From NCBI GenBank assembly GCA_964553055.1, contig CAZKJJ010000001.1:1-27862 (forward strand): a stretch of DNA of 27,862 bases, read 5' to 3'. The notes beneath the pieces were generated by a model. The model was not told the DNA's origin and searched no databases. It saw only the letters and a program-made list of their open reading frames with translations. Position numbers and translations under genes: made by a program. The stretch's first letter is position 1; each line of letters begins with the position of its first letter. The DNA is from an uncultured Acidimicrobiia bacterium. Lineage in GTDB: Bacteria > Actinomycetota > Acidimicrobiia > Spongiisociales > CAZKJJ01. This document shows positions 1-27,862 of this stretch, one piece after another.

Positions 1-483
1 GACGGCTCAGCGGTTGCCTTCGCTGTGGGACGGGAGACGGGTACGACCCTCGCGGTCGTCGAAGTGGAGACCGGTGCGGTCCGGGAACTGGTTTCTTCCA
101 ATCTCGGATTGGTGCGGCACTTGGCATGGTCACCGAACGGCGCACAACTCCTGGTGACCGTCGCGAATCTCACCATCGGCGATGACGTGAAGTTTGCCTG
201 GAACCCGCTTGCCGACCCGATGCCGTCTCGGCTTTACCTCGTCGACGTCGTCGGCTCGGGTCTTCGAGAGATCGCTTCCGGCCACTACGTTGCGACCGCC
301 TGGTCACCGGACGGAACTCGACTCGCGGCCCTCGACTTCTCGGTAGACGGCGGCTATTGGCGCTCACCCTCCGTACACAGACAAGTACTCGTGATGGAGA
401 ACGACGGAAGCGGGCTGCGTGCCCTCCCCCACATTGCACCCAGCGGGCCCTTCACAGGCCTCGCCTGGCATCCGGTGCCATAG
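1..483 (+). CDS. PD40/TolB-like WD40-type beta-propeller protein, C-terminal part (5'-truncated by window edge)
   Basis: The frame is open from base 1 (DGSAVAFAVGRETG...). It contains repeated PD40-type motifs (LAWSPNGAQL, TAWSPDGTRLA) and ends LAWHP, with stop TAG at 481-483. Confidence 0.8.
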   Translation, partial: DGSAVAFAVGRETGTTLAVVEVETGAVRELVSSNLGLVRHLAWSPNGAQLLVTVANLTIGDDVKFAWNPLADPMPSRLYLVDVVGSGLREIASGHYVATAWSPDGTRLAALDFSVDGGYWRSPSVHRQVLVMENDGSGLRALPHIAPSGPFTGLAWHPVP

Positions 484-571
484 ACCACGTGGCGGCCAGG
501 AAACATTTCATGAGCAAGCAGACCATCCGTAGCCGATTACCGAAGGTCGGTGCGGTTCATATGAGCCGTCC

Positions 572-997
572 CTAGCTCCCTACGGCCCTTCGGTACTCGA
601 GTATCGATCCGAGGAGGTCTTCCGGAATCGGGATGGGCTTCCAGGTCGGACGGTCTACGAACACCGTGGTGAGATGGGCGAGATAGGTCCTCACGCCGTC
701 CGTCCTGGCTCCTTCGACGCGGAAGGACAGAGACGTCGTCCCTACCTTCTCGACGAAGACGCGACTCTCGAGCGTGTCCTTCGGCGTGACGGGCGCCGAG
801 ATGTCGGCATCGAAGTGAACCCACGGACCCCCGACTTCCCTCTCGACGACCATGTCGTACCAGGAGACTCCGAGGACCTCTTCCCACCACGCCTCGATGG
901 CGTCCATGGCGTAGTCGAGGATTCGCACCGTGTAGGCGATCTGGGCGGTATCGGTGTCTGACCACGTGACCCGCCTCCGGTGGGCGAACGTCTCCAC
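572..997 (-). CDS. Acyl-CoA thioesterase, hot-dog fold (4HBT/YbgC-like)
   Basis: 141 aa. N-terminal RVTWSDTDTAQIAY matches the V.W.DTD..G 4HBT-type motif, and VEKVGTTSLSFRV is also typical. The GTG start lies 2 nt after the boxB stop. Confidence 0.85.
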   Translation of the reverse strand: METFAHRRRVTWSDTDTAQIAYTVRILDYAMDAIEAWWEEVLGVSWYDMVVEREVGGPWVHFDADISAPVTPKDTLESRVFVEKVGTTSLSFRVEGARTDGVRTYLAHLTTVFVDRPTWKPIPIPEDLLGSILEYRRAVGS

Positions 998-999
998 CG

Positions 1000-2439
1000 T
1001 CAGGCGACCAGCCGCACGTATTCGAAGTCACCTGGCCTGTTGTCGATGCCCGAGCGTGGCGGGGCGATCCACGAGGCGAAGCCGTTCAGCGTTGGTCGCG
1101 CCATGAGCTCGGAGATGAAGGCTGCGTCATCGGCTGTGGGTAGGAACTCGCCTCGTCGAGCCTCCCAGGCGCTCTCGCCGGTGAGCTCTCCTTCGGGAGT
1201 CACGTGGAGCCCAGCGAACTGGCCGATCTGTCGATGGAACGACACATGGGGAAGCGTCACCTCGAAGTCGACTTCCTCCTGCGCGATCGTCTTGTTGAAT
1301 CTGTCGATGCCTCGTGAGCAGTTCGTGATGAAGTCATCGCGGAGGCGGGCGTTGAGAGCGGTCAGCGCGGGCTCGTCGACCACGTCGAACCGGCCATCGA
1401 CATGCTGGAGCACTGGGTAGGTGTCTTCTGCGAGCATGTGGTCGTCTGCGATCTTCGCCTCCTGGAACCGCCCTTTGAGGCCTGCGCTGAAGGCCTTGGC
1501 GGCGTTGGTCGACAGCTCCGACCCGAACAGGTCCAACGTCAAGGAGTAGTGGAGGTTGGCCTTCCTTTGGATGAGGGGAAGGTCGATCACGCCCAACTTG
1601 CGTATGGCTTCGACATCGTATGGGTCCTCGATGCCCGCGCTGCGCATCGACTGGCACGTGCTCTTGATGATCCTGGTGATGCCGGACTCCCCAACGAACA
1701 TGTGGAAGGCCTCTTCGGTCAGCATGAAGCGGCAGGTCCGCGACAGCGGATCGAAGCCCGACTCGGCGAGGGCTCCGAGCTGCATGCGGCCGTCCCTGTC
1801 TGTGAAGAACGTGAAGAGGAAGAACGAGAGCCAGTCGGGGGTCTCCTCGTTGAACGCTCCCAGAATGCGGGGCTTGTCGATGTCTCCTGATTGTCTGCGT
1901 AGCAGCTCCTCGGACTCCTCTCGCCCGTCCCTTCCGAAGTACCGCTGGAGGAGGTACACCATCGCCCAGAGGTGGCGGCCCTCCTCCACGTTGACTTGGA
2001 AAAGGTTCCGCATGTCGTAGAGCGAAGGGGCGGTCTTCCCGAGGTATCGCTGCTGCTCGACGGAGGCAGGCTCGGTGTCGCCCTGGACGACGACGAGCCT
2101 ACGCAGAAGCGCCCTGTGCTCGCCTGGCACCTCCTGCCAGGCGGGCTCGCCGCGGTGCACGCCACAGGGGACACGCCTGTCCTCGACGGCAGGGGCCAGC
2201 AGGATGCCCCATCGGTACTCTGGCATGCGGACGTAGTCGAAACGGGCCCAACCCCTAGGGTCGACACTGACTGCGGTCCTCAGGTAGACGAGTGCCTCCT
2301 GGAACCCGTCCGGTCCCATCCGCATCCACCAGTCCAGATATCCGGGATGCCACGACTCGAGCGCCCTGCGCAGCCTGGCGTCGTCAGCCAGGCCCACGTT
2401 GTTGGGGATGCGCTGGTCATAGTCGACGTCGCCGCTCAC
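1000..2439 (-). CDS. boxB: Benzoyl-CoA 2,3-epoxidase, diiron subunit BoxB
   Basis: 479 aa. Recognised BoxB sequence: IPNNVGL, VYLRTAVSVDPRGWARFDYVRMPEYRWGI, VQGDTEPASVEQQR, and diiron ExxH motifs VEEGRHLWAM and TEEAFHMFVGE. SD GGAG is 5 nt before the GTG. Confidence 0.96.
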   Translation of the reverse strand: MSGDVDYDQRIPNNVGLADDARLRRALESWHPGYLDWWMRMGPDGFQEALVYLRTAVSVDPRGWARFDYVRMPEYRWGILLAPAVEDRRVPCGVHRGEPAWQEVPGEHRALLRRLVVVQGDTEPASVEQQRYLGKTAPSLYDMRNLFQVNVEEGRHLWAMVYLLQRYFGRDGREESEELLRRQSGDIDKPRILGAFNEETPDWLSFFLFTFFTDRDGRMQLGALAESGFDPLSRTCRFMLTEEAFHMFVGESGITRIIKSTCQSMRSAGIEDPYDVEAIRKLGVIDLPLIQRKANLHYSLTLDLFGSELSTNAAKAFSAGLKGRFQEAKIADDHMLAEDTYPVLQHVDGRFDVVDEPALTALNARLRDDFITNCSRGIDRFNKTIAQEEVDFEVTLPHVSFHRQIGQFAGLHVTPEGELTGESAWEARRGEFLPTADDAAFISELMARPTLNGFASWIAPPRSGIDNRPGDFEYVRLVA

Positions 2440-2455
2440 AGGCGCTCCTCGTTCG

Positions 2456-2494
2456 TGTCAATGGAGCCACCGAAATCCGACGCCTCCATTGACA
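2456..2494. repeat. Perfect 11-bp inverted repeat in the boxC-boxB intergenic spacer
   Basis: TGTCAATGGAG (2456-2466) and CTCCATTGACA (2484-2494) with a 17-nt loop. Confidence 0.85.
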
Positions 2495-2503
2495 GGAAAC
2501 CGG

Positions 2504-4150
2504 TCATGCTCGATCGCGATCATACGCAGGCGGCTGTCCCGTCCCGTACCGGCGCAGAGCTCCCTCGTCTCCGGCCGCGTTCGGACGCGAGAACACCCAG
2601 TTCTGCCATGCGGACAGCCTCCCGAAGATCTTCGTCTCGATCGTCTCGGGACCTGCGAACCGCAGGTTCGCCTCCATGGCACTGAGCGAGTCCGGGGAGA
2701 AACTCGCTCTCTCCTCGACAGCCAGCCTCAGCTCGTCTTCCCACTCGACCTCATCGAAGGCGTACGTCACGAGACCGGCAGCCAGAGCGGCCTGAGCGTC
2801 GAGGTGCACACCGACCAAGGACCTGACGTGGTCGATCCCCTCCGGATGTCCCCAGAACCTCGTCTCGAGGCGGGAGATGCCGTTGGACATGGGAAACGCC
2901 CCGAGATTGGAGGGAGTGAGCTGCAGGGATGGGGCCGGCTCGTCGCCTCCTTCCCGAGCCCCCTCGAACATGTACGTCCTGTCCGCGGCGAGCGCCAGCT
3001 CTGCGAGCAGGCCAACGAAGCAGCTTCCAGGCTCTATGAGCGCGAACGCGGTCCGCGAGCCGATGTCCAGTCGCTTGAGCGTCCTCTTCCAGTACAGAAC
3101 GATCTCCCGCACCAGCCAGTCAGACGTGTGCTGGACGAGGAAGGCGTCGTGGCCTGCCACGAGGTCGGGGGCTCCCTCGGTCTCGAGTAACAGCAAACCG
3201 ATCTCCGGCTCGTTGACTCGCATGTGCAGCAGGGCGTCATCCAGCTCCCTGACCAGGGCCAGAGGCCAGTAGCCACTGTCTGTGATCTCATCTGGGCCTT
3301 CCGCAGGCCCCGTTTCGGGCCCACGGAGGGTCAGCGTGGCAGCCCGGCCGGCTCTGTCGATCGCCACGTCCAGATGGGAGTACGAGATGCGATCGGACTC
3401 GACCTCTCGTCGGAGCGGCGTGAGATCGAGGCCCTTGGCGTCTCGAGGTCGATCGCTGGTCTCGGCCATCGCGAGGGCTCGCTCGCGGACAGCATCCTGG
3501 AATCGCGACCTGGGCACGACCTCGTCCACCAGGCCCCATTCGACGGCTCTTGGCCCCTTCACACCCTCTTCGATCGTGCAGAAGACATCTGCCCTGTCGC
3601 GCCGTACGAGCCGCTTGTCCGTCAACCGGGTGAGACCGCCTGTCCCGGGGAGGACGGCAAGCAGCGGAACTTCCGGCATCGACACGCCCGAGCTGCCGTC
3701 GTCCGTCAAGATGAGGTAGTCGCAGGCCAACGCCAGCTCGTAGCCGCCCCCAGCCGCATTGCCGTTGATGGCAGCCACGTAACGCTGGCCTGACTGCTGA
3801 GAGGCGTCCTCGATGGCGTTGCGTGTCTCGTTCGTGAACTTGCAGAAGTTGACCTTGAAGGAGTGAGCTGCCCTGCCCAGCATCCTGATGTTCGCCCCTG
3901 CACAGAACACCCTGTCGAGAGCTGACGTGATCACCACCGCTCCCACCTCGGGATGCTCGAAGCGGAGCCGTTGCGTGGCATCGTAGAGCTCGATGTCCAC
4001 GCCCAGGTCGTAGGAGTTGAGCCGCAGCTCGTATCCCTCGTCGAGGCCCCCGCTCTCATCGACATCCATGGTGAGGAACGCCAGGGGCGGATCCACGTCG
4101 AGATGCCAATGGCGATACCGGTCAGGCGTCGTCCGGAAGTCGACGGTCAC
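2504..4150 (-). CDS. boxC: 2,3-epoxybenzoyl-CoA dihydrolase BoxC (tandem crotonase fold)
   Basis: 548 aa. Matches BoxC: VDFRTTPDRYRHW, LRLNSYDLGVDIELYDA, FCAGANIRML, GGGYELALACD, PLLAVLPGTGGLTR, and C-terminal TKIFGRLSAWQNWVFSRPNA. Confidence 0.96.
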   Translation of the reverse strand: MTVDFRTTPDRYRHWHLDVDPPLAFLTMDVDESGGLDEGYELRLNSYDLGVDIELYDATQRLRFEHPEVGAVVITSALDRVFCAGANIRMLGRAAHSFKVNFCKFTNETRNAIEDASQQSGQRYVAAINGNAAGGGYELALACDYLILTDDGSSGVSMPEVPLLAVLPGTGGLTRLTDKRLVRRDRADVFCTIEEGVKGPRAVEWGLVDEVVPRSRFQDAVRERALAMAETSDRPRDAKGLDLTPLRREVESDRISYSHLDVAIDRAGRAATLTLRGPETGPAEGPDEITDSGYWPLALVRELDDALLHMRVNEPEIGLLLLETEGAPDLVAGHDAFLVQHTSDWLVREIVLYWKRTLKRLDIGSRTAFALIEPGSCFVGLLAELALAADRTYMFEGAREGGDEPAPSLQLTPSNLGAFPMSNGISRLETRFWGHPEGIDHVRSLVGVHLDAQAALAAGLVTYAFDEVEWEDELRLAVEERASFSPDSLSAMEANLRFAGPETIETKIFGRLSAWQNWVFSRPNAAGDEGALRRYGTGQPPAYDRDRA

Positions 4151-4156
4151 ACAGGG

Positions 4157-4162
4157 ATACTA
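4157..4162 (-). promoter_or_regulatory. Putative -10 hexamer (TAGTAT) for a leaderless boxC-boxB-thioesterase transcript
   Basis: TANNNT lies 6 nt upstream of the boxC GTG, and no SD is visible. Confidence 0.55.
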
Positions 4163-4172
4163 GGGAGGGGGC

Positions 4173-4703
4173 TCAGCCCGACTGACGGGAGCGGTGAGCG
4201 CGCACCTTGGCCCGGTTCCCGCAGATCTCCATGCGACACCAGCGCCTCGATTGGTTGCGGGAGGAGTCATAGAAGGCCCACTGGCAGCCGTCGTTGGCGC
4301 AGACCTTGACTCTCTCCCAATCGTCTGTCAGCTCCGCGGCGTGTGACTCGGCCAGGATCCACCCAAGAGCCCCGGCGACACCCTTGGCACGCGCCTGCAG
4401 TGCTGAGGAGCCGTCCGGGCCGTACGAGAGGGAGTAGTCGGCCGCGTCTCCTGCCTCCTCCAGGATCATCAGAGCGTCAACAGGAGGATCACATCCGTCG
4501 TGACGGCAAGCCAGCACGCGGCGAAGAGCCTCCCTGGTGCGCAGCACTAGAGCGAGGTCCTCCTCGCTGGTGATCCGCTCGTCCCGACCGATGAGGCCCT
4601 TCGTATTCAGCCACCGTCCGAGCACGGTGGCGTCGGTGAAGAGCTCCTCGCCCAACTCGAGGTCGAGCGTGTTGATGAACTCGACGACGGTCTCGACGCT
4701 CAT
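4173..4703 (-). CDS. CGNR zinc-finger / ABATE-domain protein (putative transcriptional regulator)
   Basis: 176 aa. C-terminal RVKVCANDGCQWAFYDSSRNQSRRWCRMEICGNRAKVRAHR is the CGNR motif. N-terminal VEFINTLD is ABATE-like. Confidence 0.92.
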   Translation of the reverse strand: MSVETVVEFINTLDLELGEELFTDATVLGRWLNTKGLIGRDERITSEEDLALVLRTREALRRVLACRHDGCDPPVDALMILEEAGDAADYSLSYGPDGSSALQARAKGVAGALGWILAESHAAELTDDWERVKVCANDGCQWAFYDSSRNQSRRWCRMEICGNRAKVRAHRSRQSG

Positions 4704-4882
4704 CGCATCGTGGGAAGCGGTCTTCGAGGAGCGCCCACGAGCCGCTCACCCCAGGAGATCAGTCCCCTGCCCAGCCGCTTGCGGACGGACCGCCCCGATC
4801 GGAAGGCGCGACCAGACCGACGCGAGGCCATCTCCCACCGCTGCTGCATCACTTGACGGACGGCTATCTCGGTCGTGTGCAC
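4700..4882 (-). CDS. Small Arg-rich hypothetical protein (about 60 aa), coupled to the CGNR gene
   Basis: Its TGA overlaps the CGNR ATG (ATGA, 4703-4700). I prefer the GTG at 4882 (AGAAGGG 6 nt upstream) because the ORF-track ATG at 4912 lies inside the predicted -10 box. Product MHTTEIAVRQVMQQRWEMASRR...RLGRGLISWGERL. Confidence 0.6.
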   Translation of the reverse strand: MHTTEIAVRQVMQQRWEMASRRSGRAFRSGRSVRKRLGRGLISWGERLVGAPRRPLPTMR

Positions 4883-4907
4883 GATCTGCCCTTCTGTAAC
4901 TTCCATC

Positions 4908-4936
4908 ACCATAACGGCGGTTACCTAACTAGTCAA
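4908..4936 (-). promoter_or_regulatory. Sigma70-type promoter for the small-ORF/CGNR operon
   Basis: On the minus strand: TTGACT (4936-4931), 17 nt, then TATGGT (4913-4908). Confidence 0.7.
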
Positions 4937-4952
4937 GTAGTTTCACAAGTTA
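4926..4952. promoter_or_regulatory. Palindromic candidate operator TAACT-N17-AGTTA overlapping the -35 box
   Basis: TAACT at 4926-4930 and AGTTA at 4948-4952. Further TAAC/GTTA half-sites lie at 4897-4900, 4912-4923 and 4994-4997, in an AT-rich patch of a GC-rich genome. Confidence 0.5.
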
Positions 4953-5010
4953 CATGTCGAGCCGCCATCCCATGGGCAACCCGCACGATCCGGTAACGTT
5001 GCCAGCCCAG

Positions 5011-6393
5011 ATGCTTCCCACCTCCGCCTCCTATTCGATCACTGCCAGGGTCGTCCTCGACACCGCAGACCCGCGAGCCATCGGCGCCGTCACGACCGCG
5101 GTGGGTGAGGCAGAGGGAGCCATCGCGGCTCTCGACATCGTCGAGTCGCACGAGGACCGCCTCATCGTCGACATCACCGTCAACGCCCGAGATGAGAGCC
5201 ACGCAGCAGCGATCACCGAGGCCATCGAAGGAGTTCCCACTGCCTCGGTGCGAAACGTCAGTGATCGGACCTTCCTGCTCCACCTCCACGGGAAGCTCGA
5301 GATCAAGCCCAAGATCGATCTTCGCAACCGAGATGAGCTCTCGATGGCTTACACGCCCGGTGTCGCCAGAGTGAGCGAAGCACTCGCCAAGGAGCCAGAG
5401 GACGCCTGGAACCTGACGGTCAAGGGGAACTCTGTTGCCATCGTCACAGACGGGTCCGCCATTCTCGGGCTGGGGAATCTGGGCCCGATCCCCGCTCTGC
5501 CCGTCATGGAGGGCAAGGCCATGCTGTTCAAGCGGTTCGCGGACGTCGACGCTTGGCCCATCTGCCTCGGCACGCAGGACACTGACGAGATCGTCAGAGC
5601 CGTCGAGGCGATCGCCCCAGGGTTCGGGGGTGTCAACCTGGAGGACATAGCGGCGCCGCGCTGCTTCGAGATAGAAGAGCGGCTTCGCGACTCACTCGAC
5701 ATCCCTGTGTTCCACGACGACCAGCATGGAACCGCCATCGTCGTCCTGGCTGCGCTGACGAACGCGCTCCGCCTCATCGACAAGGACATCGGCGACGTCT
5801 CGGTGGCACTCTCCGGTGCAGGCGCGGCAGGGGTCGCTATCGCCAGGATGCTGGTGGGCGTGGGTGTCGGCGACGTGGTGGCCTGCGACCGCAAGGCGAT
5901 CCTCAGCCCTGACCGCATCGACCTCGACAAGTACAAGCGGTGGCTGGCGGAGAACACCAACCGTGAGGGCAGACGAGGCGACCTCCTCGATGCCCTCAAG
6001 GGAGCGGACGTCTTCATCGGCGTGAGCGCACCCGATCTCTTCGAGCCCTCGGAGATCCAACGCATGGCACAGGACCCGATCGTCTTCGCGCTTGCCAACC
6101 CCGATCCGGAGGTGGACGCAGCAGGCGCCAGAGAGCATGCCGCAGTGGTCGCCACTGGCCGATCCGACTTCCCGAACCAGATCAACAACGTCCTGGCCTT
6201 CCCCGGAGTGTTCCGAGGGGCTCTCGATGCGAGGGCGCACAGGATCTCCGAACCCATGAAGCTGGCGGCGGCCAAAGCGATCGCCGGTCTGGTGGCCAGG
6301 GATGAGCTGCGCCCGAGCTACATCATCCCGAGCGTGTTCAATCCACGCGTGGCGCCTGAGGTGGCACAAGCCGTAGCGTCCGCCTCTCGTTGA
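5011..6393 (+). CDS. NAD(P)-dependent malic enzyme with N-terminal ACT domain
   Basis: Motifs: LSMAYTPGVA, VTDGSAILGLGNLG, PVMEGKAMLFK, GGVNLEDIAAPRCF, VFHDDQHGT, SGAGAAG, FALANPDPE, TGRSDFPNQINN. N-terminal SASYSIT... is ACT-like. The start is most likely ATG 5011 (the ORF track gives 4954). Confidence 0.92.
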   Translation: MLPTSASYSITARVVLDTADPRAIGAVTTAVGEAEGAIAALDIVESHEDRLIVDITVNARDESHAAAITEAIEGVPTASVRNVSDRTFLLHLHGKLEIKPKIDLRNRDELSMAYTPGVARVSEALAKEPEDAWNLTVKGNSVAIVTDGSAILGLGNLGPIPALPVMEGKAMLFKRFADVDAWPICLGTQDTDEIVRAVEAIAPGFGGVNLEDIAAPRCFEIEERLRDSLDIPVFHDDQHGTAIVVLAALTNALRLIDKDIGDVSVALSGAGAAGVAIARMLVGVGVGDVVACDRKAILSPDRIDLDKYKRWLAENTNREGRRGDLLDALKGADVFIGVSAPDLFEPSEIQRMAQDPIVFALANPDPEVDAAGAREHAAVVATGRSDFPNQINNVLAFPGVFRGALDARAHRISEPMKLAAAKAIAGLVARDELRPSYIIPSVFNPRVAPEVAQAVASASR

Positions 6394-6422
6394 TCCGCTC
6401 GGGCGATCAGTACCGTTGCCTG

Positions 6423-6986
6423 GTGCGTAGGGCCCTGGCGCAGCTAGCGCTGTCGATCACGCGGTGGCGTATCGTCGGCAAGCCGCCCGATCACTCTGCA
6501 GTCATCATCGGCGCCTTTCACACCTGTAACTGGGACTTTCCGAAGCTGGTCGCCGTCAAGTGGATCTGGGGATTCCACCCCTACTGGATCGGGAAGCACA
6601 CCCTGTTTCGCGGTCCGTTCGATCGACTCTTCCGCCGCATGGGAGGCATCCCCGTCAACCGGAGTCAGCCCGGCAACTTCGTCGATGAGATGGCAGACCT
6701 GTTCGACGCCCAGGAGCCCGTGCTCCTGGTGATCACACCGGAGGGCACCCGCAGCGCGTCGCAGCGGTGGAAGTCGGGTTTCTACCGGATCGCCACACAC
6801 GCCCAGGTGCCCCTGGCGCTCGGTTTCGTCGACTATCGAACGAGGACATTCGGGATCGGTCCCACCGTCGAGTTGACGGGTGACGTCGCGGTCGACATGG
6901 ACGCCATCAGGGCTTTCTACGCAGACAAGTTGGGCAGGCATCCAGAGAATCACGGTCTACCGCTTCTCACGGAGGAGACCGTCTAG
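6423..6986 (+). CDS. 1-acyl-sn-glycerol-3-phosphate acyltransferase family protein (PlsC-like)
   Basis: Catalytic HxxxxD (FHTCNWD), GGIPVNR and ITPEGTRS. The GTG at 6423 is preceded by TACCGT at 6411-6416 (alternative TTG start at 6390). Confidence 0.88.
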   Translation: MRRALAQLALSITRWRIVGKPPDHSAVIIGAFHTCNWDFPKLVAVKWIWGFHPYWIGKHTLFRGPFDRLFRRMGGIPVNRSQPGNFVDEMADLFDAQEPVLLVITPEGTRSASQRWKSGFYRIATHAQVPLALGFVDYRTRTFGIGPTVELTGDVAVDMDAIRAFYADKLGRHPENHGLPLLTEETV

Positions 6987-7090
6987 CTCCCTGGTCTGTG
7001 AGACCACGCGGGGACAGGGACACGAGCCGTGCCGCTGAGGGCACCTCAGGCCCGGAAATGCCAATATGTCGAAGAAGGGAGGGTCAGGTC

Positions 7091-7555
7091 GTGTATGAAT
7101 GGTGGAAGTTCATCCACCTCGTTGGCGTCGTGGGTTTCATGGCGGCTCACGGGACATCCATGGCGGCCACCTTCCTGGTGCGGAGGCTTCGGGATCCGGC
7201 CAAGATATCGGGGGTCCTCCAGCTGAGCGGCGCCACCGTGGGCGCGTTCTACGTGTTCACCCTCCTGCTTCTCCTCGGTGGGATCGCAGCCGGCTTATCG
7301 GGAGGCTGGTTCTCCCGATACTGGATCTGGATCTCGCTCGTCGTCTTCGTGGCCATCGCGGCCATGATGTTCTTCACCGCGAAGCGGTACTTCGACAGGG
7401 TCCGCAAGACCATCACGCTGATCGACGGAGGTACCGCCGTCAGCGATGGCGACTTCGACGCCATTCTCCGGTCAGGACAGCCGACGCTGGTCATCGGCAC
7501 CGGGGCGGTTGGCATACTGTTCATCGTGTACCTGATGGTTCTCAAGCCCTTCTGA
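7091..7555 (+). CDS. Small integral membrane protein, DUF2269-like (about 4 TM helices)
   Basis: 154 aa from GTG 7091, with SD GGGAGG upstream. Pattern YEWWKFIHLVGVV...AAHG, then GGWFSRYWIWISLVVF, ending YLMVLKPF, which is typical of DUF2269-like proteins. Confidence 0.75.
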   Translation: MYEWWKFIHLVGVVGFMAAHGTSMAATFLVRRLRDPAKISGVLQLSGATVGAFYVFTLLLLLGGIAAGLSGGWFSRYWIWISLVVFVAIAAMMFFTAKRYFDRVRKTITLIDGGTAVSDGDFDAILRSGQPTLVIGTGAVGILFIVYLMVLKPF

Positions 7556-8589
7556 TGCCCTACCGTCACATCCTCGTCGGCACGGACGGATCGGATACTG
7601 CCGTGGTGGCCGAACGTGCAGCCGGCGCCCTCGCCTCATCTCTGGGAGCAGACCTGACGATCGTCACGGCATACGAAGACGCCCCAGGCGAGCCCGCGGC
7701 GACTCAGCTCCTCGAGGCGGCGAGCCGGAGGGCGGGCGAGCTGGGTGTCTCGGCAAAGACCGAAGCCAGGCTCGGCAAGCCAACCGAGGCGATCAACACG
7801 TTCGCAGAGGAACGGGGAGTCGACCTGATCGTGGTCGGAGATGTCGGCATGGGAGGGGCCCGCCGGTTCAAGCTCGGTGGTGTCCCCGACCAGGTAGCGC
7901 ATCACACTCCCGTCGACTTCCTCGTCGTCAAGACGACGCGGCCCGAGTCCCGCGGCAAGGGCAGGTACGAGAAGATCCTCGTTGCCACGGACGGCTCCTT
8001 CACGGCAGACCAGGCGACCGGCCGGGGTTACGGGATGGCATCTGCGCTCGGGGCCGCCGTGACGCTCCTCTATGTCGGTGATGAGCTGATCGGGAACATC
8101 GTGCTGCGGGACACGGCCGATCGGCTCGATGACGACGCCATCGAGCAACGCGTCGTGAAGGGCGACCCTGCGGACCGCATCTGCGAGCTGGCGCAAGAAG
8201 AGGCGTTCGATCTCATCGTCGTCGGGAACAAGGGCATGATGGGTACTCGGCGGTTCCTGCTGGCCGCCGTGCCCAACAAGGTGGCGCATGAGGCGACGTG
8301 TGACGTACTCGTCTCGAAGACGGTCGGCCGCTCGCTCCAGGACCTCAAGCCGGGCGAAGGCGGCATCGTCGACGCGGCGGGCCAGAAGATCGCCGCCTAC
8401 GTCGAAGACGATGGAACGCTTCATACCGTCTCCGCCAAGTGCCAGCACCTGGGCTGCACCGTCGGCTGGAACAGCAGGGCGAAGACGTGGGACTGTCCGT
8501 GCCATGGGTCGCGGTACCAATTCGACGGGGCCGTGCTCAACGGGCCGACGACCAAGCCGCTACCTCCCGTGGACGTTTCGGCCGGATAG
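7555..8589 (+). CDS. Tandem universal-stress-protein (USP) domains fused to a C-terminal Rieske [2Fe-2S] domain
   Basis: 344 aa from ATG 7555 (TGATG overlap with the upstream stop). USP1: HILVGTDGSD...DLIVVGDVG. USP2: KILVATDGS...DLIVVGNKG. Rieske boxes CQHLGC and CPCHGSRY. There is no stop or frameshift between the domains. Confidence 0.88.
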   Translation: MPYRHILVGTDGSDTAVVAERAAGALASSLGADLTIVTAYEDAPGEPAATQLLEAASRRAGELGVSAKTEARLGKPTEAINTFAEERGVDLIVVGDVGMGGARRFKLGGVPDQVAHHTPVDFLVVKTTRPESRGKGRYEKILVATDGSFTADQATGRGYGMASALGAAVTLLYVGDELIGNIVLRDTADRLDDDAIEQRVVKGDPADRICELAQEEAFDLIVVGNKGMMGTRRFLLAAVPNKVAHEATCDVLVSKTVGRSLQDLKPGEGGIVDAAGQKIAAYVEDDGTLHTVSAKCQHLGCTVGWNSRAKTWDCPCHGSRYQFDGAVLNGPTTKPLPPVDVSAG

Positions 8590-8641
8590 CCCGCGGCCTC
8601 GCAGCGGTAGTGTTCCGCGGTCACAGCACAGGAGAAGAGGC

Positions 8642-11008
8642 ATGTCAGATGTCGTCGAGTACGAGCACGGCCAGCGGTTTCCAGGCAAGATCGGCCTGAC
8701 CACAGAAGAATCCTCGCCTGCCTGGCCGCAGCCCATCCGTGCCTCCGAGGGGGCGCCGAACGTCATCTTCTTCATCCTCGACGACGTCGGCTATGGGCAG
8801 CTTTCCGTGTTCGGAGGGCTCGTCGAGACACCCAACATCGACAGAGTCGCGGACATGGGCCTCCGCTACTCCAACATGCACACCACGGCGCTGTGCTCGC
8901 CGACCCGTGCGTGCGTCCTCACGGGCCGCAACCATCACTCCAGCGGCGTCGCCTCCATCATGGAGACGGCGACAGGCTATCCCGGCTACGACGCTCGAAT
9001 GCCCTTCGAGAACGGCATGCTGTCTGAGGTGCTCCGCAGCGTCGGGTACAACACCTTCGCGGTGGGCAAGTGGCATCTCAGCCCTTCCGAGGAGAACACC
9101 GCCGCAGGGCCGTTCCACCGGTGGCCGCTGGGTCGCGGCTTCGAGCGCTTCTACGGGTTCCTCGGCGGTGAGACGAACCAGTGGTATCCGGACCTCGTCG
9201 AGGACAACCGGTCGGTCGACGCGCCGAGCCTTCCTGAGGACGGCTACCACCTATCGAGTGATCTGGCGGATCAAGCCATACGGATGATCCTGGACGCCCA
9301 CGTGAACGCTCCTGACAAGCCCTTCTTCCTCTACTACGCCACGGGCTGCGGTCATGCCCCGCATCACGTCCCCACGGAGTGGGCCGACCGATACGCAGGC
9401 AGATTCGACGAGGGCTGGGACCACTATCGGGAGCAGGTCTTGGAGCGTCAGAAGGAGCTCGGCCTCATCCCGGAGGACGCCGAGCTGTCACCACGTGACC
9501 CCGACGTCCCTGAGTGGGACGCGCTGGACGAGGACGCCAGACGCCTCTACGCCAGGTTCATGGAGGTCTACGCAGGCTTCGTCAGCTACACCGACCACCA
9601 CTTCGGACGGATCCTCGACACGCTCCAGGAGATCGGCGAGCTCGACAACACCATCATCATGATCCTCTCAGACAACGGCGCCTCCGCCGAGGGCGGGCCC
9701 GTCGGATCGCACAACGAGATGATGTTCTTCAACAATGTCGCCGAATCGACCGAGGACAACCTGGCCAAGATCGAAGAGCTGGGCGGCCCGCTGTCCTACA
9801 ACCACTACCCGTGGGGCTGGGCCTGGTCAGGCAACACTCCGTTCCGGCGGTGGAAGCGCGAGACGTACCGAGGCGGAGCCACCGATCCCTTCATCATGGC
9901 CTGGCCGAGAGGCATCACAGCCCGAGGTGAGGTCAGGACCCACTACGCCCATGCCATCGACATGATGCCGACCATCCTGCACGTGCTGGGGATCGACCCA
10001 CCCACGGCCATTCGAGGCGTGGCCCAGTCGCCCTTGGAAGGCGTCTCGTTCGCTCCTTCCTTCGACAACCCGGATGCGGCGTCCGAGCACACCACCCAGT
10101 ACTTCGAGATGTTCGGTCACCGAGCGATCGACCACGACGGATGGAGGGCCGTCTGTCCGTGGCCGGGGACGAACTTCACCGCGGCGGCCGCCAAGGGGAG
10201 GCAGTTCGGCTCTCCGATCACCTCGGAGGTCCTCGACGAGCTCGAGACCGAGGCCTGGGGGCTGTATCACATCTCGGAGGATCCCACGGAGTCGCACAAC
10301 GTTGCTTCTGAACACCCCGAGAAGCTCAGGGAGCTGATCGCCCTCTGGTGGGTCGAGGCAGGCAAGTACAAGGTCCTCCCCATTGACGGCGACGTGAGGT
10401 CACGGCTCGTGGTCGACCGTCCCATGACCTCGCGACCCAGAACGCGCTTCTCCTTTTACCCGGGTCTCTCGGTCATCCCTCAACCGGCCACGCCCAAGAC
10501 GGCTAACCGCCCGCACAGTATCGAGGCGGATGTGACCATCCCTGCGGCAGGAGCCGAGGGGACCCTGATTGCGCAGGGAGGCGCAGCAGGAGGGTTCGCG
10601 TTCTACGTCAAGGACGGCCTCCTTCACTACGTCCTCAACTACGTTGCCAAGGACTTCTTCAAGGTGACGTCGACGGGGCCCGTGCCTGAAGGGCGGCACT
10701 CCCTCCGCTTCGAGTTCGAGCCGACGGGACCCCCTGACCTGGCTGCAGGCAAGGGCGCACCGGGCCGCTTCCGCCGCTTCAGCCGCGAGTGGATGGTGGG
10801 CGAGACGGAGGTACCACACACCACCCCCATGATGTACGAGCTCGAAGGCCTTTCATGCGGGTACGACTTCGGGGCCCCTGTCCTTGCGCACGAATACGAC
10901 CCGCCGTTCGCTTTCACAGGAGTCATCCACGAGGTCGTGATCGATGTCGGCGGCGACCTGATCCAAGACGACGAAGCCGAGGTGCGCCGCGTGATGGCCC
11001 AGCAATAG
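8642..11008 (+). CDS. Arylsulfatase (Cys-type, formylglycine-dependent)
   Basis: 788 aa from ATG 8642 (SD GGAG upstream). GAPNVIFFILDDVG, signature ALCSPTRACVLTGRNHH, GKWHL, SDNGAS. The ORF-track start at 8288 overlaps the upstream gene and is rejected. Confidence 0.93.
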   Translation: MSDVVEYEHGQRFPGKIGLTTEESSPAWPQPIRASEGAPNVIFFILDDVGYGQLSVFGGLVETPNIDRVADMGLRYSNMHTTALCSPTRACVLTGRNHHSSGVASIMETATGYPGYDARMPFENGMLSEVLRSVGYNTFAVGKWHLSPSEENTAAGPFHRWPLGRGFERFYGFLGGETNQWYPDLVEDNRSVDAPSLPEDGYHLSSDLADQAIRMILDAHVNAPDKPFFLYYATGCGHAPHHVPTEWADRYAGRFDEGWDHYREQVLERQKELGLIPEDAELSPRDPDVPEWDALDEDARRLYARFMEVYAGFVSYTDHHFGRILDTLQEIGELDNTIIMILSDNGASAEGGPVGSHNEMMFFNNVAESTEDNLAKIEELGGPLSYNHYPWGWAWSGNTPFRRWKRETYRGGATDPFIMAWPRGITARGEVRTHYAHAIDMMPTILHVLGIDPPTAIRGVAQSPLEGVSFAPSFDNPDAASEHTTQYFEMFGHRAIDHDGWRAVCPWPGTNFTAAAAKGRQFGSPITSEVLDELETEAWGLYHISEDPTESHNVASEHPEKLRELIALWWVEAGKYKVLPIDGDVRSRLVVDRPMTSRPRTRFSFYPGLSVIPQPATPKTANRPHSIEADVTIPAAGAEGTLIAQGGAAGGFAFYVKDGLLHYVLNYVAKDFFKVTSTGPVPEGRHSLRFEFEPTGPPDLAAGKGAPGRFRRFSREWMVGETEVPHTTPMMYELEGLSCGYDFGAPVLAHEYDPPFAFTGVIHEVVIDVGGDLIQDDEAEVRRVMAQQ

Positions 11009-11057
11009 CGCACACACTCCGGCGGCTACTAGCCGACCACACCGACCCGCCCAGGCG

Positions 11058-11423
11058 TCATCGGCCGCCCGTGTCGGCGTCCCACCCAGGCGGCCTTCTG
11101 CTGCGGGGGAGTTTGGCCGCCACCATCAGGTACGACTCGTCCACGGCTTCGAGCAGCTCTTCGTGGGGAATCGATCCGTTCATCTGAAGCGTGTTCCAGC
11201 CGGATCGCCCGATGTAGGCCATGACCGAGGCGTCCTGTGGGTAGCGGACCAGCCACTCGTCGGCCTCGTCCCTGTTGACGCCGCATTTGACGCCCACAGA
11301 TCCGTGGCCCAGGAAGGCGAAGATCTTCTCGTCGACCTTGGCGACGATATCGCCCTCCCACGGCTCGTCCTGCCAGGCGCCTGGCTTGGTCAGGCAGTAG
11401 TCGAGGACCTCGTCGAACGTCAT
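11058..11423 (-). CDS. MmcQ/YjbR family putative DNA-binding protein
   Basis: 121 aa. MTFDEVLDYCLTKPGAWQDEPW...KVDEKIFAF...AYIGRSGWNT...EAVDESY. TAGGTT lies 8 nt upstream of ATG 11423. Confidence 0.85.
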   Translation of the reverse strand: MTFDEVLDYCLTKPGAWQDEPWEGDIVAKVDEKIFAFLGHGSVGVKCGVNRDEADEWLVRYPQDASVMAYIGRSGWNTLQMNGSIPHEELLEAVDESYLMVAAKLPRSRRPPGWDADTGGR

Positions 11424-11506
11424 CCCCGAGGAACCTACCCATGATCGGGAGCATCGGAGAAGACCCGAGGTAGGGCTGCCACCGCTCGGCCCACGACTCT
11501 TCGAGA

Positions 11507-11923
11507 TCAGCGACGCAGCCGACGCTCCCGGCGCCATACGAGACGAAGGGCCGACCACGTCTCGTCGACTGCACACACCTTGTTGTCGACCAGACCCAGC
11601 GGTAGTGCCAACCTGCGGACCCCGTCCTCCGTGAGGTCGGTGGCGATCCGGGCCGACCGCTTGGGCCAAGCCGCCCAGACAGCGCCGTCAGGAAAGACTG
11701 CCTCGGCTGCCGAGTCGATTCGTCCTGCCAGCGAGCTCCCATCTGCCGCGAAGACGATCACGATGTCGGGATCTCTGCCGATCGACTTCCTCAGCCGCAC
11801 GCCGTCGGGCAGCGGATCCAGTAGTCCCCTGAAGCCTTCCGGCTCCCCGAGAACCGCGACTCTCATGCCGGCTCCGATACCGAGCTTCCTGGCGAGGGGT
11901 GTTCCCGAGTACCCGGCCTTCAT
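11507..11923 (-). CDS. DUF3052-like protein
   Basis: 138 aa. AGYSGTPLARKLGI, VWAAWPKR, LGLVDNKVCAVDETWSALRLVWR are characteristic of this family. Confidence 0.8.
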   Translation of the reverse strand: MKAGYSGTPLARKLGIGAGMRVAVLGEPEGFRGLLDPLPDGVRLRKSIGRDPDIVIVFAADGSSLAGRIDSAAEAVFPDGAVWAAWPKRSARIATDLTEDGVRRLALPLGLVDNKVCAVDETWSALRLVWRRERRLRR

Positions 11924-12033
11924 CGTGGTCCAATACTTGCTCCCTCGACGTCACAGCTGCCAGGACTGTGGGCCTCGACGGGCAACCGTCTGCCGATGTT
12001 GCCTCCCGTGCCATGTCGTGGAACACTCATCCC

Positions 12034-13095
12034 ATGGTTGAGCTGGCAGCCGACGAGGGGATCTCGGCGCTCGAGCTCGGCCTGGCGACGCGTAACCGGG
12101 GAATGCCGCTCGAGGCGCTGCGTCATGACGTCACGCCCGTCGGGCTCCACTACCTACTGGCACATTTCGACATTCCCGCCATCGACGAGCAGTCGTGGCG
12201 GCTGAGTGTGTCGGGTGAGGTGGAGAGTGACCTGGATCTGACGATCGAGGACATCCGCCACCGCCCCTCGAGCACGATCCCGGTGACGATGGAGTGTGCT
12301 GGCAATGGGAGGGCGCGGCTCCAGCCCCGTCCGGTGTCGCAGCCCTGGCTACACGAGGCGACCAGCACGGCATCGTGGACGGGTACCCCGCTGCCTGGCA
12401 TTCTCGAGGAGGCCGGCATCGGACTGGACGCCGTCGAGATTGTCTTCACGGGAGCCGACCACGGGATCGAGGGCGGCGAAGAGCTCGACTACCGAAGGTC
12501 CCTCCCGTTGTCCGAGGCCATGCGCCCGGAGGTGCTGCTGGCGTACGAGATGAACGGCTCCGCACTGCAGCCGCAGCACGGTTTCCCGCTGCGGCTCCTC
12601 GTCCCAGGGTGGTACGGGATGACGAGCGTGAAGTGGTTGACGGACATCGAGGTGGTCGCTGAGCCGTTCGCAGGATTTCATCAAGCGGTCGCCTATCGAT
12701 ACCAGCAAACGGAAGACGATCCAGGCGAGCCTGTTACCCGGATCCGTCCCCGAGCCCTGATGATCCCCCCCGGCTTTCCCGACTTCCCCGAGCGGCACAG
12801 GTACGTGGACGCAGGCCCCGTCATGCTCGAGGGCCGGGCCTGGAGCGGGATGGCTCCGATCACCAGGGTCGAGGTCGCGATCGATGGCCAATGGTCAGAG
12901 GCGAAGCTCCACAAACCGGTCGGAGAGTGGGCCTGGCGGCGCTGGTCGTATCAGTGGGAGGCCGAGCCGGGCCTGCATGTGCTCACGTGCCGGGCAACCG
13001 ACAGCTCAGGCGAGACACAGCCGCTGACCCAACCGTGGAACCACCAGGGGATGGGCAACAACCTCATCCAGGAGGTTACCGTCACCGTCCGCTGA
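12034..13095 (+). CDS. Sulfite oxidase family molybdopterin oxidoreductase (Mo-co domain plus dimerisation domain)
   Basis: RNRGMPLEALRHDVTPVGLHY, Mo-ligand Cys in MECAGNGRA, AYEMNG, HGFPLRLLVPGWYGMTSVKWL, CRATD, WNHQGMGNN. No signal peptide is visible. Start at ATG 12034 or 12013; the ORF-track start at 11899 overlaps a divergent gene. Confidence 0.9.
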   Translation: MVELAADEGISALELGLATRNRGMPLEALRHDVTPVGLHYLLAHFDIPAIDEQSWRLSVSGEVESDLDLTIEDIRHRPSSTIPVTMECAGNGRARLQPRPVSQPWLHEATSTASWTGTPLPGILEEAGIGLDAVEIVFTGADHGIEGGEELDYRRSLPLSEAMRPEVLLAYEMNGSALQPQHGFPLRLLVPGWYGMTSVKWLTDIEVVAEPFAGFHQAVAYRYQQTEDDPGEPVTRIRPRALMIPPGFPDFPERHRYVDAGPVMLEGRAWSGMAPITRVEVAIDGQWSEAKLHKPVGEWAWRRWSYQWEAEPGLHVLTCRATDSSGETQPLTQPWNHQGMGNNLIQEVTVTVR

Positions 13096-13279
13096 TCCGG
13101 ATCCTCCCGGACCGGCGAGTGCCGTTCCCTCCCGCGGTGCTTCGATTCTCGGTCGAGCGGCTCGTTCGGCAGAGCCTCAGCGTCCGACCTGGGCCGGAGC
13201 AGCATGGAGGGACTCTTTGGTGCCGTAATCGGGCCATGAGGACCTAGCCGCCAGCAACCGGCCGAGAGACGCTGGTCTC

Positions 13280-13672
13280 ATGAGATGGTGGATAGCGGTC
13301 ACGACCCTCTTGGTCACCGCGGCGTGTTCGACCACACCTCTGATACTGACCGATTCAGACTCCGGTGCGACGGTCGTCCTGACATCCGGTGATCGGTTCG
13401 AGCTTCACCTCGCATCCAACCCATCAACCGGCTACCAATGGCTGTGGGACGGCGAGCCGCATGACGTGGTGGATCTACTCGATGAGCGATTCGTTTCGTC
13501 TGACAGCGCGCTCGTGGGCGAACCCGGCTCCGAGGTGTTCGACTTCGAAGCGCGCACGAGTGGAGCAGGGATCGTCCGCCTCACCTACGTGCGGCCCTTC
13601 GATGATCCGCCCGTGCCAGAAGGGGTCGTCGAGTTCATCGTCGAGGTCGATGGTGTGTCCTGGGCTCCGTGA
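13280..13672 (+). CDS. Protease inhibitor I42 (chagasin family) putative lipoprotein
   Basis: Signal peptide with lipobox-like VTAA|C. Chagasin motifs LASNPSTGYQW, VGEPG and YVRPFD. Confidence 0.85.
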   Translation: MRWWIAVTTLLVTAACSTTPLILTDSDSGATVVLTSGDRFELHLASNPSTGYQWLWDGEPHDVVDLLDERFVSSDSALVGEPGSEVFDFEARTSGAGIVRLTYVRPFDDPPVPEGVVEFIVEVDGVSWAP

Positions 13673-13727
13673 GGCTCGACAGCTCCCGTCTGTGGCCGTC
13701 GAGCCAGGAGCGCGACGCGCCTGATGC

Positions 13728-14177
13728 TCAGCGGACGGGCTGCACGAGCCTGGTACGCCACCGACTCGTGTCCTTTCCTGACTCAGGCCCCACGTGGTAC
13801 TCCTCCCAGTTCTCGCCCCGAGGATGCAGCCCGGCGTCGGCGAGTAGGTGACGGAACTCTGCCCAGGCGGATGACAACCCCTCGTAGCTCCCGGCGTAGT
13901 CGTACGTGGCGGCCCTGCCGCCAGGAAGGTGGCCGCTGAACAACGGCTCCCCAGGGTCGACGTCCCCATGGACGAATAGCGCCACCGCCATGTCGAACCC
14001 GCTCTCATCGACGTGGTAGTAGACGCCCAATGGGGGGCCATCGATCTTCGCCTCGTGCTCGGTCGCCCAGGCGAACAGCGCCGGGAGCGCCCGGGCGAAG
14101 AACTCTCCCGGGTCGGTCACCTGCTCCCTGATACCGATGATGGGCCGGCTCCCGAGAGTGATTTCCTGGATCTCCAT
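13728..14177 (-). CDS. GyrI-like small-molecule-binding domain protein
   Basis: 149 aa. GPPLGVYY, LPGGRAATYDYAGSYEGLSSAW, WEEYHVGPE...WRTRLVQP. TAACGT lies 6 nt upstream of the ATG. Confidence 0.85.
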   Translation of the reverse strand: MEIQEITLGSRPIIGIREQVTDPGEFFARALPALFAWATEHEAKIDGPPLGVYYHVDESGFDMAVALFVHGDVDPGEPLFSGHLPGGRAATYDYAGSYEGLSSAWAEFRHLLADAGLHPRGENWEEYHVGPESGKDTSRWRTRLVQPVR

Positions 14178-14335
14178 GTGGCGACGTTATCAAGCGAACC
14201 TGCACGAAGGCGCCTCGGGTGCGCATTCCACACGCCCCGAGTGCGCAGCCCCCGCCTCGCGTGGCAAGGTCACGAGAACGGTGAGTCCGAGCCAGGCCGG
14301 TTCCCGACGGTCGCTCTGCTGGCTGCGTCAGGCCC

Positions 14336-15583
14336 TCAATCCGGCTCGCTGCCGAGCTTCCCCTCGAGGAAGTAGGTTTCCATGAATCCCTTGCCTTTGA
14401 CCTCCAGGGGCCCACGCGCCGTGAACCGGTAGCGGTCTCTCAGCTTCTGGTAGACCGCTTCTGTCGTCTGGATCTCGCCTGGTACTCCCTGCGACTCCAT
14501 CCGGGCTGCTGTGTTCACCGTGTCACCCCAGAGGTCATAGCTGAACTTGCGCTTCCCGATGACTCCTGCGACCACAGAGCCGGTGTGGAAGCCGTATCGC
14601 ATCTCGAGTGACCCGACCCCCTCCAAGGAGTGCTTGGCCAGCTCGGCGTCCATCGCCAGGGCGACATCCGCAACGGCCTCTACGTGGTCGGGCCGTGCGT
14701 TCGGTAGGCCCCCTACCACCATGTAGGCGTCGCCGATCGTCTTGATCTTCTCCAGGTCCATGCGATCGACGAGGTCGTCGAACGAGCTGAAGATCTCGTT
14801 GAGGAATTCGACCCAACGGCTTGGAGAAAGCTGTTCGGACAGAGACGTGGAGCCGACGAGATCAGCGAAGAGGATCGTGACGCCTTCGACACGGTCCGCG
14901 ATGACCTCTTCGCCTCGTTTGAGGCGAGCTGCGATGTCCTCGGGGAGGATGTTGAGGAGAAGGCGCTCCGACTTTTCCTGCTCGAGCTCTAAAGCGAGCC
15001 GCGATCGCTCTCGCTCCCGTATGAAGAAGCGCAGTGCGATGAAGAGTATGAAGGCGATCCCGAGGAAGTTCGCCACGAACATCCCGGTGATCACGGTCTG
15101 CGGGACGTATGGTGCCGCTGATCGCAACGAACCGTCTATGAGTCCTGAAAGGGCCGCCAGGGCTGAGAATCCCACGAACCATGGAGTGGCGAGGGCGCCC
15201 ACCAAGGAGGCGAGCAGCGGGGAGCCGAGCGCCCACATCGCCACCGCGCTTCCGTTGGCAAAACCCCCCAGGCTCCATTGCAGGAGAAACGGCAGAACGA
15301 GCCACATGGCCATCTGCGAGGACCTGAAGAGGCGGAATCGTCCGGTGCGGACCATCAACACCAGCCCGACCCCTGAGCCGACCACGTAGATGAGCGGTAT
15401 GGCCGCCGAGACGAAGAGACCGAGAAGCGCGTACATCACGGACCAGACGGCCACAACTGGTGCGGTGATCGTGGTGATGACGACGTGTGTCGACTTGAAG
15501 GCCCTCTCTTGGGCGGTGTCCGAGGAGGTTGCGCCAATCCCGACGAGCCTCTGCAGTGCGTTGCCGATTCCCTCGCCGGACAC
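14336..15583 (-). CDS. Membrane-bound class III adenylate cyclase (about 6 TM helices, signalling helix, catalytic domain)
   Basis: About six hydrophobic segments, then EKSERLLLNILP. All canonical residues are present: FADLVGS, KIKTIGDAY, SYDLWGDTVNTAARMES. The Lys/Asp pair indicates ATP specificity. Confidence 0.93.
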   Translation of the reverse strand: MSGEGIGNALQRLVGIGATSSDTAQERAFKSTHVVITTITAPVVAVWSVMYALLGLFVSAAIPLIYVVGSGVGLVLMVRTGRFRLFRSSQMAMWLVLPFLLQWSLGGFANGSAVAMWALGSPLLASLVGALATPWFVGFSALAALSGLIDGSLRSAAPYVPQTVITGMFVANFLGIAFILFIALRFFIRERERSRLALELEQEKSERLLLNILPEDIAARLKRGEEVIADRVEGVTILFADLVGSTSLSEQLSPSRWVEFLNEIFSSFDDLVDRMDLEKIKTIGDAYMVVGGLPNARPDHVEAVADVALAMDAELAKHSLEGVGSLEMRYGFHTGSVVAGVIGKRKFSYDLWGDTVNTAARMESQGVPGEIQTTEAVYQKLRDRYRFTARGPLEVKGKGFMETYFLEGKLGSEPD

Positions 15584-15641
15584 GACCCGGGCAGCCTACA
15601 GACGGGTGGTGCCGGTCATCATCCGATCCTCCGACCTGGCC

Positions 15642-17006
15642 TCAGCCCCATCTGACCGGCTGCACCTCGACCTCTTGGTCGATGCCCTTGGCGGGAATGG
15701 TGTGCACGGGCCCGTACGAGAAGGGGCCGCTCGCGCGGGCAGCCACACGTGGAGTGACCAGGATCTCGTCGGCTTCGGCGGCGGCCGCCACTCGCGCTGT
15801 CTTGTGGACCTCCAGACCGGATATGCCCTGTGAATCTCGGGTGAACACGCCTGAGTTGACACCGATGCGCACTCTGGGAGCGTATCCGGCTCGTCTCCTG
15901 TGGCTCTCCAGCTCCCGCTGGATCTCGACGGCGCACCCGACGGCGGCGGTCTCATCGCCAAAGGTGGCGAGAAATCCGTCTCCTGTGTTCGATACGACCT
16001 CTCCGCTGCTTGCTGCGATCAGATCCTGCAACGTCCGGTCGTGCCACCGAATCACATGGGTCCACGCCTCGTCCCCGATGGCGCTGACCATCTTCGTCGA
16101 ATCGACGATGTCGGTCATAAGCAGCGCCGCCCAGCTGCCCTTCGGCTTGAAGGTCGGCTCGGGTGTGGCTTGCAGGAACTCCATCATCTCGGCCAGCAGG
16201 ACTTGCCAGGCAGGCTCCTTCTCCAAAGGAAGATGATTGTCGCTGTCGAGTTGGACCAGCCTCGCTCCAGGAATGAGAGAGGCCAGCAGGCGGCCTTCCG
16301 CAAAAGACACCCTCAGGTCACCCCGGGAGTGCAGGACGAGAGTCGGGACTTCAACCTCCGAAGCCCGTTGCGAGACATCGATGTTCGCAAAGACCCTGAA
16401 CAGCGCCAACGCGTTCTCTCCTGACACAGATTGGCGCATGAGCTCGTCGAACCACGCGTGCTGGTGGGCGGTGCCGCTAGGGATGAATTGGGAGGTGAAC
16501 ACATGACGGAACGTGGCGTCATCCGTACCCCACCCAACGGTGACGAGCTGTTCGAACAGGTCGGCTTCTCGTTCCGCTCCCTGGCTTCCCCGGCGTCTTC
16601 TTCCGCGCCCGTAGGCGCCGATCATGACCAGATGCGACACCCGCTCTGGATGCCTCACTGCATACTCGGTGGCGATCGACCCACCCTGCGAGATACCCAG
16701 GAGCGGGAAACGGTCAACTCCCGCGGCATCGACAACAGCTTCGAGATCAGCCACCAGATCCTCGAAGGTGATATCGGCAACATCCCGATCCGACAAACCG
16801 GTCCCTCGCTCGTCATATCGCACCAGGGTGAACCGAGATGAGAGGGCCTCCAGGTAGTGTCTCCAGACGGGACTCTCGAAGTCGTATTCGAGGTGGGTCA
16901 GCCAGTTGGCCGCCTTGACCAAGGCGGGTCCCGATCCCGTGACGGCGTAGCCCAGGCGTACGCCGTCGTCCGCCACACAGAACCGAATCTCCTGCCCGGT
17001 CGGCAT
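15642..17006 (-). CDS. Alpha/beta-hydrolase fused to a class III cyclase domain (non-canonical active site)
   Basis: N-terminal ANWLTHLEYD...YDERGTGLSD, nucleophile GISQG and His in DNHLP. C-terminal MTDIVDST, SNTGDGFLATF, RIGVNSG, GLEVHKTARV. Start at ATG 17006 (alternative 17024). Confidence 0.88.
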   Translation of the reverse strand: MPTGQEIRFCVADDGVRLGYAVTGSGPALVKAANWLTHLEYDFESPVWRHYLEALSSRFTLVRYDERGTGLSDRDVADITFEDLVADLEAVVDAAGVDRFPLLGISQGGSIATEYAVRHPERVSHLVMIGAYGRGRRRRGSQGAEREADLFEQLVTVGWGTDDATFRHVFTSQFIPSGTAHQHAWFDELMRQSVSGENALALFRVFANIDVSQRASEVEVPTLVLHSRGDLRVSFAEGRLLASLIPGARLVQLDSDNHLPLEKEPAWQVLLAEMMEFLQATPEPTFKPKGSWAALLMTDIVDSTKMVSAIGDEAWTHVIRWHDRTLQDLIAASSGEVVSNTGDGFLATFGDETAAVGCAVEIQRELESHRRRAGYAPRVRIGVNSGVFTRDSQGISGLEVHKTARVAAAAEADEILVTPRVAARASGPFSYGPVHTIPAKGIDQEVEVQPVRWG

Positions 17007-17341
17007 CGGTCGGCAGTTTGCCATGCCTCATCGAGCGAGCGCCTGGCACAGCGCCGAGTCAGGCGCTGAACCCGTTCGTAGTCCTTGGCCGAGACACTGG
17101 GAGACGAGCTGCCCGGCTGGCGGGGTGAAGGTCAGTCAGGCAAGGTGCTGTGCCAGGAGCCAGTCGAGGAGCGGTGGGCGCTCCACGATTCCCAGACGAG
17201 GCGATCAGAGGCGTCGGGGGGCTGTGGCACTTGCATGCAGCAATGGCAGAGGCTGTCGAGACACCGTCGGGGCCTTCGAAGCAGATCACGCTCACCGATC
17301 CTCAGAGTCGCCCATTCAGGTTGGCGGTACACTGAAACCGG

Positions 17342-17755
17342 ATGCCGGCCGATCGCCGAAACGCCGGAGGGATCCAAGAGGCACTCGTCGCATTCGACAC
17401 ATCACTTGCCACCGGCGATGCAACAGCCTTCGTGGGGCTTCTGGCTGAAGACGTGGAGCTGATGTGGCACTACAACCCCACCATCGTCGGCCGCTCCGCT
17501 GTCGATCAGGCCTTCCGGCAGTTGTTCGCCACGTATGACACATCCGCTTGGAAGGCGGACCATCACACCATCGAGATCCACGACAACGCGGCGTATGTGA
17601 TCTCAGACATCAGCGAGACGCTCCGTCCCTATGAGGGCGACAGAGCCACGCGCCGTATCGAAGGCCGGATCGTTCTGTTCTGGCGGTGGGAAGAAGATGG
17701 CTGGCGGATCACCAGGTTGCTGAGCGCCCGGTCGGCGCCGGAGGACATCTCCTAG
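17342..17755 (+). CDS. NTF2-like / SnoaL-like (DUF4440-type) protein
   Basis: 137 aa. FDTSLATGDATAFVGLLAEDV, TIVGRSAV, IEIHDNAAYV, WRWEEDGWRI. TACACT lies 8 nt upstream of the ATG. Confidence 0.8.
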   Translation: MPADRRNAGGIQEALVAFDTSLATGDATAFVGLLAEDVELMWHYNPTIVGRSAVDQAFRQLFATYDTSAWKADHHTIEIHDNAAYVISDISETLRPYEGDRATRRIEGRIVLFWRWEEDGWRITRLLSARSAPEDIS

Positions 17756-18022
17756 CGGGTTGGTCGAGGCGTCCATGGCGCGCCCAGATGGGGTTCAGTC
17801 CCGGCTGTATGTGGAGTCGCCGCGGACGGCGCGTCGGGGAGACATCCATGATGGTCGTTTCTCTTTGCGGGCAAGGCACCAGAGCCGTCGGAACCTCGCG
17901 CGCGTCCGCAATCTCGGTTGGTGTGACATGTCGATGAGACCTCGACACGGATGTGAAGCTGCTCGGTGTCAGAGCATGTCGGGTTCCTCGGGATGAGGCG
18001 GTCCGGCTGTAGCTTCTTTCCG

Positions 18023-18976
18023 GTGAGCGCTGGTGGCGCAAAGGCTGGTGTTGGGTTACCCGATCGTCTGACGCTCTTGGCGTTTGTCGGCGTGGTTGCG
18101 ATCGCTGGTGCCAACTTCGTAGCCGTGCGCTTTGCCAACGAGGATGTTGCCCCGTTCTTCGGGGCTGGCCTGCGGTTCTCGATCGCGTGGCTGCTACTTC
18201 TGGTGGCGGCGATTGTGGTCAGAGTTCCAACTCCCAGCAGGGAGGAGCTGGTCGGGACTGTGCTCTATGGCATCCTCGCCTTTGGTGGCTCGATGGCGCT
18301 TGGCTACTGGGCGCTCCTGCGCCTTCCCGCTGGGATCGCCGGAGTGATCATCGCGGCAGTTCCGGTGTTGACACTGTTGCTGGCCCGGGTTCATGGTCTC
18401 GAGCCGTTCCGTTGGCGGGGACTGCTCGGCGGCCTCCTCACGGTGGGTGGCATATGGGTGCTCCTCGCCGGTTCGGGATCCGCGCCCGTACCGATAGGCT
18501 CCGCCCTGGCGATGGTTGGAGCGGCGTTTTGCTTCGCTGAGGCCGGGATCGTGATCAAGAAGTTCCCGCCCTGTCATCCTATGGCCTCCAACGGGCTCGC
18601 CATGTCCATCGGTGCGGCCCTGCTACTGGTGCTCTCGCAGGTATTCGGCGAGTCCTGGTCGCTGCCGACGAGAGAGGGAGTATGGCTGGTGCTGGCCTAC
18701 ATCGTGCTGGTCGGATCTGTGGCGCTGTTCGGCATGTATCTGTTTGTGCTCAAGGGCTGGACGGCCTCAGGAGCCTCGTACCAGTTCGTTCTGATGCCGT
18801 TCGTCGCCGCGCTGCTCGGTGCCTGGCTGCTCGGTGAGACCATCAACGGCGGATTCGTGATTGGGGGCTTGATCGTCCTCACTGGCGTCTACGTCGGAGC
18901 TCTCTCCTCGGGCTCGGTTCCCGTTCCTGCAACACCCGAGCAGGAAGCGCAGGCACAACGATGCTCCACTACCTAG
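18023..18976 (+). CDS. DMT superfamily (EamA-like) transporter
   Basis: About 10 hydrophobic helices in two EamA repeats (GANFVAVRF, AGLRF, YWALLRLPAGIAGVIIAAVP, LLGAWLLGE). GTG 18023 is preceded by TAGCTT at 18010-18015. Confidence 0.9.
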   Translation: MSAGGAKAGVGLPDRLTLLAFVGVVAIAGANFVAVRFANEDVAPFFGAGLRFSIAWLLLLVAAIVVRVPTPSREELVGTVLYGILAFGGSMALGYWALLRLPAGIAGVIIAAVPVLTLLLARVHGLEPFRWRGLLGGLLTVGGIWVLLAGSGSAPVPIGSALAMVGAAFCFAEAGIVIKKFPPCHPMASNGLAMSIGAALLLVLSQVFGESWSLPTREGVWLVLAYIVLVGSVALFGMYLFVLKGWTASGASYQFVLMPFVAALLGAWLLGETINGGFVIGGLIVLTGVYVGALSSGSVPVPATPEQEAQAQRCSTT

Positions 18977-19081
18977 CCGCACGGAACCCCCCCAACAAGT
19001 CGCCTGCCCACGGATCCAACCGCCACCTCGTTCGTGGGTGACGTCGGTGTCTTGTTGGCAGATCCGCGGGACGGAGGCCGC

Positions 19082-20314
19082 TTACTCGAGGTCGGCGCGT
19101 TCCCAGTAGGGCCGCGTCACTCGCCCCCAGGCCAGCCCGAACACCAGGCCGATCACTCCCAGGCCGACGATCAACGGACGGAGTGGCCCAACCTCGGCGA
19201 GCGCGCCCACCGCGAGAGCGGAGATCGAGATCGCCAACGTGTCCAGACCGAAGTCGAGAGCGAAGATCCTGCCTCTGATGTCGTCCGGACACAGCTCCTG
19301 AAGACCGTAGCTGGAGAAGGCGAACTGGGTACCCCCGCCCATGTGGCCGACACAGATGAGAACAGCGGCGACCGCCAGGGCGGGGGCAGCCCCCACTCCC
19401 ATGTAGGCGGCCCCCCATAGCGCCATCGCGTAACCGATCGCCTCGAACGTGCGCCGCTTCGACGGGCCGACCAGCCGGAAGGCAAGGATCGGGCCCACGA
19501 GGTTGCCCAGGCCCCTGGCGCCGAACAGTATCCCGGTCCCCGCATCTCCGGCATCGAAGAGCCTGAACGAGACGACGGCGAAGAGCCCGACGGCGCCCCC
19601 TGCAGTGAGGGCGTGACCCGCCTTGGAGGTGAGCAGTGCCGTCACCCGGCGGTCCCCGACCGCGTAGCGGAGGGCGTCCCGGGTGGACTCGACGAATCCT
19701 GCGGTCGCGGTCCGGAACGGTTCCTGCAGCCGGATTCCGATGCGAGCGATGAAGGCGGCAGAGACCAGAAACGAAACAGCATTGACCGCAAACGCGGCGT
19801 CGCGCGACACCGCTGCTGCGAACAGCCCTCCGAGAGCCGCGCCGATCGCGAGCATCGCACCCCACGCTGAAGACATAAGCACATTGGCCGCCGCCAGCTC
19901 GTCCTTGACGACGACATTGGGTAGCGCTCCGCCGGAGGCGGCGTAGAAGAAGGCGGCCCCCGCTCCCTCGAGCGACATCACCAGCAGGGGAAACCAGACG
20001 CCGGGAATGGCGTCGGCGGCGAGCAGGCTCAGGGCGAGTCCGGCCCTGATCACGTCAGAGCCGATGAGGACCCTCTTGCGGTCGAACCGGTCGGCTGTGA
20101 GTCCCGTGAGGGGGGCAAGCAGGAGGGCGGGAAGGGCCTGGGCGGCGAGCACCGCGGCAGCCGCCAGCGGCGAGCCAGATGCTTCGTAGACCAGGCCCAG
20201 GAGCGGGACGACCAGGAACCAGTCCCCGGCAAAGGAGATCAACCGGGCGAGGTAGAGGCGCCTGAAGGCTGCGTTGTCGCGGACGAGGCGCCAGTAGACC
20301 GGGTAACTCGCCAT
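19082..20314 (-). CDS. MFS transporter (DHA3/EntS-like)
   Basis: 410 aa with about 12 TM segments. MFS motif A GLTADRFDRKRVLIGSD, RLISFAGDW and DDIRGRIFA. Confidence 0.9.
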   Translation of the reverse strand: MASYPVYWRLVRDNAAFRRLYLARLISFAGDWFLVVPLLGLVYEASGSPLAAAAVLAAQALPALLLAPLTGLTADRFDRKRVLIGSDVIRAGLALSLLAADAIPGVWFPLLVMSLEGAGAAFFYAASGGALPNVVVKDELAAANVLMSSAWGAMLAIGAALGGLFAAAVSRDAAFAVNAVSFLVSAAFIARIGIRLQEPFRTATAGFVESTRDALRYAVGDRRVTALLTSKAGHALTAGGAVGLFAVVSFRLFDAGDAGTGILFGARGLGNLVGPILAFRLVGPSKRRTFEAIGYAMALWGAAYMGVGAAPALAVAAVLICVGHMGGGTQFAFSSYGLQELCPDDIRGRIFALDFGLDTLAISISALAVGALAEVGPLRPLIVGLGVIGLVFGLAWGRVTRPYWERADLE

Positions 20315-20494
20315 CCGGCGGGACGCTAGCCACGGCTCGCCTCAGGTGAATGACGGGTCTGAGACGACGTCGCCAGATTTCGCAGCATCCCTCACGACGT
20401 CCGCCCGAGGTTTACCCAGGCGCCGACGATCCTAGGAGGACGGCCGACCAGCGACCACCGGTTCCCGAGGATCGGCGTCGGTCAGTCCAAACGG

Positions 20495-20677
20495 CTACGA
20501 AGGCTGGCCTGCAGAGGTCTCGACCTCGACATCGCCCTCAGCATGCATCCAGCAGACTTCTATCTGCCTTCTGCCGTCTTCCTCTGCCATGATCCACCGA
20601 GTGGTCGTCGCGTGATCTCCACAACCCACCACTTCGCAGATGGAAGGCGATGTCCCGAGCGGTTCGTGCTCACTCAT
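20495..20677 (-). CDS. Small hypothetical protein with C-x4-C ... C-x2-H pattern (possible Zn-binding)
   Basis: 60 aa containing CEVVGC and CWMH. TACGCT lies 7 nt upstream of the ATG, in the same arrangement as neighbouring genes. Confidence 0.55.
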   Translation of the reverse strand: MSEHEPLGTSPSICEVVGCGDHATTTRWIMAEEDGRRQIEVCWMHAEGDVEVETSAGQPS

Positions 20678-20982
20678 TCCGTCGAGCGTAGTCCCCAGAG
20701 GGGCTGCTTGGTCGTCTGAATGGAGCCGGGCTTGCGGCGCTTGCCGCGGGGGACCGGCGCATCACCAGGCTGCCGAGCGTCCCGCAGGGCTCGACCAACG
20801 GCGGCGCTGCTGTCCTATCTCAACTCGCGGTCCCACTGCGGTCGGAGATGTCAGCCACCCGACTGCCGCCGGTCGGGCGAGTCCTCCATCAACGGACACC
20901 CACGTGGGGCCGGGGACTGCAGCGCACGAGATGAGCGCCTCCAGTTCGAGCCTGTCCACCGCGACATGTAGGTTCGTCGGCG

Positions 20983-21153
20983 ATGCCTGAGATCGAGGAG
21001 AGGAAAGTGGACAAGGCGCAGCGAGAAGTCCTTCCGGCACCTGACCAGCGCTACCAGGGTCTGATCACCTACGACGCCAAGGACCGGCGTCGCAGTTTCC
21101 GCCCATTCCCCAGATTCGACCGCCGCGGGTGCCCCGAGGATGTCCTGAGATAG
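20983..21153 (+). pseudogene. Degenerate N-terminal remnant of an arylsulfatase
   Basis: ATG 20983 gives MPEIEERKVDKAQREVLPAPDQRYQGLITYDAKD. Switching frame then gives ASQFPPIPQIRPP, then GAP, then VL, before TAG 21151-21153. This matches the LPxPD..GLITYDAKDP..FPPI..LRPP.GAPNVL start of actinobacterial arylsulfatases. TAGGTT lies 8 nt upstream. Confidence 0.75.
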
Positions 21154-21171
21154 GGTCGGAGGAATCCGACC
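21154..21171. terminator. GC-rich hairpin between convergent sulfatase remnant and cyclase-STAND gene (possible terminator)
   Basis: GGTCGGA-GGAA-TCCGACC, a 7-bp stem with no U-tract. Confidence 0.35.
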
Positions 21172-21205
21172 GTGTCCCCTCCGACCTCGCAGCGACCCTT
21201 TCACC

Positions 21206-23989
21206 TCACGGGTCGGCGGACGTAGCAGGGAGGTCCCACGACGTGTCGACGAGATGCTTGACCACGCTCCGGTATGGCCGCTGTGATCCCCTGGAACGGA
21301 GCTCGGCGAACTCCGCTTGGTCCACCTCGGGCTCCAGTTTTCCGAGCGCGGCGGACGCGGTGGCGTTGATCGGCTGGCGTTCTGTGAAGAGCTGACCGGC
21401 GCTGTCCGGCTCGGCTTCGACCATCGCCAGCATCTCGATGGCCTCCCCTACGTTCCCGCTCGCCGCCATCGTCTTGGCGATGCTCACCACGGTGGCGAGC
21501 ATCTCGGGGACCATGCCAGTCCGCTCGGCGGCACTCAGACTCTCGACGAACGCTCGCTGGGCACCGGTCGGGTCCCCGGCGGCGAGCTTGGCTTCGCCCA
21601 AACCGAACAACGAGAGCTGTAGCCCCCGGAGAGAACCAAGCCGGCGCGCCCGATCCGCGGAGTGCGAGAAGTGGTCGATGGCGTCGCCGACCCTCCCCTC
21701 TTGCATCGCGAGCCGAGCCCGATGACCGTGGTTCCAGGACATGTAGTACATCTCGCCCGCAGGCTCCAGCCGCGCCCGGCTCTCGTCGAGGAGCTTCCTG
21801 GCGTGCTCGACGTTGCCGGTGGCGAACGCGGCGAAAGCTCCCAGGTTCTCGACCCCGGCGGCCCAGAAGTGACCCGTGGACCAGTCCCTGGCTGCCGGCC
21901 CCTCGGAGAGCGCGATCGCCTCCTCGACGATCGGAGGAACCTCGGGGATGCGGCCCAGGTACAGCAGCGTCTGGGCTCTGAGGTGGAGTGCGAGGAACAG
22001 ACTCTCGGTGTCGTCGGCGCCTCGTCCCACCGATACTGCCTCCGTGGAGGCGGCGTCGGCGATCTCGTGCCGGCCGAGCACGGCGGCGAACGCCGCCTGG
22101 ACAGCCAGAGCACGGGCACGAAACGCCCAGCCGTCGCGGTCGTCTCCTGCGGGCGCGACGCGGTCGAGGGCCGGGGCGAGCAACGCCAGCCCGGCGTGAT
22201 ACCAGCCCCGCAACTCGTAGGCGATCCAGATCGCCCCCACCATCTGACTCAGCCGTGCTGGATCGTTGGCGTCGACGTGGTGGCGCCACGCGGGCCGGAG
22301 GTTGTCGAGATCCGGCTCCAGGATCTCCATCGTCCGGTGCTGGTCGGCCGAGTGGAAGAGGTCGAAGGCCGCCTCGGCCAGCTCCGCGTAGTAGTCGCCA
22401 TGGGCCTGCAGCACCTCTGCGTGACCCTCCGGATCGCTCGTCAGCTCACGCTCGGCGAATTGACGCAGCAACTCGTGCACCGAGTAGCGGCCCGTGTCGG
22501 GATCCGCCCGCACCAGCGACTTGCGCGCCAGCCCGGCGAGGTCTCGGAGCGAAGCGCCCGCGACGGCCTCGGCGGCGTCTCTGGTGAAGCCACCCCGAAA
22601 GATCGAGAGGGCGGCGAAGGTACGTTGCTCAGCCGGCGCCAGCAGATCCCAGCTGTACTCGAACACGGCTCGGATGCTCCGATGCCGCTCCGGCAGGTCG
22701 AGATCAGCTGACTCGAGGAAGTCGAGGCTCTTGGCGATCTCTGCAGCGATGTCCTGGATGGTCAGCATGTCGACCCAGGCCGCGGCGAGGAGGATCCCGA
22801 GCGGCATGCCTCCGGTGAGACGCAGGATCTCACCGAGAGGCGCCAGATCTTCCTCCCCGAAGGCGATGTCTGGCTGGGTGCGCCGGGCGGCATCGAGAAA
22901 GAGCTGAACGCCGCTGGCCTTCTTGGCTTCTTCGGGGGTCGCCCAGCCGGTGTCGAGGCCCTGCAGCCACAGGACGGCCTCGCCGACGAGCCCGAGTTTC
23001 GACCTGGAGGTGGCGATCACATCGATGCCTGGCGCAGCCCTGAGCATGGCGGAGACGAAGGCGGCGCCTTCGGCGACGTGCTCGAAGTTGTCGAAGACGA
23101 GAAGCTGGGTGCGAGGAGTCAAGTACTCGAGGAGCTGGGTGTGGGGGTCCGCCTGCGAGGAGAGGGCAACGCCGACCGTCTCAGCGACGGTCTGCACGAT
23201 GTCGTCGCTTGCCGAGATGTCAGCGAGGGCGATGAAGAACGTGCCATCTGGGTAGTCGGCTGTGAGGTTGGCTGCGGCCTGGATCGCCAGATGGGTCTTC
23301 CCGGAGCCGCCCGGAGCCACGATTGTCACCAGCCTGTTGCCCTGCAGGAACTGCTCGATCTGGGCGAGCTCGGCGTCCCTGCCGATCAGCTCGGCCACCT
23401 GCTCGGGGAGGTTGTTGGGGAGGGTGTCGAGTGACTTCAGTGGGGGGAAGTCGCCGTCGAGACCGTCGACCTCGAGCTGGAACACGTGCTCCGGCCGGGT
23501 GAGATCTTTGAGGCGGTGCCATCCCATGTCGGCGACGGTCAGGCCCTCGGCGAGGTGGTCCTGGATCAGGTCGTGGGTTGCCGTCGACATCACGGTTTGG
23601 CCTCCGTGGGCGATCGCCCGCAGGCGGGCCGCCCGGTTCACCGCAGACCCGTAGTAGTCGCCGAGTTCGAGCTCAGCGAGCCCTGTGTGGAGCGACGCCC
23701 GCACCCGTAGCGGCCGAGGCGTGGGCCATTCGACATTCGCCAGGCGGCGCTGCATCTCGGCGACGGCGTGCACCGCGTCCCGTGCCGACTGGAACACGAC
23801 GAAGCGGCTGTCCCCCTCACCCCGGGGCTTCACCGACACGCCACCGTGCGCCTCGACGGCAGCGTCGATGGCGTCATCGTGGAGGCGAAGCGCATCCATC
23901 ATGACGTCGGAGGCGTCCTCCCAGAGCCGGGTGCTGCCCTCGACGTCCGTGAAGAGAAAAGTGACGTTTCCTTCAGGGAGCTGTGTCAC
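21206..23989 (-). CDS. Class III cyclase + STAND (NB-ARC/AAA-like) ATPase + TPR protein, without C-terminal HTH
   Basis: 927 aa. Cyclase: VTFLFTDVEGST, GEGDS, DYYGSAVNRAAR. Walker A APGGSGKT, Walker B LLVFDNFEH, ATSR, GGMPLGI, YSVHELLRQ. The C-terminus has helical TPR-like repeats (AG/GD...A). Confidence 0.9.
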   Translation of the reverse strand: MTQLPEGNVTFLFTDVEGSTRLWEDASDVMMDALRLHDDAIDAAVEAHGGVSVKPRGEGDSRFVVFQSARDAVHAVAEMQRRLANVEWPTPRPLRVRASLHTGLAELELGDYYGSAVNRAARLRAIAHGGQTVMSTATHDLIQDHLAEGLTVADMGWHRLKDLTRPEHVFQLEVDGLDGDFPPLKSLDTLPNNLPEQVAELIGRDAELAQIEQFLQGNRLVTIVAPGGSGKTHLAIQAAANLTADYPDGTFFIALADISASDDIVQTVAETVGVALSSQADPHTQLLEYLTPRTQLLVFDNFEHVAEGAAFVSAMLRAAPGIDVIATSRSKLGLVGEAVLWLQGLDTGWATPEEAKKASGVQLFLDAARRTQPDIAFGEEDLAPLGEILRLTGGMPLGILLAAAWVDMLTIQDIAAEIAKSLDFLESADLDLPERHRSIRAVFEYSWDLLAPAEQRTFAALSIFRGGFTRDAAEAVAGASLRDLAGLARKSLVRADPDTGRYSVHELLRQFAERELTSDPEGHAEVLQAHGDYYAELAEAAFDLFHSADQHRTMEILEPDLDNLRPAWRHHVDANDPARLSQMVGAIWIAYELRGWYHAGLALLAPALDRVAPAGDDRDGWAFRARALAVQAAFAAVLGRHEIADAASTEAVSVGRGADDTESLFLALHLRAQTLLYLGRIPEVPPIVEEAIALSEGPAARDWSTGHFWAAGVENLGAFAAFATGNVEHARKLLDESRARLEPAGEMYYMSWNHGHRARLAMQEGRVGDAIDHFSHSADRARRLGSLRGLQLSLFGLGEAKLAAGDPTGAQRAFVESLSAAERTGMVPEMLATVVSIAKTMAASGNVGEAIEMLAMVEAEPDSAGQLFTERQPINATASAALGKLEPEVDQAEFAELRSRGSQRPYRSVVKHLVDTSWDLPATSADP

Positions 23990-24383
23990 GGCGAGGGAAG
24001 GCTACCGGGGGAGGCAGGGGTCCTCGCCGACGGCGGATGCCGGATCGACCAAGCCGCCGTCTTATGAGACGTGCAGACATCCCCTACGGGGGACTGAGCA
24101 TCGGGAGAGGACCGCCTTCGGGGGCTCTCGGCGATACCCAGGCGGTCCCAATCCGATCGCGGTTCACGTTCCTCGGCGGTCGGTGAGCTCGCCTGCTTCG
24201 TAGTGGCCGGCATGACGCAGAGCATCACGTGGGTGCTGGTTCATGCGGGATACACGGCGAGCAGCTCCTTGGTGATGGTGTGCCGAGGGATCGATCGTGA
24301 GTAGGAGCCCGCCCTCATGCCACTCTGCCAGGGCTGGTCGAAATCGAACCCACTGGGACTGAGCCGCTACTGTCCTCCGGTGC

Positions 24384-25547
24384 CTACGGTCGTGCTTGGC
24401 GCACTCGGCTTCGATGGTCGCGGTAGCGGAGCATGTCCCAGGCGACCAGCGCACAGCAGATGGCGGCTACCACGGCAAGGGCGGCCAACGCAGGGATCGC
24501 GAGGACCACGGGGACGACCGCCAACGCGCCGATCCCGGCGGCGAGCCTTCCTGGGCCGACCCAGCCGGGCCGGTTGGAGCTCTTGCGCCGATAGAAGACC
24601 AGGCGGATGCGCATGACCACATGGGTGAGGAAGTAGATGGAGAGCCCCCCGCATAGCGCGGCGGCTGGGATCGTGGCTAGGGGCTCGTTGACCGCCTCGA
24701 GCGTGATCGTCAGACCGAGGGCGAAGAGGACAATCCCGGCGATCATCGGCATGTGCAGGTAGCTGTAGTAGTCGCGGGCGAGCCGGGCGCGGTCGGCTCC
24801 GGTGGTCTCGACAAGCTGACCCTGCCCCAAGAGGTTGTAGACGTCGAAGTATGCCCACCACAGAGCTGCCACCGTGACCATCCCCAGAATCGCCGCCATG
24901 ATGATGCCGGTGCCGAGCGTGATCCCTGACGCTCCCACCCCGATCGCAATGATCGACTCGCCGAGGGCGATGATGACGATGAGCCCGTGACGCTCAGCGA
25001 AGTGTGCCGGTGAGATGTCCCAGCCTGCACCGGCGCCGATGAGCGCCCCGCCGTACAGGACGACGAGGGCGACGATCCACAGGGCCACCTGAGTGGTGCC
25101 GCCGAAGAAGGCAGCCGTCAGGATGAGCAGAGAGGCGACGACCGCCGTCGGGCCGAACCGCACAACGCTGCCGAGCAGGTCACGGTTGCGCCTAATCGCC
25201 ATCGGGTAGAGCAGCAGGTTGATCAGTCGGACCAGGAGGAAGGCGACGCCGAACAGAACCGCATTGGCGCCGAAGGCTCCTGGGACGGCCAAGCCGAGCA
25301 CGAGCATCGCAGCCATGGCAGCGAACATGCCGAGGCGGACCGTGCCCTGCTCAGGCTCGAGGGTGTTGGTGAGCCACGCGTAGCCTGTCCATGCCCACCA
25401 GACGGCGGCTAGCACGAGGAGTCCCTTGCCGACGCCGCCCCAGCTGAGGTCGGTAGCCATGAGGCGGGTTACCTGGGTGATGGCGTAGACGAACACCAAG
25501 TCGAAGAAGAGCTCGAGTGGTGTGACCCGCTGCTCACGCTCGGCCAT
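24384..25547 (-). CDS. Low-temperature requirement protein A (LtrA) family membrane protein
   Basis: 387 aa. RVTPLELFFDLVFVYAITQ, HFAERHGLIVIIALGESI and YSYLHMPMIAGI are LtrA family hallmarks. SD GGGAG is present. Confidence 0.9.
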   Translation of the reverse strand: MAEREQRVTPLELFFDLVFVYAITQVTRLMATDLSWGGVGKGLLVLAAVWWAWTGYAWLTNTLEPEQGTVRLGMFAAMAAMLVLGLAVPGAFGANAVLFGVAFLLVRLINLLLYPMAIRRNRDLLGSVVRFGPTAVVASLLILTAAFFGGTTQVALWIVALVVLYGGALIGAGAGWDISPAHFAERHGLIVIIALGESIIAIGVGASGITLGTGIIMAAILGMVTVAALWWAYFDVYNLLGQGQLVETTGADRARLARDYYSYLHMPMIAGIVLFALGLTITLEAVNEPLATIPAAALCGGLSIYFLTHVVMRIRLVFYRRKSSNRPGWVGPGRLAAGIGALAVVPVVLAIPALAALAVVAAICCALVAWDMLRYRDHRSRVRQARP

Positions 25548-25609
25548 CAGCGGCTCCCCGATGTTGATGCCACGCGAGCATATGTAGGTACGACGACGTT
25601 TTACCGGGG

Positions 25610-26137
25610 TCAGCTGGCTGAATGATCGAGGGCGTAGGCGACCGCTTCGTCGAGTGTCGAGGTGCCTGTCGTCTAGGCGGCCTCGTAGTCGGCTGGGCTG
25701 AGAGCCTCGCGGGCCTGAGCGAGGATCCGGTCGTGTCTGGTTTGCTCGTCAGCCCACCGGCTGACGTGAGACTGATACATGCGCGTGTCTACAGCCCCGA
25801 GCAGTGTCACGGCTTGGATGTGGTTTCCCCTTGCGGCCTCGATGTAGCTCTTGGCTTCGAGGATCGTTGTGGCGGTGGGTGAGATCTCGTCGGCGTCGTC
25901 GGACGGCGCAGCCTGGTGAAGAGCCTCGTTGATGTCTTCTTCTGCTTCGTCGATCTCGCCGCCTTCGAGTCTGACCAGGGCGAGCTGGCACAGGGAAAGT
26001 CCTGGATACATGCCCCCTTCTGGAAGTTCTCGTTCGACTTGAGCCGCCTCCAGCCCCGCTGGCTCTGCCTCTTTCAGGTCGCCCATCAGTCGCAGGACAT
26101 GACACTTCCCCTCGAGGGCCAGGACGAGCGGCCACCT
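25610..26137 (-). pseudogene. Decayed C-terminal TPR region of a STAND-ATPase/TPR regulator
   Basis: One frame reads RWPLVLALEG...MGDLKEAE...LALVRLEGGEIDEA...AVTLLGA...AQAREALSPADYEAA*TTGTSTLDEAVAYALDHSAS*. The in-frame TAG at 25675-25673 interrupts a recognisable AA(W/Y)xxG..LDEAVAYAL terminus. There is a further in-frame TGA at 26140-26138 and no room for an N-terminal ATPase. Confidence 0.78.
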
Positions 26138-26209
26138 TCAAGAGTGAGCAAGCACTGTCTCCCAGGATTCACGACTACCCGCAGTCTGGTCCTGGCATAG
26201 AGTCCGAGA

Positions 26210-27565
26210 GTGCCTGTCACGAGGTATGCCCGTAGCGGCGACGTGAACATCGCCTATCAGGTGTTGGGTGAGGGCCCACCGGATCTGGTCTACGTGTCGG
26301 GCTGGGTGACCAATCTCGAGGTGATGTGGGAGGAGCCGAGCCTGGCCCGGTTTCTCCGCAGGCTGGCTTCGTTCTCACGGCTCATCACTTTCGACAAGCG
26401 TGGCATTGGGGTATCGGACCCGGTTCCGCTGGGAGACTTGCCCGATTTCGAGGCCAGGGTGCGTGATCTCGAGGCGGTGATGGACGCAGCAGACTCACAG
26501 ACGGCCACGCTGTTCGGGCATTCGGAGGGAGGGTCAACGGCCCTGGCATTCGCGGCCAGGTTCCCCGAGCGGGTGGAGCGGCTGGTGCTGTTCAGCAGCT
26601 ACGCCAAACGGCTCTGGTCGGAGGACTATCCGTGGGCTCCCACCATGGAGGAGCGCCTGGCAGAGTCGGGAGGGTACGAAGCGAGCTGGGCCAACCCGGC
26701 GAGGATCGCCGAGCACTACGCCCCGAGCCGAGCGGAGGACGAGGCATTTGTGGAGTGGTTGGGTCGGTGGCTTCGGCTCTCGGCTAGTCCCAGAGCTGCC
26801 GCGGCGCTCAACAATGCGTCCACACACATCGATGTCACTGCCCTACTGAGTGACGTTCAGGCTCCGACGCTGCTCCTGTACCGACTCGAGGATCGTGACG
26901 TGAAGATCGAGGAGGGCCGCTACATCGCCTCCCAGATCCCGGACTCCCGCCTTGTGGAGCTCCATGGAACCGACCACTACTTCTACGCAGGCGACACGGA
27001 GCCGATCCTGCAGGAGATCGAGGAGTTCGTTACCGGCTATCGAGCTTCAGCCGATCCAGAGCGGGCCCTGGCGACCGTCCTGTTCACCGACATCGTGCGA
27101 TCCACTCCCCTTGCGGCTTCGATGGGTGACCTCCGGTGGCGTGACCTCATGGAACGTCACAACAAGCTGGTGCGAGGGGAGATCGCCAAGTGGAGAGGGA
27201 GCGAGATCGTGTCGACCGGCGACGGCTTCTTGGCGACGTTCGACAGCCCGGCTGGGGCGATCCACTGTGCGTCCAACATCGTCAGCGCCGTCCAACCTCT
27301 CGGCATCGAGGTCCGCTGTGGGGTCCACACCGGGGAAGTCGAGCAGACCGAGGATGACGTCGCCGGGCTGGCGGTCAACATCGGAGCCCGCATCGCAGAC
27401 ATGGCAGGTCCTTCAGAAGTGCTCGTCTCCAGAACCGTGAAAGACCTCGTCGTCGGAACCGGCCTCGAATTTGAAGACCGCGGTGTCCACGAGCTCAAGG
27501 GCGTGCCTGAAGGCTGGCAGATCTTCGCACTTGCCAAGCCAACCCCAGACGCAGTCCACCCCTGA
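26210..27565 (+). CDS. Alpha/beta-hydrolase fused to a class III cyclase domain (Rv1900c/LipJ-like architecture)
   Basis: 451 aa. TRYARSGDVNIAYQ, FDKRGIG, nucleophile GHSEG, GTDHY. Cyclase: VLFTDIVRST, STGDGFLATF, GVHTGE, DVAGLAVNIGARI, LKGVP. TAGAGT lies 6 nt upstream of the GTG. Confidence 0.92.
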   Translation: MPVTRYARSGDVNIAYQVLGEGPPDLVYVSGWVTNLEVMWEEPSLARFLRRLASFSRLITFDKRGIGVSDPVPLGDLPDFEARVRDLEAVMDAADSQTATLFGHSEGGSTALAFAARFPERVERLVLFSSYAKRLWSEDYPWAPTMEERLAESGGYEASWANPARIAEHYAPSRAEDEAFVEWLGRWLRLSASPRAAAALNNASTHIDVTALLSDVQAPTLLLYRLEDRDVKIEEGRYIASQIPDSRLVELHGTDHYFYAGDTEPILQEIEEFVTGYRASADPERALATVLFTDIVRSTPLAASMGDLRWRDLMERHNKLVRGEIAKWRGSEIVSTGDGFLATFDSPAGAIHCASNIVSAVQPLGIEVRCGVHTGEVEQTEDDVAGLAVNIGARIADMAGPSEVLVSRTVKDLVVGTGLEFEDRGVHELKGVPEGWQIFALAKPTPDAVHP

Positions 27566-27582
27566 AGGGCAGGCCACCTTCA
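27563..27582 (+). terminator. Hairpin starting at the stop codon (possible terminator)
   Basis: TGAAGG-N8-CCTTCA, with no U-tract. Confidence 0.3.
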
Positions 27583-27862
27583 CCCAGGCAACAGAAGCTC
27601 GGCATGTCCCTCTCAGCGTGGGGTCAGATCGAACCCCGCCCGATGACAACGTCAACCGGCTCCTTACTCGAGACCCGGATGTTCTGGTCCTGACCCAAGC
27701 GAACGGCCCCTCGTCTCGCAGCCCATCCTTCAGGTTCGGGGGGGTCGGTCGGATAGGGTCGTTCCTCACTGGAGGCTCACCCCACGGATCGTGAGGATAT
27801 GGGCATGGGCCGGCGCCCGCCCCCGCGACTCCCGGCTGGGAGACCCCCTTGGGACCCACTCA

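What the first reader, a model, noticed from the sequence alone, without database searches (positions are those of the whole stretch)
7555..8589. USP-USP-Rieske [2Fe-2S] fusion protein
Seen: one uninterrupted ORF with two USP domains followed by a Rieske domain. The Rieske domain has all four cluster ligands (CQH, CPCH), the two extra Cys that form the Rieske disulfide (LGC, CPC) and the Ser/Tyr pair in HGSRY. The stretch before it (LKPGEGGIVD...KIAAY) resembles the C-terminal Rieske module of YhfW-type FAD oxidoreductases. Established: disulfide plus Ser/Tyr marks high-potential, bc1-type Rieske clusters, and USPs bind adenine nucleotides. Inference: this could be a soluble sensor that couples adenine-nucleotide status to redox state. 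I do not know of a characterised protein with this architecture.
Basis: partly seen in the sequence, partly recalled or inferred. Interest (0 to 1): 0.72.

Follow-up and report, generated by a model that had tools for sequence, protein, structure and literature searches.

The report
USP-Rieske protein paired with membrane partner
The USP-USP-Rieske fusion is a real, conserved but uncharacterised protein of uncultured Actinomycetota that is almost always encoded beside a small four-helix membrane protein, and the redox domains that relatives add on both sides of the membrane suggest the pair carries electrons across it.

Summary
Observation confirmed. Window 7555-8589(+) encodes a 344-aa protein with two Usp domains and a C-terminal Rieske [2Fe-2S] domain. 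All cluster ligands, the disulfide cysteines and the Ser are invariant in 73 homologs.

The fusion is not a chimera: at least 120 full-length homologs come from independent assemblies. I found it only in the window's phylum:
- about 47 of 401 sampled genomes there, near-universal in two families;
- 0 of 553 genomes sampled in three other phyla.

No paper found describes it.

In 30 of 31 distinct loci the gene sits directly beside a DUF2269 four-helix membrane protein. In the window this is 7091-7555, and its stop overlaps the fusion's ATG. That partner has invariant His9, His20 and Met149.

Relatives add redox domains on both proteins:
- on the Rieske protein: an NADH-ferredoxin-reductase module or CDGSH/4Fe-4S domains;
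- on the outward-facing C-terminus of the partner: cytochrome c or a blue-copper cupredoxin.

Best reading (about 0.55): a two-gene, membrane-bound electron-transfer module. The Rieske centre is the cytoplasmic carrier and the tandem USP is the docking or regulatory part. Cofactor binding by the partner, nucleotide binding by the USPs and the direction of electron flow are all inferred, not shown.

The parts
7075..7083 (+). Shine-Dalgarno-like AAGGGAGGG, 7 nt before the GTG start of the membrane-partner gene
   Evidence: Read directly from the sequence. The 154-aa product starting at GTG 7091 matches the length of its homologs, mostly 155 aa, and was listed as the window's own called protein.
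7091..7555 (+). DUF2269-family membrane protein, 154 aa, four TM helices. His9 and His20 lie in TM1 and Met149 in TM4. Its stop TGA 7553-7555 overlaps the ATG of the next gene by one base.
   Evidence: Pfam DUF2269 scores 29.0 bits against a cut-off of 28. The AF2 model has pLDDT 90.3 with helices 2-32, 36-71, 77-112, 119-127 and 131-151. In the 150 best 50%-identity cluster representatives, H9 and H20 are conserved in 147/147, M149 in 128/128, P153 in 128/128 and W78 in 147/148. Loops 1 and 3 carry a mean of 8.2 K+R against 1.9 on the other side, so both termini face outward.
7555..8589 (+). USP-USP-Rieske fusion gene (344 aa plus TAG stop)
   Evidence: AF2 model pLDDT 89.8, pTM 0.86.
7555..7944 (+). 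USP domain 1 (aa 1-130). Glycine motif is G95-x2-G98-x9-G108-G109. G9 and G98 correspond to the cAMP-contacting glycines of Rv1636/MSMEG_3811.
   Evidence: Pfam. The best PDB sequence matches are 5ahw and 1tq8. The contact glycines are named in PMC11107214.
7963..8328 (+). USP domain 2 (aa 137-258). D146-G-S-x-T-A and G224-N-K-G227 are invariant, but the last motif position is A-A rather than G-S/T. This is the predicted docking face for the membrane partner.
   Evidence: The predicted interface covers residues 147, 149 and 176-190 (weak support).
8320..8358 (+). Conserved linker KTVGRS..DL.PGEG joining USP2 to the Rieske domain
   Evidence: T256, V257, L264, P266 and G267 are invariant or at least 90% conserved.
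8338..8586 (+). Rieske [2Fe-2S] domain (aa 262-344). Box I is C296-Q-H298-L-G-C301 and box II is C314-P-C316-H317-G-S319-R-Y321.
   Evidence: Pfam PF00355. The best NCBIfam partial matches are b6f PetC models: 62.6 bits, far below the cut-off of 250. Among PDB hits, the best Rieske match is the Chlorobaculum Rieske soluble domain 8hn2. Ligand invariance is shown.

Best explanation
The gene is the cytoplasmic half of a conserved two-gene, membrane-bound electron-transfer module.

Shown:
- The 344-aa protein has a tandem-USP body and a C-terminal Rieske domain with a bc1/b6f-type sequence signature.
- It has no signal peptide or membrane anchor.
- It is encoded directly beside a 154-aa DUF2269 four-helix membrane protein, here with overlapping stop and start codons.
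- That partner's termini face outward and its basic loops face the cytoplasm.

Inferred:
- The tandem USP docks on the partner's cytoplasmic TM3-TM4 loop, through USP2.
- The Rieske cluster exchanges single electrons with a cofactor held in the membrane protein by the invariant His9/His20/Met149. Haem b is the leading guess and copper the alternative.
- That cofactor in turn connects to an acceptor or donor outside the membrane.

In the window's minimal version the ultimate donor and acceptor are separate, unidentified proteins. In relatives they are fused on: an NADH-ferredoxin-reductase module or CDGSH/4Fe-4S domains on the cytoplasmic protein, and cytochrome c or a type-1-copper cupredoxin on the outer C-terminus of the membrane protein.

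The most likely direction of flow is from cytoplasmic reductant to the outside, which is downhill and favoured by the membrane potential. The USP pair, especially USP1, may gate this flow in response to a nucleotide. Both of these last points are inference.
For: (1) Adjacency. A homolog of the window's DUF2269 protein lies next to the fusion gene in 30 of 31 distinct loci from several families. It is either directly upstream on the same strand with a 0-15 nt gap or an overlap, or directly downstream and convergent. None of the 60 or more loci that match only the USP or only the Rieske part has it. Other neighbours differ between loci.

(2) Domain accretion on the fusion protein:
- Pyr_redox_2 + Reductase_C in L020 and L114. 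The best NCBIfam matches are ferredoxin-NAD+ reductases of Rieske dioxygenase systems, E 1e-96, below the equivalog cut-off.
- CDGSH-Fer4_19-CDGSH at the N-terminus in L007 (a paralog in the same genome), L015, L016, L024 and L107, or Fer4_19 + CDGSH at the C-terminus in L018.
- A second Rieske domain in L113.

(3) Domain accretion on the partner's C-terminus:
- Cytochrome c with CxxCH in L007, L105, L106, P0247, P0251 and P0252.
- Cupredoxin with an H...C-x2-H-x2/3-M motif in L020, L021, L112, L114, P0250, P0253 and P0256; P0259 has the Pfam cupredoxin domain but the motif scan missed it.

(4) Topology. Positive-inside counts put both termini outside and loops 1 and 3 inside. This fits a c-type cytochrome, which must be matured outside the cytoplasm (established knowledge).

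(5) Invariant H9, H20 and M149 in the 150 best representatives, plus weak Pfam similarity to UPF0093/HemJ.

(6) Complex prediction: weak support. Score 0.53 against 0.00 for the best of 3 controls. The mark was reached by 58 of 80 solved complexes and 2 of 110 mismatched pairs. At 0.60 or under, however, it was reached by only 7 of those 80 and by both mismatches that passed. The interface joins USP2 residues 147, 149 and 176-190 to partner residues 102-128, the cytoplasmic loop.

(7) A more distant member of the partner family sits beside a Response_reg-Pyr_redox_2 protein in L119. This repeats the pattern of a regulatory domain plus a redox domain next to this membrane protein.
Against: - No cofactor binding, electron transfer or protein contact has been measured.
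- The complex score is in the band where passes are more often wrong than right unless the prior is high. The predicted interface involves USP2, not the Rieske domain, so the model does not show a cluster-to-membrane electron path.
- The DUF2269 model has no significant structural match to any known haem or copper membrane protein: best Foldseek E 1.2 against PDB and 0.24 against Swiss-Prot models.
- His/Met-rich helices are also typical of copper transporters.
- Most family members, including the window's, carry no extra redox domains: none of the 120 closest homologs does, and about 7 of 150 partner representatives and 7 of 30 loci have an outer domain. The donor and acceptor in the minimal system are therefore unknown.
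- A disulfide-bearing, high-potential-type Rieske in a reducing cytoplasm is unusual, although YhfW-type proteins share this feature.
- One locus (L018) shows no partner within the 4 kb held.
Confidence: 0.55

Rival explanations
1. The protein is a soluble cytoplasmic sensor whose Rieske cluster reports redox state (or O2, NO or ROS) and whose USP domains report ATP or cAMP. The membrane protein is only an anchor or an output, and no electrons pass through.
For: Both USP domains are closest in sequence to the cAMP-binding USPs MSMEG_3811/Rv1636. USP1 keeps the two glycines that contact cAMP there: G9 in 69/73 and G98 in 70/73 (PMC11107214). Four class III cyclase genes lie within 20 kb in the window, and one homolog locus also has cyclases nearby. 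USP domains commonly act as regulatory appendages of membrane proteins: TeaD and the KCC C-terminal domains appear among the structural matches.
Against: The fused NADH-ferredoxin-reductase, CDGSH and Fer4_19 domains, and the outer cytochrome c and cupredoxin, are electron carriers rather than signalling outputs. No output domain (kinase, DNA-binding, cyclase) is ever fused. Cyclase adjacency is not conserved: 1 of 16 homolog loci tested. The phosphate-binding S/T of the ATP motif is missing in both USP domains.
Confidence: 0.12
2. A copper (or other metal) handling system. The DUF2269 protein is a CopD-like His/Met-lined metal transporter or metallochaperone platform. The outer cupredoxin or cytochrome c and the inner Rieske protein serve metal reduction or delivery, not a respiratory-type electron conduit.
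For: His9, His20, Met149 and Met93 are invariant or nearly so in transmembrane helices. Such residues are typical copper ligands in transporters (general knowledge). Cupredoxin-fold domains are fused to the outer end. There are weak Pfam hits to DUF2214 and UPF0093, which I recall (from memory, not tested) as clan relatives of CopD.
Against: The fused cupredoxins carry the type-1 copper electron-transfer ligand pattern (His, Cys, His, Met) and hit the plastocyanin/azurin family, not CopC. The alternative outer domain is a c-type cytochrome. No copper chaperone, P-type ATPase or CopC gene recurs nearby. Metal reduction outside would still need electrons to cross the membrane, so this overlaps with the best explanation.
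Confidence: 0.13
3. A cytoplasm-facing quinol oxidase module. As in bc1/b6f complexes, the Rieske centre takes one electron from menaquinol bound at a site formed by the four-helix membrane protein, but on the cytoplasmic side, and hands it to soluble acceptors.
For: The Rieske domain is of the bc/b6f sequence type. Its best partial matches are PetC models and, among the Rieske chains in the PDB, the Rieske protein of the Chlorobaculum bc-type complex. In known biology, that type of cluster oxidises quinol at a membrane-protein site.
Against: This does not explain the outward-facing cytochrome c and cupredoxin on the partner, nor the NADH-reductase fusion that would feed electrons into, not out of, the Rieske centre. 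The predicted contact is through USP2, not the cluster-bearing tip. No quinone-site motif was identified.
Confidence: 0.08
4. An artefact: a chimeric assembly or a missed stop joins a tandem USP gene to a separate small Rieske gene.
For: The window comes from a fragmented metagenome-assembled genome: 684 contigs, 84% complete. Public reads did not cover 8254-8538.
Against: At least 120 full-length homologs at 53-68% identity come from many independent assemblies and share the conserved linker. There are matches in about 47 genomes of the phylum sample and four ESM Atlas clusters with the same two Pfam families.
Confidence: 0.01

Closest known systems
Tandem-type universal stress proteins (Thermus TTHA0350, PDB 3ab7/3ab8; M. 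tuberculosis Rv2623, PDB 3cis/2jax)
   Same: Residues 1-258 fold as two USP domains packed like these proteins: Foldseek E 1.8e-16 to 1e-12, TM by target 0.68-0.83.
   Different: Those proteins end after the second USP domain, are not known to pair with a membrane protein, and carry the full ATP motif. Here a Rieske domain is appended, and the last motif position is G-G in USP1 and A-A in USP2.
cAMP-binding single-domain USPs Rv1636 / MSMEG_3811 (PDB 1tq8, 5ahw)
   Same: These are the best PDB sequence matches for both USP domains: E 4.5e-13 for USP1, and 5ahw (E 2e-13) is the top hit of the whole-protein search with its best stretch in USP2. USP1 keeps the equivalents of Gly-10 and Gly-114, which contact cAMP (PMC11107214).
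   Different: They are single-domain, abundant soluble proteins. [quoted passage not shown] Ligand binding was not tested here, and USP2 has Ala at the Gly-10 position.
Rieske iron-sulfur subunits of cytochrome b6f / bc complexes (PetC; Chlorobaculum tepidum Rieske soluble domain, PDB 8hn2)
   Same: The same cluster-binding boxes (C-x-H-x-G-C and C-x-C-H-G-S-x-Y) with the disulfide cysteines and the Ser/Tyr pair. The match to 8hn2 is 39% identity over 77 aligned residues.
   Different: There is no N-terminal membrane anchor or Tat signal, so it is cytoplasmic rather than on the outer face. No cytochrome b gene lies adjacent. NCBIfam PetC scores 62.6 against a cut-off of 250. The domain is minimal, about 83 aa.
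YhfW-type FAD-dependent oxidoreductase with C-terminal Rieske domain (B. subtilis YhfW and homologs)
   Same: The Rieske module, including the preceding strand-loop (L..GEG..V...G...A.Y), is 48-59% identical. Both are cytoplasmic fusions of a nucleotide-binding Rossmann-type body to a bc-type Rieske domain, and both are of unknown function (PMC7317962).
   Different: YhfW carries a DAO-family FAD domain instead of two USP domains. None of the YhfW-type loci examined has a DUF2269 neighbour.
Known transmembrane electron-transfer systems that take cytoplasmic reductant to the outside (NOX/ferric-reductase-domain proteins, MsrQ with Fre, cytochrome b561, DsbD); comparison from general knowledge
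   Same: The proposed logic is the same: a cytoplasmic NAD(P)H/flavin or Fe-S donor, a small helical membrane protein holding cofactors on conserved His, and an outer one-electron acceptor. The long forms (L020, L114) have this whole chain in two adjacent genes.
   Different: The membrane protein is a different, uncharacterised family (DUF2269, four helices) with no significant structural match to those. The cytoplasmic carrier is a Rieske centre on a tandem-USP scaffold, which none of those systems uses. Function is unproven.
HemJ (UPF0093) protoporphyrinogen oxidase, a small haem-b-binding membrane protein (haem binding recalled from the literature, not read here)
   Same: Some partner homologs give weak Pfam hits to UPF0093 (E about 1e-3). 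Both have a conserved His early in TM1.
   Different: The hits are far below the gathering score (19 against 34 bits). The window's own partner gives no UPF0093 hit at E 0.05 or better. Haem binding by DUF2269 is untested.

Membership tests
Universal stress protein family (Pfam PF00582) | Match to the family profile above the curated gathering score | tested here: met
   162 bits against a cut-off of 24, with stretches in both halves. The tandem-USP fold is confirmed by Foldseek.
ATP-binding subclass of USPs (MJ0577 type) | Complete G-x2-G-x9-G-(S/T) nucleotide-phosphate motif | tested here: not met
   USP1 is G95-x2-G98-x9-G108-G109, with Gly at the S/T position in 63/73. USP2 is G224-x2-G227-x9-A237-A238 in the window; across the family position 237 is R/G/A and position 238 is V/A/S. 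Actual ligand binding cannot be tested here.
Rieske [2Fe-2S] domain (Pfam PF00355) | Profile match above gathering score, plus two Cys and two His ligands in C-x-H ... C-x2-H boxes | tested here: met
   46.6 bits against 20.3. C296, H298, C314 and H317 are invariant in 73/73.
High-potential bc1/b6f-type Rieske centres | Extra Cys pair forming the loop disulfide, and the Ser and Tyr that hydrogen-bond to the cluster | tested here: met
   C301, C316 and S319 are conserved in 73/73; Y321 in 65/73, with Phe in 8. This is a sequence signature only. The midpoint potential and disulfide formation in the cytoplasm cannot be tested with these tools.
Cytochrome b6f / bc1 complex iron-sulfur subunit (PetC / QcrA / Rieske_proteo NCBIfam equivalogs) | Full-length match above the curated cut-off; N-terminal membrane anchor with Tat export; adjacent or co-occurring cytochrome b | tested here: not met
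   Scores are 62.6 against 250 (PetC), 38.8 against 97.4 (Rieske_proteo) and 21.6 against 275 (actinobacterial QcrA). The N-terminus is a USP strand with no anchor. The neighbours are not cytochrome b.
YhfW-type FAD oxidoreductase-Rieske fusions | N-terminal DAO-family FAD-binding domain followed by the Rieske domain | tested here: not met
   There is no DAO or FAD domain in P0001. Only the Rieske module is shared, at 54% identity over 79 aa.
DUF2269 (Pfam PF10027), for the partner gene 7091-7555 | Profile match above the gathering score | tested here: met
   29.0 bits against a cut-off of 28, which is marginal. Homologs score 25-47 bits. The family has no known function (PMC4562309 mentions it only as an unknown membrane domain).
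Transmembrane electron-transfer module (functional class, not a sequence family) | A redox cofactor bound in the membrane protein and electron passage between the two faces | not testable with these tools
   Only indirect evidence exists: invariant His/His/Met, redox domains fused on both faces in relatives, and topology.

The most novel reading that the evidence does not exclude
DUF2269 proteins of this subfamily are a previously unrecognised kind of four-helix membrane redox protein. Haem b or copper would be held by invariant His9/His20/Met149. Together with a cytoplasmic tandem-USP-Rieske protein, they would form a nucleotide-gated conduit that exports electrons from cytoplasmic NAD(P)H or Fe-S donors to outer cupredoxin or cytochrome c acceptors in uncultured Actinomycetota.
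Probability: 0.4. Interest if true: 0.85.

Novelty: new variant of a known kind. Interest (0 to 1): 0.7.

Why it matters
If the reading holds, it gives a function to two things at once: a widespread 'universal stress protein' annotation and a domain of unknown function (DUF2269).

It would also add a new, compact way for bacteria to move electrons across the cytoplasmic membrane, built from parts not used by the known systems (NOX/FRD, MsrQ, DsbD, b561).

It would be the first functional context for a cytoplasmic bc-type Rieske centre, a question that also hangs over the widespread YhfW-type proteins.

It would also provide a concrete, testable example of what a USP domain does mechanistically: dock on and perhaps gate a membrane redox protein.

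The natural long forms place the whole chain in two genes: NADH reductase-Rieske-USP plus DUF2269-cupredoxin. That makes a direct biochemical test straightforward.

The lineages involved are abundant, uncultured soil and sediment Actinomycetota, so the module may matter for their extracytoplasmic redox chemistry.

Tried and rejected
(1) Read-level check of the USP2-Rieske join. Three public runs hold only 151-258-nt unitigs at depth 2-3, and none covers 8254-8538. This is uninformative for the join. Two unitigs from two runs do span the 7553-7557 gene overlap.

(2) Structural search with the DUF2269 model. There were no significant matches: best E 1.2 in PDB and 0.24 in Swiss-Prot models. The weak top rows include cytochrome bd and hydrogenase cytochrome b, but at chance level. 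They were not used as evidence.

(3) cAMP link through neighbouring cyclases. The window has four cyclase-domain genes and L003 has cyclases next door. However, only 1 of 16 homolog loci has a cyclase homolog within the flanks. Rejected as a conserved association.

It therefore undercounts and was not used for distribution. The genome search was used instead.

(5) A search centred on L074, labelled 'Anaerolineae' at NCBI, was meant as a Chloroflexota sample. It returned the same genomes as the window's own phylum, so it is not an independent phylum.

(6) Whole-chain structural search in PDB. No solved protein combines tandem USP with Rieske.

(7) The strong AT-skew swing at 18-20 kb is simply two membrane-transporter genes on opposite strands, EamA and MFS, with no tandem repeats.

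(8) The long ATG 7099 start for the fusion ORF. Rejected, because that stretch overlaps the DUF2269 gene in another frame and homologs start at the 7555 position.
Full report
**1. What is at 7555-8589**

The ORF runs from ATG 7555 to TAG 8587-8589 and gives a 344-aa protein, P0001. Pfam finds Usp (E 1.7e-47, stretches in both halves) and Rieske (residues 262-337, E 3.2e-12). NCBIfam gives only partial, sub-threshold matches: cytochrome b6f PetC for the last 70 residues (62.6 bits against a cut-off of 250) and single-domain USPs for the rest.

An AlphaFold2 model built on 73 homologs is confident (pLDDT 89.8, pTM 0.86). It shows two alpha/beta USP domains followed by a small all-beta domain. 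Foldseek places residues 1-258 on the tandem USPs TTHA0350 and Rv2623, and the tail on the Chlorobaculum Rieske soluble domain. No solved chain covers all three domains. The protein starts directly with the first USP strand, so it has no signal peptide or anchor.

**2. Is the fusion real and how common is it**

A search of 5.8 billion proteins returned at least 120 full-length homologs. They are 53-68% identical and 322-366 aa long, and all carry PF00582 plus PF00355. Most come from MAGs labelled Acidimicrobiia or Actinomycetota and are named only 'universal stress protein'. The linker between USP2 and the Rieske domain is among the best conserved stretches. This excludes an assembly chimera. 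Public reads were too sparse to test the join directly.

Whole-genome searches gave this distribution:
- Nearest relatives: 6 of 41 genomes.
- The window's class: 11 of 301 sampled genomes, all in the window's order.
- The window's phylum: 51 of 401 sampled genomes at E<=1e-40, of which about 47 are full-length. The match is near-universal in two families (18/21 and 19/22).
- Three other phyla, centred on a Bacillus, an Azospirillum and an Acidobacteria genome: 0 of 201, 0 of 201 and 0 of 151.

One genome in the phylum sample (G399, also seen as G779; loci L108 and L115) is unpublished. The counts 51/401 and 30/31 below each include it and hold without it (50/400, 29/30).

The ESM Atlas has four clusters with the same two Pfam families, commonest in Actinomycetota. 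I found no paper on the architecture. A CDGSH review notes only that CDGSH can co-occur with Rieske domains (PMC5859297).

**3. The Rieske domain**

C296, H298, C301, C314, C316, H317, G318 and S319 are invariant in 73 sequences; Y321 is Tyr in 65 and Phe in 8. This is the box pattern of bc1/b6f-type centres. By established knowledge of those proteins, it goes with a loop disulfide and a raised potential. Here that is a sequence inference only.

Outside the family, the closest Rieske modules are the C-termini of DAO-family FAD oxidoreductases of about 510-540 aa (YhfW type). They are 48-59% identical, and the similarity includes the strand before box I. YhfW itself is an FAD-linked oxidoreductase with a C-terminal Rieske domain of unknown function (PMC7317962).

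**4. The USP domains**

Both domains are closest in sequence to the cAMP-binding USPs MSMEG_3811 and Rv1636.

USP1 keeps G9 and G98, the equivalents of the two glycines that contact cAMP in those proteins (PMC11107214). Its motif is G-x2-G-x9-G-G, so the phosphate-binding Ser/Thr is Gly in 63 of 73 sequences.

USP2 has invariant D146-G-S-x-T-A and G224-N-K-G227. However, it has Ala at the first contact-glycine position, and A-A in the window (variable in the family) where G-S/T should be.

Nucleotide binding is therefore plausible, more so for USP1, but unproven.

**5. The neighbour that changes the reading**

The upstream gene encodes a 154-aa DUF2269 protein (P0122). Its likely start is GTG 7091, preceded by AAGGGAGGG, and its TGA overlaps the ATG of P0001.

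In a first set of loci from metagenomes, relatives and species-representative genomes, a homolog of this protein was found next to every full-length fusion gene except one (L018). None was found in the 60 or more loci that match only the USP or only the Rieske part. Sixteen further loci from the class and phylum searches all have it. In total, 30 of 31 distinct homolog loci have it. It lies either immediately upstream on the same strand (gap 0-15 nt or overlapping; one case at 630 nt) or immediately downstream and convergent (gap about -10 to 46 nt). Other neighbours are not conserved.

**6. What the partner looks like**

AlphaFold2 gives four long helices plus a short loop helix, at pLDDT 90.3. 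Loops 1 and 3 carry a mean of 8.2 Lys+Arg, against 1.9 for the termini and loop 2. By the positive-inside rule, both termini face outward.

A profile search of 1.84 billion representatives finds 534 clusters at E<=1e-10. In the best 150:
- His9 and His20 (both in TM1, 11 residues apart): 147/147
- Met149 and Pro153 (end of TM4): 128/128
- Trp78: 147/148
- Met93: 134/147

(All.) By position along the helices, His9 and Met149 lie near the outer face and His20 and Met93 lie deeper. This pairing is my inference from helix registers, not from coordinates.

Some homologs give weak Pfam hits to UPF0093, the HemJ family. No significant structural neighbour was found.

**7. Domain accretions in relatives**

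On the fusion protein:
- A C-terminal Pyr_redox_2 + Reductase_C module in L020 and L114 (785-788 aa). Its best NCBIfam matches are the ferredoxin-NAD+ reductases of Rieske dioxygenase systems (E 1e-96, below the equivalog cut-offs).
- An N-terminal CDGSH-Fer4_19-CDGSH block in L007, L015, L016, L024 and L107.
- C-terminal Fer4_19 + CDGSH in L018.
- A second Rieske domain in L113.

 L007 is a paralog in the window's own genome, on contig C288.

On the C-terminus of the membrane partner:
- Cytochrome c with CxxCH in L007, L105, L106 and three representative clusters.
- Cupredoxin in L020, L021, L112, L114 and four representative clusters. All but P0259 showed the His...Cys-x2-His-x2/3-Met pattern of type-1 copper in the motif scan.

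The reductase-fused forms go with cupredoxin-fused partners (L020, L114). The three cytochrome-c-fused partners in loci go with CDGSH-fused forms.

A more distant member of the partner family sits beside a Response_reg-Pyr_redox_2 protein (L119). Another, 340 aa long, sits beside a USP gene cut by the contig end (L120).

Because a c-type cytochrome is matured outside the cytoplasm, these fusions agree with the predicted N-out/C-out topology.

**8. Contact prediction**

The complex of P0001 with P0122, using my own alignments, received the verdict 'weak support'. The score was 0.53 against 0.00 for the best of three controls. The mark was reached by 58 of 80 solved complexes and 2 of 110 mismatched pairs. 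At 0.60 or under, however, it was reached by only 7 of those 80 and by both mismatches that passed.

The interface joins USP2 residues 147, 149 and 176-190 to partner residues 102-128, which is the cytoplasmic TM3-TM4 loop. This agrees with the topology and with a high prior from gene coupling. It does not show where the Rieske cluster sits.

**9. Synthesis**

Shown:
- a real, lineage-restricted USP-USP-Rieske protein;
- near-obligate pairing with a DUF2269 membrane protein that carries invariant His/His/Met;
- repeated independent fusion of electron-carrier domains, on the cytoplasmic protein and on the outward end of the membrane protein.

Inferred: the pair is a membrane-bound electron-transfer module. 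The Rieske centre is the cytoplasmic one-electron carrier. The membrane protein holds the cofactor(s) that bridge the bilayer. The tandem USP acts as the docking and possibly nucleotide-responsive part.

Flow from cytoplasmic reductant outward is the thermodynamically easy direction and would be wasteful if unregulated. That gives a rationale for a regulatory USP, but it is speculation.

Rivals are:
- a CopD-like copper system;
- a cytoplasm-facing quinol oxidase.

An assembly artefact is effectively excluded.

**10. Comparison and novelty**

Each domain belongs to a known family (see the membership rows). The protein is not a bc1/b6f subunit, not a YhfW-type enzyme, and not a full ATP-motif USP.

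The module resembles known cytoplasm-to-outside electron conduits in logic only, and uses different parts. I rate it a new variant of a known kind, with a substantial chance of defining a new membrane redox protein family.

The interest score is 0.70. The evidence is comparative and consistent, and the natural long forms make the hypothesis directly testable. No biochemical step has yet been shown.

Noticed in passing
G000 contig C288, locus L007:712-2457(+) and L007:2478-3206(-): The window's own genome holds a second, elaborated copy of the pair. One gene encodes a 582-aa CDGSH-Fer4_19-CDGSH-USP-USP-Rieske protein, 43% identical to P0001 over the shared part. It is convergent with a DUF2269 protein that carries a C-terminal cytochrome c domain (CAECH).
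   Followed up: yes
The homolog locus L003 also has cyclase genes next to the pair, but only 1 of 16 homolog loci does, so the link to the USP domains is not conserved.
   Followed up: partly
L017 (G018:C7:175753-178983): This looks like a decayed copy of the pair. The DUF2269 homolog loses similarity after about 50 residues. Only the Rieske part of the fusion matches (66% identity, residues 265-342), with a TGA inside the match.
   Followed up: no
L119:3001-5237: A distant DUF2269-subfamily gene is followed by a 553-aa Response_reg + (weak glutaredoxin) + Pyr_redox_2 protein and then a cNMP-binding histidine-kinase-like gene. This is a different regulated redox partner for the same membrane family.
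   Followed up: partly
L113:1117-3027(-): This variant of the fusion has two Rieske domains after the tandem USP. The stop-to-stop frame is 637 aa.
   Followed up: no
window 8642-11008(+) and 11899-13095(+): A 788-aa sulfatase-family protein lies directly downstream of the fusion, and a sulfite-oxidase-like molybdopterin oxidoreductase lies nearby. Homolog loci L001 and L005 also have molybdoenzymes nearby (a molybdopterin oxidoreductase and xanthine-dehydrogenase subunits). I did not test whether these could be redox partners.
   Followed up: no
L074 / G687: This MAG is labelled 'Anaerolineae bacterium' at NCBI but is placed by the genome tool in the same phylum as the window. A phylum search centred on it returned the same genomes as the window's own phylum search. 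The label or the placement is inconsistent.
   Followed up: no
window 17966-20314: The AT skew swings strongly (-0.34 then +0.25) across 18-20 kb. It coincides with an EamA transporter gene on the + strand and an MFS transporter gene on the - strand. There are no repeats, so it looks ordinary.
   Followed up: yes
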